This document shows positions 1 to 64,000 of a DNA stretch of 64,000 bases, in pieces. This stretch comes from Candidatus Krumholzibacteriota bacterium (GTDB taxonomy: Bacteria > Krumholzibacteriota > Krumholzibacteriia > JAJRXK01). Each line of letters begins with the position of its first letter. Within the stretch, counting starts at the first letter, position 1. The notes under the pieces are model-generated. The model saw only the letters and a list, made by a program, of their open reading frames with translations. It was not told where the DNA came from and ran no database searches. The stretch lies in assembly GCA_963764625.1 (NCBI GenBank), contig CAVXTH010000009.1:960001-1024000 (forward strand). Direction: 5' to 3'. A program made the translations under genes and the position numbers.

Positions 1-108
1 GACGATGTGGATCTCTCGCGCGCGCGTCTGGCTCTGAGCTCGGCCACGCTTGTCGTTCTGGCGAATACCCTGACTCTGCTTGGGATGGAGACCCCCGAGC
101 GCATGTGA
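1..108 (+). CDS. argS: Arginine--tRNA ligase, C-terminal fragment (truncated by window start)
   Basis: Frame 1 reads DDVDLSRARLALSSATLVVLANTLTLLGMETPERM*, matching the typical ArgRS C-terminus (RLxL...LxLLGIxxPERM). Not in the ORF track. Confidence 0.85.
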   Translation, partial: DDVDLSRARLALSSATLVVLANTLTLLGMETPERM

Positions 109-137
109 ACGCAACGAATGGATCGGGGGAAACTCTC

Positions 138-1043
138 ATGCAGATCGTGGTCGTAGGCTCGGTGGCTTTGGATACGGTGGAGACTCCGTGGGGCAAAGCC
201 GAGAACGCTCTAGGGGGAAGCGCGACCTTCTTCTCGCTCGCCGCGGCGCGCGAGGCCGAAGTGGGTCTGGTAGCGGTGGTGGGAGAGGACTTGCCCCAAA
301 GCGCCCGCGAGCTCCTCAGAAGCAAGGGCATCGATATGCGCGGCCTCCAGGTCGAAAAGGGAGAGTGCTTCCGTTGGGGAGGGCGCTACCAAGACGACAT
401 CAACAAGCGCGACACGCTCTTCACGCATCTGAACGTATTCGAGCACTTTCATCCCACCCTGCCCGAGGCCTATCTCGGGGTCGAATTGCTGTTCCTCGCC
501 AACATCCATCCCTCCTTGCAATTGGAAGTGCTCGAGCAGGCCACGAATCCGCGGCTTACGGCGGTAGACACCATGAATCTGTGGATCGAGACCGCGCGCG
601 AGGATCTGATCGAAGTGCTCAAGAGGGTGGATCTTGTCTTCTTGAACGACGAGGAGGTGCGTTTGTTGAGTGGGAAGCACTCCCTGGTGGCCGCGGTGCG
701 CGCGATTCAGGAGCTGGGCCCAAAGCGGGTGGTGGTCAAGAAGGGTGAGCACGGCGCGCTACTCTTCGACGGGGACCGGCGCTTTGCCTTGCCGGCATTG
801 GTCCTGGACGAGGTCAAGGACCCGACCGGCGCCGGGGACACTTTCGCCGGCGGCTTCCTGGGCCATCTCGCCCAGCTGAAGGACTTCCGGCACGACGACC
901 TGAGGGAGGCGATGATCAAGGGAACGGTGCTCGCGAGCTTCGCGGCCCAGGACTTCAGCGTGCGGGGCTTGGAAAAGCTCACCGCAGCCGCGGTGGACCA
1001 GCGGCGCGCGGAGTTGCGCCAGCTCTCAGCCTGGCCGAAGTAA
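138..1043 (+). CDS. PfkB/ribokinase-family carbohydrate kinase
   Basis: N-terminal VVVGSVALD, GGSA, and C-terminal PfkB signature DPTGAGDTFAGG. ATG 138 follows GGGGGA. Confidence 0.9.
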   Translation: MQIVVVGSVALDTVETPWGKAENALGGSATFFSLAAAREAEVGLVAVVGEDLPQSARELLRSKGIDMRGLQVEKGECFRWGGRYQDDINKRDTLFTHLNVFEHFHPTLPEAYLGVELLFLANIHPSLQLEVLEQATNPRLTAVDTMNLWIETAREDLIEVLKRVDLVFLNDEEVRLLSGKHSLVAAVRAIQELGPKRVVVKKGEHGALLFDGDRRFALPALVLDEVKDPTGAGDTFAGGFLGHLAQLKDFRHDDLREAMIKGTVLASFAAQDFSVRGLEKLTAAAVDQRRAELRQLSAWPK

Positions 1044-1177
1044 ATTCCTCAATCTTTTGTGAATTCACGGCTTACTGAGTTTCAGTCTTGGTGGACGGCG
1101 GGCCCATGTGCTAGAGTCGTAGCACGACGAATCCCGCCAGAGCAGCTTGCACGGGCAGAAAGAACTCAGGTGGATCG

Positions 1178-1927
1178 ATGGCACTCGATGCGAAGAAAGT
1201 GACGGAGGTGGAACGCGAGCTCACGCGAATTCGCAACGTGAGCTATGCGTTCCTGGTTCTCGATGTTCGGCGTGAGATCGAGCAGGTCGACATCCTGAGC
1301 GATACGCAGCGTCCGCCGCGCCCGATCGTTCGCGACGTCGAAGCGGTCCTCCGTCGGCATGGCGTGGAAGTTGATCATCGCAAGATCGGCGTCGTACAGC
1401 TGAACCCCCCTCAAAGCTCCTCACCATTCCCGGATCGGACAACCGCCACGCGCAGGCCACGGGCTTCCCGTCCGCGAATTCGGCTATCCGCGGTTCATTC
1501 CACCACCAGTGGCGGAAACTTCATCGCGGAGGTCGAGCTGAGCCTCGGGGTCTTCGAGGGCCTTCCCGGCCGCTGCGAAGGGCCCGCCCTGGATGAGGAC
1601 GCCTGCGTGGCCCTCGTCGCCTGCGCGGCCGTCCAAGCGGTGCGCAACTTGCTGAAACCCCAGTATGAGATCCAGCTGAGGACCACCAGAGTGGCCTCGG
1701 TGGCGGGGGCTTCCCTGGTCATCGTCGCTCTGGACTTCGGCTTCAATCGCCAAATCCAGCGTCTGGCCGGCACCTGCTGGGAGCGCGGATCTTTGTATGA
1801 AGCAACGGTTTATGCCTGTCTTGATGCCCTGAACCGGCCCCTGGGCCGGGCGGAGTTTCAGGACCTGATGGTGCAGGACGAAGGCGCAACGCCCGAGCAG
1901 CTCTCGTGGCGGGCCGCCTCGGCCTGA
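1178..1927 (+). CDS. Conserved hypothetical protein, two alpha/beta domains joined by a Pro/Arg linker
   Basis: Codon-typical 249-aa ORF. Motif IVRDVEAVL...DHRKIGVVQL and C-terminal ACLDALNR resemble an uncharacterised family I recall beside HD-GYP genes (recollection, not a search). Confidence 0.75.
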   Translation: MALDAKKVTEVERELTRIRNVSYAFLVLDVRREIEQVDILSDTQRPPRPIVRDVEAVLRRHGVEVDHRKIGVVQLNPPQSSSPFPDRTTATRRPRASRPRIRLSAVHSTTSGGNFIAEVELSLGVFEGLPGRCEGPALDEDACVALVACAAVQAVRNLLKPQYEIQLRTTRVASVAGASLVIVALDFGFNRQIQRLAGTCWERGSLYEATVYACLDALNRPLGRAEFQDLMVQDEGATPEQLSWRAASA

Positions 1928-2092
1928 TGGCAAGTCGCGAGCTATGTCGCGGTCTCTTTCTGGCCGGTTGAGGGGAGTTGTCTGCAGAAAAAACCCGAGC
2001 GGAGCAAAACATTCCCGAGCGCGTAGCGAAGCCTCACTGCCGCCCCCTTAGCGGAGCATGGCGGCAAATCCAATCCGATGTGAGGTGGGAAC

Positions 2093-2128
2093 ATGTTCTG
2101 GGTCCTCGGTAGCAAGGTGAAGTGGTAG
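2093..2128 (+). CDS. Putative 11-aa micropeptide MFWVLGSKVKW
   Basis: ATG TTC TGG GTC CTC GGT AGC AAG GTG AAG TGG TAG; Shine-Dalgarno GAGGTG at 2082-2087; ends 29 nt upstream of the HD-GYP gene. Confidence 0.55.
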   Translation: MFWVLGSKVKW

Positions 2129-2157
2129 TCTAACTCCTCTCAGCCGGCCTTGATTCC

Positions 2158-3510
2158 ATGCGAGTACGCCGAAAATCAATCGCGATCCTCTATGTCCTCG
2201 CCCTCACCCTGGCCGCAATCGCCCTGGGTGCCTGGGTATTCCAGCGCTATCCGATCCTCTCGCACCAGTGGCTGCCGATTCTGTGCTTCAGCGCCTTCCT
2301 GATCGGAGTCGACTTCTTCGAGGTCAAGACTTCGGCCGGGGGGGATTGGCTTGCCTCCTCGACCATCGACATTGCCGTCATCGCCACCCTGGGTCCCGCA
2401 GCGGCGATGCTGATGGAAGGGGCCAGCCTTTTCGTGGGCGACGGCCTGATCAAGCGCCGCTCCCCCTTGAAGGTGCTCTTCAACGTCGTGATGATGACCT
2501 TCTCCGTCGGGGTCGCAGGCGTCGTGTTTCATTCGCTTCCCTGGAGCGGAGTGGACAATCTGTCCTCGCCCTTGTTTCTGATTCCCGCCCTGGTGGCTCA
2601 CATGGTGTTTTCGGGCGTGAACATGACGCTCACCAGCACGGTCCTCGTGTTGAACGAAGGCCGCACCTGGAATCAGGTTTGGCGTGGTGATTACGCGTGG
2701 CACTTTCTGAGCGGTCTTCTTGCCGCTCCTTTGAGCGCATTTCTCATCTTCTCCTACGAGTACGCGGGACTCTGGTCGCTGCTTCTCTTCGGTCTTCCCC
2801 TCTTCATCATCTGGCAGAGCCACAAGCTCTTCGAGGAGATGAAGGAGGCCCACATCAACACCGTGGCCGCGCTCACCACCGCGCTGGAAGCGGACGAGCC
2901 CTATACCCACGGTCATAGCTACCGGGTGGCCAAGTACGCGGTCCAGATCGGACGGAGGATGGGAATGGGTCCAGAGGAACTCGAAGAGCTCGAGTACGCC
3001 GGACTGCTGCACGACATCGGCAAGATCGCCATCACCAACGACATCGTCTGCAAGCCGGCGCGACTGACGAAGGACGAATTCGACATCCTCGCCTCCCATC
3101 CGGCGATCGGAGGCGAGATCGTCTCGCAGATGAAGTTCCTCAAGGGCGCCGCCGACCTGGTGCGCCACCACCACGAGCGCCCCGATGGTCTGGGCTATCC
3201 CGATGGGCTGCGCAGTGGAGAAAACAAGCTGGGGAGCAGAATCTTGAATTGCTGCGACGCCATCGACGCCATGACTTCCAATCGTCCTTACCGGGCCGCG
3301 CTGACCCTCGAGCAGTGCATGGACGAGTTGCGCCGCTTCAAGGGGAGTCAATTCGCAGAGGACGTGGTCGACGCCATCGAGGAGATGTACCAAGAAGACA
3401 CCTTCAAGGTCATCGCGCAGGCCGACGGGACGGCTCTGGAGATCCAGAGGATCCTCCACGACGCGGCGTCGCGCGAGACGGAGGTACCGTCCACTGTTCC
3501 AGTGGGCTGA
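2158..3510 (+). CDS. Membrane-bound HD-GYP cyclic dinucleotide phosphodiesterase with a multi-TM N-terminal sensor
   Basis: About 7 hydrophobic helices, then PYTHGHSYRV, LHDIGK, HHERPDGLGYPDGL and DAMTSNRPYR motifs. Confidence 0.92.
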   Translation: MRVRRKSIAILYVLALTLAAIALGAWVFQRYPILSHQWLPILCFSAFLIGVDFFEVKTSAGGDWLASSTIDIAVIATLGPAAAMLMEGASLFVGDGLIKRRSPLKVLFNVVMMTFSVGVAGVVFHSLPWSGVDNLSSPLFLIPALVAHMVFSGVNMTLTSTVLVLNEGRTWNQVWRGDYAWHFLSGLLAAPLSAFLIFSYEYAGLWSLLLFGLPLFIIWQSHKLFEEMKEAHINTVAALTTALEADEPYTHGHSYRVAKYAVQIGRRMGMGPEELEELEYAGLLHDIGKIAITNDIVCKPARLTKDEFDILASHPAIGGEIVSQMKFLKGAADLVRHHHERPDGLGYPDGLRSGENKLGSRILNCCDAIDAMTSNRPYRAALTLEQCMDELRRFKGSQFAEDVVDAIEEMYQEDTFKVIAQADGTALEIQRILHDAASRETEVPSTVPVG

Positions 3511-3561
3511 GGCCTTCCGCGGCGGGTTTCGCGCTTCCCCGTCTTTTCCTGACGGCTCTCT

Positions 3562-3590
3562 TTGACAGCACTGTGGCCTGGCCCTAGCAT
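3562..3590 (+). promoter_or_regulatory. sigma70-type promoter of purM (probably leaderless)
   Basis: TTGACA (3562-3567), 17 bp, TAGCAT (3585-3590); ATG 7 nt downstream, no SD. Confidence 0.7.
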
Positions 3591-3597
3591 TCCCGCC

Positions 3598-4605
3598 ATG
3601 AAATACCGCGAATCCGGCGTCGACATCGATGCTGCCAGCCAAGCCCTTTCTCGTGCACGCGCCGCCATCGCCTCCACTTGGAGCTCTGCGGTCGCATCCG
3701 ACCTGGGTTCCTTCGGGGGACTCTACCGCCAGCCCGATGGGTCCCTGCTCGTCTCATCCATCGACGGAGTGGGCACCAAGCTCAAAGTCGCTCTTGCGGC
3801 TGGGCGCGTGGGCGGCGTGGGCGAGGACCTCGTGAACCACTGCGTCAACGACATCCTCGTCCAGGGCGCGACGCCTCTGTTCTTCCTGGACTACTTCGGA
3901 ACGGGGCGATTGCAGGGCGAGACCTTCGTCTCGGTGGTGGAAGGACTCGCGAAGGCCTGCAAGGAGAACGGGTGTGCGCTCATCGGCGGAGAGACGGCGG
4001 AAATGCCCGGACTCTACCACGGTGAAGATTTCGATCTGGCCGGTTGTATCGTGGGAAGAGTGGAGGAGAAGGACCTCATCACCCCGGCCTCGGTGAAGGA
4101 GGGAATGAGAGTCTACGCCTGGCGCTCCAGCGGTCTGCACACGAATGGCTATAGCCTGGCGCGCAGAGTTCTGCTGGAGAGTGAGTCTCCGCTTCCGCTG
4201 AATAGTGACCCGGGGAAGCTGGGGACCACGCTCGCTGAGGCACTGCTCGCGGTGCACCGCAGCTACCTCGCTCAGGTGACGCAGCTACGCCAGCATCACG
4301 CCGTCGCCGCACTGGCCCACATCACCGGCGGCGGACTGTTGGACAACATTCCCCGCGTCCTCCCCAAGCACCTCGCGGTGGAGCTCGAAGTGGACTCGTG
4401 GCAAATCCCTCCGATCTTCGAGCTCCTGAGAGAGCGGGGGGCCATCGAACGAGACGAGATGCGTAGGGTCTTCAATCTGGGGCTGGGAATGGTCCTGGTC
4501 TGTGAGGAGATCTCGTCTGAGCTCGCGCGAAATCTGAGTGAGCCGCCGCTCGCCATCGGGCGCGTGGTCGCGCGCACGAAGGAAACGGCCGTGCGCTTCC
4601 GCTAG
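3598..4605 (+). CDS. purM: Phosphoribosylformylglycinamidine cyclo-ligase (AIR synthetase)
   Basis: YRESGVDI, DGVGTKLK, GGETAEMPG, SSGLHTNGYSLAR, HITGGG motifs. Confidence 0.96.
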   Translation: MKYRESGVDIDAASQALSRARAAIASTWSSAVASDLGSFGGLYRQPDGSLLVSSIDGVGTKLKVALAAGRVGGVGEDLVNHCVNDILVQGATPLFFLDYFGTGRLQGETFVSVVEGLAKACKENGCALIGGETAEMPGLYHGEDFDLAGCIVGRVEEKDLITPASVKEGMRVYAWRSSGLHTNGYSLARRVLLESESPLPLNSDPGKLGTTLAEALLAVHRSYLAQVTQLRQHHAVAALAHITGGGLLDNIPRVLPKHLAVELEVDSWQIPPIFELLRERGAIERDEMRRVFNLGLGMVLVCEEISSELARNLSEPPLAIGRVVARTKETAVRFR

Positions 4606-4700
4606 CCGCCGCGCCGCGTGCCCTGTCCGGCCGCCCGAACACCGGACAGCTCCGTCCTCGAGCGCCGGGCATTCTCCGTCCACAACTCGGAGTGCAGACG

Positions 4701-4716
4701 AGGCATGCAGCTTGCA
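4701..4716 (+). promoter_or_regulatory. Putative sigma54 -24/-12 promoter
   Basis: AGGCAT-GCAGC-TTGCA vs consensus TGGCAC-N5-TTGCW; intergenic, 43 nt upstream of ATG 4760. Confidence 0.55.
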
Positions 4717-4759
4717 GTGACTGGCGTGTCACCAGCTCGCGCGCCCTCCCGTCCACACG

Positions 4760-5449
4760 ATGAACTCACGCGCTCTTGACGAGCTTCTGCCCCGACTGCC
4801 CGAAGAAGAACTGACCGAGCGCATGCTCGCCCTGAGGGGCGCGCTCGGCGCCAGGATCCTCGGGATCGCGCGCTGTCTCCACGCAAGCCCTTCAGAGAGC
4901 ACCGGGCTCGTCTTCAGGGTTCTGCAGGTGGTGGATGAGAACGGCGCGTCAAAAACCAAGGAGACTGCTCTCCCCCTCGGCGGATACCGGCGCCTCTTCC
5001 TGGAGGCCCGCTCGATCGCGATCCGCCGCGACTCCGAGGCCCCGCTCGCACGGTGGTTGCGACGCCACGGGGGCGCAGGACTCGTGGGATGGCCCTTCCC
5101 CGGAGACCGAATTCCCTGCGTCGCGTTTCTGGCCTGCGTCGAGGCGAAGTGGCGTCCGGGCGAACTGCGGCTCCGCGTGGCGCGCGAGGGCATGGAAGCC
5201 CTGGCCCGCTGCGTGGGACCGCCGGTTTGGCTACTGCGGTCGCAAGTCACTCCCCAAGATGGGCCCGAGCCGCAAGAGCCGGCACGAGGGCTGAGCCAAC
5301 CGGAGATCGCGCGGCGCGAGGCGGAACTCATCCGACGCGCCCTGCGTCGAGCGCGGGGCAACAAGACTCGAGCGGCCCGCGCCCTCCATCTCAGCCGGCA
5401 GGTCTTCTACCAGAAGCTCAAGCTCCACGGGATTCTGGGGGAGGAGTGA
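4760..5449 (+). CDS. Fis-type HTH (HTH_8) protein lacking an AAA+ domain
   Basis: C-terminus EAELIRRALRRARGNKTRAARALHLSRQVFYQKLKLHGI is a typical NtrC/Fis HTH; no Walker A or GAFTGA. Confidence 0.7.
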   Translation: MNSRALDELLPRLPEEELTERMLALRGALGARILGIARCLHASPSESTGLVFRVLQVVDENGASKTKETALPLGGYRRLFLEARSIAIRRDSEAPLARWLRRHGGAGLVGWPFPGDRIPCVAFLACVEAKWRPGELRLRVAREGMEALARCVGPPVWLLRSQVTPQDGPEPQEPARGLSQPEIARREAELIRRALRRARGNKTRAARALHLSRQVFYQKLKLHGILGEE

Positions 5450-5571
5450 GGGAGGCTCGACACGGACTCGGCCGGCCCCTATAGTGCGTGCGCAACGGGA
5501 TCTGCGAGCCTTCTCGCTTCCGGTGAGCCGGTCCGTGAGAACTTCGAGTCGTCTCTCACCCAGAGGCCTCC

Positions 5572-7155
5572 ATGCAGCGCATTCGGTTTTGGGCCACCCC
5601 GGAATTTCTCGCGGGCATTTCCAGCGGTCTCTTGCTGAGCGTCGCGGGCGCGCCTTCGCCCGTGGGTTTTCTGGCCTACGTCGCGCTCGTGCCGGTCCTC
5701 TTGGTGCTGTTCCATCCGCGCAATCTGAGGGAAGCGCGTCCCCTGCGGCTCAAAGTTCTCATCCTGTCATTTGGCCTGAGCCACCATCTGAGCGAGCTCT
5801 ACTGGCTCCTGCAGCTGGATGCCGCGGCCTCCATGAAGTTCCGATGGCTCCTCTTGCCGATGGGTCTGATTCTTCTCGCTCTTTACATGACCGTCTTCGA
5901 TGGCCTCGTGTTCTGGGTCAGTTCGAAACTGCGCAATCGCTATCACGAGCAAGCCATCTGGTGGTTCCCCATCGTCTGGGTGGTGGCGGAGTGGATCGAG
6001 GGCTCGGGAGAATTGGGGTTCCCCTGGATGCGTCTGGCGATGACGCAACTGCATTACGTCCCGATCCTGCAAGTGGCTGGGATCTTCGGCGAGCTCGGGT
6101 TGAGCTGGTTCGTCGCGGTGACGAACGTACTCTTGGCGGTAACCTGGCTCTCGCTGCGAGGAGAGTTTCCGCGACTCGGTCGCGCAGTGCTCCACCGCTG
6201 GTGGGCGCTCGTCGCTCTCGTTCTGTTGTTCGGAGTGACTCTGGCGTACGGGGTCCACACGATGCGTACTCTGGAGAGCCCGGTGGGTCCGGGGGAGGGC
6301 TTGCGCGTAGGCATCATCCAGGGAAATGTCTCGCTCATGGACAAGTTCGATTCGGCGCGACGTGATTCGACCTTCATCCCCTACACCCGCCTCAGCGAGG
6401 AAGCGGCCGACGAAGGGGCACGTCTGGTGGTGTGGCCGGAGACGGCCGTCCCCCTCGACGTGCTGAGGGCGCCACGCTATCTGATGATTCTTAAGGACCT
6501 GGTCGAGAACAAGAACATCTATCTCCTCACCGGTTTTCCCGAGCGGGAGATCGAAACGGACGGATCGCTACTCCGCTACAATTCCTCCTTGCTGATGGAT
6601 GATGCGGGAGCGGTTCGGGCGCGCTATCGGAAGATGCACCTTCTACCCTTCGGGGAGCGCATGCCGTTTCAGAGCGTCTTTCCGTTTCTCGGCAAGCTCG
6701 ATTTCGGTCAGGCCGAATGGGACCCGGGACCCGGGCGCACTATTTTCGAAGTCGACGGCTATCGCTTCGCCAATCTCATCTGCTTCGAATCGATCTTCTC
6801 GGGTCCGAGTCGCGACGCGGTGCGCAAGGGAGCCGAGATTCTGGTGAACATGAGCAACGACGGCTGGTTTGGAAGAACTCTGGGCCCGTATCAGCATGGA
6901 CTCATGGGAGTCATGCGTTCGGCGGAGAACCGGGTTCCCACCGTGCGATGCTCCAACAACGGAATTTGCTTCTTCGCTCTGGCGAGCGGACGCGTGGTCG
7001 ATCAGACTCGTCTGCAAGAGCGCGTATTCATCGTGAGAACTCTCCATCCCAATTCGAGCGCGTCGCCCTACACCCGATGGGGAGAGCTTCCTCTGGCGCT
7101 CTTCCTCTTGTTTCAGGTGATCACTCTGGCCTTCGTGAGTCGAAGGCCCCACTGA
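5572..7155 (+). CDS. lnt: Apolipoprotein N-acyltransferase
   Basis: Multi-TM N-terminus with GFPW; nitrilase triad motifs WPE, YRKMHLLPFGE, ICFES; NDGWFG. Confidence 0.95.
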   Translation: MQRIRFWATPEFLAGISSGLLLSVAGAPSPVGFLAYVALVPVLLVLFHPRNLREARPLRLKVLILSFGLSHHLSELYWLLQLDAAASMKFRWLLLPMGLILLALYMTVFDGLVFWVSSKLRNRYHEQAIWWFPIVWVVAEWIEGSGELGFPWMRLAMTQLHYVPILQVAGIFGELGLSWFVAVTNVLLAVTWLSLRGEFPRLGRAVLHRWWALVALVLLFGVTLAYGVHTMRTLESPVGPGEGLRVGIIQGNVSLMDKFDSARRDSTFIPYTRLSEEAADEGARLVVWPETAVPLDVLRAPRYLMILKDLVENKNIYLLTGFPEREIETDGSLLRYNSSLLMDDAGAVRARYRKMHLLPFGERMPFQSVFPFLGKLDFGQAEWDPGPGRTIFEVDGYRFANLICFESIFSGPSRDAVRKGAEILVNMSNDGWFGRTLGPYQHGLMGVMRSAENRVPTVRCSNNGICFFALASGRVVDQTRLQERVFIVRTLHPNSSASPYTRWGELPLALFLLFQVITLAFVSRRPH

Positions 7156-7156
7156 G

Positions 7157-7830
7157 ATGCGCGTCATGGAAGCCAGAGAGAAACTACCGATCGCCGTCCT
7201 GTTGAGCGGCACCGGTCGAACCCTGGCGAACCTGCTCGACAAGATCCAAACGGAAGCCTTGCCGGTGCGGATCGTGGCGGTGGCCAGCGACCGAAAAGAC
7301 GTTCGTGGCTTGAAGTGGCGGCGGCCGCCGGCGTCCCCGCGAGGGTCTTTCGCAAAGCGGAATACGTGGGGCGCCGCGAACGCGATGCGGAGCTGTTCAA
7401 GTGGGTGCGTGAGCAGGGAGCGCACGTGCTCTGCCTCGCGGGCTATCTCTCCCTCCTCGACCTCTCGGCCAGCCATGGCCTCCCCGTTTTGAACATTCAC
7501 CCTGCGCTCCTTCCTCGCTTTGGAGGTGCCGGTTTCTACGGTGACCGCGTCCACGCCGCGGTGTTGGCGGCAAAAGAGAAGGAGAGCGGAGCGACGGTGC
7601 ATCTGGTCGACGAGAACTACGACGAGGGCCAAATTCTGGCCCGCATCAAGGTTCCGGTACTGCCTGGGGACGATCTCGCCGCGCTGCGTGCCCGTGTGTT
7701 CGAGGCCGAATGTAGGCTCTACCCCGGGGTCCTGCGCTGGGTCGCCGAGGGGAGCTTGAAACTGCGGGCGAACCGGGTCTCGGGAAAATCTGGACCTTGG
7801 GAACCACTCACTCTGCGCCATGGGGAATGA
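7157..7830 (+). CDS. purN: Phosphoribosylglycinamide formyltransferase (1-nt frameshift near 7312)
   Basis: IAVLLSGTGRTL in one frame; CLAGY, LNIHPALLP, SGATVHLVDENYDEG in the next; a missing G in TTG[G]AAGTG restores VRGLEVAAAAG. Confidence 0.88.
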
Positions 7831-7861
7831 TCGAGAAGCGATCGGGTGGGGGTGGGGCGGG

Positions 7862-8002
7862 CACAAAAAAATCCGCCGGAGGACGAAAATGGAGGACTCC
7901 AGAACTACACTCACCACACGATCTCTGGGGGGGACGACTTTGTGGTGAGCCCGAATTCGTTCTGACCTTCTCCACTCCGCCCTCCGGCGAAATCGAGTTC
8001 GT
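7862..8002 (-). ncRNA. Candidate structured small RNA (rod-like hairpin ending in a U7 tract)
   Basis: Minus-strand fold: 22-bp stem (7991-7970 with 7894-7872, 4 G-U pairs), 6-bp stem (7964-7959 with 7905-7900), 10-bp stem (7950-7941 with 7918-7909), C7-containing loop, U7 at 7871-7865; sigma54 site directly upstream. Confidence 0.6.
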
Positions 8003-8012
8003 AGCACCACAA

Positions 8013-8028
8013 AGCAACCCGGATGCCA
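8013..8028 (-). promoter_or_regulatory. sigma54 -24/-12 promoter
   Basis: Minus strand TGGCAT-CCGGG-TTGCT, near-perfect consensus; predicted +1 near 8002. Confidence 0.7.
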
Positions 8029-8145
8029 CCTGGAAATCGGGAGCGGCTTCGGGGACGACGGGGTACTCTGGGGAATCATGGGGAAGCACTGCGGAGCGCC
8101 TCGGGGGTGAACCACGGAGCGACCAGGATGCAGGGGGTAGAGCCG

Positions 8146-8883
8146 ATGTTCACTTTGCACGGTCGAAAGGCGCTCATCACCGGAGGGGGAAGTGGGATCG
8201 GCGCGGCCACCGCCCGCCAGCTCAGCCGGGCCGGCGCCTCCGTCTTTCTCGTGGGCCGTACCGAGAGTAAACTGCTCGCGGTGCAAACCGAGATCGAGAA
8301 CGAAGGACGCAGCGCGGCCATTCTATCGGCCGATCTGTACGAACCCGACGCGCCCGCCTCGATCGTACGAGAGGCGGCGGCGAGCCTGGGTGGACTCGAT
8401 CTCCTCGTGAACAACGCGGCCGTCTATCGTCCCGGCCCCGTGGCCGAGCTCGAGCTCTCTCAGTGGCAGGCGCATTTCGATTTGAACGTGCGCGCCCCGT
8501 TTCTGCTGTGCCAGGCAGCCCATCCCTGGCTTGCCGCGGCGAACGACGCCGTGGTCGTGAACGTGCTCACCAATCTCGCGCATCGCCCGGTGCCGGGGGT
8601 CGCCGCCTACAGCGCGTCCAAGGCGGCTCTGCTCTCCTTGGGACAGACTCTGGCGCTGGAATGGGCGAAGGATGGCATTCGCGTGGTCAGCGTGAGCCCG
8701 GGAGTGGTGCAGACTCCCATCCACCGGGGAGCCGACATCAGCTCCGCCGCGAAGATGCATCCGCTCGGCCGCATTGGCACCGCGGAGGAAGTGGCGGCCG
8801 CGATTCTCTTTCTCGCCACGAGCGAATCTGGCTGGACCACCGGAAGCGATCTGTGCGTCGACGGGGGATTGCATCTGGCATGA
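8146..8883 (+). CDS. Classical short-chain dehydrogenase/reductase (possible pterin/sepiapterin reductase)
   Basis: TGGGSGIG, LVNNAA, YSASK, VSPG; start 8146 (or 8128). Pterin role inferred from context only. Confidence 0.88.
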   Translation: MFTLHGRKALITGGGSGIGAATARQLSRAGASVFLVGRTESKLLAVQTEIENEGRSAAILSADLYEPDAPASIVREAAASLGGLDLLVNNAAVYRPGPVAELELSQWQAHFDLNVRAPFLLCQAAHPWLAAANDAVVVNVLTNLAHRPVPGVAAYSASKAALLSLGQTLALEWAKDGIRVVSVSPGVVQTPIHRGADISSAAKMHPLGRIGTAEEVAAAILFLATSESGWTTGSDLCVDGGLHLA

Positions 8884-9018
8884 GCGAGAGTTCCCGGCGC
8901 GCGTTCCTGCGGGTCGTGGCGGGGGCGGGCCGAGAATCATATCCTGTGAAAACTTTTGCGAATCGTCGTCAGGAAAACCCTAGTCGATCTCGGCTCCGCT
9001 CTTTGAGGAGGCTTTCTG

Positions 9019-9459
9019 TTGACTACAACGTCCCGCTTGCGAATCCTCCGGACCGTTCGCTTCTGCGCTGGGCACCGCTATCACAATCCCACTCTGAGCG
9101 AACAAGAGAATCGCGAAGTGTTCGGAGCCTGTAACAACCCCCACGGACACGGACACAACTACCGACTCGAAGTTGGCGTGGAGGGCCCGGTGGACGCGGT
9201 GACGGGGATGGTCATCAATTTGGCCGATCTGGATCGGCTTCTGCGCGAGCTCGTGGTCGAGCCCATGGATCACTCGTTTCTCAACTACGATCTGAAGTAC
9301 TTTGCCGAGGTCATTCCGAGCTGCGAGAACATCGTGTCCTATCTCTGGTCCGTCCTGGAGGAGCCCATCGAGAAACTGGGCTCCTGCCGGCTCTCGTTGA
9401 TCCGGCTATGGGAGAGCGAGGACCTCTTTGCGGAATTGGAGAAGGAGCTGGCGGGATGA
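9019..9459 (+). CDS. 6-pyruvoyl-tetrahydropterin synthase family (T-fold), PTPS-II-type motif
   Basis: CNNPHGHGHNY (CxxxxxHGH), GPVDAVTGMVINLADL, DHSFLN, SCEN; TTG start after SD GAGGAGG. Confidence 0.9.
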   Translation: MTTTSRLRILRTVRFCAGHRYHNPTLSEQENREVFGACNNPHGHGHNYRLEVGVEGPVDAVTGMVINLADLDRLLRELVVEPMDHSFLNYDLKYFAEVIPSCENIVSYLWSVLEEPIEKLGSCRLSLIRLWESEDLFAELEKELAG

Positions 9460-9846
9460 GGGTCGGAAGGGTCTACCGCTTCGAGGCCTCGCATCGTCTC
9501 CACTCGTCTTCCTTGGGCGAGCCGGAAAACGTGGAGGTCTACGGAAAATGCTCGAACGAAGGCGGTCACGGTCACAACTACGAACTCATCGTGGTCTTCG
9601 AAGGACAGCCAGATCCGACGAGCGGAATGCTCTTTGAATCGTCAGAAGGTCGATCGTCGCATCGAGGAGTGCCTGATCTCCAAGGTCGATCACCGCAACC
9701 TCGATACCGTCATCGACGAAGTGACGACGGGGGAGAATCTCGCGCTGATCTTCAGGCGTTGGCTCCTGGAGGAGTTCACCGATGGACCTCGAGTTTCGTC
9801 CGTCGAAGTCGTCGAGACCCCACGAAACCACTTCGTGGCGAGCTGA
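9456..9846 (+). CDS. Second PTPS-II-type paralog (frameshift near 9633)
   Basis: FEASHRL...GKCSNEGGHGHNY...DPTSGML, then +1 frame LNRQKVD...DHRNLD...TTGENLA...VETPRN; ATGA overlap with previous gene. Confidence 0.82.
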
Positions 9847-9928
9847 GTCCACCGCGAGCTCCGCGCAATCCGCAAAAGGGAGGTGAGCCGGAGATCGGGG
9901 TCATGCATCAGAGCTTGGAGGAATCGAA

Positions 9929-10474
9929 ATGGAAGGGCTGATCGAGAAGATGCTCGTCGAACTCGGCGAGGATCCGAGCCGCGAGGGCTTGAGGAGAACT
10001 CCTCAACGAGTTGCGGAGGCGTGGAAATTCATGTGCTCCGGCTACCAGGGCGACGTGGAGGCGGCGATGAACGATGCCATCTTCAAGTCGGAAAACCGGG
10101 AAATGGTGCTGGTGAGGGACATCGATTTCTACAGCATGTGTGAGCACCACATGCTGCCGTTTTTCGGCAAGGCCGCCATCGCGTACATCCCAGACGGCAA
10201 GATCATCGGTCTGAGCAAAATGGCGCGCATCGTCGAGATCTTCGCTCGACGGCTCCAGGTTCAGGAGCGCCTGACGACGCAGATCGCGAACGCTCTCAAC
10301 GACTACCTGCACCCTCAAGGCGTTGCGGTGGTGATCCGGGCCCAGCACCTGTGCATGATGATGCGCGGGGTGGAAAAACAGAATTCGATGGCGATCACCA
10401 GCGAAATGCTCGGGGCCTTCCGCAACCGGGCCGCGACCCGGGCCGAGGTGTTGAGCTTGCTTCACAGCTTCTGA
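9929..10474 (+). CDS. folE: GTP cyclohydrolase I
   Basis: [41 protein letters not shown]. Confidence 0.97.
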
Positions 10475-10487
10475 GAGTGAGGTCCAA

Positions 10488-10518
10488 GGGCGCGAGGCTG
10501 GTTTGCCCTCGAGCGCCC
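10488..10518. terminator. GC-rich hairpin between convergent folE and trxB
   Basis: GGGCGC-GAGG...CCTCGA-GCGCCC imperfect inverted repeat; no U-tract. Confidence 0.35.
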
Positions 10519-10522
10519 GGAA

Positions 10523-11455
10523 TCACTCGATTCCCTGCTCGCCCAGCCAGCGTTCCGCGCGGATGGCGGCCTGGCAGCCGCTTCCCGCCGCCGTGACCGC
10601 CTGGCGGTAGTAGTGGTCCTGGACATCGCCGGCAGCGAAGACTCCCTCCACGTTTGTGAGAACCTCGTCGTGGGTCTTGATGTACCCGTGCTCGTCGAGC
10701 TCGAGCTGTCCCTCGAAGATCTTCGTGTTGGGCACGTGCCCGATGGCGAGGAAGAAGCCCCCGCATTCGATGGTGGATTCCTCGCCGGTCTGGGTGTCCT
10801 CCACGCGCACCCCCTCGACTCTCTCGTCGCCCAGGACCCCGGTGACCACCTTGTTCCACGCCACTTCGATCTTCTTGTTGGCGAGCGCGCGATCTTGCAT
10901 GACTTTCGAGGCGCGGAGGTGGTCCCGCCGGTGGACGATGATCACCTTGCTCGCGAACTTCGTGAGGAAGAGAGCCTCCTCCATCGCGGTATCTCCACCA
11001 CCCACGATGGTGACGACCTTGTCCTTGAAGAAGAAACCATCGCAGGTGGCACACGCACTGACTCCGTGACCTCGAAGTCTCGTTTCGTTCTTCAGTCCCA
11101 ACCAGCGTGCGGAACTCCCGGTGGAGACGACGAGCGAATGCGCCACATGTTCGCTACCGTCGTCCACGGTGATCCTGAATGGTCGCTTGGAGAGGTCGAC
11201 CGAGGTCACGCTCTTGAACTCACACTCCGCTCCGAAGCGCTGGGCTTGGCTGCGGAACAGGTCCATGAGCGCGGGGCCCTGAATCCCCTCGGGGAAGCCG
11301 GGGAAGTTCTCCACCTCGGTGGTGATCGTGAGCTGTCCCCCCGGCTGTTCGCCTTCAAAGACCTGTGGATTCAAGTTCGCGCGGGAGAGATAGAGGGCGG
11401 CCGTGAGACCGGCCGGCCCCGACCCGATGACGATGCTCTTGCGAATCTCGCTCAT
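10523..11455 (-). CDS. trxB: Thioredoxin-disulfide reductase
   Basis: [58 protein letters not shown]. Confidence 0.97.
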
Positions 11456-11592
11456 GGATTCCCTTTCTGCGTTCGAGGGCCAAGCGGCCCAAACGAGGAG
11501 GAATCGGGCCCGAGAAAGAGGCGCCAGACCCCTCGACCGAACAAGTACTAAGCCCGGGGGAGGGCTTTGGCAAGCCGCCCGGAGCAGCGCCC

Positions 11593-11621
11593 TTGACGAG
11601 CAGGGGCGCCATTGATACCTT
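11593..11621 (+). promoter_or_regulatory. sigma70 promoter of rplU-rpmA
   Basis: TTGACG, 17 bp, TACCTT with extended -10 TG. Confidence 0.6.
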
Positions 11622-11726
11622 TCGGGGTCTGTGCAGAGCACCGCTTCGGGGGTTCCGCCGGGGTCTTGCATGAAAAGCGGTTGGAACGCGCGAAAAGAGC
11701 GCAATCGAAACAAGTAGGGTGTGATC

Positions 11727-12041
11727 ATGTCTCAGTCCGCCGTAGTCCGGATCGCGGATGTCCAGTTCCGAGTGAGTGAAAACGACATCATCCGGGTGCC
11801 CCTGATGGAAGCCGAAGTGGGGGCGAAGCTGGAGTTCGACCAGGTCCTGTTGATCGGCGGTGAGGAGGTCCAGGTGGGCCTACCCTTGGTCGAGGGCGCG
11901 AAGGTCATGGCGGAAGTCGTCGGCCAGGGCAAGGAAGAGAAAGTCCTCGTCTTCAAGAAGAAGCGGCGCAAGAACTACCAGAGAATGCAGGGCCACCGTC
12001 AGCTCTACACCGCCCTCAAGATCACCGGCATCCAAGGCTAA
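11727..12041 (+). CDS. rplU: 50S ribosomal protein L21
   Basis: [26 protein letters not shown]. Confidence 0.96.
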
Positions 12042-12053
12042 GGAGAGAACACA

Positions 12054-12311
12054 ATGGCTCACAAGAAGGGTGTCGGCTCCAGCCGCAACGGACGCGACAG
12101 CAACGCGCAGCATCGCGGGGTGAAAGCCTACGGCGGCCAGCAGGTCAGCGCGGGCAGCATCCTCGTTCGCCAACTGGGCACCAAGATCCACGCTGGAACC
12201 AACGTGGGTACGGGCAAGGACTATACCCTCTACGCCAAGGTCGATGGCCAAGTGCAGTACGAGGAGTGGGGCAAGGGCCGCAAGCGGGTCAACATTCTCA
12301 CGGTCAACTGA
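12054..12311 (+). CDS. rpmA: 50S ribosomal protein L27
   Basis: [16 protein letters not shown]. Confidence 0.98.
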
Positions 12312-12337
12312 GGCCGCAATGCCCAATGATTCTCCGA

Positions 12338-12374
12338 GCGCCCACCTCCCAGCCGGGGGGTGGGCGTCTCTGTT
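12338..12374 (+). terminator. Probable terminator after rpmA
   Basis: 13-bp stem GCGCCCACCTCCC/GGGGGGTGGGCGT, loop AGCC, weak U tail. Confidence 0.5.
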
Positions 12375-12437
12375 GACAAAGCGATCACGCGCGGGTCTAA
12401 GTAGGATGAAGAGCAGCCCCGAACTCGAGGATCCCAA

Positions 12438-13283
12438 ATGACGCAACCCGTGACCCGAATCGCGAAGGATCAAGTCGTGGCGGTGATCCCGGCTCGCTAC
12501 CAGAGTTCGCGCTTCCCGGGCAAGCCGCTGGCGCTCTTGGCGGGGAGGCCCCTCGTGTCGCACGTCGTCGCAATGGCCCTGAAAGCAAAGCGCGTGGGCC
12601 AAGTCATCGTGGCGTCCGACCATGTGGAGATCGCTCGGGCCGCGCGGGAGGCGGGCGCTCTGGCGGTGCTCACCCGAGAAGATCACGCGAGCGGAAGCGA
12701 TCGCATCGGCGAGGTGATTCAGGCGCGCGAGGAGACGGTGGTTCTGAACATCCAGGGAGACGAACCCCTGATCCCACCGTCAGCCATCGATCGACTCGTG
12801 GAGCTTCTCGAGGAGAATCCCGAAGCGGCCGTGAGTAGCTTGGCTTCCCCTCTGGCGCGCTTCAGCGAGGACTATTTCGATCCCAACGTGGTGAAAGTCG
12901 TCCGAGACGCGCGCGGCTTTGCTCTCTATTTCTCGCGAGCCCCCATTCCCGGTCACCGGGCGGACCAAGCGGCGGGCCCCTCGCCCTCGGGCGAGGACGC
13001 ACTCCGGCACGTGGGTCTCTACGGATTTCGTCGGCAGGCTCTTCTGGATTTCCTCGGCCGCGCGCCCGGCCGGCTGGAGAAAGCCGAGAACCTGGAGCAG
13101 CTCCGCTTTCTGGAAAACGGCGAGAGGATCATCGTGGGCGTGATCGAAGCGATCCCGCCGGGCGTCGATACCCCGCGCGATCTCGAGCGGATTCAGGGGC
13201 GATTCACGGCGAACGAAGGGCACGGCGGGGATCCTTCGGCCGGTTCTTCCCCGCCAGGCAAAGATGGGGTAGGGTCGGGCTGA
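12438..13283 (+). CDS. kdsB: 3-deoxy-manno-octulosonate cytidylyltransferase
   Basis: IPARYQSSRFPGKPL, NIQGDEP, DPNVVKVV, ALYFSRAPIP, LEQLR. Confidence 0.96.
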   Translation: MTQPVTRIAKDQVVAVIPARYQSSRFPGKPLALLAGRPLVSHVVAMALKAKRVGQVIVASDHVEIARAAREAGALAVLTREDHASGSDRIGEVIQAREETVVLNIQGDEPLIPPSAIDRLVELLEENPEAAVSSLASPLARFSEDYFDPNVVKVVRDARGFALYFSRAPIPGHRADQAAGPSPSGEDALRHVGLYGFRRQALLDFLGRAPGRLEKAENLEQLRFLENGERIIVGVIEAIPPGVDTPRDLERIQGRFTANEGHGGDPSAGSSPPGKDGVGSG

Positions 13284-13307
13284 GTTCGCAACCTCAAGGA
13301 GGATACG

Positions 13308-14988
13308 GTGGACGGTAGACACACCCGCTACATTTTCGTGACCGGAGGAGTCGTCTCGAGTCTGGGCAAGGGAATCGCCACCGCTTCCTTGGGTAAGCTC
13401 CTGAAAGCGCGTGGGCTCAACGTGGTGCTGCAGAAATTCGATCCCTATCTCAATCTGGATCCGGGCACGATGAGCCCGTTTCAACACGGCGAAGTGTACG
13501 TCACCGACGATGGCGCCGAGACCGACCTTGATCTCGGCCACTACGAGCGCTTCATCGACCGCAGTCTGAGACGCATTCACAACGTTACCAGCGGTCAGAT
13601 CTACGACGCCATTCTCAACCGCGAACGCAAGGGCGAATACCTGGGCCGCACGGTGCAGGTCGTTCCCCACGTCACCGACGAAGTCAAACACCGCATCAAG
13701 CTCACTGCGCTTCCCCAGAGCAAGGATGATCGACCGGTCGACGTGGTGATCACCGAGATCGGCGGTACCATCGGCGACATCGAAGGCCAACCTTTTTTGG
13801 AGGCTCTTCGCCAGCTCAGGTTGGAATTGGGGGAGCGCCGCTGCCTCTTTCCTTCACCTCACCCTGGTTCCTCACATCGCCACGGCCGGGGAGTTCAAGA
13901 CCAAGCCGACGCAGCATTCAGTGCGTGAGCTGAGGGGAATCGGGATCCAACCGGACTTCCTCATCTGCCGGGCGGAACGCGCCCTCCCCGAGGCGGAGAA
14001 GAAGAAGATCGCACTCTTCTGCAACGTGGCCGAGAGCCACGTCATCGACGCACCCGATGCGGAATCCATCTACCAGATTCCGCTCTCCTTCGAGGCCCAG
14101 GGAATGGCGGATCGAATCTGCGAGCGCCTGGGGTTCCCACAGACCGTCCCCGACCTGACCGCCTGGCGTCAGATGGTCGAGAAGGTCCTCCACCCGAAAG
14201 GCACGGTGCGTATCGCGGTGGTGGGCAAGTACACCGGTTTGAAGGACTCGTACAAGAGTATCATCGAGGCGTTCATTCACGCCGGAGTGCCCCACTCCGT
14301 TCGCGTCGAGCTGGAATGGGTGCCGGCGGAGGACGTGGCCGATGACGGCGCCGCAGTGCATTTGGGCAAAGTGGACGGGCTGCTCATCCCGGGAGGATTC
14401 GGCGAGCGAGGGACCGAGGGAAAGATCGCCGCGGTGCGCTTCGCGCGCGAGAACGAATTGCCCTATCTGGGCATCTGTCTGGGACTGCAGATCGCAATCG
14501 TCGAATTCGCGCGCTCGGTCCTGGGTCTCAGCAAAGCCAACTCCACCGAATTCGATCCCGATTCTTGTGATCCGGTCATCGCCTTGCTCAGCGAGCAAGA
14601 GGGGGTGGAAGATCTCGGCGGAACCATGCGCTTGGGCTCGTACCCCTGCCAGCTCAAGGAGGGGACGATCGCGCATCAGCTCTACTCGGACCTCGCGATC
14701 CACGAACGGCATCGGCACCGCTACGAGGTGAACAACAACTACCGCTCCCGCCTTCAGGCCAAGGGCATGGTGTTCAGTGGGCTCTCGCCCGATGGATCCC
14801 TGGTGGAGATCATCGAACTGGCAAGTCATCCTTTCTTCGTGGGAGTGCAGTTCCATCCCGAACTGAAGAGCCGTCCGGAGCGGCCGCATCCGCTATTCCT
14901 GGGGCTGGTGGCCGCCGCACTGAAGCACGCCAAGGAGAACGACCGCCCAGCGGATTCCGCGCAATCCATGCACCGGGAAGAGGCCTGA
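13308..14988 (+). CDS. pyrG: CTP synthase (frameshift near 13850)
   Basis: [24 protein letters not shown]; +1 frame continues LHLTLVP...[31 protein letters not shown]. Confidence 0.95.
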
Positions 14989-14989
14989 G

Positions 14990-15832
14990 GTGGTAGCCGC
15001 GCGCAGCTTCAAGATCTCGAGAGTCGCGGTGGGGGCGGAGGCTCCACTCCTTCTCATTGCCGGCCCCTGCGTGCTGGAGAACCCCGACGAAATGCTCGAG
15101 ACCGCATCGTATCTGGCGCGGCTCGCGGAGCGTCTGGGCTTGGGCTACGTGTTCAAGTCGAGCTATCTGAAGGATAATCGTACCCGCGGCGAGAGTCCTC
15201 GTGGACCTGGATCGCAAGAGGGCCTGCAGCTTTTGTCCCGCATCCGGTCGGAAGTGGGATGCCCCGTCCTCACCGACGTCCATGCCACGGAGGAGATCGA
15301 AGAAGCGGTCGAGGCCGGCATCGACGTTTTGCAAATACCCGCGTTCCTGTGCCGGCAGAGTCGGCTCCTGGAAGCGGCGGGGCGCAGCGGACGGGCGGTC
15401 AACGTGAAGAAGGGACAATTTCTCGCCCCGGAAGATCTCGAACATCTGAGCGCCAAGATCACCTCCGCGGGAGGTGAGCGGATCCTATTGACCGAACGCG
15501 GCACCAGTTTTGGCTATCACGATCTCGTGGTGGATTTCCGTGGCTTCGCGTTCGCCCACGCGCTGGGTTGGCCCTGGGTGTTCGATCTCACGCACTCGCT
15601 GCAACGTCCCAGCGCGCAGGGATCCACCAGTGGCGGCACTCCCGCCCTCGCGCCCATGATGGCGCGCGCCGCGGTGGCGGCCGGGATCGACGGCCTCTTC
15701 CTGGAGGCGCACCCCGAGCCGGCCCGAGCGCTCTCGGACGCCTCGACCCAGCTTCCCCTGGAAAGCCTGCAGGACTGGCTGCCGCTGGCGGTGGATCTGC
15801 ACCAGCGGGTGCGGGAGGCGCGCGCGCGATGA
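14990..15832 (+). CDS. kdsA: KDO 8-phosphate synthase
   Basis: IAGPCV, LTDVH, QIPAFLCRQ, VKKGQF, ERG, FDLTHSLQ. Confidence 0.95.
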   Translation: MVAARSFKISRVAVGAEAPLLLIAGPCVLENPDEMLETASYLARLAERLGLGYVFKSSYLKDNRTRGESPRGPGSQEGLQLLSRIRSEVGCPVLTDVHATEEIEEAVEAGIDVLQIPAFLCRQSRLLEAAGRSGRAVNVKKGQFLAPEDLEHLSAKITSAGGERILLTERGTSFGYHDLVVDFRGFAFAHALGWPWVFDLTHSLQRPSAQGSTSGGTPALAPMMARAAVAAGIDGLFLEAHPEPARALSDASTQLPLESLQDWLPLAVDLHQRVREARAR

Positions 15833-16410
15833 ACACTCCGGCGCAGCAGAGCCTCTGGGAGAGGGCCAAGCTGATCGAGGCCCTCATTCTGGACGTCGAC
15901 GGAGTCCTAACCGACGGGCAGCTCTATTACGGGGAGGCGGGAGAATCGCTGCGCGCGTTCAGCGTGCGTGACGGCCTCGGCCTGGCCTTGCTCACCGAGG
16001 CGGGATATCGTGTCGGCATCATCAGCGGACGCGAGAGCGCTACGGTGCGCTCGCGAGCGCGAGAACTCGCGATCGACCCGGTGCTCCTGGGCCAGAACGA
16101 CAAGGCTGCCGCACTCGAGGAGGTGCTTCGCGCCTGGAATCTGCCCGCGAGCAAGGTCGCGGCCATGGGGGATGACATCCTGGATGCTCCCCTGCTCTCC
16201 CGCGTAGGCGTGAGCCTGTCTCCTCGCGACGCGCAGGAGGAAATTCTCGCCCGGGTCGATCTCGTCACGCGCGCGGCCGGAGGGAAGGGAGCGGTGCGCG
16301 AGGCGTGCGAGTGGCTCTTGAGAGCCAGTGGCCGCTGGGATCCAATCCTAAGACGTCTCTCCCTCCATGAGGACCAATCGTGGAAAACGCCACCAACCAC
16401 CACCGTCTGA
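15829..16410 (+). CDS. kdsC: KDO 8-phosphate phosphatase (HAD)
   Basis: LDVDGVLTDG, RDGLG, MGDD, GGKGAVRE. Confidence 0.94.
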   Translation: MNTPAQQSLWERAKLIEALILDVDGVLTDGQLYYGEAGESLRAFSVRDGLGLALLTEAGYRVGIISGRESATVRSRARELAIDPVLLGQNDKAAALEEVLRAWNLPASKVAAMGDDILDAPLLSRVGVSLSPRDAQEEILARVDLVTRAAGGKGAVREACEWLLRASGRWDPILRRLSLHEDQSWKTPPTTTV

Positions 16411-17438
16411 CCCCGGCGCGGGCGGACCTGCACAAGGCGGCGCAGACCCCCGACGAGGAAGTGCTCGCCATGGGACACGCCGTGTTCGACGAAGAGGCGC
16501 GCGCGCTCCAGGCAACGGGTTCGCGCCTTTCGTCCAGCTTCGCGGCCGCAGTGCGGCGCATCCTGGAATGCCAGGGTCGGGTGTTGGTCACGGGATTGGG
16601 CAAGAGCGGGTTGGTGGGTCGTAAACTGGCCGCCACCTTCACCAGCACGGGAACCCCCGCGCTCTTCGTCCATCCAGTGGAGGCGCTGCACGGCGATCTG
16701 GGGATCGCGAGCGAGAACGACCTGGTACTGGCCGTCTCCCGCAGCGGCCACAATCCCGAGCTCCTGACCATGGTGTACTCCCTCAGGGCGCTGGGACTGA
16801 GCTCGATTGCCATGACCGGAGTGCCCGATTCCCCCTTGGGGAAGGCGGTGGAGATCGTCCTGGACACCGCGGTGGAGCGCGAAGTCTGTCCCCTGAACCT
16901 GACCCCCACCACCAGCTCGACTGCGGCCATGGTCATGGGGGATGCCCTCACGGTGGCCCTCTTGCGCTTGCGGGCCTTCAAGCGGGAGGACTTCGCGGTC
17001 TTCCATCCCAGCGGAAGTCTAGGCCGTACCCTGAGTCTGACGGTGGGAGAGCTCATGCACACCGATGAGGAACTCCCGGTGGTGCGGCAGGACCAGCCCC
17101 TGCGTGACGCACTGCTCGTCATCGCCAGCAAGCGGTTGGGGTGCAGCTGTGTCATCGACGAGGAGGGGAAGCTGAGCGGCTTCCTCACCAACGGAGATCT
17201 CCAGCGGGTGCTCCTCAACCACACCAGCCCCACCGACGATCCGCTGGGGCAACCGGTGGCGAAATTCATGAGCACGAATCCGCGCACCGTCGAGGCCGCC
17301 TGCCTGGCCCGGGCGGCCCTGAAGAAGATGGAACAGAATCCCAGTGGGCCGATCACGCAGCTGGTGGTGATCGAGGGGGAGCGCCCGGTGGGGCTGCTTC
17401 ACCTCCACGATATTCTGCAACAGGGACTCTCTGGATAG
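16380..17438 (+). CDS. kdsD: Arabinose 5-phosphate isomerase (SIS + CBS, KpsF/GutQ)
   Basis: GLGKSG, HPVEALHGDLG, CPLNLTPTTS, FHPSGSLG, tandem CBS domains. Confidence 0.94.
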   Translation: MENATNHHRLTPARADLHKAAQTPDEEVLAMGHAVFDEEARALQATGSRLSSSFAAAVRRILECQGRVLVTGLGKSGLVGRKLAATFTSTGTPALFVHPVEALHGDLGIASENDLVLAVSRSGHNPELLTMVYSLRALGLSSIAMTGVPDSPLGKAVEIVLDTAVEREVCPLNLTPTTSSTAAMVMGDALTVALLRLRAFKREDFAVFHPSGSLGRTLSLTVGELMHTDEELPVVRQDQPLRDALLVIASKRLGCSCVIDEEGKLSGFLTNGDLQRVLLNHTSPTDDPLGQPVAKFMSTNPRTVEAACLARAALKKMEQNPSGPITQLVVIEGERPVGLLHLHDILQQGLSG

Positions 17439-17440
17439 TC

Positions 17441-17456
17441 TGGCACCATCCTTGCT
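17441..17456 (+). promoter_or_regulatory. Consensus sigma54 site overlapping a sigma70 -35 box
   Basis: TGGCAC-CATCC-TTGCT (17441-17456) runs directly into TTGACA (17456-17461). Confidence 0.7.
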
Positions 17457-17490
17457 TGACACGCGCCCTCCCTCGACGTATCCAATCACT

Positions 17491-18411
17491 ATGGTTTCGG
17501 GCTCTTCACGGGATCTCCGCGACATGCCGGGCCGCAATCGCCGGCTGAGAATGGCCCGCCGCTACGCGTTCTATGCTTCGGTCCGAAGCCTGGCGTGGTT
17601 GCTGCGCCAGTGCCCTCGCACGGTGGCGGTGGGGTTCATGGAGAGTCTCGGGCTTCTGGCCTTCTCTTGTCGCCGCGGCGATCGGAAGATCGCGCTTGCG
17701 CAGCTCGCGTACGCCTTTCCCACCTGGGACGAGGAGACGCGCTTGCAGGCGGCGCGCGCGAGTTTCGTGTTCTTCGGCCGCAATTTGGTGGACTCGGTGC
17801 GCGGGCAGGCCCGAGTGAGGATCGCCCCCGCCGACGAGGAGCGCTTGGCGGGGGTCCAAGAAACCGGCGATCCTGTACTCGTGCTGAGCTTGCACCTGGG
17901 GAGCTGGGAACTCCTGGGCCGGTGGCTGACCGAACGCTTACCCGCCATGGGAGTCGTGACGGCGAATCCCCACAATCACTGGGTCGACGCCTGGCTCGTA
18001 CGGGAACGCGCCGCCTTCGGTCTGCGTAGTTTCGATCGTCGCCGGCATGCGTTGGAAGCGGCACGCTGGCTCAAAAGAGGAGGGTCTCTGGCGGTCATGG
18101 CGGATCATCGCAGCCAGGTGAGCAGCGTGCCCGCGCCGTTCTTCGGGCGATTGGCGCCGACCGCGGTGGGGCCCGGCCGATTGGCGCGGCGCAGCCGAGC
18201 GCGAATCCTGCCGGTGGGTCTGAGGCACGACGGCAAGGAGCACTGGGTGCTGGTGGGAGATGAGGTTCAGTGGGCGGACACACAAGACGATCGCGTCTTG
18301 ACCGCACGGTGTAATGCAGCACTCGAGGCGCTCATTCGGCGCGCGCCTCGTCAATGGACCTGGTTCCACGAACGCTATGGCGAAACGGTGGCTTCGGGGA
18401 TGAACTCATGA
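17491..18411 (+). CDS. Lipid A late acyltransferase (LpxL/HtrB family); start uncertain (17491, 17524 or 17551)
   Basis: LHLGSWE, MADH, PFFG, PRQWTWFHERY; within the Kdo/Lpt operon. Confidence 0.85.
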   Translation: MVSGSSRDLRDMPGRNRRLRMARRYAFYASVRSLAWLLRQCPRTVAVGFMESLGLLAFSCRRGDRKIALAQLAYAFPTWDEETRLQAARASFVFFGRNLVDSVRGQARVRIAPADEERLAGVQETGDPVLVLSLHLGSWELLGRWLTERLPAMGVVTANPHNHWVDAWLVRERAAFGLRSFDRRRHALEAARWLKRGGSLAVMADHRSQVSSVPAPFFGRLAPTAVGPGRLARRSRARILPVGLRHDGKEHWVLVGDEVQWADTQDDRVLTARCNAALEALIRRAPRQWTWFHERYGETVASGMNS

Positions 18412-18965
18412 CGCGTAGGATCTTCGCACTCCTCATCGTCCTCGGCTTGCTTCTGGCCTCGGGCTGCGGCGAGAAGGAAGCGGAATCTCCTTCTCCCACC
18501 ACCGAGTCACCCATTCAGACCATTTACGGCTATCGCACCGTGGAGACCGAGCGCGGACAGATGCGTTGGGAGCTCTTCGGCAATCGGGCCGAGCGCTACG
18601 CGGGCGAGGAGGACCTCCACCTCATCGGAGTGCGCATGTACTTCTACAGCGAGGGAAATCTGAGCGCCACCCTCACCTCAAAGACGGGGAGTGTGAACGA
18701 GAACACGCGCAACATGGTGGCCAAAGGGGACGTGAAGATCGTGACCGAGGACGATCGCACGCTGCAGAGTGAGGTCCTGAACTGGGACAACGAGCGCAGA
18801 ATCATCTCCACTGACCTCTTTTTCCGGGCTACCGACGCTGACAAGGTTTTGACCGGTATCGGCCTGGAGACCGATCCGAAGATGACCGATCTGGTGATCA
18901 AGCAGCAGGTGGAGGGGGATGCTCCCGAGAGTTCCCAGGAATCTGTTGAAGGGGGGCAGAATTGA
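18408..18965 (+). CDS. lptC: LPS export periplasmic protein LptC, lipoprotein type
   Basis: Signal peptide with LLASGC lipobox; [10 protein letters not shown] and LTGIGLE beta-jellyroll motifs; upstream of lptB. Confidence 0.8.
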
Positions 18966-19720
18966 GCGAGGTGGCATGGAAGTCGCTGTCATGTAGAGAA
19001 CTGGTGAAGCAGTACCGCTCGCGGCGCGTTGTGGATGGGGTGTCTCTCCACGTGCGCACGGGCGAAATCGTGGGTCTTTTGGGTCCCAACGGAGCCGGGA
19101 AGACCACGACCTTCTACCAGATGGTGGGCTTCATCAAGCCCAACTCGGGCAAGGTCTTCTTGGGCGAGACCGAGATCACGAGCAAACCGATGTACGTGAG
19201 GGCACGGCTGGGAATCGGCTACCTTCCCCAAGAGGCGTCCGTGTTCCGGCGCATGACGGTCGATGAGAACGTGAGGGCCATCCTGCAGACCATGAAGATC
19301 AGCCGTCAGGAACAGGACCAGAGGTGCGCCTATCTGCTCGAGGAATTGGGGGTGAGCCATCTCAAGTCCGCTAAGGGTTTCGAGCTCTCCGGAGGGGAAC
19401 GGAGACGCGTGGAGATCGCGCGGGCTCTTGCCATCGAGCCCCATTTCATTCTTCTGGACGAACCCTTCGCCGGAATCGACCCCATCGCTCTCAATGACAT
19501 CCAGGACATCGTCGCCGGACTCAAGAAGCGCGGCTTGGGCGTCCTCATCACGGATCACAACGTGAGGGAAACGCTCAGCATCACCGATCGCGCCTACATT
19601 CTTCACGAAGGCAAGATCATGGTGGAGGGAACACCCGACGAGATCGTGAAGGACGTGCAGGCGCGCCGGCTCTACTTGGGTGAGGGATTCCATCTCGAGA
19701 ACACGAGTTCACGCAGCTGA
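18962..19720 (+). CDS. lptB: LPS export ABC ATPase
   Basis: [54 protein letters not shown]. Confidence 0.96.
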
Positions 19721-19731
19721 GAGGCTATCGC

Positions 19732-21153
19732 ATGGAGATGAAGCACGTATTGAGTCAGCGGATGGGTCAACGACTCGTCATGACTCCCAAGCTGCAACAG
19801 GCTCTCAAGCTCTTGCAGGTTCCCACCCTGGAACTCGAACAGATTCTCAAGCAAGAAATCCTGATGAATCCCTTGCTCGAAGAGATCGAGCCGGCGGAGG
19901 ACGAGGAGGAAGTCGAAGCTTCCGAGAACGACACTTCGAATGGAGACGAGAAAGACAACAGCGACAAAAACGGAGATCCGGTGGATTGGGAAGAGTACTT
20001 CAGTGACGGTTTCAGCCAGACTGGTTTCGAAGGGGAACGGGAGGAGATCGACGACCGCTTCGAGCGCGTCGCGGTCGCGCCGGAAAACGGCTACGAGAAA
20101 CTTTCGGTTCAGCTGCATCTGAATCTCAACGACGAGCTGGAGATCCAGATCGGCGAGTACATCATCGGAAGCCTCAACGAAGACGGTTTCTTGAGCTGCG
20201 AACTGAGCGAGGTGGCACGACAATTCGAGGTGGAAGAGGAGAAGGCCGAGCGGGTGCTGCGCGTCATTCAGGCCTTCGATCCTCCGGGGATCGGCGCGCG
20301 CAGCCTGCGGGAATCCCTGATTCTCCAGCTCACGGCGCTGGGCGAGGGCGACGGACTGGCCGCCACCATCGTCCGGGACCATTTCGAAGCGCTCAAGAAC
20401 CGCAAATTCAACGAAATCGCCAAGGAGATGCATCTCACCGCTCAGGACGTCCAGGCGATTGCGCTCGAAATCGGTCAACTCGATCCCCGCCCCGGTCTCT
20501 CCACCTTCGGGGAGGACGCCAAGTACGTCGTTCCCGATCTCATCGTCGAGAGGGTCGAGGGAGAGTACATCGTCTATCTCAACGACAGCAACATTCCCCG
20601 CCTTCGAGTCAGCCGCGCCTATCGCGAGGAGCTCGCTCGCAGCCGGCAGCAGGGAGACAAGGAGACCAGGGAATTCATCGTGGGCAAGCTGAACTCCGCG
20701 CGTTGGCTCATTCAGACCATCGAGCAGCGGCGGCGGACGATCGTCAAAGTGATGCAGTGCATCGTCGAGGAGCAGGAGGAATTTTTCGAGAAGGGAGCGG
20801 TGGCTTTGAAGCCGTTGACTCTCCAGCAGGTGGCAAATCGAATCGGCATGCACGAATCGACGGTGAGTCGCGTCACCACCAACAAGTATGTCCAGACTCC
20901 GCGTGGTGTCTTCGAGTTGAAGTACTTCTTCAGCTCCAGTCTCGATACCGACGATGGCGAAAACATGTCTTCGAAAGCAGCGAAAATCCGAATCCAGGGC
21001 ATCATCAGCAAGGAGGAGAAGAACCGGCCTCTCAGCGACCAAAAAATTGTGGATCTACTCAAGGTCGAGGGCTTGAACATCGCCCGGAGGACCGTGGCGA
21101 AGTACCGCGAACAACTGGGAATTCTGCCCGCGCGGATGCGTAAGACCTACTAG
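19732..21153 (+). CDS. rpoN: RNA polymerase sigma-54 factor
   Basis: MTPKLQQALKLLQ, HESTVSR, RpoN box ARRTVAKYRE. Confidence 0.98.
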   Translation: MEMKHVLSQRMGQRLVMTPKLQQALKLLQVPTLELEQILKQEILMNPLLEEIEPAEDEEEVEASENDTSNGDEKDNSDKNGDPVDWEEYFSDGFSQTGFEGEREEIDDRFERVAVAPENGYEKLSVQLHLNLNDELEIQIGEYIIGSLNEDGFLSCELSEVARQFEVEEEKAERVLRVIQAFDPPGIGARSLRESLILQLTALGEGDGLAATIVRDHFEALKNRKFNEIAKEMHLTAQDVQAIALEIGQLDPRPGLSTFGEDAKYVVPDLIVERVEGEYIVYLNDSNIPRLRVSRAYREELARSRQQGDKETREFIVGKLNSARWLIQTIEQRRRTIVKVMQCIVEEQEEFFEKGAVALKPLTLQQVANRIGMHESTVSRVTTNKYVQTPRGVFELKYFFSSSLDTDDGENMSSKAAKIRIQGIISKEEKNRPLSDQKIVDLLKVEGLNIARRTVAKYREQLGILPARMRKTY

Positions 21154-21163
21154 CTCCGATTGC

Positions 21164-21192
21164 GTGCCAAGGAGCTTGGCACCGTCCCGGCA
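21164..21192 (+). promoter_or_regulatory. Inverted repeat after rpoN containing a degenerate sigma54 site upstream of hpf
   Basis: GTGCCAA-ggagc-TTGGCAC; TGGCAC-CGTCC-CGGCA keeps GG-N10-GC. Confidence 0.35.
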
Positions 21193-21275
21193 ACGGGTTA
21201 CATTCCAGGGAGACGGTTGGTCGCCGCACTTCCGGCGGCGAAGAGCCGGGTGGTCCCTCACTTCCGGAGGCATAA

Positions 21276-21659
21276 ATGAACCTCGAGATCACGAACCGGA
21301 ACTACGAGCCCACCTCGCGCGTCCGCATCCACGCGGAAGAGCGCATCGCGAAATTCGACAAATATCTGCGAGATCTCGGACCGATTCACCTCACCCTGGC
21401 GGAGGAGAAGGTGGACAAGGTGTGCGAGATTCACCTCCGAGCCTATGGCAAGGATTTTCACGCCCGCGCCGACTCCGATGACATGTTGCAGTCGGTCGAC
21501 CGCGCCTGCGCGAGCATGGAACATCAGCTCCGAAAGCACCGCGATCGATTGACCGGCCAACGCAAGGGAGCCAAGCAGGAACTCTCGTCCGCGGCGGCCC
21601 TTGAGCAATTGACTCAGGCCGAGATCCTGCGCGGCGAGGGCGAAGACGAGGAGGCCTGA
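21276..21659 (+). CDS. hpf: Ribosome hibernation promoting factor (short HPF/RaiA)
   Basis: MNLEITNRN...DMLQSVD...LRKHRDR; classic position after rpoN. Confidence 0.88.
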   Translation: MNLEITNRNYEPTSRVRIHAEERIAKFDKYLRDLGPIHLTLAEEKVDKVCEIHLRAYGKDFHARADSDDMLQSVDRACASMEHQLRKHRDRLTGQRKGAKQELSSAAALEQLTQAEILRGEGEDEEA

Positions 21660-22625
21660 GTGGCCCATCCCATCCGGTTCGCCGATCTGGTGCAACGCCT
21701 CGGGGTGAGTACCGAGACGGAAATCCTGGTCAGCGGCTCGCCTGACGCTTCGGTCAAGGATGACGACGTCCATCGTCCCGGCATGGGTTTGATGGGGTAT
21801 ACCGACGGTTTCCTGAGCGATCGGCTGCAGGTCTTCGGCGAGAGCGAGGTCAGATACCTCGAGAGCCTGAGTACGACCCAGCAGCGCGCCGCGATTCGCC
21901 GCGTCCTGGACATCAAGGTCGCTGGAGTGTTCGTGGCCAAGGAACTCGCCATCCCCGGCTCCGTGCTCACGGAACTCGAGAACGACCAGGTTCCGGTGGC
22001 TCGAGTCTCACTGGAAACCGAGGACCTGGTCGATCTTCTTCGAGATCTTCTCAAGGACTGCTTCGCGCCCCGCTCGAACGTCCATGGCACCCTGGTCGAC
22101 GTCTACGGGGTGGGAATGCTCTTTACCGGCCGCAGCGGGGTCGGCAAGAGTGAAACCGCGCTCGACCTCATCGAGCGCGGTCACCGACTGGTAGCCGATG
22201 ATCTGGTGGAAATCACGCGGCGCGACGACGTCCTCTTGGGGACCGGGCGCGAGACGCTGAAGCACCATATGGAAATCAGGGGCATCGGAATCGTGGATGT
22301 CTTTCCGATCTTCGGCGTTCGTGCCCTGCGGATGCAGAAGCGGGTGGAAGTCGAGGTTCGTCTCGAAGACTGGGTCGAGGGAAAGAGTTACGATCGATTG
22401 GGTCTGGACCGGGAGGAGAGCGAGATCCTGGGGGTCACGATTCCGCGAGTGAACGTCCCGGTCGTACCGGGCAAGAACATCACCGTGATCACCGAGGTCC
22501 TTGCTCTGGATTTCATGCTCAAGGTCTATGGCATCGATTCCGCCGAGCTCTTGAACCGCAAGCTCATCGAGAGCATGGAGGATCTGGGGCGTACTGCACA
22601 GTATCTCCGTCACGATTTCGAATGA
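21660..22625 (+). CDS. hprK: HPr kinase/phosphorylase
   Basis: HGTLVDVYGVG, GRSGVGKSE, LVADD, EIRGIGI. Confidence 0.96.
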   Translation: MAHPIRFADLVQRLGVSTETEILVSGSPDASVKDDDVHRPGMGLMGYTDGFLSDRLQVFGESEVRYLESLSTTQQRAAIRRVLDIKVAGVFVAKELAIPGSVLTELENDQVPVARVSLETEDLVDLLRDLLKDCFAPRSNVHGTLVDVYGVGMLFTGRSGVGKSETALDLIERGHRLVADDLVEITRRDDVLLGTGRETLKHHMEIRGIGIVDVFPIFGVRALRMQKRVEVEVRLEDWVEGKSYDRLGLDREESEILGVTIPRVNVPVVPGKNITVITEVLALDFMLKVYGIDSAELLNRKLIESMEDLGRTAQYLRHDFE

Positions 22626-22665
22626 TTCTAAGGCGCAGGATGCGATGCACACCGAAGCTACCGGC

Positions 22666-23049
22666 ATGCGCGGACTGATCGTCACTCATGGCGATCTGGG
22701 AAAAGAGTTGATGGCGTCGGCCCGTTTGGTCGTCGCTTCCGAATTCACTTTGTCCATCCTCAGCAATCGCGGCCGCGGGAAGCGAGAGTTGCAGCAGCTG
22801 ATCTCTCAGTGGCTGCAGGACGGGAGTGGTCCCGCGGTGATCATGGTCGACGAAGGTTTCGGCTCGTGCGGAACCGCGGCCTGTGTCGCGGCTTCCGGTC
22901 GAAAGGATACTTGGGTCCTCTCTGGTGTGAACCTGTCGATGGTCGTCACCTATCTGAGCCGAGTGGGCTGGCTGGCTCCGGCCGAGCTGGTGGAGAAGGT
23001 GACCCAGCGGGCCCGCGAAGCGGTCCGGATCATGGAGTTGGAGCTGTGA
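22666..23049 (+). CDS. PTS mannose-family EIIA
   Basis: GLIVTHG (phospho-His), SGVNLSM; start 22666 or 22645. Confidence 0.85.
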   Translation: MRGLIVTHGDLGKELMASARLVVASEFTLSILSNRGRGKRELQQLISQWLQDGSGPAVIMVDEGFGSCGTAACVAASGRKDTWVLSGVNLSMVVTYLSRVGWLAPAELVEKVTQRAREAVRIMELEL

Positions 23050-23534
23050 ATTTGATCAGGGTTCGCGTCGATGACCGGCTGATCCACGGACAGGTGGTCG
23101 TGGGTTGTTGCGAAACTCTCGGCTTGCATAGGCTCATCCTGGCCAACGACGAGGTAGCCGAAGATCCTTTGCAGACTCGGCTCTATCGCTCCGTGGTTCC
23201 CAAGGCCATCGAGTTGAAGATCCTCACCGTCGACGCGGCGGCTTCGTACCTGCGTGGCTTGGAGGAGAGCGCGGATCGCAAGGCCACACTCGTGGTCCTG
23301 GAGACGCCTCAGGATGTGTCCCGGCTGATCGCTTCTGGGGCGAAGATCGCCAAGGTGATTCTGGGAGGAATTCACCACCACGAGGCAAGCCGGGAGATTT
23401 GGCCTGGCTACTTCCTGGACGAGGCGCAGATGAGTGCTCTCCGCGAGCTGCTCCACAGAGGGGTTTCGGTCGAGGTCCAGAGCATTCCGGGAGCGCGCCG
23501 CATCGACGGCCGCGCTGCTCTGGAGAGCCATTGA
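23046..23534 (+). CDS. PTS mannose-family EIIB
   Basis: RVDDRLIHGQVV signature. Confidence 0.9.
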   Translation: MNLIRVRVDDRLIHGQVVVGCCETLGLHRLILANDEVAEDPLQTRLYRSVVPKAIELKILTVDAAASYLRGLEESADRKATLVVLETPQDVSRLIASGAKIAKVILGGIHHHEASREIWPGYFLDEAQMSALRELLHRGVSVEVQSIPGARRIDGRAALESH

Positions 23535-24190
23535 TTTTAGCCGCGCTACTGGGGGGAGCGGCCGGAGCCGATCGGACGGCGGTGGGACAAACCCTCCTGG
23601 CTCACCCCGCGGTGGCGGCCACTCTCGCCGGTTTCCTCATGGGAGCGCCGGCCGAAGGGATCTGGCTGGGGTTCTGCCTCAGCCTGTTGAGTCATTCGAA
23701 TCTCCCCATCGGCTACGAGACTTTGCGCGATACGACCTCGGTCGCCGTCGCTATCCCACTGGCGCTTGGGGCTGACGCCGCGAGCTGGGCCTGGGGCGCC
23801 GCGCTCGTGCTGGGACTCCTGCTGGCGGGGCCGGCCGGGCAGGCGATCCGTGCCCTGCGGGAGCTCACGCTGCACAACCGGGTTCAACTGCGTCGGAGCG
23901 TCGAGTCGGGCGAAGTGCCGCACTTTGAGTTCTTCCATTTCGGCATGGTTCTCCTGCATTTCCTGCGCGGATTTCTGGTCTGTCTGGTCCTGGCGGCGGT
24001 GCTTCGACTCGCGCTGCAAGGGCTGGGATCGGTGATGGATGCAAGCGCGCGGCAGGCCCTGGAGTTGAGTTGGTGGGGAGCGCCCCTTCTGGGAGTGGGG
24101 GGATTGCTCCGCCAGCGCGCACGACTGTCTTGGGTCGTGCTCGGCCTCGGCCTCGCCTCCCTCTGGCTGCTCGTCGGGGGGATCTCGTGA
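23531..24190 (+). CDS. PTS mannose-family EIIC (divergent)
   Basis: AD..GQTLLAHPAV, LPIG; hydrophobic; lies between EIIB and EIID. Confidence 0.75.
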   Translation: MILAALLGGAAGADRTAVGQTLLAHPAVAATLAGFLMGAPAEGIWLGFCLSLLSHSNLPIGYETLRDTTSVAVAIPLALGADAASWAWGAALVLGLLLAGPAGQAIRALRELTLHNRVQLRRSVESGEVPHFEFFHFGMVLLHFLRGFLVCLVLAAVLRLALQGLGSVMDASARQALELSWWGAPLLGVGGLLRQRARLSWVVLGLGLASLWLLVGGIS

Positions 24191-24912
24191 ACGGGCGTAG
24201 CTTTCTGAGCTGGCGGCTGTGGTTCCTGCAATCCTCGTGGAATCGCGAGGGCATGCAGAGTCTGGGGCTGCTCGTGTGCATGCTTCCCTGGGCGCGCCGG
24301 CGTGGTCTCTCGGGTCGCGAGCTGGCGGAGTGGGCGCGCCCGCGGCTTGCGTATTTCAACACGAATCCCTACCTGGCGGGACTCGTATTGGGGGCGACGC
24401 TGCATCTCGCCGAGCGGAATCGCGATGAGGAGAGTTTCAGACTCCAAAAGAGTCTATCGCGGAGCCTGGGGGCCCTGGGGGACCCCTTCTTTTGGGAGGG
24501 CGCGAGGCCCGCGGTGGCTTATCTTGGTCTGAGCGCAGCCTTCCTCACGGGTCCCATCGGGATTCTCGTCGCCTGGCTGTTCTTTCTCTTGGCTTCGGGA
24601 ATCGTGCGGGAACTGTGCCTGCGGATCGGGGTTGAGAGGGGACCGGGCGTTGTCGATCTCCTCACGCGCCCCTCGATCCACCGATGGTTGCGTTCAGCGC
24701 GCGCCGCGGCCGGATTGAGTTGCGGGATCGCGCTGGGGCTCGGATTCGCCACTCGTTGGGGCATGTTCGGCACCCCGCAGGCTTTGATCTCGGTGGTGGG
24801 AGCAGTACTATGTGGCTTCTTGGCGGCGTGGCGCCGCTGGCCACTCGAACGCGTGCTGCTTCTGGCCACCGTGCTTCTGTGGGGAATTCTGCGCTCGACC
24901 AAGAGTCTATAG
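24187..24912 (+). CDS. PTS mannose-family EIID
   Basis: LQSSWNREGMQSLG, YFNTNPY, LGALGDPFFW. Confidence 0.88.
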   Translation: MNGRSFLSWRLWFLQSSWNREGMQSLGLLVCMLPWARRRGLSGRELAEWARPRLAYFNTNPYLAGLVLGATLHLAERNRDEESFRLQKSLSRSLGALGDPFFWEGARPAVAYLGLSAAFLTGPIGILVAWLFFLLASGIVRELCLRIGVERGPGVVDLLTRPSIHRWLRSARAAAGLSCGIALGLGFATRWGMFGTPQALISVVGAVLCGFLAAWRRWPLERVLLLATVLLWGILRSTKSL

Positions 24913-24928
24913 GAAGGATGAACTGGCA

Positions 24929-25198
24929 ATGCCGAGTTTGACAGCGCGCGTGGGCGACCCGGTCGGTTTGCACTTGAGGGCAGCCAGTCGCATCGTGAAG
25001 CGAGCAAAGCAATTCGAGTCGGAGATTCACATCCGCTATCAGAGCGTAGAAGCGAACGCGAAGAGCATCCTCGGATTGGCCTCTCTGGTGGCGCATCATT
25101 TGGAACCTCTGGAGATCAGCGCGGAAGGACCCGACGCCGAAGCGGCTCTCGCCTCTCTCGCCACCCTGATCGAACACGAACTAGCGGAACAGGGTTGA
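24929..25198 (+). CDS. ptsH: Phosphocarrier HPr
   Basis: GLHLRAAS (His15) and NAKSILG (Ser46). Confidence 0.92.
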   Translation: MPSLTARVGDPVGLHLRAASRIVKRAKQFESEIHIRYQSVEANAKSILGLASLVAHHLEPLEISAEGPDAEAALASLATLIEHELAEQG

Positions 25199-25202
25199 AG
25201 CA

Positions 25203-26984
25203 GTGCGTAAATTCAGCGGCATCGGAGCGTCGAATGGACTCGTCCTGGGCAAGGCCCTGGTCTTTCCCCCGACGAGTCTCGCGGAGGGGACGAGCTACTG
25301 TGAAGCCTCGGAAATCGATGCCGAACTCTCCCGTTTCGAGGAAGCGCTGGAAAAGACCAAGGTGGAGCTCGAGGAGCTGCGCTTGCAGCTCCACGGACAC
25401 CTGGGGGAGGGTCACGCCCGCATCCTCGACGCTCAACTGCTGCTTCTGGAAGACGAGGAGGTGCTCAGGGTCACCCGTGGCTTCGTCCGCGAGAAACTGA
25501 TGAGTGCGGGCTCCGCGTTCGCGCGGGCCATTGGAGAGGCCCTCGTCCCGCTTCATCTCTCGGGAGAGTCTCTCTTTCGCGAGAGGATCGAGGATTTTCG
25601 CGACGTGGAGCAAAGGGTGCTCCGCACCCTCAGGGGAGGGCAGGAGCCCCGACCTGAACTCGAGGAGCCGGTAATCATCGTCGCGAGCCAGTTGAGCCCC
25701 AGCGAGACGGCAGCGCTGGAGCCGGCCTTCATCCTGGGTTTCTGCATCGACGAGGGCGGACCGAGCAGCCACACCGCGATCATCGCGCGGAGCCTGGGCG
25801 TGCCCTGCGTGGTCGGATTGGGCTCGATGAGCCGTCAGGTGCGAAGCGGCGAAGACCTCATGGTCGACGGGATGTCGGGGCAAATCGTCGTCGGTCCCGA
25901 GGCCAAAGTGCGCGAGAGATTCGCCGCGCGCGTGCGCCGCCGTCGCCAGGCCGAAGAAAAACTCAACTCCCTGCGTACTCTCCCCGCCACCACCCCGGAC
26001 GGCCACACGGTGGAATTGGCGGCGAATGTCGAGCTGCCGGTCGAGATCTCCCTGGCCATCAAGAACGGAGCCGAGGGAATCGGGCTTCTGCGCACCGAGT
26101 ATTTCTATTTTCTCCAGGGCCAGATTCCCGCCGAGGAAGAGCAGTTCGAAGCCTATCGCGAGGTTGTGTCCAGCGCGAAAGGCAAGACAGTCATCTTCCG
26201 CGTGCTCGATGTCGGGGGAGACAAACTTCTGACCGCCATGGGCGGATTTCGCGAATACAATCCCTTCCTCGGATGGAGAGGAGTGCGCTATCTTCTCTCC
26301 AACCCCGACCTGCTCCGCAGCCAATTGCGGGCTCTGTACCGGGTCAGCGCGCTGGGACCGGTGAAGATCATGGTTCCCATGATCACCGACGTCAGTGAGT
26401 TGAGAAAGGTGAAGGAAATCGCCAAGCGCTGTCGCCAGGAACTCATCCAGGAGGGGAAGGCGATCGCGGACGAAGTCGAGTTGGGAATCATGGTGGAGAC
26501 TCCCGCGGCGGTAGCGATGGCGCCGGAACTGGCCAAAGAGTGCGATTTCTTCAGCATCGGAACCAACGATCTCACCCAATACATCATGGCAGTCGATCGA
26601 ACCAATGCGCGCGTGGCATACCTCCATCGGCCTTCGCATCCCGCGGTCTTGCGGGCCATCAAGCAGACGATCGACGCCGCGCACGAAGCGGGCATCTGGG
26701 TGGGGCTCTGCGGGGAAATGGGAGGCACTCCGAGTCTCGCCGTCCTGCTCATGGGGATGGGCATCGACGAGATCTCGACCAACGCCGCGACCGTCCCGCT
26801 CGTGAAGAAGGCAATCCGCAGCTTTCCCTTCGCCAAGGCGCGCATGTGGGCCGAGGAGGCGCTCGCGTTCTCCACCGCCGACGAAGTTGAAAACTTTCTG
26901 CGCGTCAAGGCCCAGAGGGGGCTTCGCGGAATTCTCCAGGAGGAGCAGAACGCCTCGATCGACCCTGCCGAGGGGATGGCATGA
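25203..26984 (+). CDS. ptsI: PEP-protein phosphotransferase, enzyme I
   Basis: SHTAIIARSLG, GIGLLRTE, DVGGDK, NPFLGWRG, SIGTNDLTQY, CGE; no N-terminal GAF. Confidence 0.95.
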   Translation: MRKFSGIGASNGLVLGKALVFPPTSLAEGTSYCEASEIDAELSRFEEALEKTKVELEELRLQLHGHLGEGHARILDAQLLLLEDEEVLRVTRGFVREKLMSAGSAFARAIGEALVPLHLSGESLFRERIEDFRDVEQRVLRTLRGGQEPRPELEEPVIIVASQLSPSETAALEPAFILGFCIDEGGPSSHTAIIARSLGVPCVVGLGSMSRQVRSGEDLMVDGMSGQIVVGPEAKVRERFAARVRRRRQAEEKLNSLRTLPATTPDGHTVELAANVELPVEISLAIKNGAEGIGLLRTEYFYFLQGQIPAEEEQFEAYREVVSSAKGKTVIFRVLDVGGDKLLTAMGGFREYNPFLGWRGVRYLLSNPDLLRSQLRALYRVSALGPVKIMVPMITDVSELRKVKEIAKRCRQELIQEGKAIADEVELGIMVETPAAVAMAPELAKECDFFSIGTNDLTQYIMAVDRTNARVAYLHRPSHPAVLRAIKQTIDAAHEAGIWVGLCGEMGGTPSLAVLLMGMGIDEISTNAATVPLVKKAIRSFPFAKARMWAEEALAFSTADEVENFLRVKAQRGLRGILQEEQNASIDPAEGMA

Positions 26985-27015
26985 GTCCTTCTTGCCCAAA
27001 CTTCCCGGGGAACCG

Positions 27016-28035
27016 ATGCTGGGCCTCGTGGGAACCCTGCCGCGTCAGATCCGCGAAACCGAGTCGCTCTTCGGCGAGGCGCAGATTCCGCGAATTGTCT
27101 CTCGCCAGCGCATTCTCTTCTGTGGCATGGGAGGAAGCGCCGCGGCGGGGATGTTGGCGCAGGGACTGCTGCTCGAATCGCCGGTGCTCTTCGTTCTCAA
27201 TCGTGGATACCGCATGCCCGCCTGGGTGGACGAGAATACTCTTCTCATCTTTTCGTCGTACTCGGGGAATACCGAAGAGGTGCTTTCCTGCTGGACTCAG
27301 GCCGAGGAGAGCTTTCCCACACTGCAGAAACTCGTCATCACCTCCGGTGGCACTCTGGCCGAACACGCCCAAGACGCGGGCGTCCCGCGACTCATCATTC
27401 CACCGGGTTTGCCACCGCGGGCCAGTCTGGGTTATGGCGTCGGAGTTCTCTTCCGCTTGCTCGGTCACCTCGGGCTCATGGAGCAAGTGGAGGAAGGCCT
27501 CAGCGAAGCAGTTGAAATCCTGGAGCAAGGCGTCAAGAACATGGGGGTCGAAGCGAACGAAACCAACAATCCGGCGCGCCGTCTGGCCCGAAGGCTCTAC
27601 GGCAAGTTTCCCCTGATCTATTCGGCTGAAGGGATGGCAGCGGCAGTGGCGCGCAGATGGTGTGCGCAAATCAACGAGAACGGGAAGGCCCTGGCCCACT
27701 GTTCGGTTCTCCCCGAATTGAACCACAACGAAATCGTCGGCTGGGAACTGCCGACCCGGGTGCGTGCCGAGAGCTTCGTGATCGCCTTGCGCGATCGGGC
27801 CGATCACCCCCGCGTGCAGCGCCGTTTCGGGTTGACGAAGTCCGTCCTGGGTGCGCGCGTTCCCGGCTGGGAGAACATCGAGAGCCAGGGAGACTCGCCC
27901 ATCGCGCGCGCGATGAGTCTGGTGCTCTTCGGCGATTATCTCTCGGTCTATCTGGCGCAGGCGGGGGGAATCGAGGCCACTCCGGTGTCCGCGATCGACC
28001 TGCTCAAACAGAAACTCTCCGAGCCTCAGTCCTGA
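27016..28035 (+). CDS. Bifunctional phosphoglucose/phosphomannose isomerase (true start may be 26981 with a 1-nt deletion near 27010)
   Basis: GMGGS, SYSGNTEE, TSGG, PPRA, QINENGK, PELNHNEIVGW. Confidence 0.9.
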   Translation: MLGLVGTLPRQIRETESLFGEAQIPRIVSRQRILFCGMGGSAAAGMLAQGLLLESPVLFVLNRGYRMPAWVDENTLLIFSSYSGNTEEVLSCWTQAEESFPTLQKLVITSGGTLAEHAQDAGVPRLIIPPGLPPRASLGYGVGVLFRLLGHLGLMEQVEEGLSEAVEILEQGVKNMGVEANETNNPARRLARRLYGKFPLIYSAEGMAAAVARRWCAQINENGKALAHCSVLPELNHNEIVGWELPTRVRAESFVIALRDRADHPRVQRRFGLTKSVLGARVPGWENIESQGDSPIARAMSLVLFGDYLSVYLAQAGGIEATPVSAIDLLKQKLSEPQS

Positions 28036-28066
28036 GGCTCGAGAAACCGCTTGGAGGACCTGCTCG

Positions 28067-29044
28067 ATGAAAGCCCTGATTCCCGCCGCCGGAGCCGGAA
28101 AACGATTACGTCCCCACACCATCACCGTGCCCAAGGCGCTGCTTCTCGTCGCCGGTCGGCCCATCTTGGGACACATTCTCGAGGACTTGTCCAGCGCGGG
28201 GATCGAGGAGTTCGTAATCGTGGTCGGATACCGCGGCGACGCGATCCGCGAGTACGTGCAACGCGAGTATCCTCAGCTGAACGTCGCGTACGTGGAGCAG
28301 AAGCAACGACTGGGACTGGGTCACGCGGTGGGCATGTGCAAGGACGTCATTCAGAAGGGGCCGCTTCTGACCATCCTGGGTGACACCGTGGTTCGCGCCG
28401 ACCTTCCCTCGATCATTCGCAGTCCCGAGAACATCATCGCCACCTGCGCCGTCGACGACCCCCGGCGTTTTGGCATCGTCGAGCTGGACAAGGCCAGGGT
28501 GACCCGGTTCGTGGAAAAACCGGAGAACCCCACCAGCAACCAGGCGATCGTCGGACTCTACACCTTCCAGAAGAGCGAACTCCTCTTCGACGCATTGGAT
28601 CAGATCGTCCGCGACGAGATCCGCACCAAGAACGAGTATCAGCTGACCGACGCGCTCCAGTTGCTTCTCCAGAAGGGAGAGCAGTTCTTCTCGCGCGAGA
28701 TCGACGGTTGGTACGACTGTGGCAAACCCGAGACCCTGCTCGAAACCAATCGCGTGCTCTTGGGCGATGAGGGGAGGATCTACGCCGAGGGATCGATCGT
28801 GATCAAGGAGCCGGTGGCCATTCATCCCACCGCTCGCCTTACCGGCTGCGTACTCGGACCCCACGTCACGGTGGGCCGTGACGTGGTCATCAACAGCAGC
28901 ATCGTATCCAACAGCATCATCAACGAAGGCGCTTCCATCGAGGGCGTAATCCTGGAGGGCAGTTTGGTGGGCTCGCAGGCCCGAGTGGGAGGACACGGCT
29001 CGCATTTGAACGTGGGCGACTTCTCGCAGGTGGAATTGCGTTGA
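28067..29044 (+). CDS. Sugar-1-phosphate nucleotidyltransferase with a left-handed beta-helix C-terminus
   Basis: PAAGAGKRLRPHT..PK, EKP, EYQLTDAL, WYDCG, hexapeptide tail. Confidence 0.9.
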   Translation: MKALIPAAGAGKRLRPHTITVPKALLLVAGRPILGHILEDLSSAGIEEFVIVVGYRGDAIREYVQREYPQLNVAYVEQKQRLGLGHAVGMCKDVIQKGPLLTILGDTVVRADLPSIIRSPENIIATCAVDDPRRFGIVELDKARVTRFVEKPENPTSNQAIVGLYTFQKSELLFDALDQIVRDEIRTKNEYQLTDALQLLLQKGEQFFSREIDGWYDCGKPETLLETNRVLLGDEGRIYAEGSIVIKEPVAIHPTARLTGCVLGPHVTVGRDVVINSSIVSNSIINEGASIEGVILEGSLVGSQARVGGHGSHLNVGDFSQVELR

Positions 29045-29164
29045 GAGTCGCCTTGGGTTAGCATGACTCGCTAAGGTCTCCGGAATCCAAGCGCAAGTGT
29101 CCGGAGCTCTCGGAAAATTCGCACGAAGCTCGATCTCCCCGGCAGAAACAAGGAGGGCCAGAAG

Positions 29165-30325
29165 ATGGCCGAGAAGCATCTATTCACCTCAGAGTCCGTC
29201 ACCGAGGGTCATCCAGACAAGGTCGCCGACCAAGTCTCGGACAGCGTAGTGGATGCGATTCTCGAGCAGGATCCCAATGGCCGGGTCGCCTGTGAAACCT
29301 TGGTGACGACAGGCCTCTGCCTGGTCGCGGGAGAGATCAGCACCGAGGTCTACGTGGATATTCCCGGGATCACCCGCGCCACGATTCGTTCGATCGGCTA
29401 TACCGATGCGGCCTATGGCTTCGATGCGCAGACCTGCTCGGTTCTCACCAGCATCGACGCGCAATCGCCCGACATCAAGCAGGGAGTCGATCGCGAGAAG
29501 CCGGAGGCTCAAGGTGCAGGCGACCAGGGACTCATGTTTGGCTACGCCAGTAACGAGACCGAGGAGCTCATGCCGGCCCCGATCGCTCTGGCCCACAAGA
29601 TGGCTCGCCGTCTGGCCGAGGTTCGTAAGTCGGGCATGTTCGGTTACTTGCGCCCCGACGGGAAGACCCAGGTGACGGTCGAATACGAGGATCATCGCCC
29701 GGTGCGCGTCTCTGCCGTCGTCATCTCCACTCAACACGGCGAAGCCGCCACTCTGGAGCGCATCCGCGAGGACATGATCAAGGCGGTGGCCAAGCCCACC
29801 CTCGAGGCCTCGGGATTGGACTTCGGCGCGACGAAGTTCTTCGTGAATCCGACCGGACGCTTCGTGCTCGGTGGTCCTCAGGCAGATTGCGGACTCACCG
29901 GCCGCAAGATCATCGTGGATACTTACGGGGGCATGGGACGCCACGGCGGGGGCGCGTTCAGCGGGAAGGACCCCTCCAAGGTGGATCGATCCGCTTCCTA
30001 CTGCGCCCGGCACATCGCCAAGAACCTGGTGGCGGCGGGAGCAGCCGAGAGGCTCGAGGTTCAGCTCGCCTATGCCATCGGCGTGGCCGAACCGGTTTCC
30101 GTGCGGGTCGAGAGCTTCGGCACCGCGAAAGTTCCCGACGAGCGCATGACCTCCATCGTACGCGAGCTCTGGAATCTGACCCCCAACGGGATCATCACCG
30201 GCCTGAACCTGCGGCGCGGCGGACTCTACCGCCGGACCGCGGCCTACGGGCACTTCGGTCGCGACGAAGAGGGCTTCAGCTGGGAAAAGCTGGACCGGGT
30301 GAGCGCAATCCGCAATCTGCTCTGA
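29165..30325 (+). CDS. metK: S-adenosylmethionine synthetase
   Basis: [37 protein letters not shown]. Confidence 0.98.
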
Positions 30326-30328
30326 GGT

Positions 30329-31405
30329 TCAGCGGTTTGCCCGAAAGAAGAGGGTGAATCCCAGGATTCCGTACAAGATGTTGGGTCCCCAGGCCGAGAT
30401 CCACACCGGTAGCGCTCCGGTCTTTCCCAGGGAGAGCCCGAAGTCCATGAGGATCCAATAGGCGAATCCCAGCGCCACCGTCAGGCCGAAGCCCGCCCAC
30501 AGCGTGGTCTTGCGCCGTGCCGCCCCCAGCGAGAGACCGAGCACCACCATCAAGAGATTCACCATGGGGAAGGCCAGCTTGTTGGCCATGGTGGCCCGGT
30601 AGGGGGTGGGATTGCCCCCGTTGCGACCCACCCATTCCGCGAAGCGTCCCAACTGGAAGTAGTTCATGTCGGCGGGATCGATTTCGCGGCGACTGAAATC
30701 CTCCGGTTTCTCCATGGATTCCTCGATGCGATACTCCTTGAACGGTTGAACCGTCTCTTTGCCGTCCCGGAATTCACGCACCGCGCCGTTCTCCGCCACC
30801 CATTTCTGCCCGTCCCAGCGCGCGTGCTGCGCGTCGATGCGACGAACCATCACGCTGTCCGCGAAGACCTCCATTGAGAAGCCAGTGAGAGTGGGAGGGC
30901 TCGGCCGGAAGGAGGAAATGACGTAGACCTCGCCCTTCTGTCCGATGTAGGTGAAATTCCGCTTGGACATGAGGTCTTGGCGGATCTTGCCCTCGATCTC
31001 GTATTTGAGGATTTCTCGCTGCCGGCGGTTCGATTCTGGCACCACGTATTCGCGGAAGACCAGCGCGCCCATCGAGATCAAGACTCCCAGAATGAGGATG
31101 GACCGTGAGATTCGGGTCAGACTCACTCCGGCCGAAAGGAGGGAGGAGTATTCGTTGTTTTTGGAGAGGACCCCGATCGTGAAGAGACTCGCCAGGAGCA
31201 TTCCCACCGGCAGGCACAGATCGATGACCAGCGGCAACTGGTACATGTAGTAGCGAAGGATGACGATTAGACGCGCGTTGTCATCGAGGAAGTTGTCGAG
31301 ATGGTCGAAAAGATCGATCAACAGAAAGATGGCGACGAACGCAAGGATCGACCAGAAGAGCACCCGGAGGAACGCGACGAGAACGTAACGGTCGATGAGT
31401 TTCAT
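30329..31405 (-). CDS. lptG: LPS export permease, LptG-type
   Basis: MKLIDRYV, NNEYSSLLSAGVS, three TMs, periplasmic domain, three TMs; paired with an lptF-like gene. Confidence 0.85.
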   Translation of the reverse strand: MKLIDRYVLVAFLRVLFWSILAFVAIFLLIDLFDHLDNFLDDNARLIVILRYYMYQLPLVIDLCLPVGMLLASLFTIGVLSKNNEYSSLLSAGVSLTRISRSILILGVLISMGALVFREYVVPESNRRQREILKYEIEGKIRQDLMSKRNFTYIGQKGEVYVISSFRPSPPTLTGFSMEVFADSVMVRRIDAQHARWDGQKWVAENGAVREFRDGKETVQPFKEYRIEESMEKPEDFSRREIDPADMNYFQLGRFAEWVGRNGGNPTPYRATMANKLAFPMVNLLMVVLGLSLGAARRKTTLWAGFGLTVALGFAYWILMDFGLSLGKTGALPVWISAWGPNILYGILGFTLFFRANR

Positions 31406-32769
31406 GCTGTTCGCTTCCACAGTCGCTTGATCCGGGTCGGCAGGCGGAGCTCGACGATCTTCGTCTCCTGCACCGACTGATACAGAATGAGGATTCCCAA
31501 AGGACCGAGAACCAAGTTCGCCGCCCACATGGCCACCCAGGGCGAAAGGAACCCCCGGTCGGCCAGCTTCTCGCCTCCAGAGAGGAAGAGATAGTAGATG
31601 ATGTAGGCCGCGAGGCTCAGGCCGATCGAGACTCCGCGTCCTCCCCGCGAAGTCGTGACCGCCAGGGGGACACCGAGGAGAACGAATACCAGACAGGCGC
31701 CGGGAATGGCGAACTTCTTGTGATACTCCACCGCATAGCGCCCCGATCGATTGAGATGCGATCGGGAAACCTGCGACTTGACGGCCAGCGCGCGCGCCTT
31801 GCGGTCAAAATCATTGGCGAGCCGGCGGCGTTCGTCGAGCTGTGAGCCGTCCGCCCCGGGTTTCTCGACGCGTGCGTTCTGGGCGAGCCCCAGGATCGGC
31901 TCGAGCGCCTGGGCCACCAGTTCGTGCGATTCCTCGAGGGACTTCTGGTAGAGTTTGTACTCCGATCTCTGTTCGGTTTTGAGCTCTCCCAAATCCATCG
32001 AGCGGTCGTTCTTGCGCACCTGGTTCTCACCGAAGGTGAAATCATCGTTGAGTACGATCATCACTTTCTGTCTCTCGAATGCCGTTCGATGGTACAGATC
32101 CAGATCCTGACGATCGGGAAGACTGTGGTACTCCCCGCTGAAGAGATCGAGCTCGATGCGTCCAGGCGTCTTGGTCGTGAGTTGACCCCACTTCGCCACG
32201 ATGAGATCGGGGTGTGTATCGCCTCTTCCCTCGCGCTGCACGAGAATCACGTCCTCCAGTCTTCCGGTTCGGTCGTCCTTGTGACGGACGAAGATCGTGT
32301 ATTCGTCGTCGATCTTGACGAAGGCGTTCTCGCGGATCGCGAAGGTAGGCCGCTTGTGGTTAATGTCGATCAAGAGGCCGGTGAGGCGAAGGTTGGTTCG
32401 AGGCAGGACGAAGTGGTTGTAGCCCACCATCACGATGCCGGTCGAAAGTCCCACCAGAATCAGGGGCAAGGCCACTCGATAGAGGCTCACGCCCGTCGCT
32501 TTGAGGGCGGTGATCTCGCTATCGGCTGCCAGATGGCCCACCGCCATCAGAACCCCGATCAGGATGGCCATTGGTACGGTAAGTGCAAAAATATGACCCA
32601 GGCTCAGGAGCAGGACTTCGCTGGCGAGCCTCAGACTGATGCCCTTGCCGAGGAAGAGATCGACGTATTTTTGCAGAATGTCGATCATCAAAATGAAGGT
32701 GGTGACGACGAGTCCGAAGAAGAACGGCGGGATGAAGGTTCTCAGGATGTGCCGATCAATCAAGGACAT
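31402..32769 (-). CDS. lptF: LPS export permease, LptF-type
   Basis: LIDRHIL, DSEITALKATGVS, EYHKKFAIP, WAAN. Confidence 0.85.
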   Translation of the reverse strand: MSLIDRHILRTFIPPFFFGLVVTTFILMIDILQKYVDLFLGKGISLRLASEVLLLSLGHIFALTVPMAILIGVLMAVGHLAADSEITALKATGVSLYRVALPLILVGLSTGIVMVGYNHFVLPRTNLRLTGLLIDINHKRPTFAIRENAFVKIDDEYTIFVRHKDDRTGRLEDVILVQREGRGDTHPDLIVAKWGQLTTKTPGRIELDLFSGEYHSLPDRQDLDLYHRTAFERQKVMIVLNDDFTFGENQVRKNDRSMDLGELKTEQRSEYKLYQKSLEESHELVAQALEPILGLAQNARVEKPGADGSQLDERRRLANDFDRKARALAVKSQVSRSHLNRSGRYAVEYHKKFAIPGACLVFVLLGVPLAVTTSRGGRGVSIGLSLAAYIIYYLFLSGGEKLADRGFLSPWVAMWAANLVLGPLGILILYQSVQETKIVELRLPTRIKRLWKRTA

Positions 32770-33048
32770 GGGCCGTTTTCCGTCCGGGGAATGCAGTGGG
32801 GAGGGTGAGTCTATGTTGCCCTCTGAGCCACCTCAACCGATACTTGCCGCTTCTACGATCGGTTCCCACGAAGGACACGATTTCTAGGGGCAAGACAGGG
32901 ACCCTGAGCCCTCGGATGGGGCCGCGGAGCCGTCCCTCGGTGACCTCCGTGGGGGTCAGATTTTGTCCTTGAGAGGGGACAGTCGTTGGAGTATGTCCGG
33001 GGCCGGGGATGCAATCGTAGTTCCAGAAAGCTTGAGGCGGCAGCTGCT

Positions 33049-36000
33049 TTGGCCAACCCGAAACGATTGGTATTCCTCACCCTGACGCTGCTTCTCGCGC
33101 TGGGCTCGGCCAAGGCAGCCGAGTTCGGACGCCCTTCGCTCCCACGCGACCATTGGCTCTTCGATCTCATCCCCCGGGTCAGCGATAATCCCGATCTTCT
33201 GAGCGCCCACGAGGCTCTGATTCGCCAGCGAATGCTGGACATGGGGGTGGATCCCCAGGGGGAGCGCGAGAGCGTCTCGCTGTCGACTCTCCTGCGCCGC
33301 CGTTTCGCCGATGCCGCCGGAATGGAGCTCTTTCGCAAGCCGCGCGAATTGGAGGTCCTCGAGGCGGAGGACAGCATCGATCGCGTGGTGCGCTATCGCT
33401 TCCCCGAGACCTTTCTCTTCTACAGCCAGGTGGACACCAATCTGGTCGGAGTCGCGTTCGAGCTTCCCCGTCCGGTGGAAGACCCTCGAGTCGAGATCCA
33501 GATGTCGACTCTCGACGGATACATGCGCACTCTGACCACCATCGCTCTGGACGATCAGTGGCGCAAGAGTTTGACAGCCCGTGCGCTGGCGACGCAGTCC
33601 GACCAGGGCCTCTTGAACTTCACGCTGCCGATCAAGCTGCCGCGGACCCTGGAGCGGCTGATCGGCAAGGGCGAGGCCACGAACATCCGGATCAGCGGCC
33701 AGGAGCGCATCTCAATCAGCGGAACTTCGACGGTCCGGGACAACTTTCTGGGAAACGAGGTCCAGCAATCGCAGAGCCTCTTTCCCACTCTGGAGATGGA
33801 GCAGAGTCTGCGGGTGAACCTCGACGGGCAGGTGGGCGAGAAGATCAAGGTGAGGGTCAGTCACGACAGCGAGCAGTTCGGCGCGGACGCGACTCAGGTC
33901 AAACTGAGTTTCGAGGGTAACGAAGACGACATCATCCGCACCATTCGGGCTGGCGACATCGACGTCACCCTGCCGTCCTCGAGGCTTCTGGGGATCCAGG
34001 CGCAACGCGGCGGTCTCTTTGGGGTGAAAGTGGAGGGGGCCCTGGGGCCCATGGACTTCACCTTGCTCACCTCGAAAGAGCAGAGCAAACAGGGCAAGCG
34101 CTCATTTTCGGCCGCTGGAGGAACCACCCAGGAGTTCACCGTCAGCTCGGTCGACTACGTCAAAAACCGGATCTTCCGCCTTAACGCGCCCAGTGCTTTT
34201 TTCTTCCGCCAAGGCGTGCGCTTCGGTACTGCCCCGGGAGATACGATCCTCACGCCTCTGCACGACGAGAGCGCCACCTGGGATCCTTCCTGGAGGATCG
34301 ACGTGTCCACCGTCGATCTCTACGTGAGCGTTCCCATCGGGATCGTGAGCGGAGACAAAGGGGACTTGCTGGATGTCCACCCGGGCCGTGCCTACATGGA
34401 GACCAGCGGTTACTACTGGGGCTATACCGGCGGGATCCCCAACCCCGATGCCGCTCCTGACTTCGCAGGGAAGCACTAATTTCGACCCAGCTCCCCGCTG
34501 GAGGCGTCTGGCGGCCGACGAATGGCGCCCCCTGGTGGAAGCGAGCACGGGAAGCTCGGCCGGCAATCTGATTGGGGTTCTTCTCAATACCGAGCTCACG
34601 GACAACCAAGCGCTCGGGGTAACCTACGACGTGGTGGATGCGAACGGCGCGGTCGTGATGCGCGTGGGCCGGCCCTGGTTCAGCGGGAACTTCGATCCCA
34701 TTCCGGATCCCGATGACCCCACCAACCCAGACAAGAAAATCTACTACTTCAAGCTCATCAAACCGGTCTCCCCCTCGGCGCCCGACCCGACGAATCTGTC
34801 GGCCTATGGCCAGGGCTTCGATTTGAGCTGGGAGTACATGTTCCGTAATTTCTACTTCCTGCGCGGGGTGGGCATCGACCTCAACACCCTGGACGTGCAA
34901 ATACTCACCACTCTGAAACAGACCCTCAACGAGTTCGACACCGTCCCTCCGGACAGCACTCGCCACCGCTGGATCAACGTGTTCGGATTGGACGAGAAGG
35001 ACCCTCAAGGCAACATCGTGCCGGGAGGAGATGGGGTCATCGACACGGGGACGGAGGCGAACCTGGTGTTCCCCGATCTGGGGCTCCTGCAATTCCCCAA
35101 TCCAACTCCCTTCGCCCCCTATCCCGATTCCTATCTGAAGGGAAAGTACGAGGACGGCGGCAACGACGGGGTGCCGGCCCCTGACATCTACCTCAAGTCT
35201 CTGACCTCGACCGGTCAGCAAAACAACCACTTCTTCGATCTGGTGTTCCGGCACGCCTCGACTTCGTCGCGGCTTTCGCTGGGCACCATCAACATCAAGG
35301 AGAACAGCGAGCAGGTGCGCCTAGACGGTCGAATTCTCACCCGGGGGGTCGACTACGACATCGACTACTTCAGCGGGGAGATCACGCTCACCGGCGCCGC
35401 GAGCCAGCTGAACGCGCAGACCAACATCACCGTAGACTACGAGGTCGATCCCCTCTTCGGCGGAGGGCGCACCAGTCTGAACGGGATCAACCTTGGCTAT
35501 CATCTGGGACAGAACAAAACCCTCTCGAGCACCTGGCTCCTGCAGAGCAAACCCACGAGCAATCGCAAGCCGCGGTTGGGCGAGGAGCCGACAAAGAACT
35601 GGGTGGGCAATGTCTCGGCCAAGCTTCAATTCGAACCCCAGTGGCTCACCAGTATCGCGAACCTCTTGCCCATGGTCGATTCGGACACCCCCAGCCGCTT
35701 GAGCATCGACGGCGAAATGGCGGTCTCGATTCCCAATCCCAACACCAATGGCAGCGCTTACCTCGACGACTTCGAGGGGGTCGACAAGAGCGACGTGATT
35801 CCCATGGGCCGCGAGGGTTGGTGGTGGGCGAGTCTTCCCGCCGAATTCGCGAATCCCAGCGACGTCAATCGGCGCTTCAAGCCGCAGGACCGAGCCTACA
35901 TCCGCTGGTATCGGCCCACCCCCTCGGTGACCCGCGAGGATCTCAACCCCGATCTCAGCGAGCAAGAGCGACGCGACGTCGTTCCGGCCCTCAACCTGCA

Positions 36001-39000
36001 ATTGGAACCGCCCGCGGGAACCGACACCTTCGCCGACACCCTCTACACCGGGATCATGCGCGGCTACGCCTCAGACCTCGATCTCACCGAGGCGCAGTAC
36101 CTGGAGTTCTGGGTCAACGATTTCCAGAAGAACGTCGACGCCCGCGAAGGGGTGCTGCACTTCGACTTCGGCTTCATCAACGAGGATTTCTACTGGAAGA
36201 CCGTTTTCGACGAACAGCAGCAGAAGTACGTGCTCGAGAGAGGAGTCCTCGACCAGGAGGACACGGATAACGACGGACAGCTGAGCACGGACGAAGACGT
36301 CGGTCTCGACGGCATCGCCAGCGTCGATGAAGACAAGCCTCGCTCACCCTTCGAAAACGTCCTGGGACGAGCCAGCGACCCGGGCGGCGACGACTTTGAT
36401 TCGAGCCGCGAGGACGACGCGGATCCCTTCCCCCGCATCAACGGTCTCGAGTTCAACCAGCGCCTGGACAGCGAGGATCTCAATCTCAATGGCAGCCTCG
36501 ACATGGCCGACGCCTACTACACCCTGACTCTGCCCCTGAAGGATACCGATCACGTTCTGGTCGACGTGAACCGTGACTATCCCACCTTCGTTTCGAGTGA
36601 CGATCGTAAGGTCAACAACTCGTGGCGCAAGTATCGGCTCGATCTGAAGGAAATCCAGCTCAGAATGGCACACTTGGGAGAGACGGGATTTCTGACCAAG
36701 CCAGCGGACCTTTCCAAGGTGCGCTTCTTTCGGGTCTGGTACGAGGTGCCCGGCGGAAGCGCGAGCGGGCGGCGGGACCTCCAATTCGCGGAGATGCGCT
36801 TTCTCGGCAACCGCTGGATCTCCGACGGCATCCACGACTCGGACAGCCACGAGCGCCTCTCGCCCGGTCAGGAGTTGCCGGGTGAATTCAGGGTAGGGGT
36901 GCTCAATAACAAGGACAATCCGGACTACATCCCTCCCGTCTTTCCCGACACCCGCAATAACGTGGCCGAGAAGGAGCAGTCGCTCCAACTGGACTACACC
37001 AACCTCGGGCCGGGGCAGGAGATCCGGGTGCGGAAGGACGTACCGGGAAGCACGGGGCAGGACTTCAGCCAGTACAACGAGCTCAATTTCTTTTGGCGGA
37101 CACCGCTCGCGGTCCGATTGCCCGCGCAGCCCGACCCCGAGCAACAGGGCCTGGTTCCCTTCTTCTGGGTGGGAACGGACTCTCTCAACTACTACGAGAT
37201 CTCCTTCGCCTTCAACCAGGTCGAAGTGACGCCAGGCACCGGATGGGTCGAAGTGCAGATCCCCATCGACCGGATGACCAGCGCCAAGGTCGACGACAGC
37301 ATGGCGCGCGACGAGGTGCTTCCCGGCGGAGAGGTCATTCGCCGCGGAACGATCGCTGACAATCTGAGCGGGAGCGTGTACCAGCTGGTCATTCGGGGTC
37401 GTCCCGATCTGCGGCGGGTGCGGCGGTATTACGCCGGTCTCAGGTATCCGCGACAGACTGACGGCACCGGTGTGCCCAACGCGCCCTTGTTGACCGGTGA
37501 CGTCTTGTTCAACGAGTTGCGCATCCGACGGGTCAACCGGAAGACGGGCTACGCGAAACAACTCTCTCTGAGCGCCAACATTCCTGGCCTCGCGGACTTG
37601 AGCGGCTCGGTGAGCGAAACCGACGCGGAATTCCGCGGACTCAATCGAGACCGCGGGAGCGGAGCGACCGACCAGAACGCGCAGATGAGAGCCTCCTCGA
37701 AGCTGCAGAGTCTGGTTCCGACCTTCGGCTTGGATGTCCCGTTCAGTTTCAGCGCCTCCAAGCGAAAGTCGGTACCCAAGTTTTATCCGGACAACGACAT
37801 CACCCTCTTGGATCCCGTTCTTCAGGACTCACTCAGTTCGAAGGACAGCAGCGAGAGCTTCAACTTCCAGGTCCGCAAACAGGGGACGAGTCACAACAAG
37901 CTCCTCGCCTATAGCCTGGACCGTCTCTCATATTCCTACAGCGTGACCCGCAGTCGAAGGAAAAGTCCGCGGCAGAATAATCGCCGGTACAGCTCGAAGT
38001 CCCAGTACAACTACGATTTGAACTTCGCCACCCGCTCGATCCTCACCCTGCCGCTCTTGGGCTATCAGTTCCGCTATCTGCCGAATCAGATCTCCTTCGG
38101 CAGCGTCTGGTCCAAGGACGAAACCAAGATCACGAACAAGTTCGAAGACGGGTCGTTTCAGTTGACCGGAACCACCACTCGGGTGGTGACGAACAACTCC
38201 GCGATCACCTGGTCTCCCGCGCGCAACCTCCGACTTTCGTACAGCATCGCTTCGGTGCGCGATCCGCAGCGGAATCGTCTGATCGTGGATGACACAGGGG
38301 CGGTCACCAGAGAGGAGAAAGTCGCTTGGCTGGGTATCAACTGGGGCGCCGAGAACGCACACAACGAACGCTTCAGCGCCAACTACACTCCGCTGCTGCC
38401 GGGGATCGCCTGGTTGAAACCAGACATCGCATTCACCGGAGGGTACAGCGAGAACCGGGCGATTTCGGTGAGGCGGACTCGCACGGAGACGCGCCTGAAC
38501 CCGCAGACGGGCGAAGAAGAACAGGTCACCGTCTATCTCGACCCCGAGAACGTCCGGAACGTGAGCAATTCCGGAGACATGACGGTGCGAGGGGAGCTCG
38601 GCCTGAGCCGGGTCTTCCAGCGGATTCTCGGCCGCAGGGGAAACTCCAGCCCGGCGTCGGCCCGCAACGCAGCCCGAGAGAGACAGGCCCGCGAGCAGGC
38701 GGCGCAAAACCAGCGGCAAAGTCCCCCGGCGGCCGGGCCTGCCCCCGGCCCGAAACCCATGCCGCCCCCTCCGGCGCCGGCCACCACCCCCGCGGATAGT
38801 CTGCCCGCCGCGGCCCAGCCGGACTCCACCCAGCTGGGAGGGTTTCCTCTGCTCCCCGGCGTGATGCCTCCGGCGAAAGGCGGAGCGACCCCTCTGCCCG
38901 GGCCGTCCGCGAGCCCGGCGATCCCCGACTCGGTGGCACCGCCACCCCAGGGGGCGCCCAGCGCGGGCGAGAAACCAGTGGAGGCGGGCGCGAAGCCTCC

Positions 39001-40015
39001 AGGGACGCAGGGCGAGGAAGAGCCGTCCGAGACGCAGCGCCTGGATCCCGTCGCGGCTCTGGGGGCTCTCTTCAGCCCGTTCACGACCGCGCTGCGGGAG
39101 ATCCAGCCGTTTCGGCTCAGCTACAACGTGCGCCGCCAGAACAGCTATCAACACGCCACGGACCGCGCCCATCTGGGCTACCGTCTGGGAATCGAGAACC
39201 GTCCCGGGGTTCCCGGTGCCGGCACCCAGTACGATGCAGCGGGAAACCCGGTCAATCAGGACTTCAGCTCCTACGTTCAAACCCAAAGAAACCGATTCAG
39301 CGTGAGCACCCAGACCAAACTGAGTCAGAGCATCCGCATGGATCTCTCCTACACGCGCGATTGGGACACCCGGATAGGCAATCTGCAGAGCGCTCTGGAG
39401 AATTCGAACCAGGAGTGGCCGGTGGTGACCCTGAAGATCCAAAACGTGCATCAGTGGCGGATCTTCGGCAATTCGATGACGAATTCTTCCATCGATTTCA
39501 CCTACCGTAGCACCCAGAGCCTGACCGGGGTGAGCACGTCCAATGCGGGAACCCCGCGCCGTACGAAGAGCATCCAGCCGCGCTGGAACGTCCGCTTCAA
39601 GAACGATGTGTCGGCCAACGTAAACGTGAACGTCACCCAGGACGTCACCCAGTCGGCGGGCAAGGACAATGTGTCCAAGCGTATCGGAGTCAACATGCAG
39701 TTCTCCAAAAGCTTCGACGCCAATGGAACGCTCAAATTTCTTCGCTTCGGGAAGAAGGGCACCGGCTCGACGATCGACATGACGATCGATCTTGCTTTCG
39801 ATCAGAGGAGCTCTTTGCGTAAACTGGAGGACAACCGTGAGGACCAGGTGAGCGGAACTCGAAACTGGAGTGTCGGGCCTCGCTTCAACTACCAGTTCAG
39901 TCGAGCGCTGAATGCCGGCATGAATCTGGGATTCTCCAAGACGAAGGATCTGGGCAACACGAGAAACGGCTCCACTAGCTTCAGTCTCGGATTCACCGCC
40001 ACCTTCACCTTCTAG
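33049..40015 (+). CDS. sprA: SprA/Sov-type type IX secretion outer-membrane translocon (~2300 aa; frameshift near 34469)
   Basis: Signal peptide; VNLDGQVGEKIKV, FEGNEDDIIRTI.AGDI, GLFGVK; GVDYDIDYFSG, KPRLGEEP, YLDDFEG, YLEFW, EDLNLNGSLD, NELR motifs; beta-strand C-terminus ending in Phe. Confidence 0.88.
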
Positions 40016-40026
40016 CCGGGGGACCC

Positions 40027-41023
40027 ATGCGAGCCTTCCTGCACCATGCGCTTTGGATCACCGTCTTCTTGGCGGCGGGATCTCTCCCGCCCACCCACAC
40101 CCCGATACGGACCGAAGCGGGGTCTCTGCCGCCAAGTGCGCCCCAAGCGGAGGCTTCGCCCGAGAAATCCTCCTCGACCCCACACTTCGACGGGCAGCGA
40201 GCCTTCGAACTCATTCGCGAGCAGCTCGCCTTCGGACCGCGGAATCCGGGTTCCAAGGGGCACGCCGCGTGTCTTGGCTGGTTGCGATCCGAGCTGGACG
40301 AGCGGGCCCACCGCCTCGAGGTGCAGCCCTTTCGAGTTCGACGATCCCTACGCGGACGGAAAGCTGGCGCTGACCAATCTGACCGCCTCCTTTTACCCGG
40401 CACGGACGCGCCGCATCGCGCTCGCGGCACACTGGGATACACGGCCCCGGGCGGACCAGCAGCCGGGTGGCGCGGTGCAGAAGCCGATTCCCGGGGCCAA
40501 CGACGGGGGGAGTGGCGTGGCGGTGCTCCTGGAGATGGCGCGCATTCTCCACCAACATCCTCTGCAGCACATCGGGGTGGACCTCCTGTTCTTCGACGGG
40601 GAAGACTACGGGAAGGAGGGCGATCCCCAGCACTATCTGTTGGGTTCGAAGCAGTACGTGAGGGTCCACCCGCAGTACCGGCCTCAGGCCCTCATCCTCC
40701 TGGACATGGTGGCGGGGACGAACATGTCCATCTCCATGGAGCGCAATGGATTGCAGCGCGCACAAGAGCTCAGTTTCAAGGTGTTTTCCACGGCGGCTTC
40801 CCTGGGGCTCTCGGCCTTCGTGAGCGTGCCGGGCCAGGCGATTCTGGACGATCACATCCCGTTCCTGTTCAACGGGGTGGAATGCGTCGATCTCATCGAT
40901 CTCGACTACCGCCAATGGCACACGCTGCAGGACGATCTACCCGCGTGCTCGGCCTCGAGTTTGCAGCAGGTCGGGGATCTGCTCGTGGAGCTGCTCTACG
41001 GGGATTTCGACGGCAATCCGTGA
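40027..41023 (+). CDS. M28-family Zn protein, glutaminyl-peptide cyclotransferase-like (frameshift near 40331)
   Basis: FGPRNPGS, AHWDTRP, PGANDGGSGVAVLLE, FFDGED, LLDMV, DDHIPF, WHTLQD. Confidence 0.82.
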
Positions 41024-41135
41024 AATTGCGCGGGTCCGGAATTCATCTGGCGTCAAGGGGCATTCCCGTCTAAATTTCAGGGCCGTGGACGCTTCGTAGA
41101 ATCTGTGGTATTCCAGGAAACGCGAAGCGGCTGGG

Positions 41136-41164
41136 AAGTGGGCGGGGACGTCCACTTTTTTCTT
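41136..41164 (+). terminator. rimP-leader attenuator hairpin
   Basis: AAGTGGGCG-GGGA-CGTCCACTT (9 bp, GNRA loop) followed by a U-tract, ~30 nt upstream of rimP; TAGAAT -10 at 41097-41102. Confidence 0.7.
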
Positions 41165-41195
41165 GTCTGGTGTTCCAGGCGGCGGGAGGAAACGG

Positions 41196-41735
41196 ATGTC
41201 CCCCTCGCAGATCAGCGCGCGGGAACTCGAGCAGCAATTCCGGGAGGAAGTGGCCCTCCAAGGATGTGAATTGCTGGAAGTGGAGACCCTCCACGGAGGC
41301 GGCCGACTGACCCTGCGCTTCGTGATCGACAAGGTCGGAGGAGTCACAGTGGACGATTGCGCGGAGATGGATCGGACCATCAGCCGCGCCCTCGAGGCCG
41401 ATGAAACTCGACTTGGGCGTTACGTGGTGGAAGTTTCCTCGCCGGGGATCTTTCGTCGGCTGCGTCGCCCCGAGCACTTTCAACGCTACCTGGGGGAATG
41501 GATCAAGGCGACCGTCCTCAAGGAAGGGAGCGACGAAACGACCCAGATCCGGGGACGACTGATGGCGACGGACGAGAAGGGAATCACCCTGCAGCCCGAG
41601 GACGCCGAGTCGGAGTTCATCGCCCTTAGCGCTTTGAAGAATGCCCATCTGGATCCCGAACTCATTATCGGGAAGCCCAGGAAGACCAAAGCCGCCAAGG
41701 GGCGCAAAGATCGAGGATCCAAGAAGGGAAGATGA
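41196..41735 (+). CDS. rimP: Ribosome maturation factor
   Basis: IDKVGGVTVDDC, YVVEVSSPG; first gene of the nusA operon. Confidence 0.93.
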   Translation: MSPSQISARELEQQFREEVALQGCELLEVETLHGGGRLTLRFVIDKVGGVTVDDCAEMDRTISRALEADETRLGRYVVEVSSPGIFRRLRRPEHFQRYLGEWIKATVLKEGSDETTQIRGRLMATDEKGITLQPEDAESEFIALSALKNAHLDPELIIGKPRKTKAAKGRKDRGSKKGR

Positions 41736-43195
41736 TGGACTACAACATCCTGGACGCGCTTTCCGCTCTCAGCCGGGAGAAGAACGTCGATCAACGGACT
41801 CTGGTCGAGAGTCTCACGGTGGGATTGCAGTCCGCGGCGAAAAAGAAAGTGGGCCTGAACGCCGACATCCAGGTCGACGTGGATTTCGATACCGGTGAGA
41901 TCGACATCCTTCAGCGCAAGCGGGTGGTCCAGCGAGTGGCGGATCACGAGAGCGAAATCAGCCTCGAGGAAGCACAGCTCGAGTTCGGGGAAGACCTCGA
42001 GGTCGGAGATACCGTCAAGATCTACCTCGACATCGCCGACTTCGGGCGCAACGCGATCGGGGTGGCGAAACAGGTTCTGCTGCAGAAAGTACGTGAGGCC
42101 GAGCGGGGCAACGTCTACGAGGAATTCCGCGATCGCGTGGGAGAGGTCGTCGTGGGCATGGTGCAGCAAGTCGATCGCGGCAACATCCTGGTGAACATCA
42201 ACCGGGTGGAGGCTCTTCTGCCCTTCCGCGAACGGATCAAGGGCGAGAACTATCACCAGGGCAAGCAAATCAAAGCCTTCATCATGGAAGTGCAGAACAA
42301 CGCCAAGGGGCCGCAGATCATTCTCTCGCGCACCCATCCCGGATTCCTCAAGACCCTCTTCGAATCGGAAGTCCCTGAGATCGAGGAGGGGATCGTGGAG
42401 ATCAAGGCCGTCGCGCGCGAGTCGGGCACCCGGTCGAAGATCGCGGTGGTCAGCCACGACGACCGTGTCGACGCGGTGGGTTCCTGCGTCGGCATGAAGG
42501 GTTCGAGAGTGCAGGCCGTGACGCGCGAGCTGAGCGGCGAGAAGATCGACATCGTGCCCTGGAGCGCCGACACCATTGGACTCATCACGCGCGCCCTCTC
42601 CCCCGCGAGAGTCAACCACATCAGCCTGGACGAAGAGGTGGGAAGCGCGACTGCCGTCGTGGACGACGACCAACTCAGCCTCGCGATCGGGCGCGAGGGC
42701 AAGAACGTCCGGCTCGCAGCGAAACTCACCGGTTGGCGGATCGATCTGGTGAGCGCGAGCGAATACCATCTGCGCCAGAGGTTCAGCGAGGCCTTCCAGA
42801 TGGACGTGGGCGATCTCATCGGGGTGGATGAAGAAGCGGCGCGTTGCCTGAAAGAGGCCGGGGTCAACAGTGTCGAGGATTTGGCCACCATTTCCGATGA
42901 GAAGATCGAGGAAATCCCCGATCTCGACCTGAAGACCCTGGAGCAGCTCATCGCGACGGCCCAGGCCACCATGGAAGAGGTGCGTAAGCAGGTCGAGGAG
43001 ATGGTGGAGAAAGAGAAGGCCGCGCTCTCGGTGCCTGTTTTCGACGAGGAGATCTTCGGCGAGCAACAGACAGAAGAGAAGAAGCTCGAGGAGAGCGACA
43101 TTTTCGCGCAAGAGCTGGTGAAGGAAGAGGAAAGCGAGGAGGAGAAGCCTCTCACCGAAGAGGATCTCTTCAAGAAAGAGAACGACGCCGGTTAG
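41732..43195 (+). CDS. nusA: Transcription factor NusA
   Basis: FGRNA, S1/KH domains, EVPEIEEG, CVGMKGSRV, SLAIGREGKNVRLA; acidic tail. Confidence 0.97.
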   Translation: MMDYNILDALSALSREKNVDQRTLVESLTVGLQSAAKKKVGLNADIQVDVDFDTGEIDILQRKRVVQRVADHESEISLEEAQLEFGEDLEVGDTVKIYLDIADFGRNAIGVAKQVLLQKVREAERGNVYEEFRDRVGEVVVGMVQQVDRGNILVNINRVEALLPFRERIKGENYHQGKQIKAFIMEVQNNAKGPQIILSRTHPGFLKTLFESEVPEIEEGIVEIKAVARESGTRSKIAVVSHDDRVDAVGSCVGMKGSRVQAVTRELSGEKIDIVPWSADTIGLITRALSPARVNHISLDEEVGSATAVVDDDQLSLAIGREGKNVRLAAKLTGWRIDLVSASEYHLRQRFSEAFQMDVGDLIGVDEEAARCLKEAGVNSVEDLATISDEKIEEIPDLDLKTLEQLIATAQATMEEVRKQVEEMVEKEKAALSVPVFDEEIFGEQQTEEKKLEESDIFAQELVKEEESEEEKPLTEEDLFKKENDAG

Positions 43196-43201
43196 GAGAG
43201 T

Positions 43202-43534
43202 ATGGACCGCAGCGGCGAGGACCTTCAATCCCGGCAAGCGATCCTTCGCCTGCTCGGCCTCGCGCTTCGGGCGGGAAAGCTCAATCTCGGATCCGGGCCG
43301 GTGCTGCGTGCCCTCCAGCGAGGGCAGAATGGTGTGGTTTTTCTTTCTCGAGACGCTGGGGACGACCTGCGATCGAAGATCAAGCGCGAACTCGGATCGG
43401 CCCGGCTGGATGCTGAGAGTTTTGGCGGGGATGAACTTGCCGTCGCGTTCGGGCGCCGGCTCTTGTCCGTCGTTTCGGTGTGCGAGCCCGCTTTCGTAGC
43501 TGGCGTGATCAAACACCTCGAGAATCTGTCCTAG
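43202..43534 (+). CDS. L7Ae/L30e-like RNA-binding protein (YlxQ/RulQ-like)
   Basis: LLGLALRAGKL, DA, ELAVAFGR; between nusA and infB. Confidence 0.8.
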   Translation: MDRSGEDLQSRQAILRLLGLALRAGKLNLGSGPVLRALQRGQNGVVFLSRDAGDDLRSKIKRELGSARLDAESFGGDELAVAFGRRLLSVVSVCEPAFVAGVIKHLENLS

Positions 43535-43538
43535 GAGC

Positions 43539-46196
43539 GTGATTGACGAGATGCGTGTTTACGAACTCGCCAAGAAATATGACCTGAGCAGCAAGACGGT
43601 GCTCACGATCCTCGAGGAGCTGGGTATCCTGGCAAAGTCGCATATGACGGTCGTGAACGATGAGGACGCGCTTCTCGTAGCGGAACGCTTTGCCAAGAGC
43701 GCCGAGGGCGGGGCCCCCGTCGTGGAAAAGGGGCCTCGCTACGAAGTGGAACGGGCCAAGCCCAAGCCCAAGCACATGACCGCGCGCGAGAAGCTCGCCG
43801 CGAAGCGCAAAGCGGGCAAGAAGGAAACCGACGCCCAACCGTCGCAGGCCGAGAAGAGTTCCGTTTCCGCCAAGGACAGCGCCGCGGAAAGCACCGCGGA
43901 GGCTCCCAATCTGAAGCGTCGCCCGCGGGTGCAGCCACGAGTCGTTCCTTCGGCCGCGTCCAAGGCCGAGACCCCCGCGAGTGGCGGCAAGGAAGCCACC
44001 GCGACCGAACCGAAGAAAGTCCGCGAGAAGACGCCCGCGAAGCCAGCGCGCCCCGACATGAGTCAGGTGGCCAAAGCCGCGGCACGCGTGAGGGCTCAGA
44101 TCCACGACGAGGGCAAGATTCGCATGGCCAAGCCGGAGTCCGAGCGCAAACGGCCGGCCAAAAAAGCTCCGAAGAAGGAAGTGGGCACGGGCGCTCCCGA
44201 AGCCAAGACCACGCGGGAAGTCCTCGAGAGCATGCGCCGCAGCACCGAGTCGTCTGGACCCCGCAAGAACATCGACACCTCCGCGATTCAGCAGAGGGTT
44301 CGCCAGTCGCTCTCCCGCATCGACGTGAGCCGGAGCCGCCGGCCCCCGGCCCCAGTCAAGCGGGGTGGATCGAGAAAGCTGCGTGAGGGCAAGAAGGAGA
44401 GAGCGGCTCGTCATCGCGCTCGGGAAGAGGCACAGCACACGCGGCAAGACGTTTTACGCATTACCGAGTACATCACGGTGCAGGAATTCGCCCATCAGCT
44501 CGATGTCAAGGCCACCGAGATCATCGCCAAGCTCATGGGTATGGGGGCCATGGCTACCATCAACCAGCGTCTCGATCGCAGCATGATCGAGTTCTTGGCC
44601 GAGAGCTACGAGATCGAAATCGAGTGGCTCGACGAGTACGAGGAAGACGCCTTGGCGGAGGAGGAAGAACTGCAAGGAGTGTCCCTTCCGCGGATGCCGG
44701 TGGTCACCGTCATGGGTCACGTCGACCACGGGAAGACGAGCCTGCTCGACTATATCCGCAAGACCAACGTTATCGCGGGTGAGGCGGGAGGAATCACTCA
44801 GCATATCGGCGCGTATCAGGTCGAGACTTCCAAGGGGAAGATCACTTTCCTGGATACTCCGGGCCACGAGGCGTTCTCCGCCATGCGCGCGCGCGGAGCC
44901 CAGGTCACCGACATCGTGGTCATCGTGGTCGCGGCGGACGACAAGGTGATGCCGCAGACCGTCGAAGCGATCGATCACGCGCGCGCGTCGAATTGTCCCA
45001 TCGTCATCGCAATCAACAAGATCGATCTTCCCTCCGCCGATCCCTTGGGTGTGAAGCAGCAGCTCACGCACCACAACGTGCTGGTGGAGGAATTCGGCGG
45101 CGAAATCCAATGCGTCGAAATCAGCGCCAAGAAGGGGACAAACGTCGATCAACTCCTCGAGGCGATCGGGCTGCAGGCAGAGGTGATGGAACTCAGTGCG
45201 GTGCAGGATGGCCGGGCACGGGGAGTCGTGGTCGAGTCACAGAAGGATCCGGGTCGAGGAGTGAGCTTCACCGTGCTCGTGAGTCAGGGCTCGCTCCACA
45301 AAGGAGACGCCTTCGTGGCCGGGCTCACCGACGGCCGGGTCCGGGCGTTGCGCAACGAATACAACGAGGATGTCGAGCAAGCCATCCCCGGTGAACCGGT
45401 GGTGGTGCTCGGGGCGAACGGGGTCCCGCTCGCGGGAGACAGCTTCACCGCCTACGAAGACGAACGGCAAGCACGGGAAGTCGCCTCGAAGCGCCAGCAA
45501 GTCCAGCGCGAACAGAGCCTGCATGAGCTGCACCGGGGAACGACCCTCGAGAACATCTTCGAAAAGATCCAGGGTGGCGAGGCCCAGGAGCTCAATCTTT
45601 TGGTCAAAGGGGACGTCGCGGGCTCAGTCGAAGCCCTGTGCGATTCGCTCATGAACTTGAGCACGGAAAAGGTGGCGGTCAGAGTCATCCACAAGGCGGT
45701 TGGCGGGATCACCGAGAGCGACGTGAACCTGGCCGCGGCGAGCGATGCCATCATCGTCGGTTTCCATCTGCATCCGCCGGCTGTGGTACGAGACGCCGCA
45801 AAGAGGCAGAACGTTCCGCTCCACACCTACAACGTAATCTACGAAGCGGTGGACGAAGTAAGGCAGGCCATGAGCGGTTTGCTCAAACCGGTGGAGAGAG
45901 AGGTCGCTTCGGGCTCGGCCGAAGTGCGCGAGACCTTCAAGGTGCCGCGGATTGGGCTCATCGCAGGTTGCATGGTGGTCGACGGCACGATCAAGAGAAA
46001 CAGCCGGGTCAAGGTCATCCGCGATCAGGTCCAGATCTACGAGGGTGTCATCTCCTCCCTCAGACGATTCAAGGACGACGCGCGCGAAGTCCAGTCGGGT
46101 TTCGAATGCGGGATCGGAGTCGAGGGATATCAGGACGTGCGGGTAGGCGATACCCTCCAGACCTACGAAATCGAGGAAGTGGAACAGGAGCTCTAG
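43539..46196 (+). CDS. infB: Translation initiation factor IF-2
   Basis: [35 protein letters not shown]. Confidence 0.98.
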
Positions 46197-46220
46197 AGCC
46201 TCCCGCGCCCTCCCAAGTCC

Positions 46221-46502
46221 ATGATCGTTGCCGTCATGCATCTCGCTCTGCGACTTCAAGCGTCGAGCTCGCTCAAGGAGAAACGCAGGGTGCTGACGAG
46301 CGTGAAGACGCGCCTTCGCAATCGTTTCAACCTGAGCGTCTGTGAGCTCGGCGCACAGGAGAGCTGGAGCGAGGCCGAGCTCGCCGTCGCGGTGGTGGCC
46401 GGTGACAAGCCGCAAGTGGATCGCGTCGTCGACGGGGTGACCCGTTGGCTCGACGCGGACGTCAGGCTCGAGCTCGTTCAGCGCGTGGTCGAGTATTTCT
46501 AG
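46221..46502 (+). CDS. DUF503 (YlxP-like) protein
   Basis: SLKEKRRVL.S.K.RLRNRFNLSV.E; between infB and rbfA. Confidence 0.88.
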   Translation: MIVAVMHLALRLQASSSLKEKRRVLTSVKTRLRNRFNLSVCELGAQESWSEAELAVAVVAGDKPQVDRVVDGVTRWLDADVRLELVQRVVEYF

Positions 46503-46512
46503 GGGGGAAGCT

Positions 46513-46896
46513 GTGCGGGAAGGTCATCTAGAGGAAACGCTGCGCCGCATCATCGCCGAAGCTCTGAGTACCAGGGTAAAAGATCCACGGATCGGATTTG
46601 TCACGATCAACGAAGTGAGACTCAATCGCGATAAGACAATCGCGCAGGTGTTCTATACTGTGATGGAAGAAGGCGAGGACCGGCGCAAGTGTTCGACCGG
46701 CCTGAGGAGCAGCGCGAGCTTTCTGCGCGGAATCATCGGTGATTCCCTGCGCCTGAAGACGATTCCGCGGCTCATCTTTCGCTACGATGAGAGCTTGGAT
46801 CGCTCGTTTCGACTCGAGGAGATCCTGGAGGACCTCGCGCCCCAAGTGCAGGATGTGTCGAGCGAGGACGATCACGAGAAGGGGACCGACGGATGA
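46513..46896 (+). CDS. rbfA: Ribosome-binding factor A
   Basis: VKDPRIGFVTI, IPRLIFRYDES. Confidence 0.95.
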   Translation: MREGHLEETLRRIIAEALSTRVKDPRIGFVTINEVRLNRDKTIAQVFYTVMEEGEDRRKCSTGLRSSASFLRGIIGDSLRLKTIPRLIFRYDESLDRSFRLEEILEDLAPQVQDVSSEDDHEKGTDG

Positions 46897-47897
46897 GTTT
46901 CGTGCCTTACGCACCGCCCAAGGAATTGACGGATCTTCTGCGCGAGAAGCAGAGCTTTCGCCTGGCCACCCACGTGAACCCCGATGCCGACGGTCTGGGG
47001 AGCCTGCTTGGACTCGGGCTCGCACTCTCGGCGGGCGGGAAGACTGTCTCGATGGTTCGTCACGAGGACGGCCCTTCCGCATTCGAACATCTGCCCGGCT
47101 ACTCACAGGCAGTGCTTTTCAACGAGGTGGAGGGCGACGCCGAAGTGCTCATCCTCTTCGATTGCCACGAAGTCTCCCGCATCGGTCCGGCGGCTCACGG
47201 ACTCAAGGGTGACGAGATCATCGTGGTCATCGATCACCATCTCACCGAAGACGGTGGAGGCGACGGTGAACTGGAGTGGTTGGAGCCGCGCGCCGCGGCC
47301 AGCGCCGCCCTGGTGCACTCGCTGGTATCTTCCATGGACGGGCTTGAGTTGAGTCCCGAAGTCGCGAGTTGTCTCTACGCCGGGTTGATCACCGATACCG
47401 GGGGCTTTCGTTTCTCGAACACCGACGCGGTGACCCTGCGCGTGGGCTCGGATCTGGTCGAGCACGGAGCCGATGCCGCGTTTCTCGCCGACGCATTTTT
47501 GCACTTGAGGACTCCCGCGACGCTTCGTCTCCTGGCGAGAGTGCTCGAGTCCTTCGACTACCGGCTCGACGGTCAGGTGGTCTTTGCCACCATGACCAAG
47601 GCGATGTGCCAGGAGACCGAAGGTCGGATGGAAGACACGGAGGGGTTCGTGAATTTCGCGACCTCGGCGAAGGGTGTGAAGCTCGTCGCGCTGTTCAAAG
47701 AGGAGAGCCCGCGCTCGTGGCGCCTCAGTTTACGCGGCAACGAACCCTTCGACGTCCGGCGCGTCGCCAAGTTCTTTTCCGGCGGGGGCCACGCCAGAGC
47801 GGCAGGATGCACGGTGTCAGGTACGCTGGAGGAAGTCAGGGAGCGAATCGCGGTGGCGTTCGGCGAGGAGCTGGCGCGGGGGCAGGCTCTGGGGTGA
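46893..47897 (+). CDS. nrnA: DHH/DHHA1 nanoRNase / pAp phosphatase
   Basis: THVNPDADGLGS, IDHH, TDTGGF, GGGHARAAG. Confidence 0.9.
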   Translation: MSFVPYAPPKELTDLLREKQSFRLATHVNPDADGLGSLLGLGLALSAGGKTVSMVRHEDGPSAFEHLPGYSQAVLFNEVEGDAEVLILFDCHEVSRIGPAAHGLKGDEIIVVIDHHLTEDGGGDGELEWLEPRAAASAALVHSLVSSMDGLELSPEVASCLYAGLITDTGGFRFSNTDAVTLRVGSDLVEHGADAAFLADAFLHLRTPATLRLLARVLESFDYRLDGQVVFATMTKAMCQETEGRMEDTEGFVNFATSAKGVKLVALFKEESPRSWRLSLRGNEPFDVRRVAKFFSGGGHARAAGCTVSGTLEEVRERIAVAFGEELARGQALG

Positions 47898-48874
47898 GCC
47901 GCCATGGACGAAGCGGTCCGGCGAGGGTGGTGCTTCTGGACAAGCCGGAGGGCCCCACGAGTTTCGAGCTCGTGCGCATGCTACGCGCGCAAAGCGGTTA
48001 CAAGAGAGTGGGGCACGGCGGCACCCTCGATCCCTTCGCCTCGGGGCTCTTGGTCATGGGCTTGGGATCGGCCACGCGCTTGATGGGTTACCTCAGCCAC
48101 GGCGAGAAGACCTACGTCGGAACCGTCCATTTCGGATTCTCCACCGACACCGATGACAGAACCGGCAAGATCCTTCGAACCAAGAGCCCTTCGTTCAGCG
48201 CATCGGAACTCGCGTCGGCGCTGCAGGAATTTCAGGGAGAGATCCTGCAGCGGCCGCCCACCGTCAGTGCGCTCAAAGTGGCGGGCAAGAGGGCGTACGC
48301 GCTCTACCGCGACGAGGGGGAGACCCCGGCGCTTGCGCCTCGACGAGTAATCATCCACGAGATTTCCCTACTGGAGGCCTCCAACGAGCGCGCCCGCCTG
48401 CGGGTTCGCTGTGGCGGCGGAACCTACATTCGCGCGCTCGCCCGTGACCTCGGCGAGCGTCTCGGCTGCCCGGCGCATCTTCACTCCCTCAGGCGGGAGA
48501 GAGTGGGCCCCCTGACGCTGGAAAGGGCGGTGGGTCCGGAGTCGTTTCGCGATGGATTCGTCGACGACCCGCGGCACGGCGTGTTTTCGCCGCTTCAGGC
48601 GGTGGCGGATTGGCCGCGGCTCGAGCTCGATGCGGGACAGGTGCGCCACGTGCGCCACGGCGGTCAACCGCTCTCGCAGTGGTGGGGAGCGGCCCGAGAG
48701 GGGGATGCCGCGTCGGAGGGGTCCCTAGCGGAGAGCTCTTTTCGGCTCGAAGCTGCGCCGCGTCGCACCGCGCTCCTGGACGAGATGGGAGAGCTGGTCG
48801 CGCTGGCGGAGTTTCAAAACCTGGGGCCGCGTCTGTTGATGGTGCTACCCGAGGACTCGCGTGAAGATCTATAG
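47894..48874 (+). CDS. truB: tRNA pseudouridine(55) synthase
   Basis: DKPEGPTS, GHGGTLDPFASG, PP..SALK, GTYIRAL. Confidence 0.95.
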   Translation: MSRHGRSGPARVVLLDKPEGPTSFELVRMLRAQSGYKRVGHGGTLDPFASGLLVMGLGSATRLMGYLSHGEKTYVGTVHFGFSTDTDDRTGKILRTKSPSFSASELASALQEFQGEILQRPPTVSALKVAGKRAYALYRDEGETPALAPRRVIIHEISLLEASNERARLRVRCGGGTYIRALARDLGERLGCPAHLHSLRRERVGPLTLERAVGPESFRDGFVDDPRHGVFSPLQAVADWPRLELDAGQVRHVRHGGQPLSQWWGAAREGDAASEGSLAESSFRLEAAPRRTALLDEMGELVALAEFQNLGPRLLMVLPEDSREDL

Positions 48875-49877
48875 AGGCAGCTTTCTGGAGCTTCCTGAGC
48901 TCGGGGGCTCGTGGGCCGTGACCCTAGGCACCTTCGACGGGGTGCACCGGGGACACGCCGCCATCTTCGCACGTGCCCTCGACGCGGTACGCCGCGAGGG
49001 ATTGGACGGCTCGCTGGCCATCACTTTCGGTCGTCATCCCCGGGCCGTGCTCACCCCCGACCAGCGTCCTCGCCTCTTGACCACTCTGGAGGAGCGCATC
49101 GCTCTCTTGCGCGCCGCCGGACTGGACCGGCTCTACGTGCTGGACTTCGAGGAGAAGCTGCAGGTGCTCGAGTACGACGAATTCGTGCGCTACGTTCTAG
49201 TCGATCGGCTCGGTCTGGCGCATTTCATTCTGGGTCACAACGTGCATTTCGGACGCGGACGAAGGGGCACGTTGGAGTCGGTACGCGCCCTGGCGGAGGA
49301 AATGGGGTTCGCCTTCTCCCAGGTAAAGAGCGTAGAGCACGAGGGAAACGCCATCTCGAGTTCGCGCATAAGGGACGCGATCGAGGCCGGGGATCTCACC
49401 GGGGCGACGGCCATGCTGGGGCATCCCTATCTGGTCTGCGGTCCGGTGGAGGGCGGCCGGCAAATCGGGCGCCGCCTGGGCTTTCCCACCGCGAATCTGC
49501 GGATCACCCACCCCGCGAAACTGTTCCCGCCTCCGGGGGTCTACGCGGCCTGGGCCCGGGTGGTGGGAGAGTCGGGCTTCGTTCCGGCCGCACTGAACCT
49601 GGGCCATTCCCCGACCTTCGGATCCGGGACGGAGCTGCGGCTGGAAGTCCACCTCCTCGAGGGTAGTCCGCAACTTTATGAAAAACGCCTCCTCGTGGCC
49701 TTCGGCCCCCGCCTGCGCGCCGAGAAGCGCTTCTCCGCTCCCGAGGAGCTGGGACGGCAGATCGCGCGCGACGTGGAGGCGGTTCCCTTCGCTCTGGCCG
49801 CATCTCCCGCCTGGCAGACTCCCCGGGCCCTGGGTCCTTCCTTCGCGCTCGAGGGAGACGAGGACCCTTCCGAATAG
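48861..49877 (+). CDS. ribF: Bifunctional riboflavin kinase/FAD synthetase
   Basis: GTFDGVHRGH, ISSSRIR, GRRLGFPTAN, EVH. Confidence 0.95.
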   Translation: MKIYRGSFLELPELGGSWAVTLGTFDGVHRGHAAIFARALDAVRREGLDGSLAITFGRHPRAVLTPDQRPRLLTTLEERIALLRAAGLDRLYVLDFEEKLQVLEYDEFVRYVLVDRLGLAHFILGHNVHFGRGRRGTLESVRALAEEMGFAFSQVKSVEHEGNAISSSRIRDAIEAGDLTGATAMLGHPYLVCGPVEGGRQIGRRLGFPTANLRITHPAKLFPPPGVYAAWARVVGESGFVPAALNLGHSPTFGSGTELRLEVHLLEGSPQLYEKRLLVAFGPRLRAEKRFSAPEELGRQIARDVEAVPFALAASPAWQTPRALGPSFALEGDEDPSE

Positions 49878-49880
49878 CCC

Positions 49881-49909
49881 TTGACAAGCGCAAGCGCCTT
49901 AAATAACGT
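49881..49909 (+). promoter_or_regulatory. sigma70 promoter of rpsO
   Basis: TTGACA, 17 bp, TAACGT. Confidence 0.7.
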
Positions 49910-49915
49910 ACCTTG

Positions 49916-50054
49916 CCGTTTGTAGAAGAAAGAAAAGAAAGACGAATACTGTGGGCGCTCCACCGGCGTCTTCGCGGAACGAGTCGCGGGGAAGAGCTGG
50001 ATGGTCCTGCCTGCGACCATCGCGAAGCCGGCCCGTCCGGCAAAAGGAGCGACG
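49916..50054 (+). promoter_or_regulatory. Structured rpsO 5' leader (candidate S15 autoregulatory element)
   Basis: Purine-rich tract, then three hairpins (49963-50000, 50000-50021, 50027-50041) abutting SD AAGGAG. Confidence 0.45.
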
Positions 50055-50324
50055 ATGGCCCTGAACAGGGATGCGAAGGAAAGGATCATCAAATCCTACC
50101 AGAAGCACGACGGCGACTCGGGTTCCCCCGAGGTGCAGATCGCGCTTCTCAGCGAACGTATCGCCACTCTTACGGAGCACTTCAAGGTCCATAAGAAGGA
50201 TCACCATTCCCGCAGAGGCTTGTTGAAGATGGTGGGGCAGCGCAAGCGACTGCTCAACTATCTCAAGACCAAGGACCTCGAGAGCTATCGCAAGCTCATC
50301 AAGGAACTGGGGATCCGCGGCTAA
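50055..50324 (+). CDS. rpsO: 30S ribosomal protein S15
   Basis: [28 protein letters not shown]. Confidence 0.98.
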
Positions 50325-50457
50325 GCCGTGCTTTTTGAAAGTTGTCCGGTCTTTCGCCGGCCTTGCTCAGTCCAAGTATTCCCCGTGTTTCCTGGCGGCG
50401 CGAAACGTCGCGCCGGCATGTTCAGAACGCAGTCGTCAGTCGTAGGGAGAAAGAACT

Positions 50458-52557
50458 TTGTTAAACCGAAGCATTAGCGTCTCGATGGATCTCAACGGAG
50501 CCCCCTTCAGCATCGAAACCGGCAGATTCGCCAAACAGGCGGACGGATCCGTCATCGTACGCCACGGCGATACGATGGCCCTGGTCACCGCGGTCGCCTC
50601 GAAAAAAGTGAGCGACCGGGACTTCTTACCTCTCTTCGTGGAGTTCCGCGAGAGAACCTATGCCGCGGGCAAGATCCCCGGTGGCTTCTTCAAGCGCGAA
50701 TCGCGCCCGGCGGATCGGGAGATTCTCTCCTGCCGTCTCATCGACCGGCCCCTGCGGCCGCTCTTCCCCAAGGATTTCCACAGTGAGATCCAGATTGCCA
50801 GCCATACCGTGAGCGCGGATGGCATGCACAGCGCCGACACCATCTCCATCTCCGGCGCTTCCGCCGCCCTTGGACTGTCGGACATTCCCTTCCCCGAGAT
50901 CATCAGCGGAGTTCGGGTAGGCCGCGTCGAGGGGCAGCTCATCTGCAATCCCACCTTCGAGCAATTGGACGAGAGCGAGATCGATCTCGTGGTCGCCGGT
51001 AGCGACGACATGATCGTGATGATCGAGGGCAGTTGCGACGAGATCTCCGAAGATGAACTTCTGGACGCGATCGATTTCGCGCACGAATGGATTCGCAAGA
51101 TCAACGCCCTGCAGAGGGAACTCATCGAGAAGGTCGGCGTGCCGGTCAAGCGCGAGCTCGTCGCCCTCCCGGTCGATGAGGCCCTGGCGGCGAAAGTCCA
51201 GGAGCTCGGTGGCGAGAAGATGGCGAAGTCCATCCGCATCAAGGGCAAAATGGAGCGCCAGGACGCGGTCGACGGGGTAAAGCACGAAGTGGTGAGCGCG
51301 CTCGTTCCCGAGGGTGATCCCGAGGGAATCGCCGGCACAGTCGGCAAGTTCCTGGGCAAGCTCGAGAAGACCGCGATGCGCGAGATGGTCCTCAGCGAGA
51401 AAGTGCGCGCCGATGGTCGCGGACTCACCGAAGTTCGTCCCATCGAGATCGAGGCGGGGGTGTTGCCGCGTGCACACGGCTCGGCGCTGTTTACGCGCGG
51501 GGAGACCCAGAGCCTCTGCGCCTGTACCCTCGGCACCCAGAAGGACGAACAGAAGATCGATGCTCTGGAAGGCGAGAGCTACAAGAGCTTCATGCTGCAC
51601 TACAACTTTCCTCCGTTCAGCGTGGGCGAGGTGGGCTTTTTCCGCGGCGCCGGCCGGCGCGAGATCGGACATGGAATGCTGGCCGAACGCGCCCTGGAAC
51701 CCATGGTGCCGGCCAGCGAGGACTTCCCCTACACGATTCGTCTGGTGAGCGACATCCTCGAGTCCAATGGTTCGTCCTCGATGGCTTCGGTCTGCGCGGG
51801 GAGCTTGGCCATGATGGACGCCGGAGTTCCCATGCACTCACCGGTGGCGGGCGTGGCGATGGGGCTCATCAAAGAGGGCGACCGGGTGGCGATCCTCACC
51901 GACATTCTCGGCCTGGAGGATCATCTGGGAGACATGGACTTCAAGGTAACCGGGACCAAGCGGGGAATTACCGCTTTCCAGTTGGATACCAAGATCGGTG
52001 GGTTGTCCCGGGAGATCATGAACGAGGCGGTGCGGAATGCCCGTGATGCCCGGATGCACATCCTGGAGAAGATGTCCGAAGTCCTGCCGGAGGCGCGCAA
52101 GCAGTTGAGCCAGTACGCGCCCAAGATGTCCACGATCCAGATTCCAGTGAGCAAGATCGGGGCGCTGATCGGGCCGGGCGGCAAGATCATCAAGAAGCTG
52201 CAGGAAGACACCGGAGCCAATATCGAGGTGAACGACGAGGGTATGGTCTTCGTCTCCGCGATGGATCAGGAGTCGGGACAGGCCGCCATCGATCTCATCG
52301 CCGGGATGATGGCCGAACCCGAGGTCGGCAAGCGCTACAAAGGCCTGGTGAAGAGGATCACCGACTTCGGTGCCTTCGTGGAGATCCTGCCCAACAAGGA
52401 GGGACTGCTCCACATCAGCGAGCTCGACAATCAGAGGGTGCGAGCGGTGACCGACGTGATCCACGAGGGGGAGGAAGTCGAGGTCGAGGTCCTCGAAGTG
52501 GACCAACGCGCGGGCCGGATTCGCCTCAGCCGCAAGGCAGTCTTGAACAGTCAGTAG
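50458..52557 (+). CDS. pnp: Polyribonucleotide nucleotidyltransferase
   Basis: GKIPGGFFKRE, RREIGHG, SNGSSSMAS, DMDFKV, KH and S1 domains. Confidence 0.98.
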   Translation: MLNRSISVSMDLNGAPFSIETGRFAKQADGSVIVRHGDTMALVTAVASKKVSDRDFLPLFVEFRERTYAAGKIPGGFFKRESRPADREILSCRLIDRPLRPLFPKDFHSEIQIASHTVSADGMHSADTISISGASAALGLSDIPFPEIISGVRVGRVEGQLICNPTFEQLDESEIDLVVAGSDDMIVMIEGSCDEISEDELLDAIDFAHEWIRKINALQRELIEKVGVPVKRELVALPVDEALAAKVQELGGEKMAKSIRIKGKMERQDAVDGVKHEVVSALVPEGDPEGIAGTVGKFLGKLEKTAMREMVLSEKVRADGRGLTEVRPIEIEAGVLPRAHGSALFTRGETQSLCACTLGTQKDEQKIDALEGESYKSFMLHYNFPPFSVGEVGFFRGAGRREIGHGMLAERALEPMVPASEDFPYTIRLVSDILESNGSSSMASVCAGSLAMMDAGVPMHSPVAGVAMGLIKEGDRVAILTDILGLEDHLGDMDFKVTGTKRGITAFQLDTKIGGLSREIMNEAVRNARDARMHILEKMSEVLPEARKQLSQYAPKMSTIQIPVSKIGALIGPGGKIIKKLQEDTGANIEVNDEGMVFVSAMDQESGQAAIDLIAGMMAEPEVGKRYKGLVKRITDFGAFVEILPNKEGLLHISELDNQRVRAVTDVIHEGEEVEVEVLEVDQRAGRIRLSRKAVLNSQ

Positions 52558-52648
52558 AGTCCTCAAGAGTCCACTGCTTGCCGTGGGGGCGGGTCATATC
52601 GGTCCGCCCCCCATGCGTCCTGGAGGTGTCTGTTTGAATTTGCCCCCG

Positions 52649-53923
52649 ATGGAGAAGGAGACGCCTCCCTCTCGCCGCCTGCTCGACAACGGAACCGTCC
52701 TGCTCTCCCAGAGCACACCGGCGGCGCACGGGGTGTCATTCGGACTGTGGGTTCGCTCGGGAACGCGTCATGAGACGCTCGAGCAGGGTGGAATCAGCCA
52801 TCTGCTCGAACACATGGTGTTCAAGGGGACGGACCGGCGTACCGCATTCGAACTCGCACGGGACATGGAGGAGCTCGGCGGCAGCCTGGACGCCTTCACT
52901 ACCAAGGAGATGACGGCCTACACCCTGCGGGTCTTACCCCAGCAACTTCCCGAAGCGCTCTCCATTCTATCCGAGATGTTGGAACGCTCGGTTCATCCGC
53001 CCGACCAGCTCGCGCTGGAAAAGGATGTCGTCATCGACGAGATCCTCTCCAGCGATGACACGCCGGACGACTTCGTGCACGAGCGATTCATGGAGCACCT
53101 CTTCCCCGGGCACCCGCTGAGCCGTCCCATCCTGGGCACCCAGGAGACGGTCAAGGCGGTCACCCGCGAGGGTCTGCTCGAGCACATGAGGGGAGTGCAC
53201 CGGGGCAGCAACGTGGTGCTCACCGCCGCCGGGACCATCACCCAGCAACAGGTGGAAGAGATCGGCCAGGCCTTCCATTTCCCCACCGGGTCGCGCGAAT
53301 CCGGGCCCGTTCTCGATCCCCCGAAGCCCGCTCCCGGCGTCTTCAGCTATCCCCGGGAGCTTTCGCAACTCTACCTGGAAATCGGGATTCCCACGGTGGG
53401 GGTGGACCACCCCGATCGTCTCGCGCTGGTCCTGCTCGCGAACCTCCTGGGTGGGGGGATGAGCAGCCGTCTCTTCCAGAGAATTCGCGAAGACGAGGGG
53501 CTCGCCTACAGCATCTACTCCTGGGCCGAGTTCAACGCGGATACCGGCTCCCTCGGGACCACGCTGGCCGCGACCCCCGAAAAGTGCGAGCGGGCGCTCT
53601 CGGTCATCGCGGCCGAGTACGAGAAGTTGCGTCGCGGTGAGCTTGCAGAAGACGAGATCGTGCTGAATCGCAATCAGGTGCTCGCATCGATGATTTTGGG
53701 GCTGGAGGGATCGATGCACCAGATCTCTCGCATGGCGCGCAACGAAATCTACCACGGTCGTTTCGTGAGCGTGGAAGAACTCATCACACGACTCTACGCG
53801 ATCACGCGCGACGATCTCGTGCGCCTGGCGCAACAATACCTGGATCCCGCCTTGCAGACCGTGGTGGGACACGGAGCCGCGCGCGAGCTCTCCTTCGGAG
53901 GCGGCGGATGCGCGAGCAACTGA
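52649..53923 (+). CDS. M16B zinc peptidase (pitrilysin family)
   Basis: HLLEHMVFKGT (HxxEH), GGGMSSRLFQRIRE; usual position after pnp. Confidence 0.93.
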   Translation: MEKETPPSRRLLDNGTVLLSQSTPAAHGVSFGLWVRSGTRHETLEQGGISHLLEHMVFKGTDRRTAFELARDMEELGGSLDAFTTKEMTAYTLRVLPQQLPEALSILSEMLERSVHPPDQLALEKDVVIDEILSSDDTPDDFVHERFMEHLFPGHPLSRPILGTQETVKAVTREGLLEHMRGVHRGSNVVLTAAGTITQQQVEEIGQAFHFPTGSRESGPVLDPPKPAPGVFSYPRELSQLYLEIGIPTVGVDHPDRLALVLLANLLGGGMSSRLFQRIREDEGLAYSIYSWAEFNADTGSLGTTLAATPEKCERALSVIAAEYEKLRRGELAEDEIVLNRNQVLASMILGLEGSMHQISRMARNEIYHGRFVSVEELITRLYAITRDDLVRLAQQYLDPALQTVVGHGAARELSFGGGGCASN

Positions 53924-54016
53924 GGAGAATCGTCGCGCGATGCAGCTCGCGAACCTAGAGCTAAGAAGACCCGATCCTCTTGTGAGGATTTAGCTCGAAC
54001 TCATTTCGCCGAACGC

Positions 54017-54045
54017 TTGCCTGAATTGGTACTTGTCGTTACTGT
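54017..54045 (+). promoter_or_regulatory. sigma70 promoter of the act-cox operon
   Basis: TTGCCT, 17 bp, TACTGT. Confidence 0.5.
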
Positions 54046-54149
54046 AGCACCGTTCTTTTTCCGGTCTCGCCGTGAACCGGACCCAAGGAGCCAGCCGCCG
54101 GTCTTCCCCCTTGTCCGGTACCTGGGTCCGTACGGCTGCTGGACGCTCC

Positions 54150-54800
54150 ATGGCCCAGATTTTTCACCGTTCCTCCAACCCCATCGCCCGCGCCATGCTC
54201 TTCGCCGGCGTGGTGGTGATGATTCTTCTCATCTGGTTCTTCGCGATCTTCGTGCGGTCCTCTTATTCGACTCGCCAGCACGTGGTACTCAAGCAACCGA
54301 TCCCCTTCAGCCATAGCCACCACGTCGCCGACGTGGGCATCGACTGTCGCTACTGCCACACTTCGGTCGAGACTTCATCGTTCGCGGGAATTCCTCCCAC
54401 CGCGACCTGCATGAATTGCCACAAGGAGATTTTCAAGGATAGTGACATGCTTGAGCCGGTGCGCGAGAGCTATCGCACCGGGAAGCGCTTGCAGTGGGTG
54501 CGCGTGCACGATCTGCCGGACTACGTCTACTTCAATCACAGCATTCACGTGGCGAAGGGCGTGGGCTGTGAAACCTGCCACGGTCGCGTGGATCAAATGC
54601 CCCTCATGTACAAGGCGAATTCCCTGCTCATGGGATGGTGTATCGATTGTCATCGTGCGCCGGAGCGCTACTTGAGACCGCGCAGCGAAATCACGACCAT
54701 GGGGTACAAGCCGGCCCGACCTCAGAGCGAGCTCGGCCCCGAGCTCGCGGCTGAGTACGACGTGCGCAGCCTCACCTATTGCTCCACTTGCCATCGCTGA
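54150..54800 (+). CDS. actA: Alternative complex III pentaheme cytochrome c
   Basis: N-terminal TM, QPIPFSHSHH, five CxxCH (CRYCH, CMNCH, CETCH, CIDCH, CSTCH). Confidence 0.93.
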   Translation: MAQIFHRSSNPIARAMLFAGVVVMILLIWFFAIFVRSSYSTRQHVVLKQPIPFSHSHHVADVGIDCRYCHTSVETSSFAGIPPTATCMNCHKEIFKDSDMLEPVRESYRTGKRLQWVRVHDLPDYVYFNHSIHVAKGVGCETCHGRVDQMPLMYKANSLLMGWCIDCHRAPERYLRPRSEITTMGYKPARPQSELGPELAAEYDVRSLTYCSTCHR

Positions 54801-54815
54801 GGAAACGAGGACGGG

Positions 54816-57800
54816 ATGGATCGTCTCCCCACTTCTGAGACAACGGCAAACCAGATGGAGAAGTCCGTCCAGACCGATACGCTCGACATGGAGGCTCTGC
54901 GCGCTAAGCTGGCGGAGGCGAGAGGGCCCCGGTACTGGCGATCGTTCGAGGAGCTGGCGGAGACCCCTGCATTCAAGGAACATCTGGCCCGGGAGTTTCC
55001 CAACCTCCTCTCCGTCGGCGACATCTCTACCTCGCGCCGGCGCTTTTTGCAGCTCATGGGCGCGTCGCTGGCCCTGGCCGGGCTCAACGCCTGTGGTCGT
55101 CAGCCCCTGGAAAAGATCGTTCCCTACGTGAAGCAGCCCGAGGAGATCATCCCGGGCCGTCCTCTGTACTTCGCGACTTCCATGCCGCAGCCGGGTAGCG
55201 GGCTCTCGATCGGCCTTCTGGTCGAGAGCCACTTGGGGCGCCCCACGAAGATCGAGGGCAATCCCGAGCACCCGGCGAGCCTCGGCAGCACCGATCTCTT
55301 CGCGCAGGCTTCGGTCCTGGAACTCTACGACCCCGATCGTTCCCAGATTCCGGTGCACATGGGAATTCCCCGCAGCTGGGACGCGTTTTGCGCGGAGTTG
55401 GAACAGCCGCTGAACGCGCTTCGCGCCCTCAAGGGGGTCGGGTTGGCCGTGGTGACGCCCACCATCGTTTCCCCGACTCTGGTGCGCCAGATACGCCGGC
55501 TGAAGAAGGCTTTGCCCAAGGCTCGCTTCGTCCAGTGGGAGCCCATCGGTGCGGAGCAAGCCCGCGAGGGAACCCGGCGGGCCTTCGGCGAGGACCTCGC
55601 GGTCAGTCACGATTTCAAGGCGGCGGAAGTCGTGTTGGCGTTCCAGAGTGATTTTCTCACCCAGGGTCCTTCCTGCGTGCGCGACGCCCGCGATTTCATG
55701 TCGCGACGGCGTGCCCGTGAGGGCCAAGCGCAGATGAATCGGCTCTACCTGGCCGAGAGCAGCCCCACCTCGACCGGCACCGTGGCCGACCATCGCTTCG
55801 TTTTGTCTCCCTCTGAGCTGGAGTCCTTCGCTCTGGCGATCGCGGCGCATTTGGGAGTTAAGGGGGCGCAGCCGGTCGCGGCCCCCGAAAACGGTGCGTG
55901 GACCCAGCAGCAGGTTCGCGTAGTGGCTCGAGGATCTGGCTCGAAACCGTGGAAAGAGCGTCGTGCTGGCCGGAGAGTACGCTACCTCCCGCGCTGCACG
56001 TGCTCGTGCACGCGATGAATCAAGAGCTGGACAACCTGGGGAAGACCGTGCTTTTGGGCGATTCGCTCCTCGCCTGGCCCCCGGATCCTCACGCCGAGCT
56101 GAAGGGTCTGACCCAGGCCATGCAGGCGGGTGAGGTCGATCTGTGCTTTCTGCTGGGCGTGAATCCAGTCTTCGATTCGCCCGGCGATCTCGAGTTCACG
56201 CAGGCACTCTCGAAAGTGGAGACCAGGGTACATCTCGGCCTTCACGAGGACGAAACCGCGCTGCACTGTCACTGGCAGATCCCAATGAACCACTGGTTGG
56301 AAACCTGGAGCGATGGAGTGGCCTACGACGGTACGGCCTCGATCGGCCAGCCCCTCATCGATTCGCTTTACGACGGACACAGCATCGCCCAGCTTCTGGA
56401 GCTCTTGATCAGCGGAGACAATTCCGCCGCCGACATGTACTTGGTGCAGACGACCTGGCGCGAGTCGCACGGCGCACCGGACTTCGACGGCTGGTGGCGC
56501 AAGGCGCTGCACGACGGAGTGGTGGAGACGGCGCCTCGGAAGTACCAATCGCGACAGCTTTTGCCCCGCGTGGTGGAGAAAGCCCAGGGAGAGCTCGGCC
56601 ACTTCGAGGAACTCGCGCTGCTTCTGCGTCCGGATCCCACGATCTTCGACGGCCGCTTTCGCCAACAGCGGGTGGTTGCAGGAATGCCCGAAGCCGATTA
56701 CCCGGCTGACCTGGGACAACGCCGCGCTCATGGCACCCAAGCAGGCGGCCGCGCATCGTCTCCAGAACGGCGACTACGTCGCCATCGAGTACGAGGGCCG
56801 CTCCATCGAGATCCCGATCTGGATCGTTCCGGGTCACGCGGAAAAGGCAATCACGGTGCATCTGGGCTATGGCCGCGCGCGAGGAGGTCATGTGGCGACG
56901 GGGGCAGGGACCGACGTCTATCCGCTACGCAGCTTCTCCGCGCCGTACCAGTTGCACGGAGTGCGTCTGCAAAAGCTTGGCCGCCGCTGAGAAGCTCGCC
57001 TGCACCCAGGATCATCAGACCATGGAAGGTCGGGAGCTCCTCCGCGTCGGGACCCTGGCCGACTACAAGAACGACCCGGAGCACCCGGCCCACGCGCACG
57101 AGTCGGAGGTGGACAGCAGCAAGTCTCTCTACCCCGGATGGGACTACTCCAAAGGTTACGCATGGGGGATGACGATCGATCTCACCGCCTGCACCGGCTG
57201 CAATGCCTGCGTCATGGCCTGCGTGTCCGAGAACAACATCGCGGTGGTGGGGAAGGAACAAGTGCTCAACGCGCGGGAGATGCACTGGATCCGTATCGAC
57301 CGCTACTTCGAGGGAGACTTCGACACCGCGAACGTGGTGAATCAGCCCGTGGTCTGCATGCAGTGCGAGCAGGCTCCCTGTGAGCCGGTCTGTCCGGTCG
57401 GCGCAACCTCGCACAGCGCCGAGGGTCTGAACGACATGGTCTACAACCGCTGTGTTGGGACGCGGTACTGCTCGAACAACTGTCCTTACAAGGTGCGCCG
57501 CTTCAACTTCCTGGCGTTCGGGGACCATGAGAGTGAGACACTCAAGATGCAGCGGAATCCGGACGTGACAGTACGCATGCGCGGGGTGATGGAGAAATGC
57601 ACCTACTGTGTCCAGCGCATCAATAACGCCAAGATCGACGCGCAGAAAGAGGAGCGGAGCGTTCGCGACGGGGAGATCACCACCGCCTGCCAGCAGGCGT
57701 GCCCGACGCAAGCCATCGCCTTCGGAGACATCAACGACAAGGAGTCCCAGGTGAGCCGCTGGAAGAGCGATCCCCTGGATTACGGTATGCTCACCGAACT

Positions 57801-57879
57801 GGGAACGCGGCCGAGAACCAGCTACCTCGCCAAACTACGCAATCCGAACCCAGAGCTCACGGACGGTCAAGATGGCTGA
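54816..57879 (+). CDS. actB: Alternative complex III ActB (molybdopterin-oxidoreductase-like + Fe-S); four apparent frameshifts (~55929, ~55978, ~56659, ~56988)
   Basis: YWRSFEEL, Tat motif [29 protein letters not shown]; joined frames give [24 protein letters not shown]; C-terminal [37 protein letters not shown]. Confidence 0.9.
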
Positions 57880-59241
57880 TTCCACCCTCAAGGGCGCGGC
57901 GGCGACCAATTCGATCGTAGCTCGGGCCACACCCCCGGTTCGGTGACCGACAAGATCAGTTCGGTCGTGCTGACGGGAATTCCCAAGTGGTGGTACGCGG
58001 TGACGGCGCTGACCTTCAGCCTCGTTATGATGCTGTTCTACGCTCTGGCTGTCCTTTTGGTGAAGGGTGTGGGAATCTGGGGCATCAACATTCCCGTCGG
58101 TTGGGGATTTGCCATCGTCAATTTCGTCTGGTGGATTGGAATCGGTCACGCCGGCACGCTCATCTCGGCCATCCTTCTCCTGTTGCGGCAGGACTGGCGA
58201 AATTCCATCAACCGTTTCGCCGAAGCGATGACCATTTTCGCGGTGGCGTGCGCGGGGATGTTTCCCCTCATCCACATGGGCCGTCCCTGGCGCTTCTTTT
58301 GGATGCTGCCCTATCCCAACACTTTCTATCTCTGGCCGCAATTCCGCTCCCCTCTGATCTGGGACGTCTTCGCGGTCTCGACCTATGCTCTGATCTCCAT
58401 TCTGTTCTGGTATGTGGGGTTGATTCCTGACATGGCGACTCTGCGCGACCGCACGCCGAACAAGATCGCCCGCGTCATCTACGGAATCTTGGCTGGAGGC
58501 TGGCGTGGATCGGCACGTCATTGGCACAACTATGAACTGGCCTGCTTGCTCCTGGCGGCTCTGGCAACCCCTCTTGTGGTTTCCGTGCATTCGGTTGTGT
58601 CCTTCGACTTCGCGGCCGGCATCGTCCCCGGCTGGCACGCGACCATCTTTCCGCCCTTCTTCGTGGCGGGAGCGGTCTTCGCCGGCTTCGCCATGGTCTT
58701 GACCCTGGGGATTCCGCTGCGGCAGCTCTTCGGTCTCCAGGATTTCATCCGGACGCGCCACCTGGACAACATGGGGAAGGTCATGTTGGCCACCGGATTG
58801 ATCGTGGTGTACGGCTACGCGGTCGAGCTCTTCTTCGGCTGGTACGGGGGCAACCCCTTCGAGATATACATGTTCCACAACCGAATCACGGGTCCCTACC
58901 ACTACGTGTGGTTCGCGCTGATCCTGTGCAACGCCGTCGCCATTCAAGCTCTGTGGTTCACGAAAGTGCGCACTTCGGTCGTCGGACTCATGATCGTGGC
59001 GATGTTCGTGAACGTGGGTATGTGGTTGGAGCGATTCATCATCGTGATCACCAGTCTGCACCGCGACTTCATGCCCTCCTCGTGGGACATGTATTACCCC
59101 ACTCGGTGGGACTGGGCCATCTTCATCGGTTCGCTGGGTCTCTTCCTGACCTTGATGCTTGTCTTCATCCGGGTGCTGCCCTCGATCTCCATTTTTGAGA
59201 TTCGCATGCTTCTGCCCGGCGCGAAGGGAGGGGAGGAATAG
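57872..59241 (+). CDS. actC: Alternative complex III quinol-binding subunit, NrfD/PsrC family (frameshift near 57922)
   Basis: [50 protein letters not shown]. Confidence 0.93.
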
Positions 59242-59793
59242 ATGGAGATGGATCCGCGCAACGCGCGCCTGGCCGGCGTAATGGCCGAATTCGACGGACC
59301 TCACAAGGTTCTGGAGGCCGCCAAGGCGGTCAAGGAGAAGGGCTATCGGTGCTTCGACGCGTTCACGCCCTACCCAATCGAGGAATTGAACCACGTCGTC
59401 GCCGGCCATGGGAGCCGTCTTCCCGCGATGGTGTTTCTGGGGGGGCTCTTCGGCTTCATCGGAGGGTTCTCCCTGCAGTACTGGGTGAACGTCTATGCCT
59501 TCCCCATGAACATCGGGGGGCGTCCCCTGAATTCGTGGCCCGCGTTCATCGTCCCCACTTTCGAGATGACGATTCTGTTCGCGGGGATCACAGCGGTGCT
59601 CGGCATGTTCGCCCTGAATGGTCTGCCCCATCCGCACCATCCCGTGTTCAACGTCGAGCGCTTCGCGCTGGCGACCAGCAACAAGTTCTTTCTCTGGATC
59701 GAGGCCAAGGACCCGCAGTTCGAGTTGGCGACGGCGCGGAGTTTTCTCGAAGGTCTCTCCTCGGTCGCGGTATCGGACGTATACGATGACTGA
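59242..59793 (+). CDS. actD: Alternative complex III subunit D (DUF3341)
   Basis: DAFTPYPI, PMNIGGRPLNSWPAFIVPTFE. Confidence 0.9.
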   Translation: MEMDPRNARLAGVMAEFDGPHKVLEAAKAVKEKGYRCFDAFTPYPIEELNHVVAGHGSRLPAMVFLGGLFGFIGGFSLQYWVNVYAFPMNIGGRPLNSWPAFIVPTFEMTILFAGITAVLGMFALNGLPHPHHPVFNVERFALATSNKFFLWIEAKDPQFELATARSFLEGLSSVAVSDVYDD

Positions 59794-60457
59794 ATTGCTT
59801 CGCACGCGTGGCATGAGGCTCGCTCGCGGGCGCGAGTGGGGGATCGGCTTGCTTCTTCTGGCATTGCTCGCGACCGGCGGGTGCACGCAAGACATGAAGA
59901 ACCAGGCCAAGGAACGTCCGCTACGGGAAAGCCGATTCTACCTCGACGGCGCGTCTTCGAGACCCCTGCCCGCCGGCACCGTTCCGCGCGGCTTCCTGCG
60001 CGCCGACGATTCCTACTATAAAGGAATCGGCCCCGACGGTACTTTCGTGAAGACCATCCCCGCGAAAGTGGACGCGGCGCTGCTGCAGCGCGGCCGCCAG
60101 CGCTTCGAGATCTACTGTACTCCCTGCCACGGTCGACTGGGCAACGGTAGGGGAATGGTGGTGCGTCGAGGCTTCAAGCAGCCTCCTTCCTACCACATCG
60201 ATCGTCTGCGGGGCATGCCCCCGGGATACTTCTTCGACGTGATCACCAATGGCTTTGGCCAGATGTCCAGTTATGCGTCTCAGGTTCCACCGAGCGACCG
60301 CTGGGCCATCGTGGCCTACATCAAGGCCCTGCAGCTGAGCCGCCACGCGGAACTGGCGAAGATGAGCCCCACCGAACGGGAGAAGATTCAACGAGCCATC
60401 GCGGCGGAGGGCGAGAAAACCATTCATGAGTCGAGCGAGCAAGATGAAGGACACTGA
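59786..60457 (+). CDS. actE: Alternative complex III monoheme cytochrome c lipoprotein
   Basis: Signal ending GC-TQDM, single CTPCH, GFGQM, DRWAIVAYIKALQ. Confidence 0.9.
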   Translation: MTELLRTRGMRLARGREWGIGLLLLALLATGGCTQDMKNQAKERPLRESRFYLDGASSRPLPAGTVPRGFLRADDSYYKGIGPDGTFVKTIPAKVDAALLQRGRQRFEIYCTPCHGRLGNGRGMVVRRGFKQPPSYHIDRLRGMPPGYFFDVITNGFGQMSSYASQVPPSDRWAIVAYIKALQLSRHAELAKMSPTEREKIQRAIAAEGEKTIHESSEQDEGH

Positions 60458-61631
60458 GGGAGCACAAGCTGCATACTCTTCTCTTCCGGCGAGCATCTCT
60501 CGTCTGCGACGCATCGGCTTGACGGTCGGTGTGCTGGGAATTGCTCTGAGCGTGGTGGGGGCCGTGTTGTCTCCGGGGTTGTTCTTCAGCTCCTACCTGG
60601 TGGCCTTTATCTGGATCGCCGCGATTCCAGTGGGAAGCCTGGCGCTTCTCATGTTGTACCATCTGACCGGAGGTCGGTGGGGCTTCATGATCCGCCGCGT
60701 GCTGGAGGCTGCGACGCGGACGATCCCCCTCATCGCGCTGATGTTCTTGCCTCTGCTCTTCGGCCTTGGGCGGCTCTACCCCTGGGCGGACGCTTCCGTG
60801 GTGGCCAACGACGAGGTCATCGCCGCCAAGGCACACTTCCTGAACCCGACGGCCTTTGCCCTCAGATCGGTCCTCTACTTCGCGGTCTGGATCGTGTTCG
60901 CCTTCATTCTGGACCGGATGTCGGCCAGACAGGACCGGGGGGCCGTTCCGGAACGAGACAAGCGCATGGCTTCGCTCAGCGCGCCTGGGCTCATCGTCTG
61001 GTGCTTGGCGGGAACCTTCGCCAGCGTCGATTGGATCATGTCGCTCGATCCCCACTGGTATTCCAGTCTCTACGGCATCTACTTCTTCGAGTCGATGGCG
61101 CTGGGAGCACTCGCGTTCACCACCCTCATCGCGGTGATCCTCTCGCGCTCGGAACCCCTGGGCGAGCTCTTCACCAAGCGAGACTTCCACGACTACGGAA
61201 ACCTGCTCCTGGCTTTCATCATGCTTTGGGGTTACTTCGCGTTCAGTCAGTTTCTCATCATCTGGGCGGGCGATCTCCCCGAAGAGGTGCCCTGGTACCT
61301 CGTGCGCATCACCCCCCAGTGGAAGCTGTTCACCACTCTGCTCATAGTGGCGCAGTTCGTGGTTCCCTTCCTCCTGCTGCTGACCCATGCGGTCAAGAGC
61401 CGGCCGGGACGCCTCGTCTTCGTGGCGGCGCTTCTCATCGGAGTGCGCTACGCGGACTACTTCTGGCAGGTCATGCCGCCACTGCATCGTTCGACGCTCT
61501 CCTGGCTGGATCTGGCGAGCATCGGCGGACTCGGAGGGATCTGGCTGGCCGTGTTCTGCTGGCAGCTCGGCCGGCGCAGTTTGATCGCGGTCAACGACCC
61601 CAAGTATCAGGAGGTCGTGGGCAGTGTCTGA
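60444..61631 (+). CDS. actF: Alternative complex III membrane subunit F
   Basis: DWIMSLDPHWYSS, HDYG, FSQFLIIW..LPEE. Confidence 0.9.
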   Translation: MKDTEGAQAAYSSLPASISRLRRIGLTVGVLGIALSVVGAVLSPGLFFSSYLVAFIWIAAIPVGSLALLMLYHLTGGRWGFMIRRVLEAATRTIPLIALMFLPLLFGLGRLYPWADASVVANDEVIAAKAHFLNPTAFALRSVLYFAVWIVFAFILDRMSARQDRGAVPERDKRMASLSAPGLIVWCLAGTFASVDWIMSLDPHWYSSLYGIYFFESMALGALAFTTLIAVILSRSEPLGELFTKRDFHDYGNLLLAFIMLWGYFAFSQFLIIWAGDLPEEVPWYLVRITPQWKLFTTLLIVAQFVVPFLLLLTHAVKSRPGRLVFVAALLIGVRYADYFWQVMPPLHRSTLSWLDLASIGGLGGIWLAVFCWQLGRRSLIAVNDPKYQEVVGSV

Positions 61632-62073
61632 TCCGAAGTGGAGCTACGAGGGCGCGGGCAAGCCGATCGATCAGGAGCTGCGCACCAAAGCGCTCGTAAT
61701 ATTCCTCATCACGATCGCGCTCGTGTGCGTGATCGCGGGGGCCTTGATGTTGGGCTATTATGGGTTCCTGAAAAAGAATTTAGAGTCCAAGGACCCGCCT
61801 GCTTTGCCAGTGGCTACCACGGGCTTGCGTGAGTTGCCTCCGGAGCCGCGACTCCAAACCAATCCTCACGCCGACCTTCGCGCAATGCACGCGGAGGAAG
61901 ATTCCGTTCTGGAAAGTTATGGATGGGAAGAGGAATCCGCGAGAGTGGCACGCTTGCCGATCGAAGAAGCCATGAAGCTGGTCGCGCGTGACGGCGTACC
62001 CATCTGGCCCCAGCCAAGCCAAGACGCCGCGCCCGTCAATCCCGGAGGAAAATCTTCCGGAGGAGGAAAATGA
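61624..62073 (+). CDS. Single-TM ActG-like protein
   Basis: One TM, then PPEPRLQ...YGW...RLPIEEAM; between actF and sco. Confidence 0.65.
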   Translation: MSDPKWSYEGAGKPIDQELRTKALVIFLITIALVCVIAGALMLGYYGFLKKNLESKDPPALPVATTGLRELPPEPRLQTNPHADLRAMHAEEDSVLESYGWEEESARVARLPIEEAMKLVARDGVPIWPQPSQDAAPVNPGGKSSGGGK

Positions 62074-62921
62074 TGCGGATGCACCGGCGCAAGCTGCGTA
62101 TTCTATCTGCTTTTTCGATTCTCTTCGCGAGCCTGGTTTCGACGGAGGCGTTCGCGGACAAGCCCATCCTCCAGAAGAGCCCCATCAAGGACGTCTCTTT
62201 CGAACAGCACCTGGGCCAGCAGGTCGATCTCGACTTGAATTTCAAGGACGAGAACGGTCAAGAGATCCGTCTGGGAGACTACTTCCATGAGGGCAAGCCG
62301 GTCATCCTGGCGCTGGTGTATTACGAGTGTCCGATGCTCTGCACCATGGTGCTCAACGGAGTGGTACGCAGTCTCAGGCCTCTCTCGCTGTCACCCTCCA
62401 AGGACTTCGAGGTCGTCATCGTGAGCTTCAATCCCAAGGAAGGCCCCGAGTTGGCCATGAAGAAGCGAACGGGCTACCTCAAGAGCTACGATCGACCAGG
62501 TACCGAGGACGGCTGGCATTTCCTGACCGGTGAACCGGCCGCCATCGACTCCCTCACGAGCGAAGCCGGGTTCCACTACGTCTACGACGAGGCGACCGAA
62601 CAGTATGCCCACGCGACCGGCATCATGGTGCTGACTCCCAAGGGCGTCTTTTCGCGCTACCTCTACGGAATCGACTACGCCCCGAAGGATCTCCGCCTCT
62701 CGCTCGCCGAGGCGAGCGGCGGCAAAGTGGGTGGGCTGGTGGCCCAGGCACTTCTGCTCTGCTACAAGTACGATCCCGCCACCGGGAAGTACGGAGCCAC
62801 GGTGATGTTCTTCGTGCGGCTGGCCGGCGTGCTCACGATCATCGCGATCGTGGGCTTCATCCTCCTAAGCCGACGTCGCGATCACCATCGGAACCACCAG
62901 CAAGCCGGGGGTGTGGCCTAG
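62070..62921 (+). CDS. SCO/SenC copper chaperone
   Basis: YYECPMLC (CxxxC), WHFLTG, YAH, RYLYG. Confidence 0.92.
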   Translation: MMRMHRRKLRILSAFSILFASLVSTEAFADKPILQKSPIKDVSFEQHLGQQVDLDLNFKDENGQEIRLGDYFHEGKPVILALVYYECPMLCTMVLNGVVRSLRPLSLSPSKDFEVVIVSFNPKEGPELAMKKRTGYLKSYDRPGTEDGWHFLTGEPAAIDSLTSEAGFHYVYDEATEQYAHATGIMVLTPKGVFSRYLYGIDYAPKDLRLSLAEASGGKVGGLVAQALLLCYKYDPATGKYGATVMFFVRLAGVLTIIAIVGFILLSRRRDHHRNHQQAGGVA

Positions 62922-62923
62922 GC

Positions 62924-63895
62924 ATGCTCGCGTTCCTTCGCTTATTCCCCGAGCGAGCCTCCACCATCGCGGGTCAGGTGGACGCCGTATTTCTGTTCAC
63001 CCTGGCGGTGACGGTCTTTTTCATCGCGCTCATCTCGGCCGTCATCGTCTTCTTCATGATCCGCTACAAACGGCGCGGTGAGGACTCCATCGGCAAGCCC
63101 ACCCGCGACTACGCGGTGCTCGAGCTGACCTGGACCATCGTTCCGCTCATCATACTGCTGTTCATCTTCGCCTGGGGCGCGAAGGTGTTCTTCGCCGCCT
63201 CGCGTCCGCCGAGCAATGCGGTCGAGTACTATTGCACCGGCAAGCGGTGGATGTGGAAGTTCCAGCATCCGGAGGGCAACCGCGAGATCAACACCCTGCA
63301 CGTTCCCGTGGACACTCCGATCAAAGTGTCGATCACTTCCGAGGACGTGATTCACTCCTTCTTCGTGCCCGCGTTTCGGGTGAAGATGGATGCCGTTCCC
63401 GGCCGTTACACTACTGCGTGGTTCCAGGCCAAAAAGGTGGGGACGTACCACCTCTTCTGCGCCGAGTATTGCGGTGCAGGGCATTCAAAGATGATCGGCC
63501 ACATCATCGTGATGGAGCCGCACGACTACGAGCGGTGGCTCCAGGGCAGCCTTCCCGAGACCAGTATCGCCAGCAACGGCAAACAGCTCTTCACCGACAA
63601 GTCGTGTATTACTTGCCATCGTGCGGATACCAATGCGCGCGCGCCCTACCTGCAGCATGCCTTCGGCAAGGACGTGAAATTGACCAACGGCGACGTGGTG
63701 AAATTCGACGACGGCTACGTGCGTGAATCGATCATGAATCCCCAGGCGAAAGTCGTGCAGGGCTATCAGCCGATCATGCCCACCTTCAAGGGGCAACTCA
63801 CCGAAGACGAACTCCGAGAACTCATCATGTACATCAAGTCCCTCAGTGACTCGACAGCCACCGAGAACAGTGCGGGAAACGGATCCGGGGAATAG
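62924..63895 (+). CDS. coxB: Cytochrome c oxidase subunit II with fused cytochrome c (caa3-type)
   Basis: LELTWT, DVIHSF, CuA motif CAEYCGAGHSKM, C-terminal CITCH. Confidence 0.95.
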   Translation: MLAFLRLFPERASTIAGQVDAVFLFTLAVTVFFIALISAVIVFFMIRYKRRGEDSIGKPTRDYAVLELTWTIVPLIILLFIFAWGAKVFFAASRPPSNAVEYYCTGKRWMWKFQHPEGNREINTLHVPVDTPIKVSITSEDVIHSFFVPAFRVKMDAVPGRYTTAWFQAKKVGTYHLFCAEYCGAGHSKMIGHIIVMEPHDYERWLQGSLPETSIASNGKQLFTDKSCITCHRADTNARAPYLQHAFGKDVKLTNGDVVKFDDGYVRESIMNPQAKVVQGYQPIMPTFKGQLTEDELRELIMYIKSLSDSTATENSAGNGSGE

Positions 63896-63898
63896 ACC

Positions 63899-64000
63899 AT
63901 GACGACGATGGAAACCGCGCCCGAGGCGCCACGGCAAATGCCAGATTATTTACACGATGGCTACGGAGTGAAGTCGTGGTTGTTGACCACCGACCACAAA
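63899..64000 (+). CDS. coxA: Cytochrome c oxidase subunit I, N-terminal fragment (truncated by window end)
   Basis: MTTMETAPEAPRQMPDYLHDGYGVKSWLLTTDHK; WL.T.DHK is the start of family-A subunit I. Confidence 0.88.
   Translation, partial: MTTMETAPEAPRQMPDYLHDGYGVKSWLLTTDHK

Follow-up and report, generated by a model that had tools for sequence, protein, structure and literature searches.

What does an 11-codon open reading frame do directly upstream of a gene for a membrane c-di-GMP phosphodiesterase? The locus that raises this question lies in a 64,000-nucleotide stretch of a Candidatus Krumholzibacteriota genome, which as a whole we call the window. A first-pass annotation had read it as a three-part system of a hypothetical 249-aa protein, a micropeptide and an HD-GYP enzyme, with the peptide as ligand or modulator after the manner of agr, Com or Rgg signaling. 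Our comparative analysis points instead to control of the HD-GYP gene as most likely, ahead of the production of a signaling peptide, and we give a probability of about one half to the reading that a structured leader RNA of ~190 nt, with the micro-ORF translated at its core, controls the MASE9 + HD-GYP gene downstream.

The locus and its genes

The block does lie between pfkB and purM, and the ORF list and Pfam matches place all parts that the first-pass annotation described where it had put them (Table 1). A further neighbor encodes an HTH_8 protein.

Table 1. Genes and predicted RNA features around the micro-ORF, in window coordinates.
Feature	Position	Strand	Remarks
PfkB gene	138–1043		flank of the block; Pfam
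249-aa protein gene	1178–1927	+	window protein without Pfam match
Terminator-like hairpin	1934–1953	+	immediately 3' of the 249-aa gene stop; scan match
Whole structured leader RNA	1958–2152	+	covariance model match, ~190 nt
P1 5' strand	1962–1980	+	pairs with 2131–2149 in MFE and centroid folds
Three AGCGRAGC copies	1997–2057	+	1997–2005 (as GAGCGGAGC), 2025–2032, 2050–2057 (P2 loop)
Anti-SD CCUCAC	2032–2037	+	pairs with GUGAGG 2080–2085 in MFE and centroid folds
P2 hairpin	2038–2066	+	stem 2038–2044 with 2060–2066; loop carries the AGCGGAGC motif
Shine-Dalgarno of micro-ORF	2080–2087	+	GAGGTG at 2082–2087, 5 nt upstream of ATG
Micro-ORF	2093–2128	+	11 codons + TAG; MFWVLGSKVKW
P1 3' strand	2131–2149	+	begins 2 nt past the micro-ORF stop; 8 nt separate its end from the HD-GYP ATG
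MASE9 + HD-GYP gene	2158–3510	+	450 aa; Pfam
AIRS/purM	3598–4605		other flank of the block; Pfam

By its domain matches the product of the last gene of the block is a predicted MASE9–HD-GYP phosphodiesterase: MASE9 (PF20972) covers residues 68–208 (E 1.2e-9, 38.8 bits against a cut-off of 24.3), HD_5/HD matches at E 1.7e-29, PF13487 scores 103.2 bits, and the HD and HHERPDGLGYP motifs are present in the translation. An ortholog occurs in 114 of the 151 genomes of our phylum sample, and the protein is 40–70% identical between families. Its ATG at 2158 follows the micro-ORF stop (2126–2128) by 29 nt and, as had been claimed, appears to have no Shine-Dalgarno (SD) sequence of its own, a purine run of the SD type being absent ahead of it by eye; the HD-GYP start is likewise without an SD in family f1.

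The 249-aa protein is predicted to begin with an alpha/beta domain, which a disordered linker joins to a LeuA-type allosteric domain at the C-terminus. Its AF2 model has a pLDDT of 81.3, and the top Foldseek matches are the regulatory domain of M. tuberculosis LeuA (3fig_A and relatives, E 2e-5 over 132 columns). PF08502 is matched by 2 of 15 homologs (best E 4.7e-6) and not by the window protein, one atlas cluster is named LeuA_dimer, and a search of the family profile against PDB sequences gave no match; by its modeled fold and the sequence matches of homologs we class the protein as LeuA_dimer-like. Homologs are found in all 41 genomes searched, including 16 loci in which purM comes next and both HD-GYP gene and micro-ORF are missing. 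Since the gene occurs without the HD-GYP gene, we regard it as context and not as a specific partner, and the three-part system finds no support. Nor does the comparison with agr, Com and Rgg: genes for export or processing are absent from the neighborhood, the neighbors being PfkB, LeuA_dimer-like, AIRS/purM and HTH_8, and the peptide lacks the leader part of a secreted pheromone of the agr, Com, Rgg or Phr kind.

The terminator-like hairpin behind the 249-aa gene has 7 pairs and the tail CTCTTTCTGG in the scan. Within the genus its stem is retained and its loop is variable, the strain variants at 1941, 1943 and 1944 all being loop positions. RNA contigs from two metatranscriptomes (runs X17 and X20) map to portions of the two genes on either side, for the 249-aa protein and for HD-GYP, and not to the leader.

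A short, conserved coding unit

A single SD-led ORF of 11 codons could be a product of chance, an explanation that conservation excludes here. The frame and its strong SD read in the sequence exactly as first described, and the GAGGTG is complementary to the 16S 3' end of the same genome (GGAUCACCUCCUU). We scanned upstream of the HD-GYP gene in 57 related loci that contain both this gene and the 249-aa gene, a check that the first-pass annotation had suggested, and found an SD-led ORF of 11–26 codons at the equivalent position, with Trp last or penultimate, in 37 of them; the G..K/R..W ending that it had predicted is found in the relatives. The micro-ORF is missing from 20 of the 57 loci. It is present with its SD in 8/8 loci of f1 (one interrupted by an N-run) and in 9 of 10 genomes of f6, and in f2 it has exactly 14 codons in 25/25 copies, with an SD-to-ATG spacing of 5–8 nt in all of these. 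Every copy of the micro-ORF retains SD and ATG, and the GAGGTG columns are invariant over 30 aligned sequences.

The pattern of change is that of a coding sequence under amino-acid constraint. Within the genus, the changes are one synonymous substitution plus V>I and K>R. In f2 the entropy at the three codon positions is 0.64, 0.55 and 1.06, the third being the most variable; codon swaps are conservative (AAG/CGG for K/R; TGG/TTC/TAC for W/F/Y) and conservation spans all 14 residues, C-terminus included. Between families, the C-terminal pattern alone is common and the length varies from 11 aa (genus of the window) and 14 aa (f2) to the 19–26 aa reached only by f6 and by forms labeled Eisenbacteria, and the stop codon is exclusively UAG or UAA. 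On this comparative evidence, the micro-ORF is a genuine coding unit, conserved and constrained in its amino acids, and not a chance ORF. Another small ORF in a different frame (window positions 2058–2120, 20 aa) was considered and rejected: it is not retained in the genus, its ATG being lost in locus L004.

A long-range RNA fold around the micro-ORF

The micro-ORF is predicted to lie within a folded RNA closed by P1, a long-range helix of 19 bp. A search for such a helix locus by locus found an equivalent in 32/32 loci, with quite different sequences, at a mean score of 37.1 as against 22.4 (sd 3.3) for shuffled sequences; in 31 of the 32 the score exceeds those of all five shuffles of the same locus. 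In A3, a MAFFT alignment of f2 sequences only, 94.4% of cells pair at P1 and 5 of 12 pairs show changes on both sides, compared with 31–44% pairing in slid controls. The 3' strand begins 3–24 nt past the micro-ORF stop in 32/32 loci. RNAalifold on A2, a MAFFT alignment of mixed families in which the families are misaligned, returned fragments only.

Inside P1, a second predicted helix, between anti-SD and SD, sequesters the ribosome-binding site of the micro-ORF and encloses P2 and P3. Fold predictions for one sequence each of f1, f2 and f6 all hide the SD; an equivalent of the helix is predicted in f2 and 83.8% of its cells are paired in A3. Covariation here is small, with both-sided change in 0/5 pairs, and inspection by eye points to compensating changes with shifts of register. 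For P2, 88.6% of cells are paired and 2 of 5 pairs change on both sides. Nucleotide identity of the leader to relatives is 78% and 69%, that of the flanking genes 60–74%; on these figures, the leader is conserved as strongly as the flanking coding DNA, and together with the P1 results this points to a constraint at the RNA level that exceeds coding.

No Rfam family (Rfam 15, which includes c-di-GMP-I and c-di-GMP-II) matches at E <= 1 between window positions 900 and 3700, and a search of 12 related loci gave three unrelated weak matches, none of them at the element. CsrA was considered as a reader of the GGA-containing repeats and rejected, as PF02599 has no match in this 96.4%-complete genome. 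A terminator past P1 was likewise ruled out as a general feature, since U-rich tails follow P1 in only about 8 of the 32 loci, and we found no alternative pairing or consistent terminator in the leader. A promoter consensus scan upstream of the f6 leaders found none; by eye, TTGACA stands ~30 nt upstream of P1 wherever the f6 sequence includes this stretch (six loci), and TTGAC is found upstream of P1 in neither f1 nor f2.

Linkage to the HD-GYP gene

A covariance model (R1) built from f2 sequences only recovers the window element at 25.3 bits (E 8.6e-4) as its sole match in the 3.57-Mb genome. The element is single-copy per genome, and its synteny is fixed across three families of one phylum. 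The proposed tie between micro-ORF and membrane HD-GYP gene proved strict: element and gene are adjacent and co-oriented in all 28 evaluable f2 genomes that have both, no f2 genome has the HD-GYP gene alone, the two with the element alone show it at contig ends, and the element is absent from all 16 loci in which the 249-aa gene runs directly into purM. Judged by this distribution, element and HD-GYP gene are gained and lost jointly in f2.

Elsewhere in the phylum the gene does without the element. None of 17 newly sampled loci with orthologous phosphodiesterases in f4, f5, f7, f8 and f9 has such an ORF at this place, and 10 of 13 sampled HD-GYP genes of f4, f7 and f9 have a sigma-54-type motif upstream in place of the leader. 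The region upstream of the HD-GYP gene would therefore be an exchangeable control module.

A cis-regulatory leader as the favored reading

Several observations favor a leader: the ORF lies inside a covarying fold, its SD is sequestered in the predicted structure, the closing helix resumes shortly after the stop, the peptides of two families have only 11–14 aa, and orthologous HD-GYP genes elsewhere have no such ORF. A length that varies around a shared C-terminal pattern would also be leader-peptide-like. In the resting fold that we propose, P1 would clamp the leader while the anti-SD holds the SD of the micro-ORF. Some signal would free the SD, ribosomes would translate the 11 codons up to the Trp-stop, 2 nt before the 3' strand of P1, and P1 would thereby be unwound, so that translation of the phosphodiesterase would be coupled to that of the micro-ORF. 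This proposal of coupling follows from the position of the P1 3' strand, which ends 8 nt before an HD-GYP start without an SD; in f1 the distance is 8–30 nt. The comparison itself shows the conserved ORF with its amino-acid-level selection, the covariation in P1, the single copy per genome and the strict linkage to the HD-GYP gene; translation of the micro-ORF, its coupling to the HD-GYP gene, the direction of that coupling and the signal are inferred. The conserved K/R..W C-terminus, together with stops that are UAG or UAA only, suggests that the dwell time of the ribosome at the end of the ORF is tuned; possible inputs would be the supply of Trp-tRNA, RF1-dependent release or a ligand within the exit tunnel.

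The geometry of f2 sets bounds to this mechanism. There the HD-GYP start lies about 90–230 nt past P1, and P1 is therefore unable to occlude its ribosome site. The P1 3' strand of f2 stands mostly 9–18 nt past the stop, probably outside the leading edge of a terminating ribosome, which makes direct unwinding doubtful in that family. For the stretch that separates P1 from the HD-GYP gene in f2, we established no conserved fold. Where they occur, the U-rich tails past P1 could terminate a separate transcript, and in f6 a short hairpin just past P1, seen by eye, may hide the SD of the HD-GYP gene instead.

A more far-reaching version of the leader, which we think improbable at present, would make the element a new translational sensor: the Trp-ended nascent peptide would stall or release the ribosome on cue, opening the RNA clamp and setting the level of the phosphodiesterase, and the released peptide would perhaps double as a genetically encoded ligand of MASE9, the first to be known.

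Alternative explanations

The strongest competitor, possible but at clearly less than even odds, is the first-pass idea stripped of its third component: the micropeptide would have a function of its own, exerted in trans on the MASE9 domain of the neighboring phosphodiesterase as a ligand or small subunit within the membrane or at its interface, with the RNA fold doing no more than gating or stabilizing the mRNA of the peptide. Purifying selection across the entire 14-aa peptide of f2 would fit such a product, as would its hydrophobic and aromatic composition, its ending in a basic residue and Trp, and its strict co-occurrence with the MASE9–HD-GYP gene. An f2 ORF placed 90–230 nt from the HD-GYP start, at times with a U-rich tail, is compatible with a separate unit. 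A hydrophobic segment needs about 18 aa or more to span the membrane, however, and the peptides of the window and of f2 are too short for this; their sequence and length diverge strongly between families whose MASE9–HD-GYP proteins stay at the identities given above, the orthologous phosphodiesterases of five families do without the ORF, and action in trans would not need a P1 3' strand just past the stop or near the HD-GYP start of f1. In favor of such a peptide, the work that defined MASE9 proposes binding of a ligand within the membrane, and reportedly no ligand is known (10.1101/2021.11.05.467447).

We consider it quite unlikely that the leader is in essence a ligand- or protein-binding riboregulator, with the AGCGRAGC repeats and the P2 loop as sensor and the micro-ORF as expression platform only. 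Three copies within 190 nt stand out against a genome background of about 0.07 per kb (two variants combined), in our alignments these motif columns hardly vary from family to family, and the helix that sequesters the SD is wrapped around P2 and P3. This reading leaves the conservation of the peptide at the amino-acid level unexplained, however; the element matches no Rfam family at E <= 1, the sequence suggests no ligand, and CsrA, the obvious GGA-binding protein, is missing from a genome that is 96% complete. Finally, a type I toxin-antitoxin-like or stand-alone small-RNA locus, in which the mRNA of a hydrophobic peptide is kept inert by 5'–3' pairing and SD sequestration, would account for peptide, helix and hidden SD alike but is very improbable for an element that is single-copy, syntenic in three families of the phylum and invariably coupled to one gene, and we know of no type I toxins as short as 11–14 aa.

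Significance

RNA-level control of c-di-GMP enzymes is little known beyond c-di-GMP riboswitches and CsrA, and the element described here is a sharply defined, testable case from a phylum without cultured members. Whichever of the two main readings proves right, the result would be new for c-di-GMP signaling: a leader whose translation ties ribosome traffic to the turnover of c-di-GMP, or a micropeptide that partners MASE9. ORFs this small escape gene callers, and current annotation therefore misses the element; we found no prior description in a literature search that reached few subscription journals.

Comparison with known systems

The mRNAs of hok- and tisB-type toxins encode a hydrophobic peptide, hide its SD and pair their 5' and 3' parts over a long range, features that recur in our element as predicted. 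Type I toxin-antitoxin loci set an antisense RNA against a toxic hydrophobic peptide and are typically multi-copy or variable, whereas this element is single-copy with a chromosomally fixed synteny, encodes a far shorter peptide and has one linked downstream gene.

MgrB is a small membrane protein that modulates the sensor PhoQ. In C. difficile, small membrane-associated proteins are reported to be under the control of c-di-GMP riboswitches (PMC13724677), and our element shares with both cases a small hydrophobic product linked to a signaling system and, with the latter, the c-di-GMP connection. It differs from the MgrB–PhoQ type in that the peptide, at 11–20 aa, would in most cases not suffice for a transmembrane helix and sits in a covarying RNA fold. 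By Pfam, the downstream gene shares the architecture of the described MASE9–HD-GYP phosphodiesterases, whose description, in its passages on MASE9, is silent on an upstream micro-ORF or leader (10.1101/2021.11.05.467447). GGA repeats recall CsrA/Rsm targets, and PF02599 is without a match in the genome.

The leader peptides and uORFs of the trpL, tnaC and ermCL type regulate biosynthetic, catabolic or resistance genes. They resemble our element in having a short SD-led ORF in a folded leader, directly ahead of the regulated gene and in the same orientation, in the C-terminal residues as the sole feature common to lineages, in terminal Trp codons and, by analogy, in the remodeling of helices that would be expected to follow ribosome position. 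There are differences: our element shows no sequence or Rfam similarity and has no demonstrable terminator/antiterminator pair, its Trp codon is last or penultimate and followed by UAG or UAA only, a long-range helix encloses its ORF, and its target is the gene of a c-di-GMP phosphodiesterase.

Results

The order pfkB, 249-aa protein gene, HD-GYP gene (a MASE9 + HD-GYP c-di-GMP phosphodiesterase), purM is maintained throughout the class. The first-pass annotation had described an 11-codon micro-ORF with a GAGGTG Shine-Dalgarno (SD) sequence, lying 29 nt ahead of an HD-GYP ATG without an SD of its own, and each of these elements was recovered exactly where it had been placed. GAGGTG is complementary to the 3′ end of 16S rRNA from the same genome.

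Coordinates of the pfkB–purM block and its leader in the window
Feature	Position	Remark
PfkB-family kinase gene	138-1043	first in block
249-aa protein gene	1178-1927	no Pfam hit for the window protein
Gap between 249-aa and HD-GYP genes		230 nt
Terminator-like hairpin	1934-1953	directly 3′ of the 249-aa gene
Leader (covariance model match)	1958-2152	25.3 bits, E 8.6e-4
AGCGRAGC motifs (three)	1997-2005, 2025-2032, 2050-2057	kept across families
Micro-ORF SD	2082-2087	GAGGTG, 5 nt 5′ of micro-ORF ATG
Micro-ORF	2093-2128	MFWVLGSKVKW; 29 nt 5′ of HD-GYP ATG
Micro-ORF stop codon	2126-2128	TAG
HD-GYP gene	2158-3510	MASE9 + HD_5/HD, 450 aa; ATG without SD
Sigma-70-like promoter match	3562-3590	TTGACA, 17 nt, TAGCAT; immediately 5′ of purM
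AIRS/purM gene	3598-4605	

Because of the sigma-70-like match, purM may be transcribed separately from the genes upstream. Within the genus, the terminator-like hairpin has a conserved stem and a variable loop, which also holds the strain variants of two DNA runs. The best-matching DNA data sets for window positions 1000-3700 are salt-marsh metagenomes (shares 0.57 and 0.53) with contigs 90–99% alike; salt marsh is a habitat of the organism or of close strains.

SD-led small ORFs occupy the equivalent position in several families. In f1, the family of the window, the ORF is present in 8/8 loci (MFWVLGSKVKW, MFWVLGSKIRW and forms of 12–19 aa with IKW or VYW ends), being interrupted by an N-run in one; at L005/L024, from the genus of the window (G004), this N-run begins within the micro-ORF, and the assembly consequently lacks the N-terminal half of HD-GYP. 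All 25 f2 loci carry it with exactly 14 codons (MLDWLLGLFSKWEW), as do 9 of 10 f6 genomes in their own form (MFKFIIDLFFGDLLLTKTWW), and three loci from Eisenbacteria-labelled MAGs have a 20-aa version ending in GKSGWM. Among 80 related loci sampled, 57 hold both the 249-aa and HD-GYP genes and 37 of these contain the element, 32 by a screen for SD and Trp, L071 by covariance model, L024 by the ORF start seen ahead of its N-run, and the three GWM forms; the remaining 20, with gaps of 8–303 nt, have no such ORF. At L044/L128 (f8, a Latescibacterota-labelled record), a GTG-led 8-codon ORF ending in LEW and TAG lies just 3′ of the 249-aa gene stop, with neither SD nor P1 (the long-range closing helix of the leader); it could be a remnant of the element or have arisen by chance.

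Judged by its substitution pattern, the micro-ORF is evidently conserved and coding. Across 23 unique f2 sequences, entropy averages 0.64, 0.55 and 1.06 for the first, second and third codon positions; residue 11 is K or R (via AAG, AAA, CGG or AGG), residues 4 and 12 are aromatic (W, F or Y), and residues 13 (E) and 14 (W) are invariant. The same sequences stop at TAG (15) or TAA (8) and never at TGA, and every copy started by ATG or GTG, in the window and its relatives, ends in one of these two codons; the single TGA belongs to a doubtful ORF with a TTG start (L063). As background, TGA closes 62% of 1540 long ORFs in the window genome, and 10/16 of those with a final Trp, in a crude set that includes some shadow ORFs.

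In 32 loci, the 170 nt 5′ of the SD were searched for their best helix with the 70 nt 3′ of the stop, and every locus has a P1 of 10–22 bp. Its 5′ strand lies 106–134 nt ahead of the ATG, with the exception of one alternative pick (L043), and its 3′ strand begins 3–24 nt past the micro-ORF stop, with helix sequences unrelated from lineage to lineage. The mean score is 37.1 vs 22.4 (sd 3.3) in 160 shuffles, 31/32 loci outscoring all five of their own shuffles. In a MAFFT alignment of 21 f2 leaders made without structure fitting, 94.4% of P1 cells are paired and 5/12 pairs have changed on both sides, and the whole structure reaches 85.4% pairing vs 31–44% when partner columns are slid. A model-fitted alignment, biased toward structure and including five weak rows, of which four are from the reverse strand, has compensatory changes in 11/12 P1 pairs. 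Leader nucleotide identity is 78% to a congener and 69% to a confamilial genome, the flanking genes having 68–74% and 60–70%.

P1 encloses the AGCGRAGC repeats, an anti-SD strand, hairpin P2 and, in f2, a small hairpin P3. The anti-SD is predicted to pair with the micro-ORF SD or the SD–ATG spacer; since this helix varies little, its support is thermodynamic, together with a few register-shifted compensations seen by eye. The repeats, three in the window leader vs a genome background of ~0.07 per kb, may be ribosome standby sites or the binding site of some factor. They are SD-like (GGAG) and contain GGA, despite which CsrA is absent from the window genome.

A covariance model built from f2 sequences only, and weak outside f2, recovers the window leader with no further match in the 3.57-Mb genome; the leader has no match in Rfam. 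The model matches 33 of 151 genomes in a phylum sample, once each except for two in G030, while HD-GYP orthologs occur in 114/151 (E <= 1e-50). Among 61 f2 genomes, which are related and hence not independent records of gain or loss, 30 have the element, 28 an HD-GYP ortholog and 28 both, the element then always being upstream, adjacent and co-oriented. Both elements without the gene lie at contig ends, and no genome has the gene without the element. The second leader in G030 is partial (C8:94193-94293), at a contig end directly 5′ of a second HD-GYP copy (C8:92709-94049, L102) with one in-frame TGA, and may reflect duplication of leader and gene or an assembly or binning artefact.

The element is linked to the HD-GYP gene and not to the 249-aa gene: it is found in 0/16 loci where purM directly follows the latter. 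The 249-aa family is present in 41/41 genomes and is therefore independent of the HD-GYP gene. The closest relatives' proteins are 81–82% identical to the window's. The C-terminal half of the 249-aa protein is predicted to share the fold of the LeuA allosteric domain (AF2 model, pLDDT 81; Foldseek vs M. tuberculosis LeuA, E 2e-5); 2/15 homologs match PF08502 and one atlas cluster is named for a LeuA-type domain. At L007 (G006), the tblastn match to this gene carries an in-frame stop.

Discussion

The f1 geometry points to translational coupling of the micro-ORF and HD-GYP, because the micro-ORF SD would be sequestered in the folded leader, the ORF ends 2–18 nt ahead of the P1 3′ strand and that strand ends 8–30 nt 5′ of the SD-less start codon. 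A ribosome completing the micro-ORF would open P1 and thereby make the HD-GYP start accessible. Together, the K/R..W ending, which is conserved, and the restriction to UAG and UAA stops suggest a tuned ribosome dwell at the ORF end.

A weak point of the coupling model is f2, where HD-GYP starts 90–230 nt past P1, with a stop-to-P1 distance of mostly 9–18 nt. Given such weak points, we retain, as a less likely candidate, the idea of the first-pass annotation that the peptide is a ligand of the MASE9 phosphodiesterase. Full-length conservation of the f2 peptide speaks for it, as does the suggestion in a preprint (Galperin and Chou, 10.1101/2021.11.05.467447) that an as yet unnamed ligand of MASE9 binds within the membrane; against it are the peptide length of 11–14 aa, the differences from family to family, and HD-GYP orthologs without an ORF.

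In other lineages the HD-GYP gene has a different control region, and it appears to have exchanged one such region for another from lineage to lineage. An SD-led Trp-ending ORF occurs in 0/17 newly sampled orthologous loci (f4, f5, f7, f8, f9). TGGCAY-N5-NTGC, which we take to fit the sigma-54 –24/–12 consensus, lies ~110–200 nt ahead of the first aligned HD-GYP residue in 10 of 13 f4, f7 and f9 loci (L114–L126), and is absent from seven f5, f6 and f8 loci and from the window leader. In f6, TTGACA lies ~30–37 nt 5′ of the P1 5′ strand in 6/6 loci showing this stretch (L020, L105–L108, L110), with a poor –10 and no promoter called there by consensus scan; if real, it would make P1 the start of the f6 leader.

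In the literature searched, including the MASE9 passages of the Galperin and Chou preprint, no micro-ORF or leader is described upstream of HD-GYP genes. The element fits no RNA family described in Rfam, and by analogy it would work in like manner to leader-peptide control regions.

What the first reader, a model, noticed from the sequence alone, without database searches (positions are those of the whole stretch)
7862..8028. Unannotated sigma54-dependent rod-shaped small RNA on the minus strand
Seen: in the purN-SDR gap, minus-strand TGGCAT-CCGGG-TTGCT (8028-8013) predicts +1 near 8002, with no credible minus-strand gene downstream. The next ~140 nt fold into one rod: 22-bp stem, 5x5 internal loop, 6-bp stem, 8x3 bulge, 10-bp stem and a 22-nt loop with CCCCCCC, followed by U7. 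Five G-U pairs work only on the minus strand (A-C on plus), so promoter, fold polarity and U-tract agree. It lacks the SRP helix-8 motif and is shorter than canonical 6S RNA. Inference: a new sRNA, either a 6S-like polymerase/protein decoy tied to sigma54 or a trans-acting RNA whose C-rich loop pairs with G-rich ribosome-binding sites.
Basis: partly seen in the sequence, partly recalled or inferred. Interest (0 to 1): 0.85.

Follow-up and report, generated by a model that had tools for sequence, protein, structure and literature searches.

The report
Sigma-54 small RNA with poly-C loop
This is a real, single-copy gene for a small hairpin RNA of about 139 bases, found in one order of the uncultured bacterial phylum Krumholzibacteriota; it sits behind a sigma-54 promoter and carries an unchanging C-rich tip, so it is a new example of a known type of regulator, with unknown targets.

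Summary
On the minus strand, a -24/-12 box (8028-8013) is followed by a ~139-nt rod hairpin (8002-7864) that ends in U7. It folds at -68.5 kcal/mol (z -6.0).

What the searches showed:
- It is single-copy in its genome and has no Rfam match. The genome has its own 6S and SRP RNAs elsewhere.
- Homologues sit at the same locus (purN> <RNA, then divergent SDR/PTPS/folE) in all 10 genomes of the order, which spans 4 genera. Metagenome contigs add more. None was found in 141-142 other genomes of the class or phylum.
- The -24/-12 box is present in 11 of 11 distinct homologues, with a variable spacer.
- Stems covary: 17 of 39 pairs show compensatory changes, and 93% of cells are paired.
- There are 50 G-U cells against 5 A-C, which fixes the strand.
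- The apical loop GUCGUCCCCCC(C)A is invariant.
- The genome has rpoN and 17 strong enhancer-binding proteins. Hfq was not found.

My reading is a sigma-54-dependent trans-acting sRNA that probably pairs through its C-run with G-rich mRNA sites, as sX13 and 6C do. No target could be identified: every strong candidate was specific to this genome. No RNA sequencing run was available. A 6S-like decoy role is not supported. It is a new member of a known kind.

The parts
8013..8028 (-). Sigma-54 type promoter: TGGCAT (-24 element, 8028-8023), 5-nt spacer, TTGCT (-12 element, 8017-8013)
   Evidence: Sequence. GGCA[CT]-N5-TTGC[AT] is kept in 11 of 11 distinct homologues, with a variable spacer (CCGGG, CTCCA, CCCCA, GGCCA, ACACG, ATGCG, ACCGG, GCCCA, GCCCG). 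Genome-wide the motif has 20 sites, 16 of them in the 17.5% of the genome outside crude ORFs. rpoN and 17 strong bEBP genes are present.
7864..8002 (-). Predicted sRNA transcript of about 139 nt, from the inferred +1 (about 8002) to the end of the U-tract
   Evidence: The covariance-model match spans G000:C9:967864-968002, which is window 7864-8002 (152.9 bits). The +1 is inferred from the promoter geometry and is not mapped.
7970..7991 (-). 5' arm of the basal stem (pairs with 7894-7872)
   Evidence: MFE. Helix 1 has 15 modelled pairs: 4 with compensatory changes, 94.5% of cells paired. In G007, G008 and G009 the sequence changes (GGAGGGCG to GGAGCGCG or CCGGGCG) with matching changes on the 3' arm.
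7872..7894 (-). 3' arm of the basal stem; together with the U-tract it forms the intrinsic terminator
7959..7965 (-). 5' arm of the middle stem (pairs with 7905-7899), flanked by a 4x4 and an 8x3 internal loop
   Evidence: Helix 3: 4 of 6 pairs have compensatory changes.
7941..7950 (-). 5' arm of the upper stem (pairs with 7918-7909)
   Evidence: Helix 4: 7 of 15 pairs have compensatory changes and 97.3% of cells are paired. Examples are CUCACCAC, CUCAUCAC, CUUGCUAC, UCUGCCAC and CUGAAGGC, each with a matching 3' arm.
7919..7940 (-). Apical loop region AAAGUCGUCCCCCCCAGAGAUC, with C7 at 7933-7927: the sequence-invariant candidate effector site
   Evidence: AGUCGUCCCCCCCA is identical in 11 of 11 aligned sequences. 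G009 has C6. The C-run is predicted unpaired (P >= 0.89) in 9 of 11 homologues.
7865..7871 (-). U7 tract of the terminator
   Evidence: A U-rich tail is present in 8 of 11 homologues and is weak or absent in G007, G008 and G009.
8069..8085 (-). Direct repeat TTCCCCA-TGA-TTCCCCA, 42-58 nt upstream of the -24 element. It could be an enhancer or accessory site, or the promoter of the divergent SDR gene; its function is unknown.
   Evidence: It is conserved in the five genomes of genus g1 only and is unique among the 20 sigma-54-like sites of the genome.
7157..7830 (+). Neighbour: purN, convergent with the RNA. In this assembly it is split over two frames.
   Evidence: Pfam Formyl_trans_N hits both halves. 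There is a 1-nt gap against G002 near 7308. Synteny.
8146..8883 (+). Neighbour: short-chain dehydrogenase gene, divergent from the RNA and followed by PTPS (two copies) and folE
   Evidence: Pfam; synteny.

Best explanation
Window 8028-7864 (minus strand) is a self-contained gene for a small non-coding RNA of about 139 nt.

Inferred with good support:
- RNA polymerase carrying sigma-54, switched on by an enhancer-binding protein I could not identify, starts at about 8002.
- The whole transcript folds into one interrupted rod hairpin.
- The basal stem plus U7 also serves as the intrinsic terminator.

Inferred by analogy, not shown:
- The rod displays an invariant 22-nt tip whose seven cytosines are single-stranded.
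- This tip is the working part. It base-pairs in trans with G-rich stretches, probably at or near ribosome-binding sites, of mRNAs.
- Pairing changes their translation or stability, without Hfq, as the C-rich loops of Xanthomonas sX13 and actinobacterial 6C do.
For: Gene and structure:
- The fold is at z -5.96.
- The element is single-copy in the 3.57-Mb genome.
- Homologues are present in 10 of 10 genomes of its order (4 genera). Nine come from covariance-model searches. The tenth, G009, was found by pattern and synteny.
- All 10 homologues lie at the same locus.
- 6 of 6 metagenome contigs that carry the loop 19-mer also match the model.
- An independent MAFFT/RNAalifold run on 7 sequences predicts the same rod, with 12 of 39 pairs compensatory.
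- On 10 sequences, 93.2% of cells are paired against 82.5% in shuffles (0 of 500 reach it). 17 of 39 pairs have double changes. Slid controls give 39-49%.

Strand:
- There are 50 G-U cells against 5 A-C cells. That is 93.2% paired on this strand against 81.5% on the other.
- The model scores 146-153 bits on this strand against 23-28 bits on the reverse.

Sigma-54:
- The GG and GC elements and TTGC[AT] are kept in 11 of 11 homologues, while the spacer and flanks diverge.
- In eight 12-kb homologous loci the motif occurs 11 times, 8 of them at this gene.
- The motif is strongly intergenic genome-wide, at 16 of 20 sites.
- rpoN is complete, with AID, CBD and DBD domains, at window 19732-21153. 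There are 17 bEBP AAA+ matches above 200 bits.
- No sigma-70-like site was found in 7000-9000.

Mechanism:
- The loop is invariant while the stems change.
- The C-run is unpaired (P >= 0.89) in 9 of 11 homologues.
- The genome uses Shine-Dalgarno sites: GGAGG and GGAG peak at -15 to -6.
- Hfq was not found in this 96%-complete genome.
- C-rich loops that pair with G-rich sites without Hfq are documented for sX13 (PMC3771888, abstract) and 6C (PMC6486639, abstract).
Against: - No transcript evidence exists for this organism.
- No enhancer site or cognate bEBP was identified. The nearest conserved upstream block is genus-specific.
- Target evidence is absent. The loop pairs with crude translation-start windows no better than 10 shuffled loops: 57 windows at <= -22 kcal/mol against 36-191, and best -29.0 against -26.2 to -35.1.
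- G6+ runs upstream of starts number 22 of 2502, no more than C6+ runs at 25.
- The 12-nt perfect complement of the loop occurs outside the gene itself in only 5 of 10 genomes, and never at a shared place.
- The three best-looking sites failed on inspection. One was an artefact of crude start calls (inside a coding region upstream of glmS). Two were specific to this genome: the tRNA-Sec leader and the pheS start region.
- An 18-22-nt invariant loop is longer than a usual seed, which fits recognition by a protein as well.
- In G007, G008 and G009 the U-tract is weak. In G008 and G009 the C-run can pair internally, with unpaired P of 0.20 and 0.45.
Confidence: 0.6

Rival explanations
1. It is the same sigma-54-driven RNA gene, but the invariant tip is a protein-binding site. 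The RNA would then titrate or scaffold an RNA-binding protein instead of pairing with mRNAs.
For: About 18 consecutive loop positions are invariant across four genera, including positions that are not C. That is more than a 6-9-nt seed needs. No conserved complementary target was found.
Against: There is no candidate protein. The neighbours are housekeeping enzymes: lnt, purN, SDR, PTPS and folE. CsrA was found only below its cut-off (19.8 against 27 bits) and the loop has no GGA motif. Only one binding site per RNA is unusual for known sponge RNAs (recalled).
Confidence: 0.2
2. It is a 6S-like decoy that mimics promoter DNA and sequesters the sigma-54 holoenzyme.
For: The RNA is rod-shaped with internal loops and sits behind a sigma-54 promoter.
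Against: There is no match to 6S (RF00013) even at E <= 10. A canonical 6S RNA scoring 55.7 bits lies at C6:723021-723200. The RNA is about 139 nt, against the 187-position model. The internal loops differ in size and sequence between genera, whereas the conserved part is the terminal loop.
Confidence: 0.03
3. It is a cis-acting element rather than a free sRNA. It could be a plus-strand leader or riboswitch of the SDR-PTPS-folE operon, a terminator for purN, or a promoter whose read-through transcript acts antisense to purN.
For: It always lies between purN and the PTPS/folE cluster. In G009 the 3' part comes within a few tens of bases of the end of purN. The U-tract is weak in G007, G008 and G009.
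Against: On the plus strand 50 G-U cells become A-C mismatches, and the reverse strand scores only 23-28 bits. The plus strand has no U-run after the stem. In G005 about 3.3 kb separates the RNA from purN. An invariant loop is not needed for a terminator. All genes of the neighbourhood are syntenic across the order, so the linkage carries little weight.
Confidence: 0.07
4. It is not an RNA gene: a conserved DNA palindrome (protein-binding or recombination site), or a mobile repeat.
For: An imperfect palindrome folds on both strands.
Against: It is single-copy in every genome searched, with no repeats or target-site duplications. Compensatory changes with G-U asymmetry show selection at the RNA level on one strand.
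Confidence: 0.03

Closest known systems
sX13 sRNA of Xanthomonas (PMC3771888; abstract read)
   Same: It has apical C-rich loops on stable stems. Repression needs the C motifs and G-rich motifs near translation starts, and Hfq is dispensable. Here the C-run is also exposed on a stem and Hfq was not found.
   Different: sX13 has three hairpins with 4C motifs. This RNA has one long rod with a single C7 loop. There is no sequence or model similarity, with no Rfam hit at E <= 10. It comes from a different phylum. I know of no sigma-54 promoter reported for sX13 (recalled).
6C sRNA of Actinobacteria (PMC6486639; abstract read)
   Same: Its C-rich loops bind several mRNAs directly through G-C pairing, independently of chaperones, in a high-GC genome.
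   Different: 6C has several C-rich loops and a different fold and taxon. There is no match to it in Rfam. I know of no sigma-54 dependence for 6C (recalled).
Sigma-54/EBP-dependent non-coding RNAs: the four ncRNAs of the Desulfovibrio vulgaris regulome (PMC4641369; passages read), GlmY/GlmZ (PMC3045617) and Qrr (PMC10162802) (search listing and start of abstract only)
   Same: It is a stand-alone RNA gene behind a -24/-12 promoter in a genome rich in enhancer-binding proteins.
   Different: In D. vulgaris, three of the four listed ncRNAs are named by position beside their EBP gene. Here no EBP gene lies within 6 kb in the loci examined. This is based only on tblastn with the window's genes and Pfam of window ORFs, not on a full annotation of the relatives. 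There is no sequence similarity, and the architecture is a single hairpin.
6S RNA (Rfam RF00013)
   Same: An elongated, largely double-stranded RNA with internal loops.
   Different: The RNA is shorter (about 139 nt), it does not match the model, its internal loops are not conserved, and the genome already has a canonical 6S.

Membership tests
6S RNA (RF00013) | Match to the family covariance model | tested here: not met
   No hit in the window at gathering score or at E <= 10 in 7700-8200. The genome's 6S is at C6:723021-723200, 55.7 bits.
6S RNA (RF00013) | A conserved large central bubble flanked by closing stems that mimics an open promoter | tested here: not met
   The internal loops are 4x4 and 8x3 in G000 and differ in the other genera. 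The conservation is in the terminal loop.
Bacterial SRP RNA (RF00169) | Match to the model / helix-8 motif | tested here: not met
   No hit. The SRP RNA is at C6:293681-293779, 77.8 bits.
Sigma-54-dependent sRNA (functional class) | A -24 GG and a -12 GC element with the canonical spacing, upstream of the RNA | tested here: met
   TGGCAT-N5-TTGCT at 8028-8013, kept in 11 of 11 homologues.
Sigma-54-dependent sRNA (functional class) | The organism encodes sigma-54 and enhancer-binding proteins | tested here: met
   rpoN has all three domains. There are 17 strong PF00158 matches.
Sigma-54-dependent sRNA (functional class) | An upstream activator site and a cognate EBP | tested here: inconclusive
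   Only a genus-specific direct repeat was found, at 8085-8069. No EBP could be assigned.
Sigma-54-dependent sRNA (functional class) | A transcript that starts at the predicted +1 and depends on rpoN | not testable with these tools
   No RNA run was listed for this sequence, and the organism is uncultured.
C-rich-loop, G-rich-target sRNAs (sX13 / 6C type, by mechanism) | A single-stranded C-run in an apical loop | tested here: met
   Unpaired probability is >= 0.89 in 9 of 11 homologues.
C-rich-loop, G-rich-target sRNAs (sX13 / 6C type, by mechanism) | G-rich complementary motifs at translation starts of target mRNAs | tested here: inconclusive
   There is no excess over shuffled loops and no conserved site. 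The gene starts were crude.
C-rich-loop, G-rich-target sRNAs (sX13 / 6C type, by mechanism) | Homology to the sX13 or 6C families | tested here: not met
   No Rfam family matched at E <= 10 apart from two chance hits, H19_3 and MIR6459.
Dispersed repeat (MITE/REP) | Many copies per genome | tested here: not met
   There is one significant match in the own genome; the next best has E 0.59 over 16 nt. Each of 9 genomes has one forward-strand model match.
Rho-independent terminator | A GC-rich stem directly followed by a U-tract | tested here: met
   for this genome. A U-rich tail is present in 8 of 11 homologues.

The most novel reading that the evidence does not exclude
The invariant 18-22-nt tip on a long double-stranded rod is not an mRNA seed. 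It is a dedicated binding site for a protein of the sigma-54 circuit (the holoenzyme, an enhancer-binding protein or a partner). That would make this a feedback or decoy RNA for sigma-54 transcription, a role for which no RNA is known.
Probability: 0.06. Interest if true: 0.85.

Novelty: new member of a known kind. Interest (0 to 1): 0.45.

Why it matters
Krumholzibacteriota have no cultured member. The titles and abstract openings of the 20 top-listed of 68 papers naming the phylum mention no regulatory RNA (listing only). This is a well-supported candidate for a first regulatory RNA there, with promoter, structure, strand and terminator all backed by comparative evidence.

It adds a lineage to the recurring pairing of sigma-54 control with C-rich-loop sRNAs. 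It also offers a compact test case: the whole RNA is a single hairpin, the terminator stem carries the effector loop, and the effector site is sharply defined. It does not reveal a new principle, and its targets and inducing signal are unknown.

Tried and rejected
- **Expression:** The look-up of sequencing runs listed 19 DNA holders (salt-marsh, soil and wetland metagenomes) and no RNA holder.
- **Rfam:** nothing at gathering score. At E <= 10 there were only H19_3 and MIR6459, far below their thresholds.
- **Wider homologues:** model R1 found no match at E <= 0.01 in 142 genomes of other families in a phylum sample. Model R2 found no match at E <= 0.05 in 141 genomes of other families in a class sample. 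Both runs used Infernal's stricter filters, and the genomes are a sample. At the PTPS loci of four genomes from other families there was no -24/-12 box and no C6+ run.
- **Chance hit:** L031, a MAG labelled Phycisphaerae with the exact loop 19-mer, matches only model positions 65-84. I treat it as a chance hit.
- **Genome-wide duplex scan:** I scanned 27,755 windows containing G4. The energies form a continuous tail (-37.1, -36.1, -36.0 and so on) with no outlier except the gene's own antisense.
- **Translation-start scan:** not better than 10 shuffled loops. G6+ runs are not enriched. Gene starts came from a crude GC3-based ORF picker, which was wrong for glmS, overlapped a tRNA and missed pheS.
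- **Candidate near glmS:** the G8 run lies inside the upstream phosphoglucosamine-mutase-like coding region, about 210 nt before the real MCGI start.
- **Candidate at C6:109369:** it is the leader and 5' end of tRNA-Sec. The complementarity is present in G000 only, among the 9 genomes examined.
- **Candidate C6:11844:** a 14-nt perfect complement in a non-coding stretch, absent from G002 and G003.
- **Candidate pheS start region:** 20 pairs at -36.1 kcal/mol in G000. In G002 and G003 it is -25.5, and in the other six family genomes read it is -18.7 to -31.1. The G007 contig is cut, so it was left out.
- **SDR start region:** the G5 run before the SDR start in G000 is not kept in G002 or G001 (read).
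- **Alignments:** MAFFT alignment A3 misaligned G007 and G008. A5 mixed in reverse-strand matches. Neither was used for counting. G008 and G009 are therefore not in the pair counts.
- **Earlier notes of this scan:** none for this place or this sequence.

Full report
**1. What is in the sequence**

Read on the minus strand, the purN-SDR gap contains TGGCAT-CCGGG-TTGCT at 8028-8013. This has the spacing of a sigma-54 promoter, with GG at -24 and GC at -12. If the C of TTGC is -12, transcription starts at about 8002.

The following ~140 nt fold into one interrupted hairpin at -68.5 kcal/mol. The shuffles average -44.8, z is -5.96, and 0 of 200 shuffles fold as well. Its parts are:
- a 22-pair basal stem
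- a 4x4 internal loop
- a 7-pair stem
- an 8x3 internal loop
- a 10-pair stem
- a 22-nt apical region, AAAGUCGUCCCCCCCAGAGAUC, with C7 at 7933-7927
- U7 at 7871-7865

The plus strand folds less well (-53.9 kcal/mol, z -3.96). The consensus scan marks the 3' end as terminator-like and finds no sigma-70-type site in 7000-9000.

The flanking genes are on the plus strand:
- lnt, 5572-7155
- purN, 7157-7830
- an SDR gene, with its likely start at 8146
- two PTPS genes
- folE

The minus-strand ORFs that overlap the element have no Pfam match.

**2. It is not a known RNA and not a repeat**

Rfam gives nothing for the whole window at gathering score. At E <= 10 around the element it gives only two chance matches.

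The genome (3.57 Mb in 9 contigs, 96% complete) holds a canonical 6S RNA (55.7 bits) and an SRP RNA (77.8 bits) elsewhere.

The element is single-copy. The next-best BLAST match in the genome is 16 nt long at E 0.59.

**3. Relatives**

Record titles of loci that share the exact loop 19-mer place the organism in Candidatus Krumholzibacteriota.

BLAST found homologues in 4 of 4 genomes of the same genus and in 2 other genera. A covariance model built from these 7 sequences found matches in 9 of the 10 genomes of the family, which is also the whole order in this collection.

The tenth genome, G009, has a diverged copy with a C6 loop at the syntenic site. I found it by pattern and by locating folE.

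Outside the family:
- No match in 142 genomes of other families in a phylum sample at E <= 0.01.
- No match in 141 genomes of other families in a class sample at E <= 0.05, with a second, broader model.
- These are samples scored with strict filters, so 'not found in those searched' is the correct wording.

A metagenome scan for the 19-mer gave 6 contigs. All 6 match the model: two are cut by a contig end, and two are identical copies of a new variant. One MAG labelled Phycisphaerae shares only the 19-mer and no hairpin, so I treat it as a chance hit.

In all 10 genomes the order is lnt...purN> <RNA, followed by a divergent (SDR)-PTPS-PTPS-folE cluster. G005 has about 3.3 kb inserted between the RNA and purN. 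The whole neighbourhood is syntenic, so this linkage says little about function.

PheS proteins of the most distant family members are only 65-69% identical to that of this genome. Unconstrained intergenic DNA should be scrambled at that distance. The sequences flanking the element are indeed unalignable between genera.

**4. RNA-level selection, and on which strand**

RNAalifold on a MAFFT alignment of 7 sequences predicts the same rod independently. In 12 of its 39 pairs, both sides have changed and the pair is kept.

On a model-guided alignment of 10 distinct sequences:
- 93.2% of cells form standard pairs, against 82.5% in shuffles (0 of 500 reach it).
- 17 of 39 pairs carry double changes (shuffle mean 9.4; 0 of 500).
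- Sliding the partners by 1-3 columns gives 39-49% pairing.

That alignment is fitted to the structure and the sequences are related, so these figures are support, not probabilities. G008 and G009 are not in these counts.

The upper stem runs through five different sequences with matching partners. The basal stem changes in genus g4 with compensating changes.

G-U cells outnumber A-C cells 50 to 5, so the structure is 93.2% paired on the minus strand and 81.5% on the plus strand. Reverse-strand model scores are 23-28 bits, against 146-153 bits. A 1-nt length difference between sequences that are 89% identical argues against coding.

**5. The promoter**

GGCA[CT]-N5-TTGC[AT] is present in 11 of 11 distinct homologues. 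Nine different spacers occur, and the upstream flanks diverge. The motif lies 16-28 nt before the basal stem.

In the eight 12-kb homologous loci, a slightly relaxed motif occurs 11 times on both strands, and 8 of those are this promoter.

In this genome the strict 16-nt consensus has 7 sites. Base composition predicts about 5 (my arithmetic), so a single match means little by itself. However, of the 20 sites of GGCAY-N5-TTGCW, 16 lie in the 17.5% of the genome outside my crude ORF set, mostly 10-250 nt before a gene on the same strand. The sRNA's own site was counted as 'coding' only because the SDR ORF was over-extended. The motif is therefore a genuine intergenic signal here.

The genome has a complete rpoN and 17 strong enhancer-binding-protein ATPase domains. 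I could not assign an activator. The only conserved upstream block, TTCCCCA-TGA-TTCCCCA at 8085-8069, is confined to genus g1 and is unique among the 20 sites. It may equally belong to the divergent SDR promoter.

**6. How it probably works**

Shown by comparison:
- It is a stand-alone, single-copy RNA gene.
- It has a conserved sigma-54-type promoter.
- Its rod structure is under selection.
- It has a terminator-like 3' end: a U-rich tail in 8 of 11 homologues, weak in genus g4.
- Its tip does not change (AGUCGUCCCCCCCA identical in 11 of 11 aligned sequences; C6 in G009).

The C-run is predicted to be single-stranded in 9 of 11 homologues. The genome uses Shine-Dalgarno sites. Hfq was not found, and CsrA appears only below its threshold.

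By analogy with sX13 and 6C (abstracts), the tip most likely pairs with G-rich mRNA sites without a chaperone.

I could not show this. The scans gave no excess over shuffled loops, no enrichment of G-runs before starts and no conserved long complement. Each attractive site turned out to be an artefact of crude start calls or private to this genome.

The length of the invariant tip, and its internal pairing option in G008 and G009, keep a protein-binding role open.

**7. Comparison with what is known**

Sigma-54-dependent regulatory RNAs are an established kind:
- four ncRNAs in the Desulfovibrio vulgaris regulome (PMC4641369, passages)
- GlmY/GlmZ and Qrr (listing)

NcS25 of Burkholderia also came up in that listing, but the abstract I read does not state its promoter type, so I do not count it here.

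C-rich-loop sRNAs are established as well. Earlier notes of this scan report similar sigma-54/C-rich-loop RNAs in other phyla. Those are unchecked leads, not evidence.

This RNA shares no detectable homology with any of them. It differs in being a single long hairpin whose terminator stem carries the effector loop. It is a new family within a known kind.

The titles and abstract openings of the top 20 of 68 listed papers on Krumholzibacteriota mention no regulatory RNA (listing only; no full text was opened).

**8. Verdict**

I put the existence of a conserved structured RNA gene on the minus strand at about 0.9, and sigma-54 dependence at about 0.85. Trans base-pairing through the C-run gets about 0.5.

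Overall confidence in the combined statement is 0.6. Interest is moderate.

Noticed in passing
window 7157-7830 (+): purN is split over two reading frames: Pfam Formyl_trans_N positions 3-61 in 7157-7492 and 46-181 in 7315-7830. There is a 1-nt gap relative to G002 near 7308. This is either a real frameshift or an assembly error. In G002 the two halves appear to lie in one frame (spacing of the tblastn hits).
   Followed up: partly
window 17441-17456 (+): A second strict -24/-12 box, TGGCACCATCCTTGCT, lies between a kdsD-like gene (SIS+CBS, 16380-17438) and the run lipid-A acyltransferase, lptC, lptB, rpoN (17452-21153). This suggests that sigma-54 may drive the operon that contains its own gene.
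   Followed up: partly
window 4702-4716 (+) and 4760-5449 (+): GGCATGCAGCTTGCA lies 58 nt before a 229-aa protein that has only a C-terminal Fis-type HTH_8 domain. The gene is syntenic (purM, this gene, lnt) in seven of the eight homologous loci examined (no hit in G005's locus). A -24/-12 box lies upstream of it in G002 and G003 as well, but in none of the other loci examined.
   Followed up: partly
G000 whole genome: GGCAY-N5-TTGCW has 20 sites, 16 of them outside crude ORFs. This is about the same number as the 17 strong enhancer-binding-protein genes. Several sites have no nearby downstream gene in my crude set (C4:40148, C6:889192, C6:607505) and could mark further RNAs or genes I missed.
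   Followed up: no
window 8069-8085 (-): The direct repeat TTCCCCA-TGA-TTCCCCA lies upstream of the sRNA promoter. It is conserved in genus g1 only and is not found upstream of the other 19 promoter-like sites.
   Followed up: partly
L042 (G008) and L095:3788-3925 (G009): In genus g4 the RNA carries an internal GGGGCGAC that can pair with the conserved GUCGUCCCC of the tip. The predicted unpaired probability of the C-run drops to 0.20 and 0.45. This could be an internal mimic of the target site or an alternative fold.
   Followed up: no
G000:C6:11740-12130: This is a non-coding stretch of about 390 nt, of visibly lower GC (by eye), upstream of an AhpD/carboxymuconolactone-decarboxylase-like gene (named from its N-terminal sequence by recall, not scanned). 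It contains a 14-nt perfect complement to the sRNA loop. The complement is not found in the closest relatives.
   Followed up: partly
G000:C6:109369-109460: A tRNA-Sec gene (73.3 bits) is present here, and 9 of the 10 genomes of the family have a match above the cut-off. These organisms therefore probably use selenocysteine.
   Followed up: no
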